This document shows, one piece after another, positions 1 through 64,000 of a stretch of DNA of 64,000 nt. Each line of letters begins with the position of its first letter. The first letter of the stretch is position 1. Made by a program: the position numbers and the translations under genes. This stretch comes from Longimicrobiales bacterium. GTDB taxonomy: Bacteria > Gemmatimonadota > Gemmatimonadetes > Longimicrobiales > Gaopeijiaceae. The notes below the pieces were generated by a model that had not been told where the DNA came from, did not search any database, and worked only from the letters and a program-made list of their open reading frames with translations. The stretch covers positions 1-64,000 of the forward strand of contig CBDANQ010000015.1 in NCBI GenBank assembly GCA_965197725.1. The letters run 5' to 3'.

Positions 1-326
1 TCACCAGCACTGACTACGACATCCCCCGGTGGTCCGCTTCCCGCCAACGCGGCCGCCAGGCTCATGCCGAACGTGGTGTTCGGTACGAGCGCGATCTCGT
101 TCGCTGACGCACCGATCAGTTCGCCGAGCGTTGAGCGGCACCGGTGCTGAGCGGCACCCAATTCCCGCTCCTCGAAGCCATGCGTGCGATTCCGACGGAG
201 CGTGAGTTCGGCAGACTCCTGTGCCGAGGAGTCCGGGACCAATCCCCAGCTCGCGGTGTTGAAGAAGACCCCCTCCGAAGGCCGGGCGTACTCGCGGGCG
301 CGAACCCGCGCGATGGTTCCGGTCAC
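1..326 (-). CDS. Aminotransferase class V-fold PLP enzyme (cysteine desulfurase/isopenicillin epimerase-like), 5' part only; runs off the window
   Basis: Not in the ORF track. Manual translation from GTG at 326 gives ...GVFFNTASWGLVP...RCRSTLGELIGASANEIALVPNTTFGMSLAA..., matching the class V N-terminal motifs. Confidence 0.75.
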   Translation of the reverse strand, partial: MTGTIARVRAREYARPSEGVFFNTASWGLVPDSSAQESAELTLRRNRTHGFEERELGAAQHRCRSTLGELIGASANEIALVPNTTFGMSLAAALAGSGPPGDVVVSAG

Positions 327-342
327 GGCCCCCGCACGGGCG

Positions 343-591
343 TCACGCCGGTGGCAGCCCGGTATCCCGCCCGACGGCCGACCTGAGCCTCTTACGCAGT
401 TCTACGATCGACATCGTCATAAGAGTCCGGCGTGCCGTGCGCTCGGAGTTCCAACGGACGTCGACCAAGACATTCTCCTCACCGGCGTCGTTCGTGAAAA
501 CCAGATAGAATCGGCCCTTGTAGTCCGCGCCAGCCTCTTCACGGACCGACGCGGTCCAGGTCCGATCTCCCGCGTCTGAAAAGTCTCGCAT
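343..591 (-). CDS. Small hypothetical protein (82 aa)
   Basis: ATG with a GAGAGA purine tract upstream; globular-looking sequence (MRDFSDAGDRTW...VELRKRLRSA); co-oriented between the AraC gene and the aminotransferase. Confidence 0.7.
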   Translation of the reverse strand: MRDFSDAGDRTWTASVREEAGADYKGRFYLVFTNDAGEENVLVDVRWNSERTARRTLMTMSIVELRKRLRSAVGRDTGLPPA

Positions 592-622
592 CGTTCTCTC
601 GCTTCAGGTCCAACCGACGTCA

Positions 623-1444
623 CTACGCGACGAACAAACTTGACGGCCGGTCGCGTCCCAGGCCACACGTCTCGAGGAATGCGTGCAACACCGGCTTGAG
701 ACCTCCAGCCTCCCGGATCCCCATCGGCGTCGCCCCCGTGTAGTTCCGCAAAGCGCGTCGAAACGCAGCTCCGCTGGAATACTCCAGTTGGCGGGACACG
801 CTCTCGCCGGTCCGACCCGGGTCCCCGAGCCAACGGCCCGCGTGCAGGAGCTTGGCCCACACGAGCAGGTGACCCGCAGACGGAAGTCCGGTCGCCTTCA
901 AGCGAACGGACAAGTGAGCCCGTGTAAGCCCGGCACGCGCCGCCAACTCGCCGGTCGTCCAGCCGAGCTGAGCACCTCGCAGCGCAAGGCGCACCGCCAA
1001 GGTCTCGCTGCCCGGCAGATAGGCACTCACGGCGCGGGTTACCAGAGCCTCGGTGCTCAGGTCGAAGCCGACGCGCATCGCCCTGGCGACCCCCGAATAC
1101 AGCTCGTCGAGGTGTGTGAGAACAAGGCTTCGAAGTCCCGCGCGTCCCAGCCGGAAAAGACCCTGCGGATCGGTGCCGGAGCGCGCCACGAGCACGAGCC
1201 AAAGACTGGGAAAGCGAACGGTGAGCTCCTCGACGGCAGCCTCCAGGCCCAGGTCCCTAGGAACCAGCTCGGCGTCGAGTACCACCCCGGTCACCGGTCT
1301 CTCCGCGGCGAACCCCATCATCCGGACCCACGAGCTCGTACGGAGGAGCGCATGATCCGTCCATACCGCGTTGGACACAGCGCGGAGGACCTCTTCATCC
1401 CCAGTGAGAAGCGCGAAAAGGGACATGATCTTCGAAAAAGACAT
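623..1444 (-). CDS. AraC-family transcriptional regulator with N-terminal receiver-like domain
   Basis: C-terminal double HTH (ELAARAGLTRAHLSVRL...VSRQLEYSSGAAFRRALRNYTGATP). N-terminus has a REC-like pattern (RPVTGVVLD...LTVRFPSLWLVLVA). Start is ATG 1444 or 1426. Confidence 0.8.
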   Translation of the reverse strand: MSFSKIMSLFALLTGDEEVLRAVSNAVWTDHALLRTSSWVRMMGFAAERPVTGVVLDAELVPRDLGLEAAVEELTVRFPSLWLVLVARSGTDPQGLFRLGRAGLRSLVLTHLDELYSGVARAMRVGFDLSTEALVTRAVSAYLPGSETLAVRLALRGAQLGWTTGELAARAGLTRAHLSVRLKATGLPSAGHLLVWAKLLHAGRWLGDPGRTGESVSRQLEYSSGAAFRRALRNYTGATPMGIREAGGLKPVLHAFLETCGLGRDRPSSLFVA

Positions 1445-1543
1445 ACCAGGAACCTTAAGAGATGTTAACAAGGGCGGAGCGTTCGTCAACGTTGAGGGCG
1501 GCGGCCGGAGGACAGGCCGATCAGATCCTATGAGGAGTCAGAT

Positions 1544-1700
1544 ATGAAGACCCTACTACGCTCGTTGCTCGTACTGACGCTCATCGTGAGTGCGGGTGCG
1601 TGCACGTCTACGATTCTCGGGCCTTCCGCGGACGTCGGAGCCCACCACCCAGACGGCGGACCCTGACCCCGGCGCGCACAACCCGGACCCCGGAGCCTAG
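1544..1700 (+). CDS. Small secreted/lipoprotein-type precursor peptide with 7-aa repeats; frameshifted at about 1661 as sequenced
   Basis: GAGGAG at 1532-1537, ATG at 1544. Reads MKTLLRSLLVLTLIVSAGA-CTSTILGPSADVGAHHPDGGP* (stop 1664-1666). The +1 frame continues PDPGAHNPDPGA* to TAG 1698-1700. Below the ORF-track size cutoff. Confidence 0.75.
1637..1697 (+). repeat. Imperfect 21-nt tandem repeat encoding GAH(H/N)PD(G/P)
   Basis: Units ggagcccaccacccagacggc (1637), gga+ccctgacccc (1658, 8 nt short), ggcgcgcacaacccggacccc (1671), partial ggagcc (1692). Confidence 0.8.
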
Positions 1701-1719
1701 CAGACCCGTCTCGGAGCCT

Positions 1720-3471
1720 TCAGGCTTCGGTGCCGACCGCCTCCGCCCTCATCTCCCTCAGGCCGATTCGAAGTTCGGCCGAGGTTGCGACCGGGGGCGC
1801 TGGTGCCGGAATCCGCTCGGGCGTGTCCAAGGACTTCAGCGCCTCTTCCGCTAAGAAGAGGCTGCGGTTGAGGCCGGCGTCCTCGGCAAATCGGACTGCC
1901 CTGGTTAGCCATGCGCTAGCCTCTGTCCAGCGCCCCAGGGCACGGTACGACAGCCCCCGGTAGTACAGGATTTCGGCGGCTGCCGTGCGTTGCCCGTTCT
2001 CCCACCCGAGAGCGTCGCACCGCGCGGCCCGAAGCTCGAAGCCAGACTCGTCACCACGCTGTGCCGCTAAGTACGCCAGCGCGTCCCAGGCATAGATCTG
2101 GTAGTATGTCTCACGAGACTCGTGTGCCACCACGGTCCAGGCGTCCTCGGCCGCGGACCATTCGCCCGCCTCGGCCAGCACGCCTCCCAGGACTGCCAGG
2201 CAAACTACGCGATAAGACTCTTCTTGGGTGGTGGTGACCGCCTGCCACCCGTATTCCAACGCCAACGGAAGCTCATCAGACATGCTCGCAAGCGTTGACA
2301 GCTCGACGTAGATCAGTGCTTCCGCACTCGGGTCCTCGCTGGCCGTGGCCAATTCGAGCGCGTCCGCAAGTTGGGCCCGAGCTGCGGGCAGGTTTCCCCG
2401 TTCCCGATGGATGACCGCGAGCCCCGCCGTCGTCCGAGCGGCTCCGCTCTGGTCACCAACGGTGAGCGCCACGTCCTTCGCGAGCATATACCACTCGCGA
2501 GATTCGTCCCAACGAGCGAGTCGGCGCAGCACACGTCCTGAGAAGCGGGCAGCCTCGATCGCTTGAGATGGAAGGCCGGTCGCCGCCGCGATATCATACG
2601 CACACGCGTACAGTTCGAGCGCACCGTACTGGTGTCCCTCCGCCTCGACTTCCGCGCCGAGATCGGTGAGAGTAACCGCAAGTTCGTCGAACCGGATCGC
2701 CTCCAATGCGTCCAGGACTTGGTGCCAAAGGCCGACCTCCGCGCACTCGTCGAAGCCGGCCGCCGCGATTTCCCTTCGCACCGAGCTTACTTGCTCCGCC
2801 ACTCGATCCGCGGGAAACGTCAGGTCGTCGTCGATCAACATCCGAGCCAATCGCACGACCGCGAAGCGCTGGCTGATCTTGCGACTGACGCCTTCATCGG
2901 CCTCCCGCCCCTCGATATCCTTGAGGGTCGGCCAACCCGCAAAACGCCGTTCGGAACTGCCCGCCTCTCCGCACTCGGCCTCCGTCGCGTCCAGATCTCG
3001 GTGCAGAACCACAGCGGAGCATTCGCCCGCATGGAACATGACCCACTCACGCGCCTTCTTGTCGAGCATCGCTCGAGGAGCCGCCGACTCGGCGACGAGG
3101 AACCAGGCCCGGGTACCGTCGCTGCCCAGCGCGACCGCCAGCGAGCTCGGCAGGGTGGACGTACCAGGCTCATCGAGTGCACCCGGAACCCCCAGTTCCC
3201 AGGCCCTGCGCAGAGGCTCTGCCGCGAACGAGCGGCGGGGCCGGTCTGAACGCAGGTCCAGAACCACGTGGGGATGCACCAGGCCTGGGCCGTACTCATC
3301 GACCCACACGATCGCAAGGCGATCCGCTCCGGTGATGGCGGCACACTCAGCGACGTGTTTCAGGAGCGCGAGGCGACTCTCCGAGGCACCATATAGCGAT
3401 TTCGCGATCCGCAGGCGCTGGGCGCGCCGATATCGATAGTCCCCGAACCGGAGAACGTTGGAAGTGGACAC
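1720..3471 (-). CDS. Tetratricopeptide-repeat protein with N-terminal GAF-like domain
   Basis: C-terminal Ala-rich helical repeats (GRVLRRLARWDESREWY; LAVIHRERGNLPAARAQLADAL; YYRGLSYRALGRWTEASAWLTRA). N-terminal GADRLAIVW...LAVAL...WFLVAES fits a GAF fold. Likely start GTG 3471 after AGGAAAG; the ORF extends to 3534. Confidence 0.75.
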   Translation of the reverse strand: MSTSNVLRFGDYRYRRAQRLRIAKSLYGASESRLALLKHVAECAAITGADRLAIVWVDEYGPGLVHPHVVLDLRSDRPRRSFAAEPLRRAWELGVPGALDEPGTSTLPSSLAVALGSDGTRAWFLVAESAAPRAMLDKKAREWVMFHAGECSAVVLHRDLDATEAECGEAGSSERRFAGWPTLKDIEGREADEGVSRKISQRFAVVRLARMLIDDDLTFPADRVAEQVSSVRREIAAAGFDECAEVGLWHQVLDALEAIRFDELAVTLTDLGAEVEAEGHQYGALELYACAYDIAAATGLPSQAIEAARFSGRVLRRLARWDESREWYMLAKDVALTVGDQSGAARTTAGLAVIHRERGNLPAARAQLADALELATASEDPSAEALIYVELSTLASMSDELPLALEYGWQAVTTTQEESYRVVCLAVLGGVLAEAGEWSAAEDAWTVVAHESRETYYQIYAWDALAYLAAQRGDESGFELRAARCDALGWENGQRTAAAEILYYRGLSYRALGRWTEASAWLTRAVRFAEDAGLNRSLFLAEEALKSLDTPERIPAPAPPVATSAELRIGLREMRAEAVGTEA

Positions 3472-3626
3472 AGCTTTCCTTGCAAATACTATGTCGGGGG
3501 CATCTTCCAATCTAGCGACGGTCGCCAGGGTCACACAACGACCCAGTCGACCAATTCCCCCATGACTCTCTCCAATCGGGCCAATCGGGGCCTCCCCACC
3601 GATCTCGGACTGCGGCTCATGGGAGG

Positions 3627-4400
3627 TCAGTCGCCCGAGCCCAGCTGATCCCGGTGGAGAAGCTCGGGAAACTCGTAATACAAGACGCCTTCCTTCGAGA
3701 TTTCCGAACGGATGCGAAAGCCGTCGTCCATCGACGTGAGGATCTTGTCGGCGGTGGCAATCGGCAGGTTCATGTCCGCCGCGACCTCCGTAACGGTCAG
3801 CCTCCCCCCCCTCATGCCGGCGAGCTTGAGGATTTTCCTCTCGAGCCCCTGCATGATCGCCTTACGGCGATCCTGGAGGCCCTGCCATCCCCAGTAGAAC
3901 ATGCCGGATCCACCAGCTCCCAGGACAGAACCTAACGCAACCACGCCCATCTCCCATTGCACGAACCCCATCAGTACCATGAAGCTCGCCAATAGGACCA
4001 TGGCCACACCCAGGATCCGGCGCTTGAGGCCGGCGCTCGGTAGCGGCTCGTCGGGCTGCACCTCGAGCATGAACCTCTCGGCGTCCGGACCGGTGACCGC
4101 GAGCGCCCTCGACGCGTGCTCCCAACCCAGGGCGCAACGCGGACAGATGAGGTGCTTGCGACGGGCGGCCCAGTAGATGAGGCCGCCGAATCCATATGTG
4201 AGCACCGACACGACGACGAGCAGGCCAACGTGTCCCGCCCTCCGGAAATAGGGAATCCCCTCGCCCTGGTAGGAGCACTTGGGGCACCGGCGCATTCCCG
4301 TGGGTCGCGACAGCGCCATTCCGACCGGCGTGGACGTCCCGCACGTGGGACACCGTACAGCGCCCGGTTGGAGATTCTCGCCGCAAGTAGAACAGCGCAT
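3627..4400 (-). CDS. Zinc-ribbon membrane protein with C-terminal winged helix
   Basis: Four CxxC motifs (CSTC, CPTC, CPKC, CPRC), hydrophobic segments, and C-terminal ILKLA...LTVTEVAADMNLPIATADKIL...GVLYYEF. Confidence 0.75.
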   Translation of the reverse strand: MRCSTCGENLQPGAVRCPTCGTSTPVGMALSRPTGMRRCPKCSYQGEGIPYFRRAGHVGLLVVVSVLTYGFGGLIYWAARRKHLICPRCALGWEHASRALAVTGPDAERFMLEVQPDEPLPSAGLKRRILGVAMVLLASFMVLMGFVQWEMGVVALGSVLGAGGSGMFYWGWQGLQDRRKAIMQGLERKILKLAGMRGGRLTVTEVAADMNLPIATADKILTSMDDGFRIRSEISKEGVLYYEFPELLHRDQLGSGD

Positions 4401-4492
4401 GGACCGTCGGAAACAGATGGTTGCCTAAATCGACTCTGCTCCTTACGCGGAGCCAAGTGAGAAGATTCAGCCCTTTTAGCCTGCTTTACCGG

Positions 4493-6634
4493 CTAGCTCA
4501 GCCGAATCACCCGCATCCTGAGGGCCGCTCCGGAAGGGCTCGCCCTCGCCCCCCCGGCCTCACCGCCGAGTCGTAACGTCACCGAGCCTTGCGAGGTCGG
4601 TACCACAATGTAGTAGCGCACGGACGAGGACCATAGCGATCCCGACCGCGTGAAGTCGGCGGATCCGAGCGTTTCGGGCAGCAGCACATAGTCGTCGCCG
4701 AGAAGTTCCCGGAGATCCAGTCCCGGATAAGTGAGACGGATCCCTACCGCCTCGTGCCCATCCACGTAGGTCGCTGTCCACCAGTCGGCGAGCAGCTCCT
4801 CCCATGGGACGCCAGCACGCGCCGTGACGTTGTCCGTCCCGGTCGTGGTCGTGCGCGTGAGCTGTCCGAGAACTCCCCCTCCCTTCTGCGCGGCCAGGTA
4901 CAGTACGTGCAGCCATCCCCCGCCGCGTTCCTCAAGCGACCCGCTACCTTCGGCCACGAGCAGGCTCACGTCCGACGGGTCGAGTAGGTATTGGCGGGCC
5001 CGTTGCAGGTTTCCCCTTCTAAACAGCTCAACGGCGTGTGCGTTCTCATCCAACTCATACTCGCGTGCGACCAACTCCTCGGCCATCTGCGCCAGCCCCT
5101 CGGAAAGCCACAGCGCCTCGGTGGACGCGGCCTCGAGGACCAGGACCCGTTGGTTGAAGTGCACCATGTGTTGGAACTCGTGCGCCAGAACCGCAGGCGT
5201 AGCTTCGAGCACCCGGTCCTTCGGCCTCGGGTCGGAAAACTGTCCGTCCGGGTCCGGCACCTGCGCGTAGAAGATCTCCGCGTCGTTGCCGCCTTCACGT
5301 TGGGGGAGCAGGTCGATACCGAAGAAGAAACCGCCCACCAAGCCGTCTGAGCCCTTCGGAGTGAGGCGATTCACCGTGGGCGTGAAGAGGATGATGACAC
5401 GTTGGTTGCCGTCGAGGTCCGACACGCCTCCGAAGGCATCCGTCACCGTCGGATATATGACTTCGTCGAACTGCCGCGTGAAGTCTTCCAGGTCGTCCGG
5501 ACCAAGGCCTCCCACGGGAGCCGTCTCGTCCACGTATAGCACGGCTTGGGAGCCCACGTACTCCGCCATCGCGGTGACTTCGTCGAAGTCACTGTCCGCG
5601 TTGAACACCTGGAAGGTACGGCGGTCGCCCACACTCGGTACGACGGACTCGACTCGAAGGGCCGCCGACCGTGTCCGGGCGACCCCCTCGCGCACGAGCG
5701 CGGCCTCACGGCGTCTGAGCAGTGCCTCGAAGCGCGTCTGCGGCGGCACGCCTCCGTCCGTCGGTATCGCGCGAGCAGTGGGCACCCCTTGACCTTGAGC
5801 GAGCGTCGACCCACCACCGATGAGTCCAGCCACTTCGAACCCGTGCTGTGCCGCACCGATCGTGCTGGCCGACATCGCTAGCACCAGGTAGGACGCGCCA
5901 CCGAGACCGGGCATGCGCAGACACGGAAAACTGGAGTCATCGGCCACCTCGACGACCTCGCCCACCGCGAGCACCGTTGTCTGGGTGCCCCCAACCACTT
6001 CGAGCGCGCGGGCTTCGCTCTTCACGGCGCCCAGCTGCGCTGTCACCTGAACGGACCGGCTCGGCAGGCACGTAGGCACCACGACCTCGAGCTCGGTGGT
6101 GCTCGCCGAGGTCACGCGTCCGCGGATGCCCGAGAAGAGTACGACGTTGTGATCTGGTGTTGGGCTGAAGCTGTTCCCCAGCAGCGTGATCGTGGCTCCC
6201 GCGGGCGCCTCTGCGACGGAGAGCGCGTCGAGCACCGGCCGATCCACCGCGAAGAGCGTGAAGTTCACCGTCGCGGACTCCTGTTCGGTGACGGTGGCCT
6301 TGATCACGACCTCACCCGGTGCGCCGCCAAGGCGCATGCTCGCAAACGCCGAACCCGACTCGTCGGTCAGCGTGGCTGGTGAGCCCGTGAACGTCGCCTC
6401 GCCTTCGACGACCTCCCAGAGGACACCGACCTCCTTCTTCGGCTTCCCGGTCGACGCCGTGCGCACGAATACCTGTAGGCTCGCAGGCAGCGCCTGTCCC
6501 AAGGCCCCGAACTGTCCGTCACCACTCGCCACGACGATTTCCACGAGCGGGAGAGCCGGCTCCATCGGGTTCTCGCCACACGCGGTCACACAGAGGAGGA
6601 GGGCAGCCGCCGCTCGTACGCAAGTGGTTCTCAA
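4493..6634 (-). CDS. Lipoprotein zinc metallopeptidase (M30/hyicolysin-like) with Ig-like and IPT/TIG domains
   Basis: Lipobox VTAC, Ig-like SGDGQ...L.V.V, IPT-like GATITLLGNSF...VVVP, HEFQH followed by WLSEGLAQMAE. TTG 6634 overlaps the upstream stop (TTGA). Confidence 0.75.
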   Translation of the reverse strand: MRTTCVRAAAALLLCVTACGENPMEPALPLVEIVVASGDGQFGALGQALPASLQVFVRTASTGKPKKEVGVLWEVVEGEATFTGSPATLTDESGSAFASMRLGGAPGEVVIKATVTEQESATVNFTLFAVDRPVLDALSVAEAPAGATITLLGNSFSPTPDHNVVLFSGIRGRVTSASTTELEVVVPTCLPSRSVQVTAQLGAVKSEARALEVVGGTQTTVLAVGEVVEVADDSSFPCLRMPGLGGASYLVLAMSASTIGAAQHGFEVAGLIGGGSTLAQGQGVPTARAIPTDGGVPPQTRFEALLRRREAALVREGVARTRSAALRVESVVPSVGDRRTFQVFNADSDFDEVTAMAEYVGSQAVLYVDETAPVGGLGPDDLEDFTRQFDEVIYPTVTDAFGGVSDLDGNQRVIILFTPTVNRLTPKGSDGLVGGFFFGIDLLPQREGGNDAEIFYAQVPDPDGQFSDPRPKDRVLEATPAVLAHEFQHMVHFNQRVLVLEAASTEALWLSEGLAQMAEELVAREYELDENAHAVELFRRGNLQRARQYLLDPSDVSLLVAEGSGSLEERGGGWLHVLYLAAQKGGGVLGQLTRTTTTGTDNVTARAGVPWEELLADWWTATYVDGHEAVGIRLTYPGLDLRELLGDDYVLLPETLGSADFTRSGSLWSSSVRYYIVVPTSQGSVTLRLGGEAGGARASPSGAALRMRVIRLS

Positions 6635-7656
6635 CGCGGTCCTCGCTCGCGCTCGACGCTCAACAAGTCGAGGATCGGGGTGCCGGTCAGAACGGATGCC
6701 CCAGTCCGGACTCTGGCCGTCACGGTGACGAACTCGAGCGGAACCCATCCTTCCACTTCCGTCAGGCGATCTGGCGGGACAGCGACGTACACGAACGGTC
6801 CGCCCTCGCCACCATAGCGGCACAAGAGGAACGGCTCCCCCTCGAAGAAGTCCGTTCGCACCGCCTCCGCCTTCTCCTGAGAGATGAACTGTAGACGCCA
6901 CGAAACGACGCGCCCGGCGAACGCCTCGGGCTCCACAGCGACATCGTCGGGCGACAGGACCGCGGGTTCGTCCGAGCCATCGTCGGACGTAGGGGTGTCC
7001 GGCTGCCATATCCATCCCTCTACTCGGACGCGGACCCAGTTCCCCTGCCTGGCGGTCACCTCGAGCTCAGCCCGTGGAGCCGCCCTTGCGAGCGTGTCAC
7101 CGTCTGGCGCCGTGAGAATCGCAGCCCCGTTCGCTCCGACGTCCGTAAAGCCGGCGGGCCGGCTCGTCGACGGAGGCGAAGGAGTCGGGGTGGTGGGCGA
7201 GGCTGCCGTGGGCACGCCCGCGACCTCGGCTAGGGAGGGGCCCCACACCCACCCCCGACGGCGGATCAGAATCCACCCCGGAACCCGACGGACCTCCTCG
7301 AGTAGGGTGCCACGTGCCAAGCGTCCGAGGATCGTGCCCGATGGCGCGTCCCTGAGGTTCTCTCCCTCTGGCTCGGAAACCACGAGCTCGAGGGCCGCAT
7401 CGATACTCACTTGCAGCGAGCGGGTCCACATCCATCCCTCGAGATCCATCTGGACCCAATTGCCCCGCCGCTCCACGATCCGCATCGGAACTCCCCCATT
7501 GAGGCGGGCGAGGACCTCACCGTTGGGGGTCCTGCGGAAATTCTCCTCCGCACGAAGGCGCGCAGTGCCCTGTGCGTGGACCCCCTCGGCGCCGAGCAGA
7601 AGCAACCAGACAACGAGGAGAAACCATCCATGCGAACTACCTTTCTGGCTCGACAT
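6631..7656 (-). CDS. Secreted protein with three SH3b-like domains
   Basis: Signal peptide (VHA-Q); three repeats of R..P.G..L.RL...GNWV....GW.W; Pro/Thr-rich linker. Confidence 0.75.
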   Translation of the reverse strand: MSSQKGSSHGWFLLVVWLLLLGAEGVHAQGTARLRAEENFRRTPNGEVLARLNGGVPMRIVERRGNWVQMDLEGWMWTRSLQVSIDAALELVVSEPEGENLRDAPSGTILGRLARGTLLEEVRRVPGWILIRRRGWVWGPSLAEVAGVPTAASPTTPTPSPPSTSRPAGFTDVGANGAAILTAPDGDTLARAAPRAELEVTARQGNWVRVRVEGWIWQPDTPTSDDGSDEPAVLSPDDVAVEPEAFAGRVVSWRLQFISQEKAEAVRTDFFEGEPFLLCRYGGEGGPFVYVAVPPDRLTEVEGWVPLEFVTVTARVRTGASVLTGTPILDLLSVERERGPR

Positions 7657-7774
7657 CAGGGCTGAAACGATCCGGGTCGGATGGTGTTAGAAGTCCGTCC
7701 ACTCAGCCTGAAATCTGCCCGGGCTGTCGAATACCGTCAATAAATCCAGCTTGGGAGAGGAGCGCTTTCCCTCC

Positions 7775-8470
7775 ATGCGCGTTTCGCTGCGTACTCTTGG
7801 CGGTGCCGCACTGCTGGCGCTCATGCTGGCGCCGTCGTGGGCGGACGCCCAGACCATACCGTCCCCGTACTCGTATTTCGAGGCCAAGCAAGAGACCGGT
7901 CCGGTCATCGGGTACATGAGCACCGCCACCGGTCGTTTCGGCTACGGTCCCCCCGGGGGGACGCTGCTGGGAGGCCGCTGGGGCATCGAGGCTACGGGCC
8001 CGCTGTCCTTCGAGGCTGTAGGAGGTCTCGTCAGCGGGAGCCGAGACATCGTGAACCCCGGTCGCGACGAAGGAGAGCGAACGGTGGGAGAAGCGGACGT
8101 GAGCATAATGACCGTGGATGCGCGCTTGAAGTTCAGCCTCACTGGTGACCGCACCTGGCACGACATCGCCCCTTTCATCCTGTTCGGAGCCGGTGTGGCA
8201 TTCGACCTGGCCGATGCCGACCCACTCGAAGACGACCTGGAACCCGCGGACCGCTTCGCTTTTGACAACTCCTTCTTCGGCACGGTTGGCGGGGGAAGTC
8301 GATGGTTCCTCACGGATCGATTTGGGGTGCGGGCAGACGCTGTTTTTTCGCTTTGGAAGCTCAAGACGCCGCCCGGATTCAGTGATCCTGAGCGGGACTT
8401 CGTCAACGTTGAAGAAGGTGAGTGGGTAAGGGGCCTCAGCTTCACCATGTCGGGCCTGTGGCGCTGGTAG
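7775..8470 (+). CDS. Outer-membrane beta-barrel protein
   Basis: Signal peptide (ADA-Q), alternating aromatic/Gly beta strands, terminal aromatic residue (GLWRW). Confidence 0.7.
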   Translation: MRVSLRTLGGAALLALMLAPSWADAQTIPSPYSYFEAKQETGPVIGYMSTATGRFGYGPPGGTLLGGRWGIEATGPLSFEAVGGLVSGSRDIVNPGRDEGERTVGEADVSIMTVDARLKFSLTGDRTWHDIAPFILFGAGVAFDLADADPLEDDLEPADRFAFDNSFFGTVGGGSRWFLTDRFGVRADAVFSLWKLKTPPGFSDPERDFVNVEEGEWVRGLSFTMSGLWRW

Positions 8471-8480
8471 TGACGGAGCG

Positions 8481-9791
8481 GTGAGCGGCACCTCGCCTAC
8501 TCAGTTCGAAGTCCGCACCGCGGACTGGCTGAGTCTCGACGACGCGCAGAGCCGCATCTTCTCCGAAGTCGGCCGACTCCCGGCCGAGTTCATCGACGTC
8601 CGCGACAGCCTGGGGCGGGCATTAGCCGAGGATCTCAAGGCAGCTGCGACCCTGCCGCCATGGGACAACAGCGCCATGGACGGCTACGCGGTGCTCGGTG
8701 AAGACATCGCCGGTGCGAGTCCGTCCACTCCGGTGGTGCTGACCGTGACGGGCAAGGTGCGCGCGGGCGAAGTGCCCGGCGCGCCGGTCGGGCCCGGGCA
8801 GGCGGTCCGGATCATGACCGGTGCGCCCGTCCCCTCCGGCGTGGACTCCGTCGTCCGTGTCGAAGACACCGATGCCGAAGCCAACTCCGGTTCCGTGCGC
8901 GTCCTTCGCGACCGGGACAAAGGACGCAACATCCGGCCCGCCGGAGCGGACATGCAGCTCGGAGACGTGGTGCTCGTAGCGGGGCATGTCGTGACGCCGG
9001 GCGCGGTCGCGGCGCTCAGCGCTCTCGGTCTCACGTCCGTTTCCGTTATCCGCCGCCCCTCGGTGGCGATTCTGGCTACGGGTGACGAACTGCGGACACC
9101 TGAGCGGTATGACGACGTGCGTGTCGGTGCCGGGGTCCCGGAATCGAACGGGCCGATGATCGCGGCAGCCGTCACGCACGCGGCTGGGGTCCCCGTCCGC
9201 TTGGGCACCGCCAGGGATGACGAGCACGACCTGCGCGAGCGAATCGAGACCGCAGCTGATGCCGACGCCCTCGTGACGATCGGAGGTGCCTCGATGGGTG
9301 AGGCAGACCTGGTGAAGCGGGTGCTCGACGACCTCGGATTCGAGCAGAGCTTCTGGCGCGTCCGTATGCGCCCGGGGAGCCCCTTCGGCTTCGGGTGGCT
9401 CCCGCGGCCAGACCGCAAACAGCCTGTCTTCGGGCTGCCGGGAAATCCGTCCTCGGCGTTCGTCACCTTCGAGCTCCTCGTTCGTCCGTTCCTACTCGCC
9501 CTGGCCGGGCATCGGCACGTCTTGCGCCGAACTATTCGGTGCGTCGCGGGAGAGTCACTGAAGGGTCCAGCCGACCTCACGTGTTTCCTCAGAGTCGGCC
9601 TCGACTCGGCGTCGCACCCCGCGCAGGTCACGTTGGTCGGACCGCAGGGCTCAGGGCTCGTGAGGACGCTGCTTGCGGCCGACGGGCTGGCGGTACTCCC
9701 AGACGGAATCCGAGAAATCGCGAAAGGGGAGTCCGTCGATGTTATGCTCCTCGACGACGCGCCGGCCGCGGAGCCGTTCCCGACCGCGTGA
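8481..9791 (+). CDS. moeA: Molybdopterin molybdotransferase MoeA
   Basis: PPWDNSAMDGYA, RIMTGAPVP, TGDEL, GGASMG, GLPGNPSS. Confidence 0.95.
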   Translation: MSGTSPTQFEVRTADWLSLDDAQSRIFSEVGRLPAEFIDVRDSLGRALAEDLKAAATLPPWDNSAMDGYAVLGEDIAGASPSTPVVLTVTGKVRAGEVPGAPVGPGQAVRIMTGAPVPSGVDSVVRVEDTDAEANSGSVRVLRDRDKGRNIRPAGADMQLGDVVLVAGHVVTPGAVAALSALGLTSVSVIRRPSVAILATGDELRTPERYDDVRVGAGVPESNGPMIAAAVTHAAGVPVRLGTARDDEHDLRERIETAADADALVTIGGASMGEADLVKRVLDDLGFEQSFWRVRMRPGSPFGFGWLPRPDRKQPVFGLPGNPSSAFVTFELLVRPFLLALAGHRHVLRRTIRCVAGESLKGPADLTCFLRVGLDSASHPAQVTLVGPQGSGLVRTLLAADGLAVLPDGIREIAKGESVDVMLLDDAPAAEPFPTA

Positions 9792-9887
9792 GGGGCATGT
9801 GCCTCGCTCTGGCGGCCTCTACTGTGGTCGCTTGCTCGGTCCCGTCCCGTTCCTGAGTGGGCGTCCCCGGGGCCAACTTGTTGGCGT

Positions 9888-10883
9888 CTAGTCGGCCGCT
9901 TTCAATGCAACCACCTCTTCCGTGAGCCGCGGTAGGATTTCGAAGAGATCCCCCACGATGCCGTAGTCGGACACGCCGAAGATGGGTGCATCCGCGTCCC
10001 TGTTGATGGCTACGATCGTCTGGGACGTGCGCATTCCGGCGAGGTGTTGAATCGCGCCCGAGATTCCGACCGCGAAGTACAGCTTCGGCGCGACCGTCTT
10101 GCCCGTCTGGCCCACCTGCTCGCCGTGTGGGCGCCATCCAGCGTCCACCACGGCCCTGGAGGCGCCGAGCGCGACGCCAGGCCCCAGGGCGTCTCTGAGC
10201 GACTCCAGTAGGCCCCAGTTTTCCGGATCCTTCATGCCCCGCCCTCCCGAGACGATGGTCGTCGCCTCGGACACATCGAGCGCCCCGTCCGCCGCGGCCT
10301 TCCGTTCCACTACCCGAATCCGCCAAGTGGACTCATCGACGTCCGGCGTGAACGTGCTCACCGCGCCCTGGGCGGCATGCTGCTCGACCGGGAAGACGTT
10401 GGGCCGGATCGTCATCATCGCTGGCACCGCATCGATCACCAGGTGCGCGAACGCCTTGCCCGAGTAGACCGGCTTGATGATCGACAGCACTCCGTTGTCA
10501 ACCTCGATACCCGTGGCATCCGAGGCGAGAGGCACGTCGAGCATCGCCGCGACCCGAGGGGCGAGGTCCTTGCCGAGTGTCGAGGCCGGCAAGATCACTG
10601 CCGCGAAGTCACCCGACCGGATCTGGTCCGCAAGGACCTGCGCGTAGCCCTCCGGGTTGTAATCCGCCAGCGCCTCGTGCTCTCCGACTGCGACCGAGGC
10701 TGCACCCACCGCGCCGAAAGCGCCGGCCGCCTCGGACAGCCCTGGACCCCCCAGCGTCACGACGCGCACCGAGCCGCCGAGCTGGCTCGCCAGAAGTGCC
10801 GCAGTGCTTACCGCCTCACGCGCCGCACTTCCGATCTGGCCGGCCCTCTGTTCCGCGAAGGCGAGTACGTCCGAGCGAGTCAA
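9888..10883 (-). CDS. etfA: Electron transfer flavoprotein subunit alpha
   Basis: IVSGGRG, GASRAVVDAGW, QVGQTGKTVAP, GISGAIQHLAGM. Confidence 0.97.
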   Translation of the reverse strand: MTRSDVLAFAEQRAGQIGSAAREAVSTAALLASQLGGSVRVVTLGGPGLSEAAGAFGAVGAASVAVGEHEALADYNPEGYAQVLADQIRSGDFAAVILPASTLGKDLAPRVAAMLDVPLASDATGIEVDNGVLSIIKPVYSGKAFAHLVIDAVPAMMTIRPNVFPVEQHAAQGAVSTFTPDVDESTWRIRVVERKAAADGALDVSEATTIVSGGRGMKDPENWGLLESLRDALGPGVALGASRAVVDAGWRPHGEQVGQTGKTVAPKLYFAVGISGAIQHLAGMRTSQTIVAINRDADAPIFGVSDYGIVGDLFEILPRLTEEVVALKAAD

Positions 10884-11623
10884 AGCGCGTTCGCGTCTTC
10901 ACGAAGAAGACGAAGGAGCTCGGGGACCGCGTCGGGACCTTCGCCGACGATCCGTCCGGCCGCACGAGGGGGAGGCTCGCTCAAACGAGCCACCCGAAGA
11001 CGCGCAGGGGCGGACCTGGCCTCTTTCTCCTCGAGTGGCTTCCGCTTGGCGGCCATGATGCCCTTTAGGGAAGCGTAGCGCGGCTCGTGCTCGCCCTTGG
11101 TGATCGTGAGCACCGCCGGCAGATCGACTTCCGTGACCTCCACGCCACCTTCCACCTCGCGCTGACAAACCGCCATGGCGCCATTCACTTCGAACGATGC
11201 CACACCGGTCACGCACGGGCGGTTCAGGAGCGTCGCCACCATCGGGCCGACCTGCTGCTGGTCATCGTCTGCCGCTTTGACCCCGAAGAGGATCAACGCA
11301 GCGTCGGAACCCTCCAATTCGCTCGCCAACGCCTTCGCCGTCGCAAGCCCGTCCATGCCGGCGTCGCCGACCAAGAGAAGTGCGCTGTCCGCGCCCATCG
11401 CGAGGCCAGCGCGCAGCGACTCTTGGGTCGACGCGTCGCCGAGGCTCAACAAAGACACGGTCCCGTCGCCCGCGGCTTCCTTGCTTCTAAGCGCTGCCTC
11501 GATCGCGAACTCGTCATACGGACTGACGATGAACTTGACCCCAGTGGGGTCGATTCCAGTTGCATCGATTCTGATGCGGGTCTCGGTGTCCGGAACCCGC
11601 TTCACACAGACCGTGACGTTCAA
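10880..11623 (-). CDS. etfB: Electron transfer flavoprotein subunit beta
   Basis: VCVKRVPDT, PYDEFAIEAAL, LAMGAD, PRYASLKGIMAAKRK; TTG start with GGAG upstream. Confidence 0.95.
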   Translation of the reverse strand: MNVTVCVKRVPDTETRIRIDATGIDPTGVKFIVSPYDEFAIEAALRSKEAAGDGTVSLLSLGDASTQESLRAGLAMGADSALLLVGDAGMDGLATAKALASELEGSDAALILFGVKAADDDQQQVGPMVATLLNRPCVTGVASFEVNGAMAVCQREVEGGVEVTEVDLPAVLTITKGEHEPRYASLKGIMAAKRKPLEEKEARSAPARLRVARLSEPPPRAAGRIVGEGPDAVPELLRLLREDANAL

Positions 11624-11746
11624 CGAGGTGCACTCCGATGTGGCGCGGACGCGATGGGCAAGCAATGGTCGCCGAAGATGCCGCCGGATAGCGCCGGGGC
11701 CAAGAACGGCGCGATCGGCAGACCCAGGCTCATTCGCGTCTTCCTT

Positions 11747-12364
11747 CTAGAAGGCGGCTGAAGATCGTATCGTGCCCCCCGGATGACGGGACACTCCGGA
11801 GGCGCCGACAACGTAGAACCGATACGGCCAGTCCGCCGCCGCGCTCACCCCGATGCGCTTCGAGACGCCCACCAGATCGAGCGGCACGGCCCATCCGGCC
11901 CGCAGTTGCAGCGGCTCGGCACGCAGGTCGTGTCCGTACAGATCGCCGGTGATTCCCAGCGCTTGACACAGCCTGCCCGGGCCCGTACTCAAGGGCTCGC
12001 GACCTCGGCGCTGCTTCATCACCTCCAGCCCCTCCATCGCCTGCAACCCCCGCAGCAGCACAGCTCCCGCTTCCCCGTCAGGCCCCGTGACAACGTTCAT
12101 GCACCAGTGCATGCCGTAGATCCGATACACGTAGCTGAAGCCCGCCGGGCCGAACATCACGGCGTTCCGTTTCGTGAGACCGCTGAGGGTCGCGGCATGA
12201 GACGCGGGATCCGCCGGTCCGTCGTACGCCTCCGTCTCGACGATCACGCCGGATGTTCGCCGGCCACCGACCGTTGATACGAGACGATGCCCGAGCAGAT
12301 CCCGTGCCACCACGAGCGCGGGCCGGTGGAAGAAACCCTCAGGAAGCTCGGCGGCAGGAGCCAC
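11747..12364 (-). CDS. mpg: DNA-3-methyladenine glycosylase (MPG/AAG family)
   Basis: VARDLLG, IVETEAY, YVYRIYGMHWCMNVV, GPGRLCQALGI, RIGVS; GTG 12364 with GGAGG upstream. Confidence 0.93.
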   Translation of the reverse strand: MAPAAELPEGFFHRPALVVARDLLGHRLVSTVGGRRTSGVIVETEAYDGPADPASHAATLSGLTKRNAVMFGPAGFSYVYRIYGMHWCMNVVTGPDGEAGAVLLRGLQAMEGLEVMKQRRGREPLSTGPGRLCQALGITGDLYGHDLRAEPLQLRAGWAVPLDLVGVSKRIGVSAAADWPYRFYVVGASGVSRHPGGTIRSSAAF

Positions 12365-12401
12365 GCCGGACCTCCACGGGGGGAGGCCCGGGGTGGCGCT
12401 G

Positions 12402-14195
12402 CTAGGACCGACTCCGTGTGCCACGGCCTCGACCGCCCCTGCGTCCGCCGCGTCCGCCCTTGCTTGAGCCTCCGTCCGATTCGCCTGAAGTACGCCGCGT
12501 GTAATCGGCACGCCACGCATCGAGCAGCTTCTCCGCGCGGGCAGGCGGGACGGCTACCGAGATCGCGGCCGGGTCATCCCGCAATGTCTTGAAGAAGCCC
12601 GTGCCAAACCGCCCGACCAGCGTCTCCGCGGTCTTGTCCCCAACACCCTTATAGCGGTGAGTCAGGTACCGGACGATCGCATCAGGATCGCTCGGCAGAC
12701 CGAGCGAGTCGAGATCGACCTCGGCGGCGGCTCGTGTCTCATCGGCGGGGGTCGACGCAGACTCCGCCGGCACATCTGCCGCCGGACTGGCGGTACCGAA
12801 GGCCTGGCCCTCGAACAGCAGCGGCTGGTCGTCCGCTCCTCGGCGGCGCGTAGACCCGCGGCGCGGACCGAGGCGAAGACCAAGATCTCCCAGATCGGAA
12901 GGGCGCACCTCTACGATCATGGGGTCGCCGCTCTCGGGCTGTGGAATGGATTCCGTGGCGGTCTCCGACGTCGAGTCCGTGGCCGCCTCCGAGATCGATT
13001 CGGTGGCCGGCTCCGAGGTGGCAGCTGCTCCATCCCGAGCGCCGCTCACCAGCCTCACCTGAAAGTTGCCGCGGTCCGTCCGCTCCGCTTCGACGATGCC
13101 GTGCTCTACCGCCTGCGCCAGAAACTTCGAGAATTTCGGGAAGCCCAGCTCGGCCTCATCGAACGAGCGGTCTTTCTCCAGGATCTTTCGCTTGACGTCC
13201 GAGTCACGTACGGACTCACGCCCCGCGGCCCGAAGATCCTCCAGCGAGGCCGTCAGCAGCGCATAGGCTTCCTGGAGTGGGTCGTCGGAGGTCTCGGACA
13301 CGTCCCCCGACGTGAACCCCGCGTCCGGCTTGTCGCGGTCGTGCCGATCCCGCCGGCCTCGGCCGCCCCCCCGGCGAGTGCGACTCTCACGCGAATCGGC
13401 CGTCGGGGTGCGCCGACCCCGCCCTCTCATGGGTCCGACCTCGTACTGTCCGTTGTCGAGCTTCTTGAGCCTCACGAGCCCGCGCGAAGAAGCCTCCGCA
13501 AGGAACTTGCTGAACTTGCTGAAGCCCATGCCCGCTTCGTCGAAGTTCGCATCCAGTTCCTGCATGACCTGCTTGAGCCGGTCCGACCGCATGACGTCAC
13601 TTCGCGCCATCATTTTCTTCAGCGCTTCGGCAACGAGCATCCATGGGTCCCGGGTCGCCTGGTGCAGTTCGGTAGTCTTGGTGAGTCCGGTCAGGCTGGT
13701 GTATGAGTAGTACTCGTCGCAGTTCTGCACGAGGATGTCCGAGCTCGACTCCTGAATGCCCACACCGACGACGTACTTTCCGTATTCCTTGAGCTTGAGC
13801 ACCAAGCTAGAGAAGTCCGAGTCCCCGGTGAGCAGGATATACGTCCCGATCTCGGGACGAATGAAGACGAGCTCGACCGCGTCGATCGCCATGCGAATGT
13901 CGGTCGCGTTCTTCTTGTTGCTCCCATAGGCAGGCGCGAAGATCAGATCGACCGACGCCTCCGAGAGCGGCACGATGTACTGCGGATAACGACGCCAGTC
14001 GGCATAGGCCCGCTGGACGCTGACCTTTCCCTTGATGACGTCGTTGTCAAGAAGGCTCTTGAGCTCCTTCGAGAGGTCGCTGCGCATACCCATCGTGACG
14101 TTGTCGAAGTCGATGAGGAGCGCTGCGTGAGGCGTGTCTTGCGCCGAAGAGCCTGGTCCCCCTTGATGGGGGGCCCTGGTATACGGTGTACCCAT
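12402..14195 (-). CDS. NYN-domain (PIN-fold) ribonuclease with two OST-HTH/LOTUS domains and a C-terminal HhH
   Basis: IDFDNV, AYADW, KNATDIRMAIDA, TGDSDF, CDEY; two copies of FDEA.(M/L)GF.KFSKFL; YKGVGDKTAETLVGRFG. Confidence 0.88.
   Translation of the reverse strand: MGTPYTRAPHQGGPGSSAQDTPHAALLIDFDNVTMGMRSDLSKELKSLLDNDVIKGKVSVQRAYADWRRYPQYIVPLSEASVDLIFAPAYGSNKKNATDIRMAIDAVELVFIRPEIGTYILLTGDSDFSSLVLKLKEYGKYVVGVGIQESSSDILVQNCDEYYSYTSLTGLTKTTELHQATRDPWMLVAEALKKMMARSDVMRSDRLKQVMQELDANFDEAGMGFSKFSKFLAEASSRGLVRLKKLDNGQYEVGPMRGRGRRTPTADSRESRTRRGGGRGRRDRHDRDKPDAGFTSGDVSETSDDPLQEAYALLTASLEDLRAAGRESVRDSDVKRKILEKDRSFDEAELGFPKFSKFLAQAVEHGIVEAERTDRGNFQVRLVSGARDGAAATSEPATESISEAATDSTSETATESIPQPESGDPMIVEVRPSDLGDLGLRLGPRRGSTRRRGADDQPLLFEGQAFGTASPAADVPAESASTPADETRAAAEVDLDSLGLPSDPDAIVRYLTHRYKGVGDKTAETLVGRFGTGFFKTLRDDPAAISVAVPPARAEKLLDAWRADYTRRTSGESDGGSSKGGRGGRRGGRGRGTRSRS
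12949..13020 (-). repeat. Three imperfect 24-nt repeats in the NYN protein linker
   Basis: Encodes TSEPATES / ISEAATDS / TSETATES. Confidence 0.75.
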
Positions 14196-14318
14196 TGCTT
14201 TTGTCTCGCAAACTGAATTGTGTTGCCGCGAGACCTCCCCACCCCACCCGCGTCTTTGGATCACGAGAGGGGTCGGGGAAGCCTTTCGGGGACGCCCACC
14301 ATGGGCGCCGCGACCCCG

Positions 14319-15929
14319 TTAGACCGATTCGCTCTCCGACTGAACCACGCGGGAGAGCTCTACCCGCCGCACCTTACCCGTATCCGTCCGCGGTAGCCTG
14401 TCCAGGAAACGAACCAGATCAGGGACCTTGTCCTCCGCGAGGGTCTCGCGGCACCAGTCCACGATCTCGTGACCTGTGACGATCGCACCTTCGACAAGAA
14501 CGATGCAGGCGCAGATGGCTTCTCCGAGGAGCGGGTCGGCCACGCCGATCACCGCGACCTCTCGTACCGCCGGGTGAGACTCGATTCGGGTCTCAACTTC
14601 GCGGGGATACACGTTGAAGCCAGATCGAATGATAACCGTCTTGCGTCGGCCGACCAAATGCAGATAGCCCTCTTCGTCCAGGATTCCGAGGTCCCCGGTG
14701 AGGAAATATCCGTCCCCGTCGTACGCGTTCACGGTCTCGGTCGGCTGTCGGTAGTAGCCGATCATGACCCCCGGACCCTTCACTCCGGTCTCGCCAACGC
14801 TCTCGACGGGCAGCTCTTCCCCGTTCGACTCGACGATGCGGACGTCGTTACCGGAAAGCGGCGTGCCCACCGTAAATCGGCGCTTGTCCGCGGGGTCATC
14901 CGCGCGCGCGACAGCGAGTGTCGAGGCGGTCTCCACGAGCGAGTATGCGTTCAACACCGTGACGCCCAGATCATCCCCGATACTCGCGACGAGATCGTCG
15001 TGTACGGGAGCCCCGGCCACCACCGCCAAGCGGAGCGAGCTCAGGTCGCGGCTGCGGGCCGCCAGCTGCGCCAGCTCGCTGACGAAGAGCGTCGGGATCC
15101 CGTAGTGGACGGTGGCCTGGTGCTGTTCGGCCAAGTCGAGCGTCGCGGCGGCGTCCGCCTCATCCTGCAGGATGATGCTCGCTCCGACGAGTAGCGTGGA
15201 CAGCAGCCCTGGCCCGAGTCCGAATACGTGAAAGAGTGCCGTGACACCCACCAGCCGATCCGATTCCTTCAGCCCGAGCGCATCCGCGGTGCCGGCGGCG
15301 GCGTGGATCAAGTTCGTATGACTGAGCTCGACTCCTTTCGGCTTTCCCATCGTGCCCGACGTGTACACGATCGCGAAGCAGTCGCGGGCCGGGTCGAGCG
15401 CCGGGGCGGGAAAATCGCGTCCCGCACCCGCCGAGATGAGGTCCTCGAACTGAAAGATCCGGTCGTCATACCAAAGGTCCTCGTCCCCGACGGTCGCCAA
15501 GTATTGCAGCTCCGGGAGCTGTGGCATCAGGTCCTCGAAGAGCTGGAGATAATCGACCCCGAAGGCATGTTCCACCGTGACTGCGCAGACCGCCTCCGAG
15601 TGCCGCAACACGTACTTCAACTCGGAGGCAGTGACACGAGGATTGAGCGGAACGATCGTCACGCCAAGCTTTGCCGCCGCGAACATCGCGACTACGAATT
15701 CCGGGCACGGAGGTAGCAGCAGCACGACCCGGTCCCCGGCCTCGATCCCCAGGTTGGAGAGCGCGGCGGAGAGCGCCTCGGCGTCGCGCTCGATCTCACC
15801 ATAGGTCATCACGTGGTCGTGGAAGCGCAGGTAGGCGCATTCGGAATCGGAGGTCGCCCGCGTGGCCAGTGCGGACGCAATCGTGAAGCCTGCGAAGCGC
15901 TCGGTGAGTGCCATGTCAGCTCCAATCAT
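14319..15929 (-). CDS. Class I adenylate-forming enzyme (long-chain fatty acyl-CoA ligase-like)
   Basis: YTSGTMGKPKGV, AYSLVET, TGDLG, GRRK.VI..SGFNVYP.EVE, LPRTDTGKV. Confidence 0.9.
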   Translation of the reverse strand: MIGADMALTERFAGFTIASALATRATSDSECAYLRFHDHVMTYGEIERDAEALSAALSNLGIEAGDRVVLLLPPCPEFVVAMFAAAKLGVTIVPLNPRVTASELKYVLRHSEAVCAVTVEHAFGVDYLQLFEDLMPQLPELQYLATVGDEDLWYDDRIFQFEDLISAGAGRDFPAPALDPARDCFAIVYTSGTMGKPKGVELSHTNLIHAAAGTADALGLKESDRLVGVTALFHVFGLGPGLLSTLLVGASIILQDEADAAATLDLAEQHQATVHYGIPTLFVSELAQLAARSRDLSSLRLAVVAGAPVHDDLVASIGDDLGVTVLNAYSLVETASTLAVARADDPADKRRFTVGTPLSGNDVRIVESNGEELPVESVGETGVKGPGVMIGYYRQPTETVNAYDGDGYFLTGDLGILDEEGYLHLVGRRKTVIIRSGFNVYPREVETRIESHPAVREVAVIGVADPLLGEAICACIVLVEGAIVTGHEIVDWCRETLAEDKVPDLVRFLDRLPRTDTGKVRRVELSRVVQSESESV

Positions 15930-15964
15930 GACGGATACGTGCGGGGGTCATCAGGCACTGCGTT

Positions 15965-17083
15965 TCAAGCGAGCTCCGCGAGCACGTCCCGCACCAGCGA
16001 GTCCGGAATTTCGCGACTCCATCCTGCGTCGTCCTCCACCTCGCCGAGCCGACGAAGTAATACGTACCGTGGCCTCCCCGAGCGAGCTTTCTTGTCTGAA
16101 GCGAGAAAGCGCAACGCATCCTCCACATCGACTGACGGCACGGAGTCCAGCGACAAGCCAAGCGTCACGAGGCCTGATGCGATCCTGGCTCGCGTCCCTT
16201 CCTCGGTGACGCCCAGGCGTTGACCGAGCTCCGCTTCGAGCAGCATCCCTGCCCCGATCGCCGTGCCGTGGCCCACGCCGTACGCAGACGCCGCCTCGAT
16301 CGCGTGGCCCAAGGTGTGACCGAAGTTGAGCACCTGTCGAAGGCCACCCTCTCGCTCGTCACGGGTCACCACGTCGGCCTTGATGCGCACCGAGCGGACG
16401 ATGGCTTCCGTCGCGGTCTCGACGTCGGCTGCAAGAAGCCGGTCTGCAGCCGCCATAAGCCACTCGAAGTACTGAGCGTCGAGAATCGCGCCGTGCTTGA
16501 ACGCCTCCACAAGGCCCTGGACACGCTCTGCGCTAGGCAGCGTGGTAAGTGTATCGGGGTCCGCGACCACTACCCTAGGCGCATGGAAGGACCCCACCAG
16601 ATTCTTCCCCGCCCGCACATCGACCCCGGTCTTGCCGCCCACCGACGCATCGATCATCGCGAGGTAGCTCGTCGGGACCTGCACGACCGGAATGCCGCGC
16701 AGGTACGTCGCGGCCACAAAGCCGGCCAGGTCTCCTGTAACACCGCCACCCACGGCGACCACGCAGCTGTCCCGGCCATGTCTATCGTCGAGCATGGCGT
16801 CGGTGAGCATCGACCAATTCTCGAGCGTCTTGCACGCCTCACCGGCTGGAAAAGAGTAGAGCCGTGCATCGACCCCCGTCGCCGTCAACGCTTCGAGCAC
16901 AGTGGTTCCGTGCACACGCGCCACGTTGTCATCGCAGATCAACGCGTAGCGATGTGCCGGGGCGTATTTCGACAGCAAAGCGGAGAGGTTGCCGAGCAGG
17001 CCGGAGCCCACCCGCACCTCGTAGCTCACGTCGCCGGCGCCAACCTCGACGCCCGTGGCCTCCGCGGGAACGCGATCGGTCAC
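15965..17083 (-). CDS. aroB: 3-dehydroquinate synthase
   Basis: GGGVTGDLAGF, DASVGGKTG, KNLVGSFH, LNFGHTLGHAIE, DKK; GTG 17083 overlaps the upstream stop. Confidence 0.96.
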   Translation of the reverse strand: MTDRVPAEATGVEVGAGDVSYEVRVGSGLLGNLSALLSKYAPAHRYALICDDNVARVHGTTVLEALTATGVDARLYSFPAGEACKTLENWSMLTDAMLDDRHGRDSCVVAVGGGVTGDLAGFVAATYLRGIPVVQVPTSYLAMIDASVGGKTGVDVRAGKNLVGSFHAPRVVVADPDTLTTLPSAERVQGLVEAFKHGAILDAQYFEWLMAAADRLLAADVETATEAIVRSVRIKADVVTRDEREGGLRQVLNFGHTLGHAIEAASAYGVGHGTAIGAGMLLEAELGQRLGVTEEGTRARIASGLVTLGLSLDSVPSVDVEDALRFLASDKKARSGRPRYVLLRRLGEVEDDAGWSREIPDSLVRDVLAELA

Positions 17084-18351
17084 CGGCGAGGCGAGGCGGT
17101 CACCTCCGCCGAGACGCCCTCGCTGCGCCCCACTCGTAGCACTGTGGCCGCATGGCCATCGACCTCCGTGACCTCGAGCGACACGGCCCCACCGAGGGAA
17201 CCGAGCGCGCTGCGGAAGTGCTCCGCGAAGCGATCCCGTGCGGCGGTATCGTCCCAGACGGCGTACCAAATGAGGCCGCGTTCGCCGTTTACTCCGTCGA
17301 CGAGCACGTACCGGTCGCCACCCCAGCCGTCCGCGAAGCGGGCGCCGTCGGGCCCCAAATGCTGCTTGAGCAGCACTCCGAGCTCCAAGCGCCCGAGCAC
17401 GTCCTCGTGCAGGACTTCGCCCCCTGAGACCGACATCGCCAGCTCGACCGGTGGATCGTGCGGACGTCCGCCGAGGATCTGCTCGGTCGATGTCGGCAGA
17501 GACGCTCCGAACGGCGCCACGCGCTCCCCTTGCTTCCAAAGGTTGTGCACGTAGCCCGCCCCCTCGATGTAGGGGAAGAGCAAGCTCTCCTGGATCACGG
17601 GCGGCGCGGCCGCAAGCGCCGGGAACTGCTCCCTCACGCCTTCGAGCGCCGGGCGAAGCTGCGCCGCGAAGTCTGGGATCGCCCCGAAGTCCACCGGTGC
17701 GCCCCGCATCTGCTCGGTCATGTACTCGAGCATCACGAGCGTCGCGTGACCTTCGATCGCCGCCTGCGCGGCAGTCGCCCGATCGTTCCCTAGCTTCGGA
17801 TCGGTGAGCGCGTCGAGGTCGACCCACTGGTCCTGGACCGCGTGCACGAGCTCGTGCACCAGCAGTCCCTGTAGCGCCACCTCCGGCTGGTCGTTCAGCA
17901 CGAAGAGCGCGGTCGAGTCCGGCTCGTAAAAACCCACGACCTGCTCCGTGTACAGCCCTAGCAGCACCTCGCGCAAGTCCAGCGTGCTCGGAACGAGCCC
18001 GAAGAGTGCATAGGCGTCGACCGCGGCCCGGGCCTCCTCCTCCGGTAGCTCCTCGTCGAGCTTGTTCTCGAGGTAGCGGACCAACTCGTCACGACTCCGC
18101 ATCTCGAGCCTCACGGGTTCACGCAACTCCAGGCCGGAGCGCGCGGCGAGGTCCGGCAACAGCGCCGACGCCAGCTCCCTGAGCTTCGCGTCCGACGACA
18201 ACACCAGCTGGGACTGCGGTTGCTGAGCGCTTCCGCCGCATGCGCCGAGGGTGAAGAGCGCCGCGGACAAAACCAGCACCCTTCCGAGCCCGGCGCCACC
18301 CCGCGGCCCCTCGATCCTACGGCTTTCGGGGAGCATTCGGAGCGCGGTCAT
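17080..18351 (-). CDS. Lipoprotein, putative zinc metalloprotease (HExxH)
   Basis: Lipobox LGAC, GFY, LVHELVHAVQDQ, AIEGHAT, FPY..G, GWGGDRY; start uncertain. Confidence 0.75.
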   Translation of the reverse strand: MTALRMLPESRRIEGPRGGAGLGRVLVLSAALFTLGACGGSAQQPQSQLVLSSDAKLRELASALLPDLAARSGLELREPVRLEMRSRDELVRYLENKLDEELPEEEARAAVDAYALFGLVPSTLDLREVLLGLYTEQVVGFYEPDSTALFVLNDQPEVALQGLLVHELVHAVQDQWVDLDALTDPKLGNDRATAAQAAIEGHATLVMLEYMTEQMRGAPVDFGAIPDFAAQLRPALEGVREQFPALAAAPPVIQESLLFPYIEGAGYVHNLWKQGERVAPFGASLPTSTEQILGGRPHDPPVELAMSVSGGEVLHEDVLGRLELGVLLKQHLGPDGARFADGWGGDRYVLVDGVNGERGLIWYAVWDDTAARDRFAEHFRSALGSLGGAVSLEVTEVDGHAATVLRVGRSEGVSAEVTASPRR

Positions 18352-18520
18352 CGCGAGCATCCAGTGGCGTATGGGGGCGTAGGGGCGCGTAGGAGGCGCT
18401 GAGCCAGGGAGCTTCGCTCCCCCGATGAACGGGGTCAAGGCACGCTCGCTTCCCTCATAAAGATCGATCGTGAGCTAAACACTTTGGCAACACTACACTA
18501 GCTTGATCGGGCGGACGCGG

Positions 18521-18537
18521 CTGGCACTCCGCTTGCA
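18521..18537 (+). promoter_or_regulatory. Sigma54 (-24/-12) promoter upstream of PBP1A
   Basis: CTGGCACTCCGCTTGCA is TGGCAC-N5-TTGCA with exact GG-N10-GC spacing, about 40 nt before the ATG. Confidence 0.75.
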
Positions 18538-18577
18538 ACGGTATCGGACAGACACTCATTCCGACGGAAGCCGCACG

Positions 18578-20776
18578 ATGGCGAGAGCAAGGCCGAAGAC
18601 CGAGACGAACAGGGGACGGGACATACTGACCTTCTTCAGCAAGGTGTGGTTTCCCCGCGCCTATGTGCTGGGTGGCGTCTTCCTGGTCGCTGGCGCAATG
18701 GGCGGACTATGGGGCTCCTGGCAGAATATGTGCGCGGGCGCTGGCTGCCCCTCGATCGCACGGATCCGAACGTTCGAGCACGAGCAGACGAGCAAGCTGT
18801 TCTCGTTCGACGGCCGTCAGATCGCCGAGATCGGTTATGAGCGCCGCTCACCGGTATCGATCCACGCGCTGCCCGAGTACATCCCCCATGCTGTGGTCGC
18901 GATCGAGGACAAGCGCTTCTACGAGCACAGAGGCTTCGATCCCATCGGCATCACGCGCGCGGCGTTCGGCGTGCTCACGTTCCGCAACCTCGGTGGCGGA
19001 TCCACCATCACGCAGCAGCTCGCGCGCAACCTCTTCGACGAAATCGGCTTCCAGCGCCGATTGGTTCGCAAACTCAAAGAAGTTCAGGTCGCGCGCGATC
19101 TGGAGCGTTCCTATACGAAGGACCAGATTCTAGAGGCGTACCTGAACGAGATCTACATGGGACGCGGGTACGGCTTCCAAAACGCGGCGCTAAACTATCT
19201 AGGCAAGAACGTCACCGACCTCAACGTGGCCGAGGCGGCACTACTGGCGGCGATCCTGAACGTGCCCGCCCGTTTTGACCCGTTCCGGCATCCGGAGCGA
19301 GCCAAGGGTCGTCGCGACCTCGTGCTCACCCGAATGGCCGCCGAGGGATACCTCACGGTGGACGAGGCCGAGCGCTGGAAGCGCTTTCCGCTGCCAGGAG
19401 CGGCGCCGATGGGGACCGTGACGTCCGTCGCCCCCTACTTCGAAGAGTGGGTGCGTCAGATCCTGGACGACCGCTTCGGAGACGAAATCTATCGGAGCGG
19501 GCTGCGCATCTTCACAACGCTCGACATCGATATGCAGCGAGCGGCGCGTGTCTCGATGGAGGAAGGATGGGCGGCGATCGAGGCGGACACCGTCAACTTC
19601 AAGCACCCCCACTTCTCCGAATTCGATACCGTGCCCGACTTCCCGGGCTCGACGCCATACCTGCAGGGCGCTTTCGTCGCTCTCGATCCGGTCACGGGGC
19701 ACGTGAAAGCGATGATCGGCGGTCGCGACTACCAGCAGTCCAAGTTCGACCGGGCCCGGCTTGCACAGCGCCAGGTGGGCTCCGCGTTCAAGCCGTTCGT
19801 ATACACGGCGGCGATCGCGAGCGGGATTCCGGCGTCGCACGTCATTGTCGACTCGCCAGTCGTATACCCCCAGGTGAGCGGCGAAGACTGGCGCCCCGCG
19901 AACTTTGGTAACGAGTTCCGGGGACCCATGACGCTCCGAGAGGGGCTGTTCACGTCGACGAACATGATCGCCATCAAGCTCGGCTGGGAAGAAGTGGGCA
20001 TCGAAACCGTGGCGCAGACCGCACGCCGCATGGGGATCCAGACCGAGATCGAGCGCTTCCCATCGACGACGATCGGGGCCACGGAAGTCATTCCGATCCA
20101 GGTCGCCGAGGCGTACTCGACGTTTCCGAACCTAGGCACCAAGGTCCGGCCGTTTCCCATCATCCGCGTAGAGGACTCACAGGGGAACGTGCTCTGGGAG
20201 CCCCAGCCCGAGCGCACACAGGTTCTCGACAGCCTCGTCACGCGCATCATGGTGTCGATGCTCGAGGACGTGGTCGTGCGCGGCACTGGCTACAATGCCA
20301 TTCGTGTCCGGGGGGAACTCCCCTATGCGGTTCCCGCGGGCGGCAAGACCGGCACGACCAACGACGGTACCGACGTCTGGTTCAACGGATTCACGCCGAA
20401 CATGGTCGCGACCGTATGGTTCGGCATGGACTCCCCCATCCCGATCTTCGAATTGGGACCGGGCAAGCGCCAGGCGACGGGGGGCGGGCTCGCCGCTCCG
20501 ATCTGGGGCGCGTTCATGCGCCGCGTGTACGCCGGCGACGAGGGCGACGAGGAGAACGGCGTGGAAGCTCGGCCTCCCTTGCTGTCGACACCGGACCGCA
20601 TACCGCTGCTTCCCGGGCTGAACACCGTTCTCGTGGATCGAAAGACCGGAAAGCTCGCTTCGCGCTGGTGCGACGAGGAAAATCAGTACCTCGAGTACTA
20701 CATCCCGGGTACGGAGCCCACCGAGTTCTGCGACCGGTCGGACAGGCGCTTCAGGGTTCCTCGCATCGGCCGCTAG
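18578..20776 (+). CDS. mrcA: Class A penicillin-binding protein (PBP1A family)
   Basis: TM anchor; transglycosylase motifs EDKRFYEH, GGSTITQQL, RKLKE; transpeptidase motifs SAFK, STN, KTGT. Confidence 0.93.
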   Translation: MARARPKTETNRGRDILTFFSKVWFPRAYVLGGVFLVAGAMGGLWGSWQNMCAGAGCPSIARIRTFEHEQTSKLFSFDGRQIAEIGYERRSPVSIHALPEYIPHAVVAIEDKRFYEHRGFDPIGITRAAFGVLTFRNLGGGSTITQQLARNLFDEIGFQRRLVRKLKEVQVARDLERSYTKDQILEAYLNEIYMGRGYGFQNAALNYLGKNVTDLNVAEAALLAAILNVPARFDPFRHPERAKGRRDLVLTRMAAEGYLTVDEAERWKRFPLPGAAPMGTVTSVAPYFEEWVRQILDDRFGDEIYRSGLRIFTTLDIDMQRAARVSMEEGWAAIEADTVNFKHPHFSEFDTVPDFPGSTPYLQGAFVALDPVTGHVKAMIGGRDYQQSKFDRARLAQRQVGSAFKPFVYTAAIASGIPASHVIVDSPVVYPQVSGEDWRPANFGNEFRGPMTLREGLFTSTNMIAIKLGWEEVGIETVAQTARRMGIQTEIERFPSTTIGATEVIPIQVAEAYSTFPNLGTKVRPFPIIRVEDSQGNVLWEPQPERTQVLDSLVTRIMVSMLEDVVVRGTGYNAIRVRGELPYAVPAGGKTGTTNDGTDVWFNGFTPNMVATVWFGMDSPIPIFELGPGKRQATGGGLAAPIWGAFMRRVYAGDEGDEENGVEARPPLLSTPDRIPLLPGLNTVLVDRKTGKLASRWCDEENQYLEYYIPGTEPTEFCDRSDRRFRVPRIGR

Positions 20777-20777
20777 C

Positions 20778-22109
20778 TCAGAGAGAGACCACGCCGTGTA
20801 GGTCGACCCGGTGAGAGACGAGCTGGCGTAGCTCGGGGCCTCCGCCGACTTCACCCACCGTCACCGCACGGCGCACCAGCTCCTGGCCCGTGCGTGCGCC
20901 TTCGGCGTCCGTGGCATGCACGGTCGCAAGCCGGTCTCCGGTGGACACCTCGTCACCCGGCTGCACGTGTATTTGGAAGCCGACGCTCAGATCCGGCTTC
21001 TGATCCATGTGTGTGCGCCCGCCGCCGAGCGCGACAACCCCTTGCCCGAGCATCCTCGGTGCGACCTGGAGAACAGTGCCCCCGCTCGCCGCCACCACGT
21101 CGGTTCTCTCGGAAGCCGTCTCGAGTCGGGCGGGAGCATCGATCACGCGCGCGTCTCCGCCCTGGGCTTCCACGAGGCGGATCAGCCGCTCGAGCGCGGC
21201 CCCCGAGTCGAGGGCCGACTCGACACGCGACAGGGCAGCTTGCTCAGCGACGGTCGGCTCCGCAAGCCGCAGCATTTCGACAGCCTGGAGTTGCACGATC
21301 GCACGGAGGTCGGCCGGCCCCTCGCCCCTGAGGAACAGGATCGCTTCGGCCGTCTCGAGGGCATTCCCGATCGCGTACCCTAGCGGGCGGTCCATCGCGG
21401 TGAGAAGCGCCACGGTCGGCAGACCGCGCCCCACGCCGATACCGACCATCGTCTGCGCTAGCTCGATCGCCCGATCCTCTTCCGGAACGAACGCCCCCGC
21501 GCCGACCTTGACGTCGAGCACCAGCCCGGTAAGCCCTTCCGCGAGTTTCTTGCTCATGATGCTCGCGGCGATCAGCGGGCGGATCGGGACCGTCGCGGTC
21601 ACGTCCCGCAGTGCGTAGAGACGCCGGTCGAGGGGAGCGATCTCGGCGGTCTGCCCGATCATCGCACAACCGACTTCTTGCAGGACGCACCGGAATTCGT
21701 CTAGCGACAGATCTGTCCGAAATCCCGGGATCGCCGCGAGCTTGTCGAGCGTGCCCGCGGTGTGGCCCAAGCCGCGGCCGGACATCATGGGCACAAAGAT
21801 GTCCAGCGCCGCGACCAAAGGAGCGAGTGCGATGGAAACCTTGTCGCCAACGCCGCCCGTGGAGTGCTTGTCGATGCGAGGACCCGCCAGGTGGCTCAGG
21901 TCCAGCACGGTCCCCGACTCGAGCATGGTGCGCACGAAGACTTCGGTCTCTTCCGCGTCGAGGCCCTGATGGAATGCAGCCATCAAGAAGGCGGACATGT
22001 GGTAGTCCTGGACCGAGCCCTCGAGGAAGGCGCCCAGGAAGGCCTCGAGGGTTCTCCCGTCCACCGCACCGCCATCGCGCTTCTGTTCGATGACCCTGCT
22101 CGGGATCAT
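20778..22109 (-). CDS. pdp: Thymidine/pyrimidine-nucleoside phosphorylase
   Basis: DKHSTGGVGDK, SGRGLGHT, YALRDVTATV, SIMSKK, LDVKVG. Confidence 0.93.
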   Translation of the reverse strand: MIPSRVIEQKRDGGAVDGRTLEAFLGAFLEGSVQDYHMSAFLMAAFHQGLDAEETEVFVRTMLESGTVLDLSHLAGPRIDKHSTGGVGDKVSIALAPLVAALDIFVPMMSGRGLGHTAGTLDKLAAIPGFRTDLSLDEFRCVLQEVGCAMIGQTAEIAPLDRRLYALRDVTATVPIRPLIAASIMSKKLAEGLTGLVLDVKVGAGAFVPEEDRAIELAQTMVGIGVGRGLPTVALLTAMDRPLGYAIGNALETAEAILFLRGEGPADLRAIVQLQAVEMLRLAEPTVAEQAALSRVESALDSGAALERLIRLVEAQGGDARVIDAPARLETASERTDVVAASGGTVLQVAPRMLGQGVVALGGGRTHMDQKPDLSVGFQIHVQPGDEVSTGDRLATVHATDAEGARTGQELVRRAVTVGEVGGGPELRQLVSHRVDLHGVVSL

Positions 22110-22145
22110 GACGGTCCGCCCCCCGCCCCCCTTCTGATCACCCTC

Positions 22146-22391
22146 CTAGCCAGCGAAGCGCTTCCTGGCCCCTTCGATCGCGTCGTCGACCTTGCCTTTC
22201 ACCTCGTCGGCGAGGTCGTCCCAGCGGTCGGTCGCGGAATCTCGCAGGGTGAGGGCGCTCTTCTTGATGCGCCGGCGCGTACGGTGGCCCGACTGCGGAG
22301 CTGCGAGCAAAGCAACGCCGGCGCCAATAACCGCTCCGAGCAGCAGTCCCGAAATGAAGTTGATGACCTGCGTCTCGTGATCGTATTCCAT
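22146..22391 (-). CDS. YtxH-domain protein (81 aa)
   Basis: AGGAGG RBS; GLLLGAVIGAGVALLAAPQSG..TR. Confidence 0.85.
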   Translation of the reverse strand: MEYDHETQVINFISGLLLGAVIGAGVALLAAPQSGHRTRRRIKKSALTLRDSATDRWDDLADEVKGKVDDAIEGARKRFAG

Positions 22392-22466
22392 GTTCCTCCT
22401 CCGGTCAGCGGACCCGCGTTGTTGTATATTAGCCCCGCCAAGCACCAGTAACGAGACGGGAGGACG

Positions 22467-23003
22467 ATGGACGCACCGGCCACGACGCCCCGGGAAATCG
22501 CGGTTCCGATCTCGGTCTTCGGTTCTCTCCGTAACGAGCTCGAGAAGGAGGCCGGGGCGCTTCCGACGATTCACGCGCTTCACCACGCCGGTTACGAAGC
22601 TGGTGCGGCTGCAGCGGCTTCCTTCGCGGTGGGTGGCGACGTCACCAACATGGAGCAGTCGGCGTTCTGGGCCAGGCTCTCGGAGTTCTTCTCCCGGAGG
22701 GGCTGGGGAACGCTCCATCAGAGCGCTGAGCACGCCGGCATCGCCCTTCTCTCTAGCCCAGACTGGGCCGAGGCTTCACCCGATGCGGGCGACTCGGAAG
22801 CGAGCTGTTGCTTCAGTACCGGGTTCCTGTCCGGCCTGCTCTCCGAGCTGGCGGGGGGCCCGCTGGCGGTTCTGGAAGTCGACTGCCGCGCGCGCGGCGA
22901 CGAGCAGTGCCGCTTCGCGTTTGGATCCGAAGTCGCGATCCACGACCTCTATGGCTATTTGCTCGATGGGACCGATCTGGAAGGCGCGCTCGCCGCTTTG
23001 TAG
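22467..23003 (+). CDS. Standalone V4R-domain protein
   Basis: GWG, CCFSTGFLSGLL, EVDCRARGDEQCRF. Confidence 0.8.
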   Translation: MDAPATTPREIAVPISVFGSLRNELEKEAGALPTIHALHHAGYEAGAAAAASFAVGGDVTNMEQSAFWARLSEFFSRRGWGTLHQSAEHAGIALLSSPDWAEASPDAGDSEASCCFSTGFLSGLLSELAGGPLAVLEVDCRARGDEQCRFAFGSEVAIHDLYGYLLDGTDLEGALAAL

Positions 23004-23015
23004 CGGTGTCGTCCG

Positions 23016-23444
23016 GTGCGTGCGCTCGGTATCGATTACGGCCTAAAAAGGATCGGCCTGGCCTTGAGTGACCCGACCGGCACGATCGCGTCTCCGCTCG
23101 AGACGCTCGTGCGCCGAGCAGACAAGCGTCCGCCGATCACGAAACTCGAGACGATCGCGCGGGAGAGGGACGTTGAGCACCTCGTCGTCGGTCTACCCCT
23201 CGGCCTCGACGGAAATGAAACTGCGTGGTGCGGGGAGGTGCGCTCCCTAGGTCAGCGACTCGCCGCGCGCCTTTCCCTGGAGGTGTCGTTCGTGGACGAG
23301 CGCATGACGTCGGTGCGAGCTGAGCGCGCGGTCCGGGCCTCGGGCTTGCCCAAGCGCAAGCGTGAGGACAAGCGCCGCATCGATGCGGCAGCCGCCCAGT
23401 TGATCTTGCAAGCATGGCTCGACCAGCGGACCGTGTCACCATGA
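23016..23444 (+). CDS. ruvX: YqgF/RuvX pre-16S rRNA nuclease (Holliday junction resolvase-like)
   Basis: LGIDYGLKRIGLALSD, VVGLP, DERMTS, IDAAAAQLILQ. Confidence 0.95.
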   Translation: MRALGIDYGLKRIGLALSDPTGTIASPLETLVRRADKRPPITKLETIARERDVEHLVVGLPLGLDGNETAWCGEVRSLGQRLAARLSLEVSFVDERMTSVRAERAVRASGLPKRKREDKRRIDAAAAQLILQAWLDQRTVSP

Positions 23445-24469
23445 GCCTGAAGCGAGTCGCCGCTTGGGGCGTCCTCGCCGGCGTGTTCGCTGTGGGCGGG
23501 TGCGGCGGCGAGCCAGGCGCGCCTGTTCAGATCACTGTCCCCCAGGGAGCTACGCTCTCCGAGGTCGCGGATACGCTCGTCGCGCGCGGCGTGATCCGAG
23601 CGCAGCGGATGTTCGAGCTGTACGCCCGCTTCCGCGGAGACGACCGGCGCATCAAGTCGGGCATGTACGAGCTGCCGACGTCTAGCTCGTGGGGTGACGC
23701 GCTCGAGCACCTCACGCTGGGCAGGGTCCTGACCCGGCTCGTCACGATTCCGGAGGGCTTTCGCCTGCGCCAGATGGCGCCGCGGATCGCGGAGATCACG
23801 GGCATAGCAGTCGATTCCGTCGTCGCACTCATGGAGACCGCCGGTATCGAGCGGCGGCTGGGAATCCCGGGGCCGGGCGCCGAAGGGTACCTCTTCCCGG
23901 ATACCTACCGCTTTGCTCCCGGTGTTGCCGTGGAATCCGTGCTCAATGCGATGGTGGAACGGTACGAAGCGACTTGGACCGAGGAACGACGAGCCCGGCT
24001 CGCGCAGCTCGAGATGTCCGAAGCAGAGCTCGTCACGCTGGCGTCGATCGTTCAGGCAGAGGCTCGCGACGTGGGAGAGATGCCCAGCATCTCCGCGGTC
24101 TATCACAACCGGCTGCGTGACGGGTGGCTGCTGCAGGCCGACCCCACGGTGCTCTACGCCCTGGGAGGCCGACGGGTACGACTACTGTACGCCGCGATCG
24201 ATTCCGTCGCCGACAGTCCGTACAACACCTACGCCCAGCCGGGTCTTCCGCCCGGGCCGATCGGCGCGCCAGGTGAGGACGCGATCGACGCTGCGCTTAA
24301 CCCCACCGAAGAGGACTTCATGTACTTCGTCGCCCGGCCCGACGGGTCTCACCACTTCACGCGAACACTCGCCCAGCACAACCGGGCCAAGGCCGATGCC
24401 CGCCGCGAGTGGGACAAGGTCAGGGCCGGGACCGACCCACAAGGCGGATCCGACCTCGACCCGGAATAG
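23441..24469 (+). CDS. mltG: Endolytic transglycosylase MltG
   Basis: TIPEG, EGYLFPDTY, LASIVQAE, LQADPTV.Y, SPYNTY...GLPPGPI. Confidence 0.95.
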   Translation: MSLKRVAAWGVLAGVFAVGGCGGEPGAPVQITVPQGATLSEVADTLVARGVIRAQRMFELYARFRGDDRRIKSGMYELPTSSSWGDALEHLTLGRVLTRLVTIPEGFRLRQMAPRIAEITGIAVDSVVALMETAGIERRLGIPGPGAEGYLFPDTYRFAPGVAVESVLNAMVERYEATWTEERRARLAQLEMSEAELVTLASIVQAEARDVGEMPSISAVYHNRLRDGWLLQADPTVLYALGGRRVRLLYAAIDSVADSPYNTYAQPGLPPGPIGAPGEDAIDAALNPTEEDFMYFVARPDGSHHFTRTLAQHNRAKADARREWDKVRAGTDPQGGSDLDPE

Positions 24470-24485
24470 CCCACGCGCAAACGTC

Positions 24486-25139
24486 GTGACGGACACGAGC
24501 GACTCCAGTGCGTTACGCGAAGCGCTTCGCGTGCTCGTCGTCGTGGAGGCCGGACTCGCCGCACCCCGGTCGGTGGTCGAGGTCGTCCGGGCTGCCGTGG
24601 CCGGCGGCGCGCGGGCGATACAGTTGCGCAACAAGGGTGACACGGCACGTGAACTCGTGGCTGCCGGCGAACGACTGGCTCCGCTTCTGAAACAGGCCGG
24701 CGCGTTGTTCTTCATCAACGACCGGCTCGACGTCGCGCTCACTGTAGAGGCCGATGGAGTGCACGTAGGCCCCGACGACCTGCCCGTGGCTGCCGTCCGT
24801 GCCACGGCCCCGAAGCGATTCTTGATCGGGCGGTCCGCGGACGACCCGCACGTAGCGCGGCGCGCGGTCACGGACGGAGCGGACTACATCGGGTGCGGGA
24901 CCGTGTTTCCGACGTCGACCAAGCCAGACGCCGGGGACCTCATCGGCGTGGAAGGGCTACGCCGCGTAGTCGAAGCGGTACCAGTGCCTGTAGTCGGAAT
25001 CGGCGGAATCACCGTGGAGCGGGTGCGCGACGTCGCGGAGGCCGGTGCATCCGGCCTAGCGGTGGTTAGCGCGGTGATGCACGCCTCTGACCCGGCGTCG
25101 GTCGTGCGGACCATGCTTCAACGCTTTGGAGGCGCGTAG
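24486..25139 (+). CDS. thiE: Thiamine phosphate synthase
   Basis: IQLRNK, INDRLDVA, GVHVGPDD, PTSTK, GIGGI; GTG start at 24486. Confidence 0.93.
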   Translation: MTDTSDSSALREALRVLVVVEAGLAAPRSVVEVVRAAVAGGARAIQLRNKGDTARELVAAGERLAPLLKQAGALFFINDRLDVALTVEADGVHVGPDDLPVAAVRATAPKRFLIGRSADDPHVARRAVTDGADYIGCGTVFPTSTKPDAGDLIGVEGLRRVVEAVPVPVVGIGGITVERVRDVAEAGASGLAVVSAVMHASDPASVVRTMLQRFGGA

Positions 25140-25958
25140 CTACAAGCCCCCCTCTGCGAGCAGCTTCTCGACTTCGGCCGCCTCGACGAAGAAATCGCCA
25201 AGCGCTGTGCCCGCGTCGGGTGTATGCCAGTCCGAACCGCCACTCATGAGCAACCCGGAGGATCGGCAGATACGCTCATAGCGAAGCATGTCATGGCGCT
25301 TGTGTGACGGTCGGTACACCTCCAGGCCACGCAGGCCGGCACGCACGAGCTCCGGCAGCAACGGATCGACCAAATCTCCAGGTGGATGGGCCCAGATGGG
25401 AAGTCCATCCGCTTCGACAATCAGCTCGACGGCGTCCACCGGTGTGAGCAGGTGCGTCGGAACGAACGCGTCGCTGCCGTCGCCGATGAGGGTTTGGAAC
25501 GCCCCCTGGACCGACGCGACGTGGCCGGCTGCCACCAATGCTCTCGCCAGGTGGGGTCGACCGATCACAACACGGTCGGGGCCTGCCTCGCCCTCGACTT
25601 GCTCGAAGGTGATCTCTATGCCGCTCGCGGTGAGTCGCTCCACCATCTCATGCATGCGCTCGTCGCGCCGGCTGGTCGCTCGCGCGCGGTGCGCGATGAT
25701 CGCGGGCGCCTCGGGATCGACGAAGTAGCCGAGCACGTGCACATCACGGTCGCGATGCGTGGAGCTGACCTCGAGAGCGGGAATGACTTGCACTCGCACT
25801 TCTGCTCCAACGGCGGACGCGGTCGCGAAGGCCGTCGTCGTGTCGTGGTCCGAGACCGCGATTACATCGAGCCCGCCCTTCGCCGCTCCCCGCACCACGG
25901 CCTCGGGCGACCAAGCGCCGTCGGAAGCAGTGGTGTGGATGTGAAGGTCGAGCTTCAT
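25140..25958 (-). CDS. PHP-domain phosphoesterase (TrpH/YciV-like)
   Basis: DLHIHTTASDG, SDHDT, HVLGY, GRPHLA, AHP, GGSDWH. Confidence 0.9.
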   Translation of the reverse strand: MKLDLHIHTTASDGAWSPEAVVRGAAKGGLDVIAVSDHDTTTAFATASAVGAEVRVQVIPALEVSSTHRDRDVHVLGYFVDPEAPAIIAHRARATSRRDERMHEMVERLTASGIEITFEQVEGEAGPDRVVIGRPHLARALVAAGHVASVQGAFQTLIGDGSDAFVPTHLLTPVDAVELIVEADGLPIWAHPPGDLVDPLLPELVRAGLRGLEVYRPSHKRHDMLRYERICRSSGLLMSGGSDWHTPDAGTALGDFFVEAAEVEKLLAEGGL

Positions 25959-25987
25959 GCGGAGGGTCCGTCACTCACGAGGGGAAT

Positions 25988-26308
25988 TCAGCCCTCGACG
26001 TCGTCCGCGAACACGATCGCTTCGGCTGGAATCCGCTGGGGCGGCTCGTCACCCGCGTACTCGGTCAGCAGCGTCACCCGGTCGCGCTCGACCTTGAGCA
26101 CGCCGGCGGCCACGTAGAACGAGTCACTCCCCCCACCCGGCCGGTCGATCTTCATCTCACCGGCTCCGATCAGCGTCAACATGGGGGCGTGTCCTCGCAG
26201 GATCCCGACGTGGCCATCCCACGCCGGCGCCACTAGCGCGGACGCCTCGCCCTCGAAGACGATGCGATCCGGGGAGACCACACGAACCTCTAGCATACCG
26301 TCGGCCAC
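25988..26308 (-). CDS. atpC: F1 ATP synthase epsilon subunit (short form)
   Basis: VRVVSPD, GHVGILRGHAP; last gene of the atp operon. Confidence 0.92.
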   Translation of the reverse strand: MADGMLEVRVVSPDRIVFEGEASALVAPAWDGHVGILRGHAPMLTLIGAGEMKIDRPGGGSDSFYVAAGVLKVERDRVTLLTEYAGDEPPQRIPAEAIVFADDVEG

Positions 26309-26311
26309 CAG

Positions 26312-28625
<2,314 letters not shown>

Positions 28626-28652
28626 GTCGTCTCGTCCTCTCAGTTGGCGCGG

Positions 28653-30218
28653 CTAGGCCGAGGCCGCAGCCGCGGAGTGTTCGGCCGCGAACGCCTCGTT
28701 ATAGCTCTCGATCGCGGCAACGAGCCGCTCGTTGAGCTCTTCATCCATCCCGCCGCTCTCACGCACCTCGTCGAGCACGTCCTGATGCTTGGCGGCCATG
28801 TCCTGGTGGAAGCCGAGCTCCCACTGGCGGACCTTCTCCACCTCGAAGTCGTCGAGAAAGCCGTTGGTCACGGCGTAGATCACCGCGACCTGACTTTCGA
28901 CGGGCATCGGCTGGTATTGGGGCTGCTTGAGCATCTCAACGGTGCGTGCGCCACGAGCCAGTTGGCGCTGTGTCACGGCGTCCAGGTCGGATCCGAACTG
29001 AGCGAACGCCTCCAACTCACGGTACTGCGCGAGGTCGAGCCGCAGACGACCGGCGACCTTCTTCATTGCCTTGATCTGCGCCGCACCACGCACGCGCGAC
29101 ACCGAAATACCGACGTTCACGGCGGGCCGCACTCCCGAATAGAACAGATCGGGCTCGAGGAAGATTTGACCGTCGGTGATCGAGATCACGTTGGTCGGGA
29201 TGTAGGCCGCAACGTCGCCACCCTGCGTCTCGATGATCGGCAGCGCGGTCAGCGAGCCGCCACCCTGGTCGTTTGAAAGCTTGGCCGCGCGCTCGAGCAG
29301 CCGTGAGTGGAGGTAAAACACGTCCCCCGGATACGCTTCACGTCCGGGAGGACGGCGGAGGATCAGCGAGAGCTGGCGGTACGCCTGCGCTTGCTTCGAG
29401 AGGTCGTCGTATACGACGAGCGTGTGCTTGCCCTGCCACATGAAGTGCTCAGCGAGCGCGGTGGCCGCGTACGGGGCGATGTACTGCATCGGCGCGGGAT
29501 CGGACGCGTTCGCGGTAACGATGATCGTGTACTCCATCGCGCCGTGCTCCCGCAGCGTCTCCACCACACTCCGCACTTTGCCAGCTCGCTGACCGATGGC
29601 GCAGTAGATGCAGATGACGTCGGTGCCCTTCTGCTTGATGATCGTGTCGACCGCCACGGCGCTCTTGCCGGTACCGCGGTCGCCGATGATCAGCTCGCGC
29701 TGACCACGGCCGATCGGGATCATCGAGTCGATCGCCTTGAGGCCCGTCTGCAACGGCTCGCTGACGGGCTGCCGCTTGACGATGCCCGGCGCGACGATAT
29801 CGATCTGGCGCGAGCCTTCGATGCCGTCGATCGGCCCCTTCCCGTCCTGCGGGTTGCCGAGCGAATCGACGACGCGGCCCAGGTACCCAGCACCGACGGG
29901 CACCTCCAAGACACGACCCGTGCGCCGCACCTGATCGCCCTCGTGCAGCCCGGTCCACTCACCCATGATGACGGCGCCGATGTTGTCCTCTTCGAGGTTC
30001 AACGCGAGCGCCGTCACGGTCTCTCCGGTGCCTGCTGCCGTGATCTCGAGCATCTCCGACGCCATCGCCTTCGTGAGTCCGTAGATGCGGGCGATCCCGT
30101 CCTTCACTTCGAGGACTTCACCGATCTCTTCGGCCTGGAGGTCCTCTTCGTACTTCTCGATCTCCTTGAGAAGGACGTCTTTGATCTCGCTGGCTCGGAG
30201 CTGGGAGTCGTTGGCCAT
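28653..30218 (-). CDS. atpA: F1 ATP synthase alpha subunit
   Basis: [38 protein letters not shown]. Confidence 0.98.
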
Positions 30219-30231
30219 CTTCTGGTTGGTC

Positions 30232-30825
30232 CTAGGTATTGGGATCGGATCGGGCGTCGGCGGGACCGCCGGCCGCTGCGGGCAAACGCGCCCCCAGGAG
30301 TCGACGACGCATGCCGTCAACGCGCCTGCGGATCGATCCGTCGTAGATCGTGTCACCGGTGCGTACGACGAGTCCCCCGAGGATCTCCGGCTTAACCCGG
30401 ACGTGGGGGATCACTCTTGTTCCGAGCGCACTCGAGAGTCGCTCCGAGATCAGTTCTTTGGTGGCGTCATCGACCGGACGCGCCACCGTGACCTCCACGT
30501 GTTCCCGACCGAGGTGGCCGTCGAGCAGGAGGTCGTACCCTTGCGAAACCTCGCGGAGAAGCCGCTGGCGGCGCTTGTCGATCGTGACCATCACGAAGTT
30601 CACGACATGCTTCGGCAACACTTCGCCGAATACGCGGCGCACGACCGCTTTTTTTTCTTCGTCCTCGATGCGCGGCGTCTCGAGGAACAACCGGAACTTC
30701 GGATCCTCGTCGATGACGCTGGCGATTGTAGCGATCGCGGCGCCGTACGTCTCGAGCCCGTCGTGGCGACGCGCCAGCTCGAAGAGCGTCGCCGCGTAGT
30801 TCTTGGCGACGGTTTCGTCTCTCAC
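30232..30825 (-). CDS. atpH: F1 ATP synthase delta subunit
   Basis: [26 protein letters not shown]; operon position. Confidence 0.93.
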
Positions 30826-31421
30826 GCCTGCGCTCCGGAAGCGTCCCCTAGCTCGTCCAGATAGCGTTCGACGAGCTCGCGGTCCTTGGCCTGATCGAGA
30901 CTCTCCCGCATCAGCCGCGACGCCACAGCCAGTGCGAGCTCCACCGACTCCCTTCTGAGCGCTTCGAGCGCCGCGTCGCGCTCACGCTCGATCTCGACGC
31001 GGGCCCGCTCCACGATCGCCTGCCCCTCGGCGCGGGCCTTCTCCTCGATCTCCCTGCGCACGTTCTCGCCCGCGCCCTTGCCTTCGGCGATCAACTCGTT
31101 GGCCTGCCGCCGCGCGTCCATGAGCTGCTCGCGGTGCTGCTCGAGCAGACCCGCGGCCTCCGCATTGTGTCGGGCAGCCTCGTCGAGCGCGGCCTGGATA
31201 CCCTTCTCTCGCGCGTCGACCGCGGCCAGGATAGGGCCCCAGGCGTACTTAGACAGAATCAGCAGCAAGCCGGCGAAGACGAACAGCGTCCATACGCTTA
31301 GGCCGGTGTTGATATCGAAGAGGCCCCCACCACCTTCCTCGCCTCCTCCCTGGGCCCAAAGCGGGCCCGGCAGCGCGGCGAGAAGCGAAAGCGTGACCGG
31401 CAGAATCGGAGTGGCTCTCAT
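30822..31421 (-). CDS. atpF: Fo subunit b
   Basis: WTLFVF...KYAWGPIL..VDARE..I followed by a coiled coil; N-terminal extension; start 31421 or 31433. Confidence 0.93.
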   Translation of the reverse strand: MRATPILPVTLSLLAALPGPLWAQGGGEEGGGGLFDINTGLSVWTLFVFAGLLLILSKYAWGPILAAVDAREKGIQAALDEAARHNAEAAGLLEQHREQLMDARRQANELIAEGKGAGENVRREIEEKARAEGQAIVERARVEIERERDAALEALRRESVELALAVASRLMRESLDQAKDRELVERYLDELGDASGAQA

Positions 31422-31478
31422 CGTGATCTCCATCGATTACCCGAGGTCAGAGGCCCGCGCCAGCGAGCCCGGTCAGTC

Positions 31479-31501
31479 GCGGCACCCCGAAAGGGGGCCG
31501 C
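31479..31501. other. GC-rich stem-loop between atpE and atpF
   Basis: gcggc-a-cccc-gaaa-gggg-gccgc; no U-tract; plausible mRNA-stabilising element for the high-copy c subunit. Confidence 0.55.
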
Positions 31502-31514
31502 CGTACCCGACCTA

Positions 31515-31793
31515 TCACACGAACTTGTACAGGATCGTGATGACGAGACCGAACAGCGCCGCTCCTTCGACCAGCGCCGCCAGGATGATCGCAGCCGTCT
31601 GGATCGCGGGACCAGCCTCGGGCTGACGTGCGATGCCCTGGGTCGCACCGTACCCGATCAGGCCGATGCCGATACCCGCGCCAATCATCACGAGTCCGAT
31701 GCCGATACCGGCACCGAGGAGACCTCCCCAGACCTTCGCGGCCTCGGCGTCCATGGCGACGTCCTGAACAACGAGCAGCATTCCGTGCAACAT
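31515..31793 (-). CDS. atpE: Fo subunit c (proton-type)
   Basis: GxGxGxG motif, ARQPEA loop, ion-binding Glu in LVEGAALF; lacks the Q...ES/T...Y Na+ signature. Confidence 0.95.
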   Translation of the reverse strand: MLHGMLLVVQDVAMDAEAAKVWGGLLGAGIGIGLVMIGAGIGIGLIGYGATQGIARQPEAGPAIQTAAIILAALVEGAALFGLVITILYKFV

Positions 31794-31838
31794 GTCGGTT
31801 TTCCCTTGAGAGGTTTGTCTAACGACTGTTGTGATCCA

Positions 31839-32711
31839 TCAATGCGCGTGGCGGATCAGACCAATGAAGACCGCGGTCAGCATCGCGAAGATGTATGCCT
31901 GGAGGAAGGCCACGAAGACCTCGAGAACCATCACGCCGAGCAACATACCCAACGACGCACCCGCAATCATGAACTTCCCGATCGTGAGGTGCGCGAACAG
32001 GAAGATCATCCCGATGAGCGACAGGACGAGCGTGTGCCCGGCCGTCATATTCGCAAAAAGCCGGATCATCAGCGCGAACGGCTTGGTCAGCTTCCCCAAG
32101 AATTCCACTGGCGTCATGATCAGCATCAGGAGGGCTTGACCCGCCTTCGGCAGCCCGGGTGGAGCATAGAAGATAGTCCCCATATAGCCCCTGAATCCCA
32201 ACGTCCGCATCCCTGAAATCTCGACGACGACGAAGGTCACGAGGGCGAGCGCACCCGTGACGTTGAGGTTGCCGGTCGGCGACGCGCCGAACGGCATCAC
32301 CCCGAGCATGTTCATAGTCAAGATGAAGAAGAAGATCGTCAGGATGTACGGCGTGTACGCGTCCCCCCCGTGCCCGATGTTGCGGCGGACGACCTCGTTC
32401 CTGAAGTAGACGACCAGCGCCTCCATCGCGTTCGCGAGGCCCTTCGGCGCGCTGTCCGTGTACCGGTTCCGCATTGCGCGGCCAATGGGGAGGAAGACCG
32501 ACACCACCAGGATCGCCGCCACGACGAGGAAGACCAGGTGCTTCGTCGGGGAGAGGTCGAGCTCCAGCGCGCCGATGTGGATCGGCTCCAACTGCCACAA
32601 GTGCCACACCCACCCACGCCCGAGGATCTCGACCTCGATCTCGTTGCCGTCGCTGAGGTGGTGCATGAGCATCTCCCCGAGGTCGGGCGTGGCGTTCTCC
32701 TGGAGGCTCAC
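31839..32711 (-). CDS. atpB: Fo subunit a
   Basis: KPFALMIRLFANMTAGH, LEVFVAFLQAYIF; GTG start at 32711. Confidence 0.96.
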   Translation of the reverse strand: MSLQENATPDLGEMLMHHLSDGNEIEVEILGRGWVWHLWQLEPIHIGALELDLSPTKHLVFLVVAAILVVSVFLPIGRAMRNRYTDSAPKGLANAMEALVVYFRNEVVRRNIGHGGDAYTPYILTIFFFILTMNMLGVMPFGASPTGNLNVTGALALVTFVVVEISGMRTLGFRGYMGTIFYAPPGLPKAGQALLMLIMTPVEFLGKLTKPFALMIRLFANMTAGHTLVLSLIGMIFLFAHLTIGKFMIAGASLGMLLGVMVLEVFVAFLQAYIFAMLTAVFIGLIRHAH

Positions 32712-32712
32712 G

Positions 32713-33081
32713 TCAGGTCGTCTCGCTCGCGTCGGGTTTGAAGTACATCGGCTCGAGTAGCAGAAGCCCGAAGAGGAAGCCAGCGAGGGCCAGCAATAGC
32801 GCGATCGACCCCTCGACGCCACGACTGATCGCTAGAAACGCGACGAGCCCCACGACCGTGAAGCGCAGCGCGGCGCCGCCCACCCAGACCCCGAGGAAAC
32901 CGTTGGGCTTGCCTCGGAATCGCATCAGTGCCGCAAAGGCCACCCACTGGACAGGCAGTGCCACAGCGGCCGCGATCAGAATCCCGAGCCGACTCGCCGG
33001 ATCCAGGAACGGCCAGAGCGCGAGGATCACCACGGCGACGCCCGTGGCGCCCGCGCCGGCGTACTTGGCCTCGGGGCTCAT
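32713..33081 (-). CDS. AtpI-like four-TM membrane protein
   Basis: Four hydrophobic helices; immediately upstream of atpB. Confidence 0.7.
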   Translation of the reverse strand: MSPEAKYAGAGATGVAVVILALWPFLDPASRLGILIAAAVALPVQWVAFAALMRFRGKPNGFLGVWVGGAALRFTVVGLVAFLAISRGVEGSIALLLALAGFLFGLLLLEPMYFKPDASETT

Positions 33082-33329
33082 CGCGGGCCGTTCTCTCGCT
33101 GCCTGGGTTCGATCACGATGTGGTAGTACAGACTGTAAAAACCTGTGCCCGCGCCCACCGCCGCTCCCACAAGCATCAAGAACGGCTTCGTGCCGAGCTT
33201 GGAGTCCAACCACGCTCCCCCACCCATGAAGAGCAGGATCGAAAGCGCAAAGGCCAAACCGAGGCCCATATGCCGGCCGGACGCCCGCACGATTTCCCGG
33301 GGGTCACTGCGCTGCTCGTCTCCGGCCAC
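33078..33329 (-). CDS. AtpZ/AtpI-family protein
   Basis: GAWLDSKLGTKPFLMLVG...G motif; first gene of the atp operon; start uncertain. Confidence 0.8.
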   Translation of the reverse strand: MAGDEQRSDPREIVRASGRHMGLGLAFALSILLFMGGGAWLDSKLGTKPFLMLVGAAVGAGTGFYSLYYHIVIEPRQRENGPR

Positions 33330-33395
33330 AGCCCTGCTCCCTGGCGGCGGGCAAGTCGAGCCCAAAACGGACTCACTACCCGCCATAGCCAGCAC

Positions 33396-33423
33396 AAAAT
33401 ACCCCTTGTGAAAAAAAGAGCAA
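33396..33423 (-). promoter_or_regulatory. Candidate sigma70 promoter of the atp operon overlapping a partial Rex-like box
   Basis: TTGCTC-N16-TATTTT on the minus strand within an AT-rich patch; TTGTGAAAAAAAGAGCAA at 33406-33423. Confidence 0.4.
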
Positions 33424-33459
33424 GCAGAATTCAGGCACGTTCGACAGTGCCAAGAGCGC

Positions 33460-33489
33460 TTGACGCGTGAAAAAACGACCTCCTAATCT
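33460..33489 (+). promoter_or_regulatory. Candidate sigma70 promoter toward moxR
   Basis: TTGACG-N18-TAATCT. Confidence 0.45.
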
Positions 33490-33667
33490 TGGCCACCGTG
33501 ATAACCTCTTTGGCGACCCACGAATCCCGGCATGAACACCCGGATCAGCGAGAGGGCATCCGGGTATGTCGAGGGGCTGCCTCAGCAAGTATGGTCCCCA
33601 CACTCCTACGAGTCTACCGGACCGGCGTCCCCCATCGAACGACCGGCATCGCCGGCCCAGCACAGGC

Positions 33668-34684
33668 ATGACAACTACCCAACAGAGTGCGGTCCTCGAC
33701 CGAGACCTGGAGCTGCTCGACCGAGTCGCGGAAGTCTCCGGTTTGATGCGCGCGGAGGTGGCCAAGCGCATCGTCGGCCAGCATGACGTCGTTGACGAGC
33801 TGCTGACGGCGCTCTTGGCGAACGGCCATGCGCTGCTGGTCGGCGTCCCGGGTTTGGGCAAGACGCTGCTCGTGCAGACGATCGCCGACGCCCTCGATCT
33901 CAAATTCAGCCGGATCCAGTTCACGCCGGATCTCATGCCAACCGACATCACAGGCACCGAAGTCATCGAGGAGGACCGCACGACGGGGCGGCGCGTCTTC
34001 CGCTTCGTGAAAGGTCCGATCTTCGCCAACATCGTGCTCGCCGACGAGATCAACCGCACGCCCCCCAAGACCCAGGCCGCGCTGCTCGAAGCGATGCAGG
34101 AGCGGGCAGTGACCGCCGCGGGTGACACCTACGCGCTCGAACAGCCCTTCTTCGTGCTCGCCACGCAGAATCCCATCGAACAAGAAGGGACGTACCCGCT
34201 TCCTGAGGCTCAGCTCGACCGCTTCATGCTCGAGCTCCCGATCTACTACCCTCCTCGCGACGAAGAAGAGGAGATCGCGATGCGGACAACGGGGGAGGAA
34301 GAGCCGGAGGTGCTCCCGGTCCTGGCTGCGGCCGAGCTCATCGACTTGCAGCACCTCGTCCGCCGCATCCCCGCACCGCCCTCCCTGGTCTCCTTCGCGG
34401 TGCGCCTCGCACGATCAACGCGACCGGGCGAGGAGGCCGCCTCGGTGAGCCAACAGTACGTCGCGTGGGGTGCCGGGCCGCGCGCTTCTCAGTACCTCGT
34501 GCTCGGCGCAAAGGCACGAGCGGCCTCGCGGGGTGCGGCCATCCCGTCGTATGATGACGTTCGAGTGATCGCGCCCGCCGTCCTCGCCCATCGGCTGGTC
34601 CTCAACTTCGAGGCCGAAGCCGACGGCCGCACGACGCGCGACGTGATCCGTGAGCTCCTCGAGGAGACCCGGGATTGGAGCTAG
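33668..34684 (+). CDS. moxR: MoxR-family AAA+ ATPase
   Basis: GVPGLGKT, RIQFTPDLMP.D, LADEINRTPPKTQAALLEAM, ATQNPIEQEGTYPLPEAQLDRF. Confidence 0.95.
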   Translation: MTTTQQSAVLDRDLELLDRVAEVSGLMRAEVAKRIVGQHDVVDELLTALLANGHALLVGVPGLGKTLLVQTIADALDLKFSRIQFTPDLMPTDITGTEVIEEDRTTGRRVFRFVKGPIFANIVLADEINRTPPKTQAALLEAMQERAVTAAGDTYALEQPFFVLATQNPIEQEGTYPLPEAQLDRFMLELPIYYPPRDEEEEIAMRTTGEEEPEVLPVLAAAELIDLQHLVRRIPAPPSLVSFAVRLARSTRPGEEAASVSQQYVAWGAGPRASQYLVLGAKARAASRGAAIPSYDDVRVIAPAVLAHRLVLNFEAEADGRTTRDVIRELLEETRDWS

Positions 34685-34751
34685 ACCGAAGTAGTGGGTC
34701 GGGGGACCACCCTCCGAGTCCACGATTACGAAGTGAGCCCGGAGGCACGCC

Positions 34752-36017
34752 ATGATGGGCGCCGCGGCCGGAATGATCGTGCTGTTCCTCATTCTGTCGG
34801 CTGCGCTCACCGCCGCGCACACCGCCGTGTTCCATATCGGCTCCTCGCGCGTCCGTACGCTCCAGGAGGAGGGCTTCACCGGATCCGATGCTCTGGGCGA
34901 GGTCCGAGCGAATCCGAGCGCCGTTGAATGGAGCGTGCGGCTCACTACAGGCGTGCTCAACCTCGGTGCCCTCGGCGTCGGGGTCAGCACGGGCGCGATG
35001 ACCTGGGGACGCGGCGGGCCGATTGCCGACGTGCTCATCGGGATCGTGGTGATCGTCGGCTTCACGGACATCGTACCGCGCAGCATCGCGGCACGGCACC
35101 CGGTGCGGCTAGCCCTAGGGTCGGCCTCGACGCTGCTCACGTTGAGCAAGTGGACGCGATTCATGGGGGGCGCCGTCTCCAGACTCGAAATCGCTCTCGT
35201 ACGTGACGGAAGCGACGAGCTCAGCACCGAGGAGCGAGAACTGCGTGAGCTACAAGAGATCGGGCAGGAGGCGGGCATTCTCGAGGAGTCCGAGAACCGT
35301 CTGGTCGAGCGGGCGTTCAGACTCGACGAACTCACCGCATGGGACGTCATGGTCCCACGCGTCGACATCTTCGCTTGGAAGCGAGAACTCACCGTCGCCG
35401 ACGTCCTCGACGGACTCGAGGATCTTCCGTACAGCCGCGTACCGGTGTACCGGAAGTCCGTCGACGACGTGACGGGCATCGTATACGTGCGCGAACTGTA
35501 CGAGCGCGTCGCGGCCGGACAGCGGGACGTGAAGCTCGGCGAGCTCTCGCACGCGCCGTTTTTTGTCCCGGGATCACTCTCCTGCGCCCAGCTGCTGCGC
35601 GACTTTCAGGCCCGGCGTATCCACATGGGCCTCGTCGCGGACGAGTTCGGTGGCACCGACGGACTCGTGACGCTCGAAGACGTGCTCGAACAGCTCGTAG
35701 GCGAGATCCACGACGAGACGGACGTCACGGAGCAGGAGGTCCTTCGGCTCTCCGAGACTCAGCTCGAATGCGATGCGGGCGTGGACGTGCGCGAGATCAA
35801 CGAGGCTTTGAACGTCTCGCTACCCAAGCACGAACATCGGTCCCTGAACGGTATGATCCTGGAGGAACTCGGGCACGTGCCTGCGCGGGGAGACGGCTTC
35901 GAGGCCGCCGGAGTTCGCATCTACATCGTGGCAGCGAGCGAAACCCAAGTGCTGCGAGCCAGGGTTACCCGTCTCCCGGCGCCGCGCGTTCCGACCGATC
36001 ACTTAGAAGGCTGTTGA
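34752..36017 (+). CDS. CNNM/hemolysin-family (DUF21-CBS-CorC/HlyC) membrane protein
   Basis: N-terminal TM region, DVMVPR, YSRVPVY, DEFGGTDGLVTLEDVLEQLVGEIHDE. Confidence 0.92.
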   Translation: MMGAAAGMIVLFLILSAALTAAHTAVFHIGSSRVRTLQEEGFTGSDALGEVRANPSAVEWSVRLTTGVLNLGALGVGVSTGAMTWGRGGPIADVLIGIVVIVGFTDIVPRSIAARHPVRLALGSASTLLTLSKWTRFMGGAVSRLEIALVRDGSDELSTEERELRELQEIGQEAGILEESENRLVERAFRLDELTAWDVMVPRVDIFAWKRELTVADVLDGLEDLPYSRVPVYRKSVDDVTGIVYVRELYERVAAGQRDVKLGELSHAPFFVPGSLSCAQLLRDFQARRIHMGLVADEFGGTDGLVTLEDVLEQLVGEIHDETDVTEQEVLRLSETQLECDAGVDVREINEALNVSLPKHEHRSLNGMILEELGHVPARGDGFEAAGVRIYIVAASETQVLRARVTRLPAPRVPTDHLEGC

Positions 36018-36064
36018 AGAAGTAGAGTGGGCCGCGCGCCCACGTTACGGAAAAGGCGATCCGC

Positions 36065-36871
36065 CTAGAGTCCGACGACTCGCGTTAGATACCATGAGAG
36101 CATCTGCTCACCCCACGCGTACGAGATCGCCGCCGCCGCCGCGAGGAAGACGCCGAGGGGAATCAGACGCTTCGAGATCGTTGAGATGGGGCCGAAGACC
36201 AACAGCGCCAAGAGCGAACCGATGAACACCGTCTGGGCGACGCCCCAAACTCCGATGAAGGCGCCCACCATCATCATCATCTTGATGTCGCCGCCACCCA
36301 TCGCCTGGTCTACCCCGGCTTCTTCAAGGCGGCCCGGCGAGAGCTTCTTGATCATCCACGTGCCACTGACCGCTACGAGCCAGAGAACCGCATATCCAAC
36401 CGCCGCACCGATGATCGAGTCGACCCAGTCGATGCCACCCGGAAGAAACGCCATCCCGACTCCGACGACAGCGCCCCCGATCGAAAACTGATTCGGGATG
36501 ATGTAGAAGCGAGCGTCTGAGATCGAGATCCCGAAGAGGATCCATAGGAAGACGCCGCCGCGCAGCGCTTCGGGCGTCGCACCGTGCGCGGCAAAGACGC
36601 CCGCCCAGATAAGCGCGCTCGTCAGCTCCACGAGAGGGTACTGGATCGAGATCGGTTCGGAACAGAATCGACACTTCGCCCGGAGAATCATCCAACTCAG
36701 AACCGGAATATTGTTGTACCACTGCACCGATTTCAGACACTTCGGGCACCTCGAGCCAGGCGAGACGATCGACTCGTCCTGGGGCCAACGCAGCGTGCAG
36801 ACGTTGAGGAACGAGCCCACGACGAGCCCAAAGAGACCGGCCATGATCGGGACCAACGATGCCTCCATCAC
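36065..36871 (-). CDS. pilD: Type IV prepilin peptidase (A24)
   Basis: GSFLNV, SRCPKC, NIPVLSW, CRFC, ISD, MGGGDIK. Confidence 0.93.
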   Translation of the reverse strand: MMEASLVPIMAGLFGLVVGSFLNVCTLRWPQDESIVSPGSRCPKCLKSVQWYNNIPVLSWMILRAKCRFCSEPISIQYPLVELTSALIWAGVFAAHGATPEALRGGVFLWILFGISISDARFYIIPNQFSIGGAVVGVGMAFLPGGIDWVDSIIGAAVGYAVLWLVAVSGTWMIKKLSPGRLEEAGVDQAMGGGDIKMMMMVGAFIGVWGVAQTVFIGSLLALLVFGPISTISKRLIPLGVFLAAAAAISYAWGEQMLSWYLTRVVGL

Positions 36872-37653
36872 GCACTCGACTCCTTCGTCAGCTCATAGAG
36901 CAATACCGACCCCGCCATCCCGACGTTCAACGATTCGGCGGGTCCCCACATCGGGATCGACACCGTGCTCGTCGCCGCATCTTTCAGCTCGTCGCGGACG
37001 CCGGCTCCTTCATTCCCCACGATCAGCGCGAAACCGGCCCGACGCTCGTCTCGCCTAACCGGCTCGCCGCCCGCGGCCGCGACGCGCAACGGGACTCCAG
37101 CGTGCTGGAGCGCGGCGACGGCGTCGAGCAAACACGCCCGAATCACCGGAATTCGAAACGCCATGCCGGCGGACGCCCGTACCGTCTTGGGCGCCCAAGG
37201 GTCCGCCGTCCCCTCGAGCGCGATTACCGCATCGAGGCCAAAGGCGACCGAGGCTCGCACGAGTGTGCCCGTGTTGCCCGGGTCCTGGACGCCGTCAAGA
37301 ACCAGGAGCCGCACCCCTGCCTCCACCAGGTCGAGCGAAGCGCGAGGCTCGCCACACACGAGCAGGATTCCCTGGGGGTGCTCGGTATCGGCCAGCTCGC
37401 TCAATTCGGCGTCGTCGATGGTGTGGAGCTCGAGATCCGTCGCCGCTAGCCGCGTCGCGAGTGCAGAGCCGCCACTGGTATGTCCGAGCCTCGGGGAGGT
37501 CACGGCGAAGCGGCCGTTCGCCCCCGCGTCGAGCGCCTCCGTTACCGCCCGCACGCCTTCGACGAGCACGAGCGACTCCTTCCTTCTCGACTTGGGAGTC
37601 CGCAGTCGCCCGACCAAACGGGTTCGACGCTGGCTCAAGCTCACCTGTACCAC
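36868..37653 (-). CDS. TrmH/SpoU-family RNA methyltransferase
   Basis: LVEG, HPQGI, VQDPGN.GTLVR, GNEGAG, IPM...ESLNV. Confidence 0.93.
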   Translation of the reverse strand: MVQVSLSQRRTRLVGRLRTPKSRRKESLVLVEGVRAVTEALDAGANGRFAVTSPRLGHTSGGSALATRLAATDLELHTIDDAELSELADTEHPQGILLVCGEPRASLDLVEAGVRLLVLDGVQDPGNTGTLVRASVAFGLDAVIALEGTADPWAPKTVRASAGMAFRIPVIRACLLDAVAALQHAGVPLRVAAAGGEPVRRDERRAGFALIVGNEGAGVRDELKDAATSTVSIPMWGPAESLNVGMAGSVLLYELTKESSA

Positions 37654-37703
37654 GACTTTTTTCTATGGCCCACCGTCCCTACACCTGACGACAAGACGCG
37701 AAG

Positions 37704-38516
37704 ATGACCATCGATCAGGCGCATCAGCCGCACCAGCCCGTTGCTCTCACGATCGCGGGCAGCGACAGCGGGGGTGGCGCCGGCATCCAGGCAGACCTCA
37801 AGACATTCCAATCGTTCGGTGTGTACGGAACGAGCGCGGTTACGGCGATCACGGCCCAAAACACCCTCGGAGTGCACAGAATCCACCCGGTGCCTCTCCA
37901 GGACGTGCGCGCCCAGATCGACGCGGTCGTCGCGGATCTCCGACCCCAGGCGTTCAAGACCGGAATGTTGGCGAACGCCGCGCTGGTATCGGAGGTCGCG
38001 GACGCCATCGAAGCGCACGCGCTGGGCCGCTACGTCCTGGATCCGGTCATGGTCGCCACCGGCGGAGCACGGTTGCTCGATTCCGACGCACAAGCCTCTC
38101 TCGTCACGAGGCTCTTGCCCTTGGCCATGCTGGTCACGCCGAACCTGCACGAGGCCGCGATCCTGGTAGGAGAGCCGCTCGAGACCGCCGGGCGCATGAG
38201 TGAGGCAGCCCGGAGACTCGTCGAATTGGGAGCGGGTGCCGCACTCATCAAGGGCGGACATCTCGACGGAGACGCAGTCGACGTGCTCTGGGACGGTGTC
38301 GAAGAGCGGGTCTGGCAGCGGCCCCGCATCGACACCCCTCACACCCACGGTACTGGATGCACGCTCGCGGCCGCCGCCGCCGCGGGGCTCGCGCTTGGAG
38401 AGTCCGTACACGGCGCCGTCGAACGGGCGATCCGCTTCGTCGTGCGCGCGATCGAGTCGGCTCCGGGGCTGGGTGGGGGCCACGGACCTCTGAATCACTC
38501 CGTGTCCTCAGAGTAG
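37704..38516 (+). CDS. thiD: Hydroxymethylpyrimidine/phosphomethylpyrimidine kinase
   Basis: [41 protein letters not shown]. Confidence 0.96.
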
Positions 38517-39352
38517 CCGGTCGCCTCGAGTCGCCCGAGGACCCCGCTGAGTAGCAGCCCCAGCCGCGCGCCCGCCACGCGACCCACCTCGATTACCTCT
38601 TCATGGCCGATCGGCTCCGGGATCACCTTTTCGTGGCCTATCGGCTCCGGGCTGAGACCGGTCCCCTTGTTGGTGACCATCGAGACGCCCAGGCAGCGGA
38701 GTCCCGCCGCGCGCGCTACGGTCACCTCCGGTACGGTCGACATGCCGACCACGTGCGCGCCGAGGCCAGCGAGCATACGGACCTCGGCAGCGGTCTCGTA
38801 CGACGGCCCGAGAACAGCCGCATACGTGCCTCGTGTGAGCTCGATACCGAGGTCGGCAGCCACCTCCAGAGCAAGGCGCTGGAGCTCGACGTCGTACGGC
38901 GCGCTCATGTCCGGAAAGCGCTCTTCTCCAACGTGCACCGGCCCCGCAAGGGGGCTCCGAAACGTCAGGTTGATCTGATCCTCGATGAGGAGGAGGTCCC
39001 CAGGTCCGAGCTTTCCGTCGATTCCACCGGCTGCGTTGCTCGCGACGAGCACCTCAACACCGAGCGCCGCGGCGACTCGAACCGGAGCGACGACCACCTC
39101 CATGGGGTGTCCCTCATACGCGTGGTACCGCCCCGCTTGCAGCAGGACAGGTGTGCCGTCGAGGTGCCCGGACACGTACGCCCCGCTGTGTCCTTCGACG
39201 CCCGATGGCGGAAAACCCGGGACTTCCTCGAAGGACACGGTCGTGGCGTCGCTCACCTGCGTCGCAAGGTGGCCGAGTCCCGAGCCGAGTATCACCTGGA
39301 CGGAGGGAGTCAAGGGCAGCCGGCCACGCAGAAAGTCCGCGGCGGCTTCCAC
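38495..39352 (-). CDS. punA: Purine-nucleoside phosphorylase (trimeric family)
   Basis: ILGSGLG, VEGH.G, GRYHAYEG, NAAGG, GPSYET.AE, VGMSTVPE, TN; start approximate. Confidence 0.93.
   Translation of the reverse strand: MEAAADFLRGRLPLTPSVQVILGSGLGHLATQVSDATTVSFEEVPGFPPSGVEGHSGAYVSGHLDGTPVLLQAGRYHAYEGHPMEVVVAPVRVAAALGVEVLVASNAAGGIDGKLGPGDLLLIEDQINLTFRSPLAGPVHVGEERFPDMSAPYDVELQRLALEVAADLGIELTRGTYAAVLGPSYETAAEVRMLAGLGAHVVGMSTVPEVTVARAAGLRCLGVSMVTNKGTGLSPEPIGHEKVIPEPIGHEEVIEVGRVAGARLGLLLSGVLGRLEATGYSEDTE
38591..38650 (-). repeat. 30-nt tandem duplication inside the PNP gene
   Basis: gattacctcttcatggccgatcggctccgg / gatcaccttttcgtggcctatcggctccgg (4 mismatches); encodes PEPIGHEKVI-PEPIGHEEVI. 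Confidence 0.9.
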
Positions 39353-39381
39353 ATCGACCGTAGCGACCGTGCTCTCCCGGC

Positions 39382-40860
39382 TCAGAGGATCATCCCCGCG
39401 ACCGTAGCGGTCATGAACGCGGCGATCGATCCCGCGATCATGGCGCGGAGGCCCAACCGCGACAGATCGTGCCTGCGTGAAGGCGCGATGCCTCCGATCC
39501 CGCCGAGCTGGATCGCGATCGATGAGAAATTCGCGAACCCAGAGAGCGCGTACGTGGCGATGACGATCGAGCGCGGCTGCAACTGGTGCCCACCTCCGAG
39601 CGTCGCGGCCAACTGGAAGTATGCGACGAACTCGTTGAGTACCGTCTTGACGCCCATCAGGGAAGCGACCACCGGCGCGTCCACCCAGGGCACGCCCATC
39701 AGCCAGGCGATCGGCGACAGAACCCATCCGAGAATCCATTCGAACGTGAGCATTTCGAGGCCGACGAGGCCGCCGATCCACCCCAGCATGCCGTTCATCA
39801 AGTACACCAACGCAAGGAAGGCCAGCAGCATCGCGCCCACGTTCAGCGCCAGATGGAGCCCTTCGGAAGCGCCCCGCGCGGCCGCGTCGATGACGTTTAC
39901 ATCGGGTTTATTGATGTCGACCTCGAGCTTACCGGCCGTCTCCGGTGTTTCGTCCTCCGGGTACATGAGCTTGGCGACCACGAGCGCGGCCGGGGCCGAC
40001 ATCACAGAGGCGGCCATGAGGTGGCCCGCGATGTCAGGGAAGTAAGCCACCAGAATTCCCACGTACGCTGCGAGAACGCCGCCCGCGACGGTCGCGAAGC
40101 CACCGGTCATCACAGCCATCAACTCCGACATCGTCATGCGATCGAGGAACGGCTTGATCAAGAGAGGAGCTTCGGTCTGGCCCACGAAGATGTTGCCGGC
40201 CGCGGACAGCGTCTCCGCACCCGACGTCTTCATCGTCCGTTGCATGACGAGGGCCATGCCTTTCACCGCGATTTGCATGATGCTCACGTGATACAGCACC
40301 GTCATCAGCGACGAAAAGAAGATGATCGTCGGCAGGACGTTGAACGCGAAGAACGCACCGGTATTCGCCACCTGACCCGGTGTCGCCACGAAGTCGCCCT
40401 GGCCCACCGTCCCGGCGCCCACCGGCACGTTGTCGTAGACAAGGTCACCGAAGATGAAGCTCGCGCCTTCCACCGTGAAGCCGAGCAACGCGATCACGAC
40501 CCGGTTCATCACACCGAAGACCTCGGTTCCGACCGGCGTCTTCAGAATCAGGAACGCGAAGAGGATCTGGAGAGAGATGCCCCAGATCACGACGCGCCAG
40601 GGGATGTTCTTGCGGTCGACGCTCATGAGCCAAGCCACCAGCGCCAACAGGAAGAGGCCGAGAATCGAACGCAGCCGGTCGAGCAGTGGCGTGCCGAGCG
40701 AGCCCTCCGGAACGCTGATCTGGGCGCTAGCCTGAATCGTGGCGACCGGGGCCGTCGATGTGGCCGCGGCCTCGGCACCGAGTGACGTCCAGGCACCGGT
40801 GACGATCAGGATCGCCGCGCACGTCCACAGAACGCCAACTCTGGGACTCGGTCGCTTCAT
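39382..40860 (-). CDS. nupC: NupC/CNT concentrative nucleoside transporter
   Basis: VLPTIIFFSSL, NIFVGQTEAP, GFATVAG, LNEFVAY, GFANFSSIAI. Confidence 0.95.
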   Translation of the reverse strand: MKRPSPRVGVLWTCAAILIVTGAWTSLGAEAAATSTAPVATIQASAQISVPEGSLGTPLLDRLRSILGLFLLALVAWLMSVDRKNIPWRVVIWGISLQILFAFLILKTPVGTEVFGVMNRVVIALLGFTVEGASFIFGDLVYDNVPVGAGTVGQGDFVATPGQVANTGAFFAFNVLPTIIFFSSLMTVLYHVSIMQIAVKGMALVMQRTMKTSGAETLSAAGNIFVGQTEAPLLIKPFLDRMTMSELMAVMTGGFATVAGGVLAAYVGILVAYFPDIAGHLMAASVMSAPAALVVAKLMYPEDETPETAGKLEVDINKPDVNVIDAAARGASEGLHLALNVGAMLLAFLALVYLMNGMLGWIGGLVGLEMLTFEWILGWVLSPIAWLMGVPWVDAPVVASLMGVKTVLNEFVAYFQLAATLGGGHQLQPRSIVIATYALSGFANFSSIAIQLGGIGGIAPSRRHDLSRLGLRAMIAGSIAAFMTATVAGMIL

Positions 40861-40955
40861 CTAGGAGCAGTCCTCGTGAGCGGTGGGTTGGCGGGCGCAA
40901 TATCAGCCGCCCGCGCCATCACCACCAGCCGCGATGATGCGATCGGCGCGGCTCA

Positions 40956-40974
40956 GGCTGCCGTTTTGGCAGCC
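40956..40974. promoter_or_regulatory. Palindromic operator/UAS candidate upstream of dnaK
   Basis: GGCTGCC-GTTTT-GGCAGCC; the core CTGCC-N5-GGCAG recurs upstream of hslV. Confidence 0.65.
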
Positions 40975-41022
40975 CTTGCCCCCCACAAGCCCGCCAGACC
41001 GGCGGACTTTTTGCCCCCGCTA

Positions 41023-41039
41023 CCGGCATGGGGCTTGCA
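41023..41039 (+). promoter_or_regulatory. Sigma54 promoter of dnaK
   Basis: CCGGCATGGGGCTTGCA: GG at 41025-26, N10, GC at 41037-38. Confidence 0.7.
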
Positions 41040-41176
41040 TTTCCCGTGCTGTGACGCCGGGTCGTTGACGACCACGCGCGTATCCGCCGGCCCTAGCCGG
41101 CGCTTCCAAAAGATCGCTCGATCACGGGGGCCGGCCGGCCCCCGACGGGCTCCAACGGCAACGAGAAGAGGAGAGC

Positions 41177-43135
41177 ATGGGCAAAGTCATCGGGATCGAC
41201 CTCGGAACCACCAACTCGGTGGTCGCCGTCATGGAGGGTGGTGAGCCCGTCGTGATTCCCAACTCAGAGGGCGGACGGACGACCCCCTCGGTCGTCGCCC
41301 ACACAAAGGACGGTGAGCGCCTCGTCGGTCAGGTCGCGCGTCGCCAGGCGATCACGAACCCGGAAAACACGGTGTTCTCCATAAAACGGTTCATGGGTCG
41401 CAAACACGACGAGGTCGCGGAGGAAGAGAAGCTCGTCCCGTACGAGGTCGGCCACGACGCCAGCGGCCGCGTGACCGTGAAGATCCCGAACGCGGACAAG
41501 ACGTTCACGCCGCCCGAGATCAGCGCGATGATCCTCCAAAAGATGCGGCAGACGGCCGAAGACTACCTGGGCACGAAGGTGAGCCAGGCGGTCGTCACGG
41601 TCCCCGCGTACTTCAACGACGCGCAACGCCAAGCGACCAAGGACGCGGGCAAGATCGCGGGCCTCGAGGTGCTGCGTATCATCAACGAGCCGACCGCGGC
41701 CGCGCTCGCCTACGGCCTCGACAAGAAGACTGAGGAGAAGATCGCGGTCTTCGACCTCGGTGGAGGCACGTACGACATCTCGGTTCTCGAGCTCGGTGAC
41801 GGCGTCTTCGAGGTGAAGTCGACCAACGGCGACACGCACCTGGGTGGTGACGACTTCGACCAGCGCGTCATCAACTGGCTCGTACAGGAGTTCAAGAAGG
41901 ATCAGGGGATCGACCTCGCAAAGGACTCGATGGCGCTTCAGCGCCTCAAGGAAGCGGCAGAAAAGGCGAAGATGGAGCTGTCCACGACTTTGACCTCGGA
42001 CATCAACCTTCCCTTCATCACCGCGACCCAAGACGGTCCGAAACACCTGAACTACAGCCTCTCGCGGTCCAAGTTCGAGCAGCTCGTCGACGACCTCATC
42101 CAACGGACCATCGCACCCATGAAGATGGCGCTCGAGGACGCCGGGCTGACGACCGACGACATCGACGAGGTCATCCTCGTGGGCGGCTCGACCCGGATTC
42201 CGAAGTTGCAGGGGGTCGTGACCGAGTTCTTCGGCAAAGACCCGCACAAGGGCGTGAACCCGGACGAAGTCGTGGCGGTCGGCGCCGCGATCCAGGGGGG
42301 CGTGCTAGCCGGTGACGTTACCGACGTCCTCCTGCTCGACGTGACTCCGCTTTCGCTGGGAATCGAGACGCTGGGCGGCGTCAAGACGGCGCTCATCGAG
42401 CGAAACACGACGATCCCGACGAAGAAGGCCGAAGTGTTCTCCACCGCGGAGGACAATCAGACCACGGTCGAGATCCACGTGCTCCAGGGTGAGCGAAAAA
42501 TGGCGATGGACAACAAGACCATCGGTAAGTTCCAGTTGACCGGCATTCCGCCGGGGCCGCGCGGGATGCCCCAGGTCGCAGTGACCTTCGATATCGATGC
42601 GAACGGCATCCTGCATGTGTCGGCGAAGGACCGAGCAACGGGCAAAGAGCAGAAGATCCGCATCGAGGCCTCGAGTGGCCTCTCGGACGCGGAGATCGAG
42701 CGCATGGTCAAGGACGCGGAGGCCCACGCCGGCGAGGACGAGGAGCGGCGGGAGAAGGTCGAGTCTCGCAACCAGCTCGACTCGCTCGTATATCAGGTCG
42801 AGAAGGATACGGGCGAGTGGGGCGACATGGTCGTCGAGGGCACCAGGGAGCGTCTCGACAGGGCGGTCGAACAGGCCAAGGAGGCACTCAAGGGCGATGA
42901 CCTCGGCACGCTCAACTCAGCCCGCGACGAGCTGATGCAGGCGTTCAGCGCCGCCGGGCAGGAGATGTACCAGTCTCAGGCCGCAGAGGCGGAAACCGCC
43001 TCCGAGGAAGCCGGTGACGGCGAGACGGAGGGCGAACGTAGGGAGGCGGGCGGCGACGAAGACGGTGGATCCGAAGCGGCCGCCGACGACGACGTTGTCG
43101 AGGCTGACTACGAGATCGTCGATGAAGAGGCGTAA
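41177..43135 (+). CDS. dnaK: Chaperone DnaK
   Basis: [47 protein letters not shown]. Confidence 0.99.
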
Positions 43136-43152
43136 GCCGCGTCCAGCGCCAA

Positions 43153-43189
43153 ATGGGGGGGACGCCGGGGCAACCCGGCGGCCCCCCGT
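43153..43189 (+). terminator. GC-rich hairpin after dnaK (possible terminator or stabiliser)
   Basis: gggggg..cgccggg-GCAA-cccggcg-gcccccc; no U-tract. Confidence 0.45.
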
Positions 43190-43309
43190 GGCGCATCTCA
43201 AACAGGTGTAGAAGGCCGGACCCGGGTCCGGCCTTCCCGTGTAGTAGAGTTATTCGGCCCGCGACGTGGGCCGATCACCATATTCAGAATGATTCGGGAG
43301 GGCGCCGAG

Positions 43310-44863
43310 ATGTACGACCCCCTTCGTACAAAGACCAAAGTCGTTCTCTACAGCGCAGTCGCGTTCGTCTTCGGTCTGGGGATGGCGAGCGGACTCGGCT
43401 GGACCAGTCCGACCTACGCGCTGCCAACGCTCATAGAGACGACGCAAGTCGCCGCGGAGGCGGTTCAGCCGGCGCTGGATCTCAGCCAGGCGTTCACGAA
43501 TCTGGCCAATGCGGTGACACCCGCGGTGGTGCGCATCGAGGCCCGGCGTCCACCAACCCAGGCGAGGCAGCAGCTCCCGCAAGGGTTCCGGGACTTCTTC
43601 GACATGCCTCGGGATCGGCGGCAACCCCCGTCGCAGGGAGTGGTCGCGGGCGGCAGTGGCTTCGTGGTGTCGCCAGACGGATACATCCTGACCAACAACC
43701 ATGTGGTCGAAGGCGCGGACCAGGTCACGGTCTATTTCCCGGACCGCAGGTACTTCACGGCCGAGATCGTCGGGAACGACCCGTTCACGGATGTTGCGGT
43801 GCTCAAGATCGACGCCGATGAGGCGCTGCACGCGATGTCGTTGGGCGACTCGGACGAGACCAAGGTCGGTGAGTGGATTCTGGCGATCGGCAACCCTGGC
43901 TTCGGTCGCTCGGCGCAGCTCGACTTCACTGTGACCGCGGGAATCATCAGCGCCCTCGGACGGGGGCTGCGGCTGCTCCAGAACGACCTGGCCAACGATC
44001 CCCGATACGGCCCCGATGCAGCCGGCTTCGCGATCGAGGATTTCATTCAGACCGACGCGGTCATCAACCCTGGCAACTCGGGTGGTCCCATGGTGAACCT
44101 CCGCGGCCAGGTGGTCGGCATCAACTCAGCCATCGCCTCCGAGACGGGAGTGTATCAGGGCTACGGCTTCGCGATCCCGATCAACCTCGCGCGGCGCGTC
44201 ATGGAGGACCTGGTGGAGTACGGGCACGTGAAGCGACCCCGCATGGGCGTGGGTATCACGGACGCGACCGCGGAGGACGCCGAGCTGTACGAACTGCCGT
44301 CCGTATCGGGCGTTCTCGTGCAGACGGTCGACCCGGAAGGCCCCGCAGCCGGCCAGCTCGAGAGCGAGGACGTGATCGTGGCGCTCGACGGTGAACCAGT
44401 CGGCTACGTTGCCGAACTCCAGGCGCGTATCGCGCAGCTTCGGCCCGGAGACAGAGTGACGGTCACCGTATACCGTGACGCCCGTCCGACCGATGTCCGG
44501 CTCAGGCTGGACGAGGCGCCGATCAATGAGATCGCGACCGTGGTCGCCGCGCGCGCAGTCCACGCCGAAGAGCGCCTGGGCATAAACGTCGAGACCATGG
44601 ACGTCGAGCTCGCGCGGGCGTACCGGTTCCCGCAAGCCGGTGGAGTCATCCTTACCCAAGTGGCTCGCGGTAGTCCGGCCGATCGGCGCGGGGTGGGGGC
44701 CTATGTCGGATCCAGGCTCGTCCAGGTCCAGGATCAGTCGATCGCGACCCCGGACGATGTGCGGGTGGCGCTCGACAGGGTCGCCGGCGGCCAGATCGTC
44801 TCACTCCACTTCGAGGACACCCAGGGCGCCGTTCGGGTGGTCAACGTGCGCATGCCCAGCTAG
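43310..44863 (+). CDS. HtrA/DegP-Q periplasmic serine protease with two PDZ domains
   Basis: GSGFVV, TNNHVV, DVAVLK, IQTDAVINPGNSGGP. Confidence 0.95.
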   Translation: MYDPLRTKTKVVLYSAVAFVFGLGMASGLGWTSPTYALPTLIETTQVAAEAVQPALDLSQAFTNLANAVTPAVVRIEARRPPTQARQQLPQGFRDFFDMPRDRRQPPSQGVVAGGSGFVVSPDGYILTNNHVVEGADQVTVYFPDRRYFTAEIVGNDPFTDVAVLKIDADEALHAMSLGDSDETKVGEWILAIGNPGFGRSAQLDFTVTAGIISALGRGLRLLQNDLANDPRYGPDAAGFAIEDFIQTDAVINPGNSGGPMVNLRGQVVGINSAIASETGVYQGYGFAIPINLARRVMEDLVEYGHVKRPRMGVGITDATAEDAELYELPSVSGVLVQTVDPEGPAAGQLESEDVIVALDGEPVGYVAELQARIAQLRPGDRVTVTVYRDARPTDVRLRLDEAPINEIATVVAARAVHAEERLGINVETMDVELARAYRFPQAGGVILTQVARGSPADRRGVGAYVGSRLVQVQDQSIATPDDVRVALDRVAGGQIVSLHFEDTQGAVRVVNVRMPS

Positions 44864-44903
44864 GAACGCCTCTCGACCCCGGGTTTATCTTTTGCCGGGC
44901 CTA

Positions 44904-44987
44904 GCGAAAGTGGCGGAATTGGTAGACGCGCGGGATTTAGGATCCCGTGGCTTAAGTGCCGTGGGGGTTCGAGTCCCCCCTTTCGCA
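44904..44987 (+). tRNA. tRNA-Leu (anticodon TAG); CCA not encoded
   Basis: Acceptor stem GCGAAAG/CTTTCGC, D-loop GGTAGAC, anticodon arm CGGGA-TT-TAG-GA-TCCCG, long variable arm, GGTTCGAGTCC. Confidence 0.97.
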
Positions 44988-45030
44988 TTTCGGGGCTCTT
45001 GAAGGCCGGCTTTCGACCCCCGGTGAGGGT

Positions 45031-46311
45031 ATGACCGTAGACGCATCGGACCTGCAGGTCTCCGTCAAGGAGCAAGAGCGATGGCGCCGTAGTATGCGCG
45101 TGACTGTTCCCGCCTCCGTAGTCCAACAGGAAGAAAGACGTGCGGCCAAGCACTTTGCGTCGCGCGCTCGCTTGAAAGGCTTCAGAAAGGGCCGCGTGCC
45201 AGCGAAGGTGATCGAGTCCCGTTTCGGCGGCACGCTCCGCAAGGAGGCCCTCGACAAGCTGATCGGCGAGGCCTACCGCACCGCTCTGGCGGCGCAGGAC
45301 CTGAAGCCGATCAGTGAGGGAGAGATTCAGGAGCTGAGCTACGAGCCTGAGCAGGATCTCGTTTTCTCGATCTCCTTCGACGTCCACCCGCGCATCGAGA
45401 TCGCCCAGCTAGGTGGGTTCGCCGTGGAGCGCCCGGTGGCCGAGGTGAACGACGAGCACGTCGACAGGGTGCTCGCACGGATCCAGGAGCACAACGGGGC
45501 GTGGAAGCCTGTGGAGCAGGGTCAGCCAGAGGATCGCGATCTGGTCTCGGTGTTGATCAACAAGCTGCAGGGAGAAGAAGGAGAAGAAACCGACGAGAGC
45601 AAGGAGTACGAGTTCCGTCTCGGTCAGGGCGACGCGCTGCCCGATATCGAGACGGCGATCAAGTCGCTGGAGGCCGGAGCGTGCGGCGAGTTCGACGTCT
45701 CTTTCCCGGAGGACTTTCCCGACGAGAGCCGAAGGGGGGATAGCGAACGCGTCCAGATCACCCTCGTCGCACGCAAGGTCCTAGAACTTCCGGAACTCGA
45801 CGACGACTTGGCTAAGCAAGTCGGCGATTTTGAGACGTTGCACGACCTGAAGACCCGGGTTCGTGAGGATCTCGACAAGGAGGCCGGGGAGAAAACCGAA
45901 AACGTCGTCCGCGGTCGCTTGCTCGACATGCTGCTCGATGCGAATCCGTTCGAGGTTCCGGCATCCATGGTCGACCGGTACACCGACGACGTCATCGGAG
46001 ATCAACCCAATCTCCACCCCGAGCGGATCGAGGAGATCCGCGCTTCGATCCGAGTGGACGCGGAACGTGCGGTCAAGCGCATTCTACTCCTCGAAGAGGT
46101 TGCCGAGACTCAAGGGTTGGCGGCCACGGAAGACGACGTCGACACTCGTGTCGAGGCGATCGCCGAGGCCAACGCCAGCACGGCCGCGAAGGTGTACGCG
46201 AATCTGCAAAAGGCCGGACGCCTCGAGATGCTCGAACGAGAGCTCACCGAGCGGAAAGTGTTCGACTTCCTGAAGGAACAATCCGAGATTACTGACAGCT
46301 CGGCCCCCTGA
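45031..46311 (+). CDS. tig: Trigger factor
   Basis: GFRKGRVP ribosome-binding motif, FKBP-like FP.DFP, LPELDDD; lies upstream of clpP. Confidence 0.95.
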
Positions 46312-46336
46312 TCCAGCTCGACGAGAGAGCACTGAT

Positions 46337-46966
46337 ATGCCGATTTACCCACCTTATGTGATCGAGCGGACGAGCCGCGGTGAGCGCAGCTACGACATCT
46401 TCAGCCGGCTGCTCATGGACCGTATCGTCTTCCTGGGCAGTGGCATCAACGACGATGTGGCGAACATCATCCTCGCCCAACTGCTCTTCCTCGACGCCGA
46501 GGACCCGGAACGCGACATTTTCATGTACATCAACTCGCCCGGTGGCAGCGTCTACGCGGGAATGGCGATCTACGACACCATGCAGCACCTGCGGGCACCG
46601 GTCTCAACCTTCTGCGTAGGCATGGCGGCCTCGATGGGCGCGGTGCTGCTAGCGGCGGGCGCCGACGGCAAGCGGAATGCGCTGCCAAATGCGCGTATCA
46701 TGATCCACCAGCCGTCGGGCGGCTTCCAAGGCACGGCAGCCGACGTCGAAGTGGCGGCCAAAGAGATTCTGCACGTGCGGCAAAGGATCAACGAGATCAT
46801 CGCAAAGCACACCGGGCAGACCGCGGAAGCGGTTCAGAGCGACGTCGACCGCGACCGCTTCATGGATCCCGTGGAGGCGGTCGAGTACGGTCTCATCGAT
46901 CGTGTCCTGAAAGGCCCGGTTTCGCAGACAGATGGAAAACCTGCGGACTCGGATAGCGGCGAGTAG
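46337..46966 (+). CDS. clpP: ClpP protease subunit
   Basis: [25 protein letters not shown]. Confidence 0.98.
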
Positions 46967-46987
46967 CCGAACACGCGATGTTTAGAC

Positions 46988-48220
<1,233 letters not shown>

Positions 48221-48254
48221 GCGCCGACGCCCCTCGCTACTCGAGCTGCTTCGC

Positions 48255-50666
48255 ATGGCGAACCTCATCAGGGTCGAGGACCAGGTCGACTTGCCCGATC
48301 GCCTTCCGGTGATCCCGCTGCGGGATCTCGTGTTCTTTCCCTACATCGTGCTGCCCCTGCTCATCGGGCGGCACCGTTCGGTAGCCGCGCTCGAGGAGGC
48401 TCGTGAGCGAGACGATCTCGTCCTGTTGGTCGTGCAGCGCGATCCGACCGTCGAGGAGCCTGGCAGCGCCGACCTCTTTCGCGTCGGTACCGTCGCGCGC
48501 GCGGTGCAGGTTTCCCGTCTGCCGGACGGCACGCTGCGTGTGGTACTAGAGGGTCTCGGACGAGCACGGATCCGCCGACTGACCACGACGACGGCGGCTC
48601 TACGCGCATCCGTGGAACCGCTGACGGACCGGGAAACCGAAGAGGAGGGTCCAACCTCCAACGAGTTGCAGTCGCTCACGCGAACCGTGGTGAGCCTCTA
48701 CGCGGAGTACGCGCGCCTGCACGAACGCGTTCCGGAGGTTCTCTCGGGTATCCTGTCGGCCGAGGGCGACCGAGTGCGCTGCGCCCATCTCGTCGCTGGG
48801 CACTTGATCCTGCCGTCGCTGGAGAAGCAGGAGCTGCTGGAAGCAACCGGCGCGACGGACCAACTCGAACTACTGCGGGAATGCCTGGTACGGGAACTCG
48901 AGATCATGCGCATCGAGGCCAAGCTCGACCGCCAGATTCAGCTTCAACTGGGCAGCGAGCGAACCCCCGACTTTGGGGCTGCCTTCAGCACGATCCACCG
49001 GGAGCCCGCGGAGGGCGAGGACGACGAGTGGCGGGAGATCGAGGACACCGTCCGCAACGCCGACCTGCCTCCGCACCCCCGAGAGCGGGCGCAGAAGGAA
49101 CTCTCGCGCCTCAAGAAGCTCAATCCGGTGGCGCCCGAAGCAGCGGTCATTCGATCACACCTCGACTGGATCGTTGGGCTGCCGTGGACGGCACGCTCGG
49201 ACGACAACCTCTCCGTCGAACATGCGTCGGGCATCCTCGAGTCCAAGCATTTCGGCCTGCGTGAGGTCAAGGAGCGCATCCTCGACCACGTGGCGGTGCT
49301 GTCGCTGGTCCAGGAGATGCGGGGGCCGATCCTTTGCCTGGTTGGCCCACCCGGCGTCGGAAAGACCTCCCTGGGCCGAAGTATCGCTCTGGCGCTGGGA
49401 CGCGAGTTCGTCCGAGTGAGCCTTGGTGGCGTGCGGGACGAGGCCGAGATCCGAGGCCATCGACGCACCTATGTGGGAGCACTGCCCGGCCGTGTCGTGC
49501 AAGGCATGCGGCGGAGCGGCACCCGAAACCCGGTCTTCCTGCTCGACGAGGTCGACAAGCTCGCAAAAGACTTCCACGGGGATCCCGGAGCCGCACTGCT
49601 GGAAGTGCTCGACCCGGAGCAGAACCGAACCTTTTCCGATCACTATCTGGAGCTGGAGTACGACCTGTCGGAAGTCCTGTTCATAACCACCGCGAACACG
49701 CTCCAGGGGATCCCGGAGCCGCTTCGCGACCGCATGGAGATTATCCGCCTCCCCGGATACCTGGATACCGAAAAGCGTGAGATCGCGAGTCGGTTCCTGT
49801 GGCCGAGACAAGTCGAGCGGCACGGGCTCGCGCCCGATCAGGTTTCGTTGTCGGAGGGGGCGATCCACGATGTGATCGAGCGATACACGCGGGAGGCGGG
49901 CGTACGGGAACTCGATCGCCGTCTCGCCCGTCTCGCACGTAAGTTGGCACGAGGCGTGGCCGACGCGGGAGCGGTGGAGACGACTCTTGAGCCGGAGGGG
50001 CTAAAGCGGCTGCTAGGCCCCGCGCCCTATTCGCCGACCGATCGCGACCAGGGCAGCGAGCGCATCGGTATCGCCAACGGCCTAGCCTGGACCGCTTCGG
50101 GTGGCGAGGTCCTCGACGTCGAGGTCGCGGTGATACCGGGTAGCGGCGATCTGCGACTTACTGGAACTCTCGGTGACGTGATGAAGGAGTCGGCCCACGC
50201 CGCCGTCACCTATGCCCGCTCCAGATCGGAGCTGCTCGGACTCGATCCCCAGTTCCATGCCAAGATCGACGTGCACATCCACATCCCTGAGGGGGCGACA
50301 CCGAAGGACGGACCTTCCGCCGGGATCACGATCGCGGTCGCGTTGATCTCCGCGCTGATCGCCACGCCCACCCGCGGCGACGTCGCGATGACGGGTGAGA
50401 TCACGCTCCGCGGTAGGGTGCTCAGCGTCGGCGGAATCAAGGAGAAGGCGGTCGCCGCACTCCGGAGCGGCATGCGCAGGGTCGTGCTTCCCGCAGCGAA
50501 CGCGTCGGACCTGGAGCTCCTGCCCGAGGAGGTGAAGGAGAGTGTGGCGTTCGACCTCGTACGTACGATGGACGAGGTGATGGACGCCGTACTGCTCGAG
50601 AGTCCCCTCCGGCACCGTCCCGCGCCTCACCCAGTCGGGCTCGGATCGCCACTCTCGCACGGATGA
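48255..50666 (+). CDS. lon: Lon protease (LonA)
   Basis: LPVIPLRD, GPPGVGKTS, GHRRTYVGA, PKDGPSAG, GGIKEK. Confidence 0.97.
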   Translation: MANLIRVEDQVDLPDRLPVIPLRDLVFFPYIVLPLLIGRHRSVAALEEARERDDLVLLVVQRDPTVEEPGSADLFRVGTVARAVQVSRLPDGTLRVVLEGLGRARIRRLTTTTAALRASVEPLTDRETEEEGPTSNELQSLTRTVVSLYAEYARLHERVPEVLSGILSAEGDRVRCAHLVAGHLILPSLEKQELLEATGATDQLELLRECLVRELEIMRIEAKLDRQIQLQLGSERTPDFGAAFSTIHREPAEGEDDEWREIEDTVRNADLPPHPRERAQKELSRLKKLNPVAPEAAVIRSHLDWIVGLPWTARSDDNLSVEHASGILESKHFGLREVKERILDHVAVLSLVQEMRGPILCLVGPPGVGKTSLGRSIALALGREFVRVSLGGVRDEAEIRGHRRTYVGALPGRVVQGMRRSGTRNPVFLLDEVDKLAKDFHGDPGAALLEVLDPEQNRTFSDHYLELEYDLSEVLFITTANTLQGIPEPLRDRMEIIRLPGYLDTEKREIASRFLWPRQVERHGLAPDQVSLSEGAIHDVIERYTREAGVRELDRRLARLARKLARGVADAGAVETTLEPEGLKRLLGPAPYSPTDRDQGSERIGIANGLAWTASGGEVLDVEVAVIPGSGDLRLTGTLGDVMKESAHAAVTYARSRSELLGLDPQFHAKIDVHIHIPEGATPKDGPSAGITIAVALISALIATPTRGDVAMTGEITLRGRVLSVGGIKEKAVAALRSGMRRVVLPAANASDLELLPEEVKESVAFDLVRTMDEVMDAVLLESPLRHRPAPHPVGLGSPLSHG

Positions 50667-51280
50667 AGATCAAGACGGTCGAGTACGCGGGTACCATCGC
50701 TCAACCGGGCGGAACATCGCCCGCTGGGGCTTCAACCGGCACTCTTCCTCAAATCGCGTTCTCCGGCCGCTCCAACGTCGGGAAGTCGTCGCTCATCAAC
50801 ACGCTTCTGCGCCGTACGCGAAAGAAGATCGCGCGAGTCTCCGCGACTCCCGGAAAGACGAGAACGATCAATTTCTTCCTGGTGAACGAGCGGTTCTTCC
50901 TCGTCGACCTGCCGGGATATGGGTACGCGAAGGTGCCAAAGGGCATGCGCGACGCATGGTCCGAGCTGATCGCATCGTACCTGGGTGCCTCCCGTGGGGT
51001 GCAGGGCCTTGTGCATCTGATGGACGCACGGCGGGACCCCACGGATCACGACCTCCATATGATCTCATATCTTTCGGAGTTGGGCGTGCCGACCCTGGTC
51101 GTGCTCACCAAGATGGACAAGCTGAAATGGACTCAACGTGAGAAAGCCATCCAGCGCACGTGCGAGGGCCTAAGCGTCGGACAAGACCAGGTCCTACCCT
51201 TCTCGTCGAAGACGGGAGAGGGACGGGAGACGCTGCTCGAGGCTCTCGACGAACTCGTCGTGGAAGCGGAACGGCCGTGA
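50663..51280 (+). CDS. engB: Ribosome biogenesis GTPase YihA/EngB
   Basis: GRSNVGKSS, PGKT, DLPGYG, TKMDK. Confidence 0.96.
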   Translation: MKIKTVEYAGTIAQPGGTSPAGASTGTLPQIAFSGRSNVGKSSLINTLLRRTRKKIARVSATPGKTRTINFFLVNERFFLVDLPGYGYAKVPKGMRDAWSELIASYLGASRGVQGLVHLMDARRDPTDHDLHMISYLSELGVPTLVVLTKMDKLKWTQREKAIQRTCEGLSVGQDQVLPFSSKTGEGRETLLEALDELVVEAERP

Positions 51281-51888
51281 TGCTGGCCTTCGTACTCGTG
51301 GCGCTTTTCCTCCTGAGCGGCTGCGCGGTTCCGCCGGGAATGGAGGGCGGCACTGCGACCACCACGGATTCGTTCGAAACGCTACCTCCTCCAGGACACG
51401 GTACGCTCCGGCAGGACGAGATCTCGCTCTCGCTCACATCAGGCGCGCTGCGAATTCTCGTCACGCCTCTCGAAGAGTCCGCGACGCTGGTGACGGCACC
51501 GGACACGTATCGTCGCTTGTCCAGCATGTCCAACGCCCATCGGAATGCTCCCGGCATCGGAGAGTCTGTGACACTCTTTCTCGTCTCGTTCTTCTCCGAA
51601 CAGCCCGACGAACGATTCGTGCCCGAAGAGGTGCAACTGGTGTCGCGAGGCATGAGGTTCCGGCCCAGTGCGATCATCGCGGTTACGCCCAGTTGGGGCG
51701 AGCGTCGCCTCCGCCAACGCGTCACCGAAATGGCCGTCTACGCCTTCAGCGGCAACGTCGATCTCGAGTCGGATCTCACGCTGGCGTACGGTCTGGACCA
51801 GACGGCGGCGTGGAGCGTGGTCCTTCGGCGTATCCAAGCCGAACGAGCGCGTGCGCGCGCCCGAGCCGGCGGACCGGGAAACGGCTAG
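51277..51888 (+). CDS. Hypothetical lipoprotein
   Basis: Lipobox LSGC; start overlaps the engB stop (GTGA). Confidence 0.7.
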   Translation: MMLAFVLVALFLLSGCAVPPGMEGGTATTTDSFETLPPPGHGTLRQDEISLSLTSGALRILVTPLEESATLVTAPDTYRRLSSMSNAHRNAPGIGESVTLFLVSFFSEQPDERFVPEEVQLVSRGMRFRPSAIIAVTPSWGERRLRQRVTEMAVYAFSGNVDLESDLTLAYGLDQTAAWSVVLRRIQAERARARARAGGPGNG

Positions 51889-51907
51889 AGCTAGAGCTAG
51901 AGCTAGA
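51885..51907. repeat. (CTAGAG) x3.8 microsatellite
   Basis: ctagagctagagctagagctaga, overlapping the stop codon of the lipoprotein gene. Confidence 0.85.
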
Positions 51908-51951
51908 AGGGTGATAGAAAAGGGAGAGGGGGCTGCGCTCTCAGTCGACTG

Positions 51952-53565
51952 TCAGCCGTCCAGTTCGTACTTGGAGATCTTCCGATACAGCGTGCGCTCG
52001 CCAATGTCGAGCAGCTCCGCGGCCCTGCGACGATTCCCGTTCACCGACGAGAGCGCCGCGGCGATCGCCTGACGCTCGAGGTCCTCCATGGTCATGCCAG
52101 GGCGGAAGACCACAACGCCGTCTGAGTCGGGGGCCGATACGCTCTGTGGGGCGGGTTCCGCCGAAATGACCACATCGTCGAACCCGCTGGAGTCCGCGCC
52201 GGGAGAGTACGCCCCGATCTCGATCCCCGGCCCGGGGGAGAGCGCCGGACCCACGCGGCCGACCACGGCCTCACCCGGCAGCGTGATACCCTCCCCTCGC
52301 CGATACACGTCGAACTCTCGGCGCAGATCGTCCATGTCCACTCGGAGGTCGACGAGAGTCCGGAACACGAATTCGAGTTCGGGTCTGAGCTCCGCGGCGC
52401 CTTCCCGGTTACCGGTCACCCTGCGGATCGGCGCCGGCAACAACGACGGGCCCCGGCCCAGGCGGACCTCGTCCGGAATGTCTTCAGGCCGAATGATTCG
52501 GCCGGGCGCGAGCACGACCATCGACTCGACGAGGTTACGCAACTCACGCACGTTTCCCGGCCAGGAGTAGGCGGTGAGCATCTCCATCGCCTCGGACGAG
52601 ATCCCCGGGAAGTCGCGGTCGTGACGCTCCGACACTTCCCGAACGTATGACTGGACCAGAAGCGGGATGTCGTCACGGCGATCGCGAAGCGGTGGAAGCT
52701 CGATACCCAAGACGTTCAATCGGAAGAAGAGATCGCGCCGGAACTCCCCTATCGCGATGAGTTGCCTCAGGTCCTGGTTGGTTGCCGCAACGATGCGGAC
52801 GTCGACCTTGATGCTCTTCTCGCCGCCGACGCGGTGAAACTCCCGTTGCTCCAGCACGCGCAGAAGCTTTGTCTGCGTGGAGAGCGGCATGTCGCCGATT
52901 TCGTCCAGGAACGTGGTACCGCCGTCGGACAGCTCGAACAGGCCCCTGCGCGCGTCGATCGCGCCCGTGAAAGCGCCCTTCTCGTGCCCGAACAGTTCAG
53001 ACTCAAGGAGCGTGTCGGGGAGTGCCGCAACGTTGACCGCGATGAAAGGCTTATGCCGACGAGGTGAAAGCAAATGGATGCCGCGTGCGACGAGCTCCTT
53101 CCCCGTGCCCGACTCGCCTGTGACGAGCACGGTCGAGGCAACCGGCGCGATTTGCACCACGCGCTCCATCACCTGACGGATCGCGTCTGTCTCACCGATG
53201 ATGCCCGTCAGCGCCTGCAGCCGCCCACGCTCGATGAGTCGACTGCCCACGAGCACTACGTCGTCGACGTGCGACGTGGCCGGAAACACCTCGTCGCATC
53301 CGGGTCGCAGTGCCGGCGCCAACTCCGCGGCCGAGGCGATCGCGAAGACCGGAATGTGGAGCACCTGCCTCGCTTGTCTCGCCAATGCTCCCCCTCCCTC
53401 GGCGAGCCCTCCAGTGAGCACGAGCAGGACCGCGCCGTCGTCGGTCGTCAACTCTTCAGCCGGTGTCACCAGATCGGTCGAGTAGCCAGCGGACTTGAAG
53501 CCGTCTCTGAGTTGCCCCCCGCGCGCCAGGTCGTGCGTCGAGATGAGAACGCGATCCTCCGTCAT
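51952..53565 (-). CDS. Sigma54-dependent Fis-family enhancer-binding protein with degenerate receiver domain
   Basis: GESGTGKE, ESELFGHEKGAFTGA, FLDEI, FRRDLFFRL, WPGNVREL, C-terminal AAELLDIGERTLYRK. Confidence 0.95.
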   Translation of the reverse strand: MTEDRVLISTHDLARGGQLRDGFKSAGYSTDLVTPAEELTTDDGAVLLVLTGGLAEGGGALARQARQVLHIPVFAIASAAELAPALRPGCDEVFPATSHVDDVVLVGSRLIERGRLQALTGIIGETDAIRQVMERVVQIAPVASTVLVTGESGTGKELVARGIHLLSPRRHKPFIAVNVAALPDTLLESELFGHEKGAFTGAIDARRGLFELSDGGTTFLDEIGDMPLSTQTKLLRVLEQREFHRVGGEKSIKVDVRIVAATNQDLRQLIAIGEFRRDLFFRLNVLGIELPPLRDRRDDIPLLVQSYVREVSERHDRDFPGISSEAMEMLTAYSWPGNVRELRNLVESMVVLAPGRIIRPEDIPDEVRLGRGPSLLPAPIRRVTGNREGAAELRPELEFVFRTLVDLRVDMDDLRREFDVYRRGEGITLPGEAVVGRVGPALSPGPGIEIGAYSPGADSSGFDDVVISAEPAPQSVSAPDSDGVVVFRPGMTMEDLERQAIAAALSSVNGNRRRAAELLDIGERTLYRKISKYELDG

Positions 53566-54065
53566 GACCCGTCCAGCGGAGGCTCGTGCTTCCCACCTCC
53601 CCCGCCGAGAAGGTCCACCGCATGCGCGAGCAGCGGACCGAGCACCACCAGACCGTCTCTGACACCCCCGGTGCTCCCCGGCAAATTCACGATGAGGGTT
53701 CGCGCTCGGGTGCCAGCGACCCCCCGAGACAGAGCCGAATACGGCGTGTTCTCGAGCCCTACCACGCGAATCCGCTCTGCGATTCCCGGCGCTTCGCGAT
53801 CGAGCACGGACCTAGTCGCCTCCGGCGTGACGTCGCGGGGTGTGAGACCTGTGCCTCCGGTGGTCAGGATCACATCCAAGCCGAGATCGTCGCACCAGGT
53901 CACGAGACAGCGGACGATGTCCGTGGTCTCATCAACGACGACGCTTCGAGCCACCGTCTCGTGTCCCTTCTCAGCACACCATGAGCCGATGAGAGCGCCG
54001 CTCCGGTCCTCGCGCTCCCCGCGCGCGCATCCGTCGCTCACCGTAAGGATGCCGATGCGGATCAC
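53562..54065 (-). CDS. mog: MogA/MoaB molybdopterin adenylyltransferase
   Basis: TVSD, DRSG, TTGGTGLTPRDVTPEAT, SRG, NLPGS. Confidence 0.93.
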   Translation of the reverse strand: MIRIGILTVSDGCARGEREDRSGALIGSWCAEKGHETVARSVVVDETTDIVRCLVTWCDDLGLDVILTTGGTGLTPRDVTPEATRSVLDREAPGIAERIRVVGLENTPYSALSRGVAGTRARTLIVNLPGSTGGVRDGLVVLGPLLAHAVDLLGGGGGKHEPPLDGS

Positions 54066-55171
54066 CGTTTGATCGAGCCCGCGGTATAGAACGGCGAGCG
54101 CTGCACCGTAACATCGATTAGGCGGCCGCGCACGTCGATCTGGAGCCCGGTGCCGGGCTTGGAAAGCTCGGTGGGCACATACCCCATCGCGACCCCGATT
54201 CCGAGCGAGGGGCTGACGGTCCCGCTGGTGACGTTGCCGACCACCTCGTCCGCGTGCCTTACGTCATAGCCCGGTCGCGGAAAGCCCCTCGCCTCGAGGC
54301 GCATCGCCACGAGCCGACACGCAACTCCAGCCGCCTTCTGAGCGGCGAGCGCATCGCGACCGACGAAGTCCCCCTTGTCGAGCTTGGTGACCCAACCGAG
54401 GCCCGACTCGAGAGTGGTATGCTGCTCGTCGAGATCGTTGCCATAGAGCGCGTACCCCATCTCCAGGCGCAGCGAGTCACGGGCTCCGAGACCGACAGGG
54501 ATGAGGCCGACGCCGGCGCCCGCTTCCAGCAGCGCGTCCCACAACCCCGGCGTGTCGTTCGCGTCGACGTACAGTTCGAACCCGTCCTCGCCGGTATAGC
54601 CGGTCCCGCTGATGACGGCGGGAACCCCAGCGACCTCGCCCTCGGTGAAGCGGTAGTACTTCACCTCATCGACGCCGATGCTCGTGAGCGGTCGGAGGAT
54701 TTCCCGCGCCACGGGCCCCTGTAACGCGAGCAGCCCGGTGCCCTCCGACACGTCTTCCAGCTCGCACTCGAACGCCTGCGACTGGCCCTCGATCCAAGCC
54801 CAGTCCTTGGCCAAGTTCGAGGCGTTCACGACCAACATGTAGTGGTCGCGGAAGCGGTAGATGAGGAGGTCGTCGACGATGCCGCCGTCCTCCAGGCACA
54901 TCGCCGAGTACTGCGCCTGACCGATGTCGATCGTGGCCGCATCGTTCACCGATGCGTGTTGGACCAGATCCAGCGCCTGCGGGCCCCGCACGACGAACTC
55001 ACCCATGTGCGAGACGTCGAAGAGGCCTGCGGCCTCTCGGACCGCACGGTGTTCCGCGGTGATCCCGGTAGGGTACTGAACAGGCATCTCGAAACCGGCA
55101 AAGGGAACGATCTTCCCGCCGGCGGCGACGTGACGGTCGTACAGAGGGGTGCGCTTGAGCGCGTCGGTCAT
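54062..55171 (-). CDS. gcvT: Glycine cleavage system T protein
   Basis: [43 protein letters not shown] 55171 overlaps the argF stop. Confidence 0.97.
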
Positions 55172-56070
55172 CCCATGAGCTCCAGCAAGATCGCCTTTTG
55201 AGCGTGCAAGCGATTCTCCGCCTCGTCGAAGATGCGGGACTGGGGTCCGTCGATAACGCCCGCGGTGACTTCCTCCCCGCGGTGGGCCGGCAAGCAGTGG
55301 AGGAAGATCGCCGAGGGAGTGGCTTGGCCCATGAGTGCTTCGTCCACCAGAAACCCCTCGAAGGCCACCATGCGCTCCCGAGCCTCCTCCTCCTGGCCCA
55401 TCGAAGCCCAGACGTCGGTGGTGACGACGTCCGCGCCCTGCACGGCCTCTGAGGGATCGCGGGTCAACACGACAGCGGCTTCGCCCTCGGCCCGCGCCAC
55501 GATCTCGGGATCGGGGTCGTATCCCTCGGGACACGCCAGGCGCATCGAGAAGCCCAGGCGGTACGCCGCGTTCAGCCACGAATTGGCCACGTTATTGCCA
55601 TCTCCGATCCACGCCACCGTGCGCGATGCGTGCTCGTTTCCAAACTCCTCAGCCATCGTCTGCAGGTCGGCAATGATCTGGCACGGATGCAAGAGGTCAG
55701 TGAGCCCATTGATCACCGGAATCGACGCGTGCCCCGCGAACTCCTCCACCTCGGCGTGCGTGAACGTGCGAATCATGATGCCGTCGACATAACGCGAGAG
55801 CACCTTGGCGGTGTCGTGCACGGTCTCGCCACGAGCTATTTGGCTGTCCCCGTCCGAGAGGAAGAGCGCGTGCCCCCCGAGTTGGCTCATGCCCACTTGG
55901 AACGACACTCGTGTGCGCGTGGAGCTCTTGCGGAAGATCATCGCCAGGGTCTTCCCGGTGAGCTGTGCTCCATCGACGCCCGCCTTCAGTAAGCGCGCAC
56001 GCTCGAGCAGCTGTGTGAGCTCGTCACGACTGAAGTCCGCGATCGCGAGGAAGTCTCGCTTCTTAGCCAC
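55168..56070 (-). CDS. argF: Ornithine carbamoyltransferase
   Basis: STRTR, HPCQ, GDGNNV, SMG, HCLP. Confidence 0.96.
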   Translation of the reverse strand: MAKKRDFLAIADFSRDELTQLLERARLLKAGVDGAQLTGKTLAMIFRKSSTRTRVSFQVGMSQLGGHALFLSDGDSQIARGETVHDTAKVLSRYVDGIMIRTFTHAEVEEFAGHASIPVINGLTDLLHPCQIIADLQTMAEEFGNEHASRTVAWIGDGNNVANSWLNAAYRLGFSMRLACPEGYDPDPEIVARAEGEAAVVLTRDPSEAVQGADVVTTDVWASMGQEEEARERMVAFEGFLVDEALMGQATPSAIFLHCLPAHRGEEVTAGVIDGPQSRIFDEAENRLHAQKAILLELMG

Positions 56071-56073
56071 GTT

Positions 56074-57555
56074 CTACAGGATGTAGCGGATGAGGTCTTC
56101 GTCCTCGGAAATCTTGGCGAGTCGGTCCTGCACGAAGGCCGGGTCGACGTGTATGGCGTCGGTTCCCGCTTCCGGGAGATTGAACAGGACTGCTTCCAAC
56201 AGCGTCGTCATCACGGTCTGCAGCCTACGGGCACCGATGTTCTCGAGGCGCTCGTTGAGCTGCATCGCGATTCGCGCGATCTCCGCTATGGCGTCGGCGG
56301 TGAACTCGATCTTGGCGCCTTCCGTCTCGATCATCGCCCGGTACTGCTCCAGGAGCGCGTTCTTCGGCTCCTGCAGAATGCGCACGAAATCCTCTTCCAC
56401 GAGACTCCGCAGCTCCACGCGAACCGGGAAGCGACCTTGCAGTTCCGGAATCATGTCGGACGGTTTCGACACGTGGAAGGCACCGGCAGCAATGAAGAGG
56501 ATGTGGTCCGTCCGCACGAGGCCGTACTTGGTGGAGACGGTGGAACCCTCGACGATCGGCAGCAGATCTCGCTGCACACCCTCGCGGCTCACGTCGGGCC
56601 CCTGCCCCCCCCCCTGTCCCACCACCTTGTCGATCTCGTCGAGAAAGACGATCCCCATCTCCTCAGCGCGGTACAGCGCTTCGTTCACGACCTCGTCCAT
56701 GTCGACGAGCTTGTCGAGTTCGTCTTGCAGGAGGATCCGCCTCGCCTCAGCGACCGACACGGTCCGTCGCTTGGTCTTCTTCGGCAGCATGTCCTGCAAC
56801 ATCTCGGTGAAGCTGTGATCGAGCCCGTCGCCACCACCCATCGGGATCATCATCCCTTCGATGTTCGGGGTCTGGCTCACTTCGATCTCGATCTCGCGGT
56901 CCTCCAGTTTCCCGTCGATCAGGAGCTTGCGGAGCTTGTCTCTGGTGCGTTGCCGACGCTCGACCATTCCCTCTTCGTGTTCTTCGGCCACGCCAGTCGG
57001 GCCCGCGACGAAGATGTGCGGTCGCTCGTCACCCGGTGGCGGCTCCGGGTCCGGATTCGACACGGGCAGCAGCAGCTCCAGGATGCGTTCCTCGGCCCGC
57101 GCCTCGGCGGTTTCCTGTACCTCGTACTCGCGATCCGCTCGCACCAAGTTGATGGAGATGTCGACCAGGTCGCGGATCATCGACTCGACGTCTCGACCCA
57201 CATACCCGACCTCGGTGAACTTGGACGCCTCCACCTTCAGGAACGGCGCCCCCGCAAGCCCCGCGAGGCGGCGTGCGATTTCTGTCTTCCCCACGCCGGT
57301 GGGGCCGATGAGAATGAGGTTGTTCGGCGCGATCTCATGCCGCATCTCCTCGTCGACGCGCTGCCGCCTCCAGCGATTCCGCAGCACGATCGCGACCGCC
57401 TTCTTCGCATCGTCCTGTCCGATGATGTACTTGTCGAGTTCGGAGACGATCTGACTCGGCGTGAGTTCGTCCAGCCAAACCGGCTCCTGTGGCTCGTCGT
57501 CAGCTGTCAGCGGCTGTTCCGCCGGGCCCTGGGATTCGAGCGCGTTGCCCGTCAT
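56074..57555 (-). CDS. hslU: HslU ATPase
   Basis: [44 protein letters not shown]. Confidence 0.98.
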
Positions 57556-58118
57556 GCCTCCCCTCCAACATCGTCTTCACCCAGCTCGAGCACGACGATG
57601 TCCCGATTCGTGTAGATACAGATGTCCCCTGCGATCTCCAGCGCGCGCTGGACGATCTCGGGGGCTTCGAGGTTCGAGTGCTCCTGAAGCGCGCGGGCCG
57701 CCGCCAGCGCGAAGGAGCCACCAGAGCCGATCGCGAGCACTCCGTCGTCGGGTTCGATGACGTCACCGGTACCACTCAGCAGGAACAAGTGATCCCTGTC
57801 GGCCACCGCGAGCAGCGCGTCCAGCCGGCGCAAGTAGCGGTCGGTACGCCAGTCCTTGGCGAGCTCGACGACGGCCCTACGCATGTTGGCCGGATACCGC
57901 TCGAGCTTCTCCTCGAGCTTCTCGAAGAGCGTGAACGCATCCGCGACCGCGCCCGCAAAACCCGCGAGGATCGTGCCGTCCTTCAAGGATCGGACTTTGC
58001 GCGCTTTGCCCTTCACTACGGTGTCGCCCATCGTGACTTGCCCGTCTCCACCCATAGCGACCCGGCCATCACGACGGACCGCGAGCACGGTCGTCGCTCG
58101 GGCTTCCGGTAGTGTCAT
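57552..58118 (-). CDS. hslV: HslV protease (short propeptide before the catalytic Thr)
   Basis: [39 protein letters not shown]. Confidence 0.97.
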
Positions 58119-58172
58119 CTGTCGCAACTCTCGTGGAATTCCATCGTGGCACGGCTGAATGGAGCGGTTGGG

Positions 58173-58189
58173 TGCAAGCGCGGGGCCAC
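58173..58189 (-). promoter_or_regulatory. Sigma54 promoter of hslV
   Basis: Minus strand GTGGCCCCGCGCTTGCA, with GG-N10-GC spacing. Confidence 0.7.
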
Positions 58190-58205
58190 TAATCTAACGC
58201 TGGCG

Positions 58206-58220
58206 CTGCCGAAATGGCAG
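58206..58220. promoter_or_regulatory. Palindromic operator/UAS candidate upstream of hslV
   Basis: CTGCC-GAAAT-GGCAG, the same core as at dnaK. Confidence 0.65.
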
Positions 58221-58236
58221 TCTAGCGGGCCCGACG

Positions 58237-59181
58237 CTACTCGCCTCGCGGGTGCGCGTCCCTGTAGACCCGAATCAAGCGGTCTTTGGTCGTGTGCGTG
58301 TAGATCTGGGTCGTGGACAGCGAAACGTGGCCGAGCAGCTCCTTGACCGCGAGCAGATCGGCTCCCGCGTCCAACAGATGGGTCGCGAAGGAGTGTCGTA
58401 GCGCGTGAGCGGAGAGTCCCCGCGCGCCGGCGGCCACTTCGAAACAGGCGCTCACCGCGGCCTGGATGGAGCGGCGCGAGAGCCGTCCACCGCGTGCGTT
58501 CACGAGCAGCGCGTCGTCCGCGCGGTTCGGTACCTCTGCGCGCCGTGGCTCGTAGTGAGCGATTGCGGTGAGAGACGCATCGGAAACGGGAACGATGCGT
58601 TCCTTCCTGCCCTTGCCCATCACGCGGACCAGCTTCGAGCCCGGGTCGATCGAACCGAGGTCGACGGCGTGCAACTCGGAGAGCCGTAAGCCGCTCCCAT
58701 AGAGAAGCTCGAGAATGACGAGGTCACGGGCGGTACTCAGCGTGTTGTGTTCGGCTCGCTTCTTCGCCTCAGCGAAGACGTCTCGCACGTCCCCACGGGT
58801 CAGATGCCCCGGGAGCGTTTTTTCGGTCTTCGGAGCTCGCACGGCGCTCGCCGGGTTGCTCGGTATGCGGTCCTCGCCGTGCAAGAATCTGAAGAAGGAT
58901 CGAGTCGCCGAGAGCTTTCGACCGACCGTGCGCTTGCTCAGCCCCTTGCGACCGAGCCAGCCCATGAAGCCCCGCAGAGCAAGACGGTCTACGTCCTTGT
59001 CGGCCCAGCGCCAATGCGCGTGGCCGAGATACCCGGTCAGGAATTCGCTCAGCTGGCGCAGGTCGAGCTCATAGGCCGTGACCGTGTGGCCCGAGAGTTG
59101 CCGTTCGGCAGCGAGGTGTCGCAGGAAGTCTCGAACCTCGGTGCTCGCCGGGTGACCGTTCAGGAGACCGCCCTCAGTCAC
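58237..59181 (-). CDS. xerC: Tyrosine recombinase XerC
   Basis: LYGSGLRLSE, GKGRKER, HALRHSFATH, LGH, TTQIY; topA-trmFO-xerC-hslVU context. Confidence 0.92.
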   Translation of the reverse strand: MTEGGLLNGHPASTEVRDFLRHLAAERQLSGHTVTAYELDLRQLSEFLTGYLGHAHWRWADKDVDRLALRGFMGWLGRKGLSKRTVGRKLSATRSFFRFLHGEDRIPSNPASAVRAPKTEKTLPGHLTRGDVRDVFAEAKKRAEHNTLSTARDLVILELLYGSGLRLSELHAVDLGSIDPGSKLVRVMGKGRKERIVPVSDASLTAIAHYEPRRAEVPNRADDALLVNARGGRLSRRSIQAAVSACFEVAAGARGLSAHALRHSFATHLLDAGADLLAVKELLGHVSLSTTQIYTHTTKDRLIRVYRDAHPRGE

Positions 59182-60505
59182 CAGCCGATGGTGCGACGAA
59201 AGCTCCGAGTCCGTGCCCCGCCATCCAGGTCAAGAAGTCTTCCTGGGCACGCTCGGCGAGCGCTTGTCGCCTCTGCTTCTTGCCTTTAATTCGCCTTTCG
59301 AGCGGCTCAACCAACCCCCAGTTCGAGTTCATCGGCTGAAAGTGACCTGGTTGGGCTTCCCTCAGGTATTGGAAGAGTCCGCCGAGCATGGTCGTCGGGG
59401 GCGGCACGATCGCGTCTTCGCAAGCGAGAACTCGAGCCAGGTTGATGCCCGCCAGGATTCCGCTTGCCGCCGACTCCGTGTATCCCTCCACGCCAGTGAG
59501 CTGCCCCGCGAAAACGACGTCCGGACGAGACGCCGGGGCTCCGTACAACGAGAGCCGCTCGGGGAAGTTCAGATAGCTATTCCGGTGAATCGAACCCAGG
59601 CGCAGGAATTCCGCGTCGGCAAGCCCCGGAATCATGGAGAAGATCCGGCGCTGCTCACCGACCCTGAGACGAGTCTGAAAACCGACCATGTTCCACATTT
59701 GACCGGTGCGATCTTCGCGGCGGAGCTGGACGACCGCCCACGGTCGGTCGCCCGTCCGTGGATCTGTGAGACCGATCGGCTTCATGGGTCCGAAGCGGAG
59801 GGTGTCGAGACCGCGGGACGCCATGACCTCGACGGGCAGACACCCCTCGAAGTACGGCACGGCATCCCAATCGTGGCCCTCGTGGACTTGACCCGTGTTC
59901 AGCGCCTTGATGAACGCGGCGTACTCCTCCTCGTTCATCGGACAGTTCAGATAGTCGGAGTCCTCATCGAAGCGGCCCGCTTCGAAGACTACGCTCTCGT
60001 CCACACTGTCACGGTGCACGATCGGAGCGATCGCGTCGAAGAATGCGAGGCCGCCGTCGCCGAGAGCCTCCTGGATCGCGCTCGAGAGCGCGTCAGAGGT
60101 GAGAGGGCCCGTGGCGATGATCGCGGGGCCTTCGGGCAGCCCCGTGCACTCCTCCCTCACGACCTGGATTCGTGCCTCGGCCTCCACCGCGGCGGTCATC
60201 GCCTGCGCGAAGAGGCCGCGGTCCACCGCGAGCGCCGACCCCGCCGCCACCCGCGACTGCTCGGCCGAGCGCAGCAGAACCGATCCGAGCGCTCTCATCT
60301 CCCGCTTGAGCTGGCCGTGGGCGTTCTCGGGGCCCTCGCTCTTGAAGGAGTTCGTGCACACGAGCTCGCCGAGGTCCTCGGTCTGGTGTGCCTCAGTGCT
60401 GCGCACGGGACGCATCTCAACGAGGTCAACGTCGTGCCCCCTCTGTGCGAGCTGAAGCGCGGCTTCACAACCGGCCAGCCCTCCTCCGACTACAGTGACC
60501 GTCAC
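59174..60505 (-). CDS. trmFO: tRNA m5U54 methyltransferase TrmFO (Gid)
   Basis: GGGLAGCEAA, ELVCTNS, FEGCLP, GPMKP, VGFQT, HRN, GVEGY.ES. Confidence 0.97.
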   Translation of the reverse strand: MTVTVVGGGLAGCEAALQLAQRGHDVDLVEMRPVRSTEAHQTEDLGELVCTNSFKSEGPENAHGQLKREMRALGSVLLRSAEQSRVAAGSALAVDRGLFAQAMTAAVEAEARIQVVREECTGLPEGPAIIATGPLTSDALSSAIQEALGDGGLAFFDAIAPIVHRDSVDESVVFEAGRFDEDSDYLNCPMNEEEYAAFIKALNTGQVHEGHDWDAVPYFEGCLPVEVMASRGLDTLRFGPMKPIGLTDPRTGDRPWAVVQLRREDRTGQMWNMVGFQTRLRVGEQRRIFSMIPGLADAEFLRLGSIHRNSYLNFPERLSLYGAPASRPDVVFAGQLTGVEGYTESAASGILAGINLARVLACEDAIVPPPTTMLGGLFQYLREAQPGHFQPMNSNWGLVEPLERRIKGKKQRRQALAERAQEDFLTWMAGHGLGAFVAPSAGD

Positions 60506-62989
60506 TGCTTTCCCCGCCGCCGGCCTTTCTTTGCACCCTTCCGCGCCGCCTTCTTGGCAAGTAAGTCCACAGCGAGGTCGAGGTCCACGTCCTCCGGTTC
60601 GGTGCGCTTGGGCAGCGTCGCGTTGATGCTTCCGTCGGTCACAAACGGACCGTACCGGCCGGAAAGTATCACCAGCTCGTCGCCGGAATCAGGGTGTTTT
60701 CCCAGCTCCCTGAGTGCCGTTCGCTTCCCGGAGGCCTTGGCCCTTATCAACTCGACCGCCTCCTCCAAGGTTACCGACCACATATGATCGTGATCCTTGA
60801 GGCTCGCGAACGTCTTACCCCTGCGTACGAACGGGCCGAAGCGGCCGAGGCCAGCGACGATCTCCTCGTCGGTCTCGGGGTCCACGCCGATGGGGCGCGG
60901 CAGCTCCAGCATCTTCACCGCGTAGTCCAGATCTACGTCCTGGGGCCGCTTACCCTTAGGCAGGCTCGAGCGCTTCGGCTCCTTGCCTTCCTCCTCCGAC
61001 TCGAGTTCGATGTACGGGCCATATGGGCCGTACTTGAGTCGGACCAAGCCTCCCTTCTCGGGATGCGGACCGAGTTCGTCACCCTCGGGATTGAAGCCGT
61101 CCAGTGAGCGGGTGCTCCTGCACTCGGGGTACCCGGAGCAGCCGAGGAAGCGACCGAACCGATTCCAGCGCACGAGCATGGGCCGACCGCACCGATCACA
61201 GTTCTCACCCTCGGCGGCCAGGATCTCCTTGATGATCGCGTCGGAGTTGGCGTCGCCCGCCTCGATGCGCTCGCGGAGCCGCGGGTAGAAGTCCTCGAGC
61301 AGGCTGCGCCACCCGACCTCACCGTCCTCGACACCGTCAAGCTCGTTCTCCATCCGGCTGGTGAACTCGACGTCGAACAGGTCCGGGAAGATGCGGACGA
61401 GCAACTTCGACACGACCTCGCCAAGATCAGTCGGGTGGAAGCGACGCTGCTCGAGTTCCACGTAGCCCCGGTCGATGATCACCGAGATGGTCTGCTCGTA
61501 CGTGGAGGGGCGCCCGATGCCGAGCTTCTCCATCTCCTTGACGAGGCTCGCCTCCGAGTACCGCGGCGCAGGCTGCGTGAAGTGCTGCTTCGGCTCGATG
61601 CGCCCGAGCTCAGCGACATACCCATGGTTCAGGTCAGGAAGGGGCTCCAGATCGTCGAGGCGCCGGTGCTCTCCGGCTTCGGTCGCCTCCAGGTAGAGCC
61701 GGGTGAAGCCCCGGAACTTCACGATCGAGCCGGTCGAGCGAAACAAGAAATGTCGCCCTGAGCCGCCAGCGAGGTCGAAATCCACCGTCGTGGTGTCGTA
61801 CACCGCCGGCGACATCTGGCTCGCGACGAAACGGAGCCAGATGAGTTCGTACAGCTTGGCCTGGTCCTGCTCGAGGTACTGCGAGGCTTCCGAAGGGTGG
61901 AGCGTGACGTCCGTCGGACGAACGGCCTCGTGCGCGTCCTGCGCCGCCCGCTGCTGCTTGCCACCATACAGCCGCAGTGATTTCGGAATGTACGAGTCCC
62001 CGAACTCAGCCGTGATCCACGTCCGTGCTTCATCGACCGCGGTCGGGGAGACCCGAGTCGAGTCCGTTCTCATGTACGTGATGAGACCTATTTGGCCCCG
62101 GCTACCGATGGTCTGGCCCTCGTACAGCCGTTGAGCGTTGGTCATCGTCCTGCGGGCCGAAAAACGCAACCGCTTCGCCGCCTCTTGCTGCAACGTCGAG
62201 GTGGTGAACGGCGCGGCCGGATTCTTCCGCCGCTCGCGTCGCTTGACGTCGGTGACCGCAAACGGCACGTCCGCTAGGTCGCGCACAACGCCGGCTGCAG
62301 CCTCTTCGTTCTCGAGAGTGAACTTCTTGCCGTCGATCTGGTGCAGCTTGGCCTCGAACGCTTGATCGTCGCGGCTCAAGTGCGCGGTGATCGACCAGTA
62401 CTCCTGCTCGACGAATGCGCGGGACCTCGTCCTCGCGCTCGCCAGGATGAGCCGGAGCGCCACGGTCTGCACTCTGCCTGCCGACAGCCCCGGACGGATC
62501 GGCTTCCAGAGCATGGGGCTGACCTGGTACCCGACGAGCCGGTCGAGAATCCGACGCGCCTGCTGGGCTTCGATCTTCTTGGTGTCCAGCACTTCCGGAG
62601 CGTCCAGAGCAGCCTGAACCGCACGCTTGGTGACTTCTCGGAACGTGACCCGCTGGAAACGGCCCTCGGTCCTTCTCGTACCCAAGCTGCTCCGCGACGT
62701 GATACGCGATCGCCTCGCCTTCACGATCGGGGTCGGTCGCGAGGATGATGCGATCAGCGCCCTTGGCTTTCTTCTTGAGTTCCTCGATCACCTTGCCCTT
62801 GCCCCTGATCGTCACGTACTTGGGCTCGAAACCGTTGTCGACGTCGACGCCCAGTTCCTTGGTGGGCAGGTCCCGGACGTGGCCCACGGACGCCACGACC
62901 TCATATCCCTTGCCGAGGTATTTTCCGATTGTGCGTGCCTTCGCCGGGGACTCGACGATGACGAGGCGCCTACCGCCGTTGTCGCTCAT
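60502..62989 (-). CDS. topA: DNA topoisomerase I; frameshifted as sequenced (probable sequencing error)
   Basis: LVIVESPAK and [12 protein letters not shown] lie in one frame; [22 protein letters not shown] and GIGRPSTY lie in another; the switch is at about 62665. Confidence 0.93.
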
Positions 62990-63530
62990 TCAGTGCCTGT
63001 TGTGGGTTCATTCAGCCCCAGAAGCTGCATGACTCGAATCGACACATCTTCTACGGAGAAGCCCTCCGTGTCTACCTCATACTCCGATCTCGCGTACAGC
63101 GGCATTCGCAGAAGCAATAGTTCTTGTGCCGCGGCGAGAGCGTCCGGCCTCCTCAACAACGGGCGGTAGTGCGGCTGAGTGCCCGCGCGCCGAACCGCCT
63201 CTTCAGCGCTCACGCGGAGCCAAACGGTAGTGGTTCCCCGAGAGAGGTCGTTCAGTCGGCCGGGCACCGCAGCCCAGCCCCCGCCGCTCGCGACGACGAC
63301 ATGCTCCTCCATCAGGAGCGACTGCATGACCTCGTGCTCGATCTCTCGGAATCGAGGCTCACCGAGCGTCGAGAAGATGTCCGGGATCAGAATGCCCTGT
63401 TCTCGCTCCACGGCGTCGTCCGCATCGGCGAAGCGCCAACCCAGACGCCCTGCCAGGTCCGCACCCACGCTGGACTTGCCCGACCCATGAATCCCACGAG
63501 AAGTATTCGGAGGGGGTCGGACCCGGTCAC
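62986..63530 (-). CDS. aroK: Shikimate kinase; frameshifted near the P-loop as sequenced
   Basis: ILLVGFMG in one frame and SGKSSVG...FADAD...FREIE...SGGG...RPLL in another; GTG 63530 overlaps the aroC stop. Confidence 0.9.
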
Positions 63531-64000
63531 CGTTCGCCGAAGTCGCGCTCGGCCAGGTACGCGAGATAGCCATCGAAGTTTCGACGGATCTCGCTGATCG
63601 AGTCTCCGCCGAACTTCTCCAGAAACGCGTCCGCGAGCACCAACGCGACCATCGCCTCCGCTACGACCGCAGCGGCCGGTACCGCGCACACGTCGCTGCG
63701 CTCGACGGCCGCGTCACCCTCGGAGCCATCCCGCAGGTCCACGCTCGGCAGCCGCTTCCTCAGCGTCGAGATCGGCTTCATCGCGCCACGAACAATGAGC
63801 GGCTCACCGGTCGTAACGCCGCCTTCGAGCCCCCCAGCCCGATTCGATGCGCGGCCGAGGCCACCCGCGCGCGGCTTCTCTTCCGCGCGCACGATATGGT
63901 CGTGAACCTCGGAACCCGGACGTCGCGCACCCTCGAATCCGAGTCCGAGCTCGACCCCTTTCACCGCCTGAATCGACATCACGGCTCCGGCCAGCCGGCC
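63527..64000 (-). CDS. aroC: Chorismate synthase (3' part; the start lies outside the window)
   Basis: [42 protein letters not shown]. Confidence 0.96.

Follow-up and report, generated by a model that had tools for sequence, protein, structure and literature searches.

A conserved three-gene cassette of Gemmatimonadota with a small repeat-bearing lipoprotein-type gene: a possible exported-peptide signalling module

The window analysed here is the whole stretch of 64,000 nucleotides from contig C15 of a Longimicrobiales genome. It contains a cassette of three genes, which encode an AraC-type regulator, a small lipoprotein-type precursor and a GAF-like/TPR protein; a gene remnant and two further genes follow (Table 1).

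Table 1. Features of the cassette and of its neighbourhood (positions in the window).
Feature	Position	Strand	Remarks
AraC-type regulator	623..1444	-	N-terminal receiver-like (beta-alpha)5, C-terminal AraC HTH
Conserved DNA block TCTTCG[AG]AAAAG[AG][CT]ATACC	1429..1447	.	At the AraC gene's 5' end; peptide ATG ~115 nt downstream
Shine-Dalgarno-like GAGGAG	1532..1537	+	6 nt 5' of the small-ORF ATG; direct sequence reading
Small lipoprotein-type precursor gene	1544..1666	+	40 aa; sequence, ORF translation, orthologues
Out-of-frame repeat relic GAHNPDPGA*	1671..1700	+	+1 frame, behind the TGA stop
Predicted cytoplasmic GAF-like/TPR protein	1720..3471	-	583 aa, GTG start; Pfam, AF2 model
EamA/DMT transporter remnant MTLSNRANRGLPTDLGLRLMGG...	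3536..3622	+	~28 codons
Membrane protein, N-terminal double zinc ribbon	3627..4400	-	Weak Pfam DZR/zinc-ribbon matches; in 72/78 loci
Putative lipoprotein, Ig-like domains and HExxH motif (LAHEFQHM)	4493..7015	-	In 59/78 loci

The start codon and the ribosome-binding site of the tiny ORF, which were reported in a preliminary description of the locus, can both be read in the sequence. The frame runs from the ATG at 1544 to a TGA at 1664..1666, and the C-terminus of the product is VGAHHPDGGP. Its N-terminus, MKTLLRSLLVLTLIVSAGAC, consists of a basic stretch followed by a hydrophobic one and closes in AGA-C, also as described earlier. The lipobox is SAGA/C, where the cysteine is Cys20 (codon 1601..1603). 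Lipoproteins are recognised by a PROSITE-type rule that combines a basic n-region, a hydrophobic core and a lipobox with Cys at position 15-35; the window peptide, MKTLLRSLLVLTLIVSAGA/C, fits this rule. Behind the lipobox, there is a linker TSTILGP and then a single unit, GAHHPDG (1637..1657).

The preliminary description placed two C-terminal repeats, GAHHPDG and GAHNPDP, in this one ORF, which turned out to be incorrect. The second unit lies in the +1 frame after the TGA. From 1544 to 1700 there are 157 nt, a number not divisible by 3; the earlier reading had therefore crossed a frame change. The distance from the first CAC of unit 1 to the first CAC of the out-of-frame copy is 34 nt, while the units of intact relatives are 21 nt long; this copy is a relic left by the decay of a repeat array. 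The frame break is probably genuine rather than an assembly slip, since the sister genome G002 has the identical +1 relation between the unit and the relic, and in a relative of about 90% identity (run X3, record 7, depth 3.9), one contig covers 1300..1884 with no indel listed within the ORF. The array of the window genome has decayed to one in-frame unit, while the receptor is retained; this copy may produce little peptide or none. As for the previously noted convergence of the small gene on a TPR gene of about 580 codons, the orientation and the size (583 aa) proved right, but the spacing of 19 nt did not: the small ORF ends at 1666, so the gap to the stop codon of the TPR gene is 53 nt.

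Searching the neighbourhoods of homologues for small ORFs with a signal peptide and repeats, as had been suggested earlier, gave a positive answer. In related genomes, all 12 loci with a TPR orthologue have a small ORF flanked by the AraC and TPR genes. The database set contains 78 loci, all from Gemmatimonadota MAGs and including 9 of these 12 genomes; 64 loci with at least 250 nt downstream of the TPR gene were testable. The peptide gene is recognisable in all 64, always convergent with the TPR gene; 62 copies are intact and two are broken, by an in-frame stop (L015) and by a 5' frameshift (L077). The lipobox pattern matches 59 of the 62 intact copies, and the three others carry N or P just upstream of [TA]AC.

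The precursors share a common architecture: a signal peptide, the lipobox Cys, a linker of 6-8 residues ending in G/A-P, and one to eight identical seven-residue repeats reaching the C-terminus. In most of the genes, there are 2-8 tandem units of 6-7 residues, and the array runs to the stop codon; some members have a single unit behind a Cys-Cys loop. Exact tandem copies are present in 45 of the 61 intact genes analysed (L020, which contains a masked stretch, was left out). The mature part is only about 20-65 residues long and has no globular domain. Among loci with TPR proteins of just 31-50% identity, the signal peptide and lipobox stay conserved as protein sequence. Only seven database proteins matched the family, and none of them carries a Pfam family. 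The peptide gene, previously unnamed, is carried by dozens of Gemmatimonadota genomes.

Within a gene, the units encode the same peptide, and their DNA differs at synonymous sites. Across 214 in-phase units from 49 genes, synonymous changes alone were seen in 169 repeat columns, versus 16 with an amino-acid change, and five of these 16 stem from two spurious signal-peptide hits. The 199 copies of the exact-repeat set comprise 159 distinct DNA sequences and one protein sequence per gene. A blind six-frame scan of the 78 related loci (584,159 bases) yielded 16,379 start-defined ORFs of 30-150 aa, of which 126 have a lipobox and 43 have both a lipobox and an exact tandem peptide repeat. All 43 are at the homologous position, with none elsewhere in the scanned loci; such an ORF at this place is far beyond chance. 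Judging by these sequence comparisons, the small ORF is a real, conserved and selected gene. Pherotype turnover is known from many pheromone systems. Along the TPR tree, the peptide type changes six times, with four being the minimum possible; it is stably inherited, which gives no sign of such turnover and leaves no power for a co-variation test.

The TPR protein was predicted earlier to have no obvious HTH or signal peptide, and this holds: the Pfam search found TPR_12, TPR_2 and TPR_10 only, with no HTH, and the AF2 model (pLDDT 90.4, pTM 0.87) has no signal peptide. The model comprises an alpha/beta domain (residues 9-155) built of two helices, six strands and two more helices, then a linker, a TPR superhelix (180-549) and a C-terminal helix (565-579). 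The assignment of the N-terminal domain as GAF-like is a lead only, coming from Atlas (0.96) and weak GAF_2 matches in 4 of 39 members. The structural comparison with Rap and AimR proteins that the preliminary description had suggested gave a divided answer. Among the best VIA-align matches are RapJ-PhrC (4gyo, Z 21.8), RapI (4i1a, Z 20.7), RapH-Spo0F (Z 18.4), NprR-NprX (Z 17.4), RapF-ComA (Z 17.3) and AimR (Z 16.2); however, the match of the fold is unspecific, as TONSOKU (Z 22.3) and LGN (Z 18-19.7) are equally similar and APPBP2 and KLC1 score similarly; many TPR proteins that bind peptides but are unrelated thus share the resemblance. The profile search against PDB sequences revealed one weak Rap match (6t3h_A, E 6.9e-4, about 95 residues), which ranks beneath many generic TPR proteins.

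The AraC-type regulator, transcribed divergently from the small ORF, indeed has the receiver-like N-terminus with a retained Asp that was noticed at first. Its AF2 model (pLDDT 90.8) shows the order b1-a1...b5-a5 across residues 8-127. Receiver domains account for 47 of the 50 rows listed in the VIA-align wide search (Z 8.6-10.5), with an rmsd of 2.4-3.8 A for the listed receiver matches except 1l5y_A (6.1 A); these matches include the AraC-type regulators 3cu5 and 6swb. Of 56 orthologues, 52 retain the phospho-acceptor D57, located where beta3 ends, and 45 retain D16. The same sequences lack the conserved Thr/Ser expected at the beta4 end and the Lys expected at the beta5 end: A, V or L stands at position 87, R at 88, and L, L/V and P at 109-111. 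Given the missing T/S and K, the domain is an atypical receiver or a pseudo-receiver. It shares the CheY-like (beta-alpha)5 fold and the Asp at the end of beta3 with AraC-output response regulators such as XynC and AraT, but differs from them in the absence of the conserved Thr/Ser and Lys and of a kinase gene nearby on contig C15. The early remark that no histidine kinase lies in the window is borne out by the HATPase_c matches of the genome, none of whose 18 falls on this contig, and no kinase was found among the conserved neighbours of the cassette in the 78 loci. The C-terminal part is the double-HTH domain of AraC/XylS transcription factors: HTH_18 matches with 36.4 bits (Pfam cut-off 33.6), the PDB profile search gives AdpA, VirS and SoxS, and the AraC-type DNA-binding domain 3oio aligns to residues 141-247 (Z 8.8). 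The true start of the protein may be the invariant Met7 (ATG at 1426..1424). When 61 loci are aligned on the peptide start, most of them show the conserved DNA block at the 5' end of the gene; in L010 and L011 it precedes the AraC ATG and is non-coding. Within the divergent control region, the block may be a promoter or operator element.

The TPR and AraC orthologues co-occur and are adjacent whenever they are on one contig (13 genomes of family f1 and four of family f3). In family f3, the AraC gene is on the opposite side of a TPR-only homologue, and a 60-aa lipoprotein ORF is still convergent on the TPR gene in two of the four loci. In G003, a single deletion has removed the TPR gene from around codon 39 onwards, along with the peptide gene and AraC codons 1-31. 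As far as gene order can tell, the three genes are tightly linked across two families, despite the changed arrangement. In 12 of the family's 25 genomes, the cassette was not found. Since every locus belongs to a single phylum, some of the synteny may simply reflect vertical descent.

Among the neighbours, the EamA gene is intact at the position of the remnant in 46 of 78 related loci (the L003 homologue matches Pfam EamA with E 4.9e-48) and missing in 32, many of which have intact peptide genes. The product of the HExxH lipoprotein gene gave weak matches to Pfam Big_1 and TIG and to NCBIfam MXAN_6640_HExxH; its true start is probably downstream of that of the longest ORF. Speculatively, this protein is a candidate extracytoplasmic processing protease; its gene was not found beside the f3 cassette. 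No dedicated importer or exporter is linked to the cassette among the conserved neighbours in the 78 loci. The host encodes signal peptidase II, LspA (PF01252 at G000:C30:3304-3723, 110.6 bits, above the cut-off), and its genome contains three matches to SBP_bac_5 peptide-binding proteins, which show capacity only.

The closest parallel in layout is Rap-Phr of Bacillus, an RRNPP member without an HTH. In both cases, a small exported propeptide gene adjoins a gene for a cytoplasmic TPR protein lacking a DNA-binding domain, the output goes through a separate receiver or DNA-binding regulator (RapH-Spo0F, RapF-ComA), and the proposed mature peptide is at the precursor C-terminus. There are also clear differences. 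The host here is a diderm of the Gemmatimonadota, whereas that of Rap-Phr belongs to Bacillota; the N-terminal domain is alpha/beta and GAF-like instead of a 3-helix bundle, and convincing sequence homology to Rap was not found in the Pfam and PDB profile searches. The peptide gene is convergent on the receptor gene rather than following it, the precursor has a lipoprotein signal and up to eight identical heptapeptides, and the regulator is of the AraC type with an atypical receiver. Compared with RRNPP proteins in general, the candidate receptor has neither an HTH nor the Rap-type helical N-domain. What is common with the RRNPP(A) group is a TPR-type superhelix as the predicted receptor part and an adjacent ORF with an export signal and C-terminal repeats. 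Of the RRNPPA receptor families (Rap, NprR, PlcR, PrgX, Rgg, ComR and AimR), only Rap came up in the sequence searches, with the one weak match given above, so the GAF-like/TPR protein has no convincing sequence homologue among them.

Precedent for multi-copy and lipobox-type propeptides is documented for RRNPPA systems of Firmicutes. One study reports propeptides with up to six identical mature copies, predicted SPII cleavage (lipobox) in 211 of 2,734 propeptides, and mature peptides of 5-8 residues, with the multi-copy or SPII cases spanning the NprR, PlcR, AimR and Rap subfamilies (PMC9765709). By the figures of that study, repeats are exceptional in RRNPPA (6.7% of atypically large propeptides, PMC9765709), whereas here they are the rule (45/61).

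A similar design is found outside bacteria. Yeast alpha-factor and the fungal KEX2-processed repeat proteins have a signal peptide followed by tandem identical short peptides that are freed by proteolysis. The precursors described here resemble them in this layout; however, the eukaryotic ones have dibasic spacers or cleavage sites, whereas here the units abut without spacers and there is no known processing enzyme.

Taking together the gene family, the protein-level selection, the strict linkage to two regulators and the predicted folds, we tentatively favour, at somewhat less than even confidence, an RRNPP-like exported-peptide signalling module made of apparently non-homologous parts, i.e., a conserved three-gene regulatory module of Gemmatimonadota. 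The precursor would be exported by Sec, lipidated and then cleaved by signal peptidase II, as the lipobox and the presence of LspA suggest. The further steps are speculative. An extracytoplasmic protease, possibly the HExxH lipoprotein encoded two genes away, would release the heptapeptides; these would be taken back up and would bind in the TPR groove of the GAF-like/TPR protein. The latter would act on the orphan, kinase-less receiver-like AraC domain, as Rap does on Spo0F or ComA, and transcription would be set from the divergent AraC/peptide control region. The difficulty is the diderm envelope: a cytoplasmic receptor can be reached only after the lipid-anchored peptide has been freed and has passed two membranes. 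Somewhat less likely is the broader proposal that a diderm phylum has a peptide-pheromone (quorum-sensing-type) system of its own, put together independently of Firmicutes RRNPP, with up to eight identical heptapeptides cut from a lipoprotein precursor as the signal, a GAF-like/TPR receptor, a pseudo-receiver-AraC output and "signal-blind" variants. If it is correct, the window genome is such a natural "signal-blind" variant, which keeps the receptor but has lost most of the signal. For peptide signalling in a phylum with two membranes, the small repeat-peptide gene is a good candidate, although the copy in the window is truncated.

It is unlikely, though only mildly so, that the small lipoprotein is itself the end product, namely a lipopeptide of the cell surface or periplasm that has a tail of turn-rich repeats and serves, for example, as a tether, as a coating or hydrating element, or to bait other cells. 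The AraC regulator and the GAF-TPR protein as its co-factor would then control the expression of the lipoprotein while sensing something else, for example, a small ligand of the GAF domain. A divergent layout with a regulator of the AraC type typically marks a regulator-target pair, the GAF-like domain points to a small molecule as the input, the lipobox is the sole sorting signal present, and importer genes are not linked among the conserved neighbours; the maintenance of peptide units over deep branches of the TPR tree is also what a structural or binding element would show. However, a mature part of this size without a globular domain fits poorly, and selection holds the units identical within a gene while the DNA drifts, which a spacer or tether would not need. 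The array always ends at the exact C-terminus, the single unit behind a Cys-Cys loop in some members is hard to view as a structural repeat, and the convergence of the peptide and TPR genes persists through the change in gene order.

We consider secretion-coupled partner switching, in which the TPR protein holds the unfolded precursor tail before export and becomes free for AraC once the precursor is drained, to be quite unlikely. The TPR chaperones SicA and IpgC of type III secretion co-activate the AraC-type InvF and MxiE after their secreted clients depart, and the cassette has the same triad: TPR protein, AraC-family regulator and small exported protein. Re-import would be unnecessary, the best folds include TPR superhelices that grip long extended peptides (LGN with NuMA, Inscuteable or Frmpd4), and a tail of 3-8 heptads is similar in length to the LGN ligands. 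Against this, there is no secretion system here and the client is a Sec lipoprotein, a class of substrates not known to require such chaperones; single-unit members occur; the TPR protein is about 3.5 times the size of class II chaperones and has an extra GAF-like domain, and the AraC protein has a receiver-like domain.

It is very improbable that the small ORF encodes a repeat-type RiPP precursor like TigB or TvgA, from which a maturase would make a natural product by modifying the repeats. Multi-core precursors are a known RiPP layout, and the short precursors with tandem T-[IL]-G-S-type repeats do resemble TigB: NCBIfam RiPP_TigB (NF047709) hits the member with eight GTLGSGN units (E 5e-7) and that with six HTLGSGN units (E 0.002). 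However, the better hit has 29.7 bits, below the family cut-off of 70, and represents low-complexity repeats matching each other; the other five peptides tested matched no RiPP family. The conserved neighbours include no modifying enzyme, and in the three genomes whose contig could be identified, at least 185 kb separate the cassette from the closest radical-SAM gene (PF04055; 185 kb in G041, 191 kb in G045 and 289 kb in G044). The N-terminus is a Sec/lipobox signal, not a leader peptide.

Finally, the view that the small ORF is no gene at all, but an open frame arisen by chance or a tandem repeat that matters as DNA (an operator array, for instance) and lies between two genuine genes, agrees with the short, frame-broken copy in the window and with the fact that gene callers seldom report the peptide ORF, but it is scarcely credible, being contradicted by the conserved signal peptide and lipobox at low TPR identity, by the 169 synonymous-only versus 16 protein-changing columns, and by the single position shared by all 43 blind-scan ORFs.

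The cassette consists of a gene for an AraC-type regulator, a small peptide ORF and a gene for a TPR protein. As the preliminary description had it, the sequence places the small ORF divergently from the AraC gene and convergently with the TPR gene. Pfam returns only TPR families for the large protein, in agreement with its lack of an obvious HTH, and only HTH_18 for the AraC regulator; none of the 18 HATPase_c matches of the genome is located on the contig of the window, which bears out the absence of a histidine kinase nearby. Two other details had to be corrected. The small ORF is translated as MKTLLRSLLVLTLIVSAGAC-TSTILGP-SADV-GAHHPDG-GP, followed by a TGA stop, and thus contains one repeat instead of the two in-frame repeats claimed: the second, GAHNPDPGA with its stop, is in the +1 frame. 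From 1544 to 1700 there are 157 nt, not a multiple of 3, which is how the frame change was passed over. The distance to the stop codon of the TPR gene is 53 nt and not 19 nt. The longest ORF of the AraC-type gene extends to 1489, and its true start may be the invariant Met7 codon at 1426. An Rfam search of positions 1..5000 of the window gave no matches at E up to 1.

Coordinates of the cassette features and of related loci (positions refer to the window unless a locus, L, or a genome contig, G:C, is named; G000 is the genome of the window)
Feature	Position	Strand	Remarks
AraC-type gene	623..1444	-	begins MSFSKIM; read from sequence
Conserved DNA block TCTTCG[AG]AAAAG[AG][CT]ATACC	1429..1447		at AraC 5' end; strongly conserved; same place in L014-L091
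Small peptide ORF	1544..1666	+	40 aa; GAGGAG at 1532..1537 upstream
Second repeat, out of frame	1671..1700		+1 frame
TPR gene	1720..3471	-	583 aa; GTG start, preceded by AAGGAAAG
Partial EamA/DMT transporter ORF, MTLSNRANRGLPTDLGLRLMGG...	3536..3622	+	resembles first ~20 codons; remainder absent here
Tandem peptide genes	L041, about 5280-5560	-	
Lipoprotein ORF, sister family f3	L092 3736..3918		convergent with TPR gene; acidic D/N/G-rich tail instead of heptad repeats
Lipoprotein ORF, sister family f3	L093 3784..3966		convergent with TPR gene; acidic D/N/G-rich tail instead of heptad repeats
AraC paralogue fused to Peptidase_S13	L099 (G002:C2) 2758..5016		
Stand-alone GAF-like paralogue	G000:C55:31460-31888		
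Locus of a stand-alone GAF-like paralogue (L013)	G000:C55:29960-33388		
Deletion in a congener	G003:C99:64654-65473		

When the TPR protein was used as a query against 41 related genomes, full-length orthologues were found in 12 of them, and a thirteenth gave a match in two pieces on one contig; all these genomes belong to the window's own family. A small ORF is present at the equivalent place in all 12 loci fetched. Each encodes a signal of the lipoprotein type, which closes with ...[AGS]C, and a short linker with G/A-P at its end; in ten of them three to eight tandem units of 6 or 7 residues reach the stop codon directly, e.g., HGPDAGS (x4), HNPDGGN (x5), YQPGPNA (x3), HNPNIG (x3), NHTLGSG (x6), YDIGSNS (x4) and GTLGSGN (x8). 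A database scan with one genome per species yielded 78 loci, all from Gemmatimonadota MAGs, nine of which come from genomes of the first set. In 64 loci the sequence continues for at least 250 nt past the end of the TPR gene, and 62 of these have an intact peptide ORF; the peptide gene has an in-frame stop in L015 and a 5' frameshift in L077. The TPR genes of L040 and L077 also contain an in-frame stop, and the L077 assembly is a complete chromosome; these stops and the L077 frameshift could be explained either by sequencing error or by cassette decay. The converging stop codons of the peptide and TPR genes are spaced from -4 nt (overlap) to about 120 nt, and 59 of the 62 family members satisfy a PROSITE-type lipobox rule. 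Some peptides of the family have a single unit (...CDYQPGSNG, ...CHEPDSGN and ...DCGGTHGPNTCE, each before the stop). At L041, two tandem peptide genes lie beside one TPR gene, and in both a single motif, IIPGPNT, is associated with a Cys pair. A two-Cys loop, PDCEDPxxC, between the linker and the first repeat is conserved in many loci (e.g., L019, L027, L036, L044, L045 and L060) and suggests a disulfide in the exported form.

The peptide ORF exceeds chance expectation. A blind six-frame scan of the 584,159 bases of the 78 loci covered ORFs of 30-150 aa with a defined start, 16,379 in total. A lipobox is present in 126, and 43 combine it with an exact tandem repeat in the peptide; each of the 43 is the peptide gene, and none lies at any other place in the 78 loci. 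Exact repeats amount to 199 copies in 45 genes, with 159 distinct DNA sequences and one protein sequence per gene. Since this count is circular for amino-acid changes, all in-phase units at least 50% identical to the consensus were recounted (214 units in 49 genes): 169 repeat columns are synonymous-only and 16 alter the protein, five of the latter stemming from two false matches in signal peptides. The excess of synonymous columns shows that selection holds the units of each gene identical in protein while their DNA drifts. Such concerted protein-level conservation of repeats is an unusual pattern; identical units would be expected if every unit is released as the same product and would be unneeded in a spacer or tether.

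The TPR and AraC genes co-occur: all 13 family genomes with a TPR gene have the AraC gene, and among the genomes without a TPR orthologue a comparably strong AraC match is found only in the congener G003, where it is a deletion remnant. In the sister family f3, the TPR homologue is shorter, with little or nothing of the GAF-like domain, and the AraC gene is on the opposite side of the TPR gene (4 of 8 genomes). In two of these four loci the TPR gene still has a convergent neighbour, an ORF for a 60-aa acidic lipoprotein with NNN at its end; no lipoprotein ORF was seen adjoining the TPR gene in the other two, L094 and L095. The survival of the triad through this rearrangement argues that it is kept by function rather than by frozen synteny. 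The main-family order, with counts over the 78 loci limited by locus ends, is HExxH lipoprotein (59), zinc-ribbon membrane protein (72), EamA transporter on the opposite strand, divergent from the TPR gene (46), TPR protein (78), the antisense peptide gene, AraC-type regulator (63), 82-aa protein (32) and class-V aminotransferase (18). No HExxH or zinc-ribbon genes were found beside the f3 cassette. The TPR and AraC genes run in the same direction and the peptide gene between them is antisense, so that transcripts reading through from the TPR gene would collide with peptide transcription, a layout recalling the convergent prgX/prgQ switch of pCF10.

The AlphaFold2 model of the TPR protein, built from a 56-sequence alignment (pLDDT 90.4, pTM 0.87), comprises an alpha/beta N-terminal domain (9-155), a disordered linker, a helical-repeat superhelix (180-549) and a terminal helix. 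Foldseek placed LGN/Pins at the top, followed by designed TPRs and OGT, with Rap proteins lower. A second look at these matches with VIA-align gave Z values of 22.3 for TONSOKU, 21.8 for RapJ-PhrC, 20.7 for RapI, 18-19.7 for LGN, 18.4 for RapH-Spo0F, 17.4 for NprR-NprX, 17.3 for RapF-ComA and 16.2 for AimR. The likeness to Rap, PlcR and AimR raised earlier therefore holds in part: Rap proteins are among the nearest neighbours, but the match is not specific, as TONSOKU and LGN score alike. In the model, the superhelix appears to be of the peptide-binding type of TPR fold. Sequence profiles yield generic TPR matches and one weak Rap stretch. The N-terminal domain is called GAF-like on two leads: its language-model neighbours bear the name GAF (score 0.96), and 4 of 39 members give sub-threshold GAF_2 matches. 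A sequence search with this domain alone returned nothing significant (best PDB match, E 0.29). Co-folding of the L037 TPR protein (56-sequence alignment) with its mature peptide 20-76 scored 0.00 in both runs, made without controls, and is evidence neither way. Stand-alone paralogues of the N-terminal domain occur; one at L013, about 165 aa long and with no Pfam matches, is located beside a PspA-like coiled-coil protein and an ECF-type sigma factor, both judged by eye.

The model of the AraC-type protein (pLDDT 90.8) shows a (beta-alpha)5 domain at 8-127, then the AraC double HTH. In an unbiased fold search against 48,161 chains, 47 of the 50 matches listed are receiver domains (Z 8.6-10.5), AraC-type response regulators among them. 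Across 56 orthologues, the acceptor Asp, D57, is retained in 52 and D16 in 45; beta4 does not end in the usual Thr/Ser, nor beta5 in the usual Lys. The receiver with its Asp described earlier is thus supported in fold and in D57. Lacking the Thr/Ser and the Lys, and with no kinase nearby, the predicted domain is an atypical receiver or pseudo-receiver; such domains would often be controlled by protein contacts and not by phosphorylation. The conserved DNA block overlaps or precedes the AraC start codon and is non-coding in L010 and L011; a second block, AA[AG]TGAT, lies ~10 nt beyond it, often with a GC-rich hairpin after the second. Both blocks are part of the control region that the divergent genes share, where the first is likely to be a promoter or an operator.

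A natural AraC-TPR fusion was considered and rejected, the paralogues of ~750-790 aa being Peptidase_S13 (PBP4-like) fusions. In that of L099, a receiver-like/AraC paralogue is fused to a PBP4-type D-Ala-D-Ala carboxypeptidase, an odd one-component architecture; comparable 750-790-aa ORFs are present in the congeners G001, G003 and G004 and in G011 and G021. Upstream of the fusion gene in L099 is a gene that looks, by eye, like a class-V aminotransferase. Another AraC paralogue, L101, has a homologous neighbour that Pfam assigns to Aminotran_5, and a comparable gene is downstream of the main cassette.

We tentatively read the cassette as an exported-peptide signalling module that would work like Rap-Phr, the system it most resembles in operation; it departs from the RRNPP family in its N-terminal domain, and homology to that family could not be convincingly demonstrated. 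The precursor would be exported by Sec, lipidated and cleaved by SPase II (LspA is present in the genome), the heptapeptides would be freed outside the cytoplasm, taken up (three SBP_bac_5 genes are present) and held in the TPR groove, and the pseudo-receiver/AraC regulator would thereby be controlled. In the accessible text of PMC9765709, Firmicutes propeptides with up to six identical mature copies are documented, and a minority are of the SPII type. Against the signalling reading, the match in fold is a generic one, two membranes lie in the way of the peptide, no transporter is linked, and peptide types are inherited stably on the TPR tree, with six class changes against a minimum of four, independent switches too few to give a peptide/receptor co-variation test any power. 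That the product is instead a regulated effector lipopeptide is rather unlikely, though to be taken seriously. It is quite improbable that the TPR protein holds the precursor before export, in a secretion-coupled partner switch. A repeat-type RiPP, to which a sub-threshold TigB match points, is very doubtful: no maturase was found, and in three genomes at least 185 kb separate the cassette from the closest radical-SAM gene. That the small ORF is not a gene can practically be discarded beside the blind scan.

To our knowledge, the sensing of linear, unmodified peptide pheromones by TPR receptors in the cytoplasm counts as a Firmicutes trait. Gemmatimonadota is widespread in soils and the sea, and few of its members are in culture. 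In this phylum the cassette offers a concrete and readily testable signalling candidate: chemical synthesis can supply the predicted ligands, which are short unmodified peptides; receptor and regulator are both soluble and have confident models; and about 70 natural peptide/receptor pairs are on hand for specificity tests. No Pfam or NCBIfam family covers the peptide, and a search of 5.8 billion proteins found seven relatives, named 'hypothetical protein' and, in one case, 'predicted small lipoprotein YifL'. A description of the cassette was not found in literature on Gemmatimonadota peptide quorum sensing, RRNPP in Gram-negatives and tandem-repeat pheromone precursors, most subscription journals being outside this scope. 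The RRNPP surveys PMC10075063 and PMC9765709, in their accessible portions, deal with Firmicutes and their mobile elements. The RRNPP_detector survey, in the text available, describes Firmicutes and viruses; that text does not mention Gemmatimonadota, and diderm/Gram-negative hosts appear only in its reference list. Whatever the mechanism, this is a new small-gene family overlooked by standard annotation; if the signalling reading is true, it would be a first peptide-pheromone system native to a diderm phylum.

When the window is aligned with three congeners (G001, G002 and G004), G001 and G004 show clean 21-nt repeat units. In the window and its sister G002 the array has decayed and its last unit is out of frame; 34 nt separate the first CAC codon of unit 1 from that of the relic in the window. 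Sequencing runs were compared through Logan contigs. In run X3, a relative with about 90% identity has one contig (record 7, depth 3.9) that runs across the ORF, where no indel is listed, so the frame-broken layout looks genuine rather than an assembly error. In a second X3 contig (record 6), from the same relative, window positions 1624..1666 are replaced by 67 other letters. The 100%-identical contigs of run X2 end at 1444 and resume at 1766, leaving the ORF itself uncovered, and a contig of the RNA library X20 covers only 1958..2145 of the TPR gene, which is no demonstration of transcription. A link between EamA loss and peptide-gene decay, as in the window and G002 (where a truncated 167-aa version is kept), was rejected: EamA is absent in 32 of the 78 loci, many with intact peptide genes. 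In G003, one deletion fuses TPR codon ~39 to AraC codon ~32, so that the peptide gene is gone together with the 5' end of the AraC gene and most of the TPR gene. Two genomes of the genus thus have an intact module, two have a truncated peptide gene, and one has lost the module by deletion. Since single-unit peptides exist elsewhere in the family, the 40-aa product of the window may still be active.
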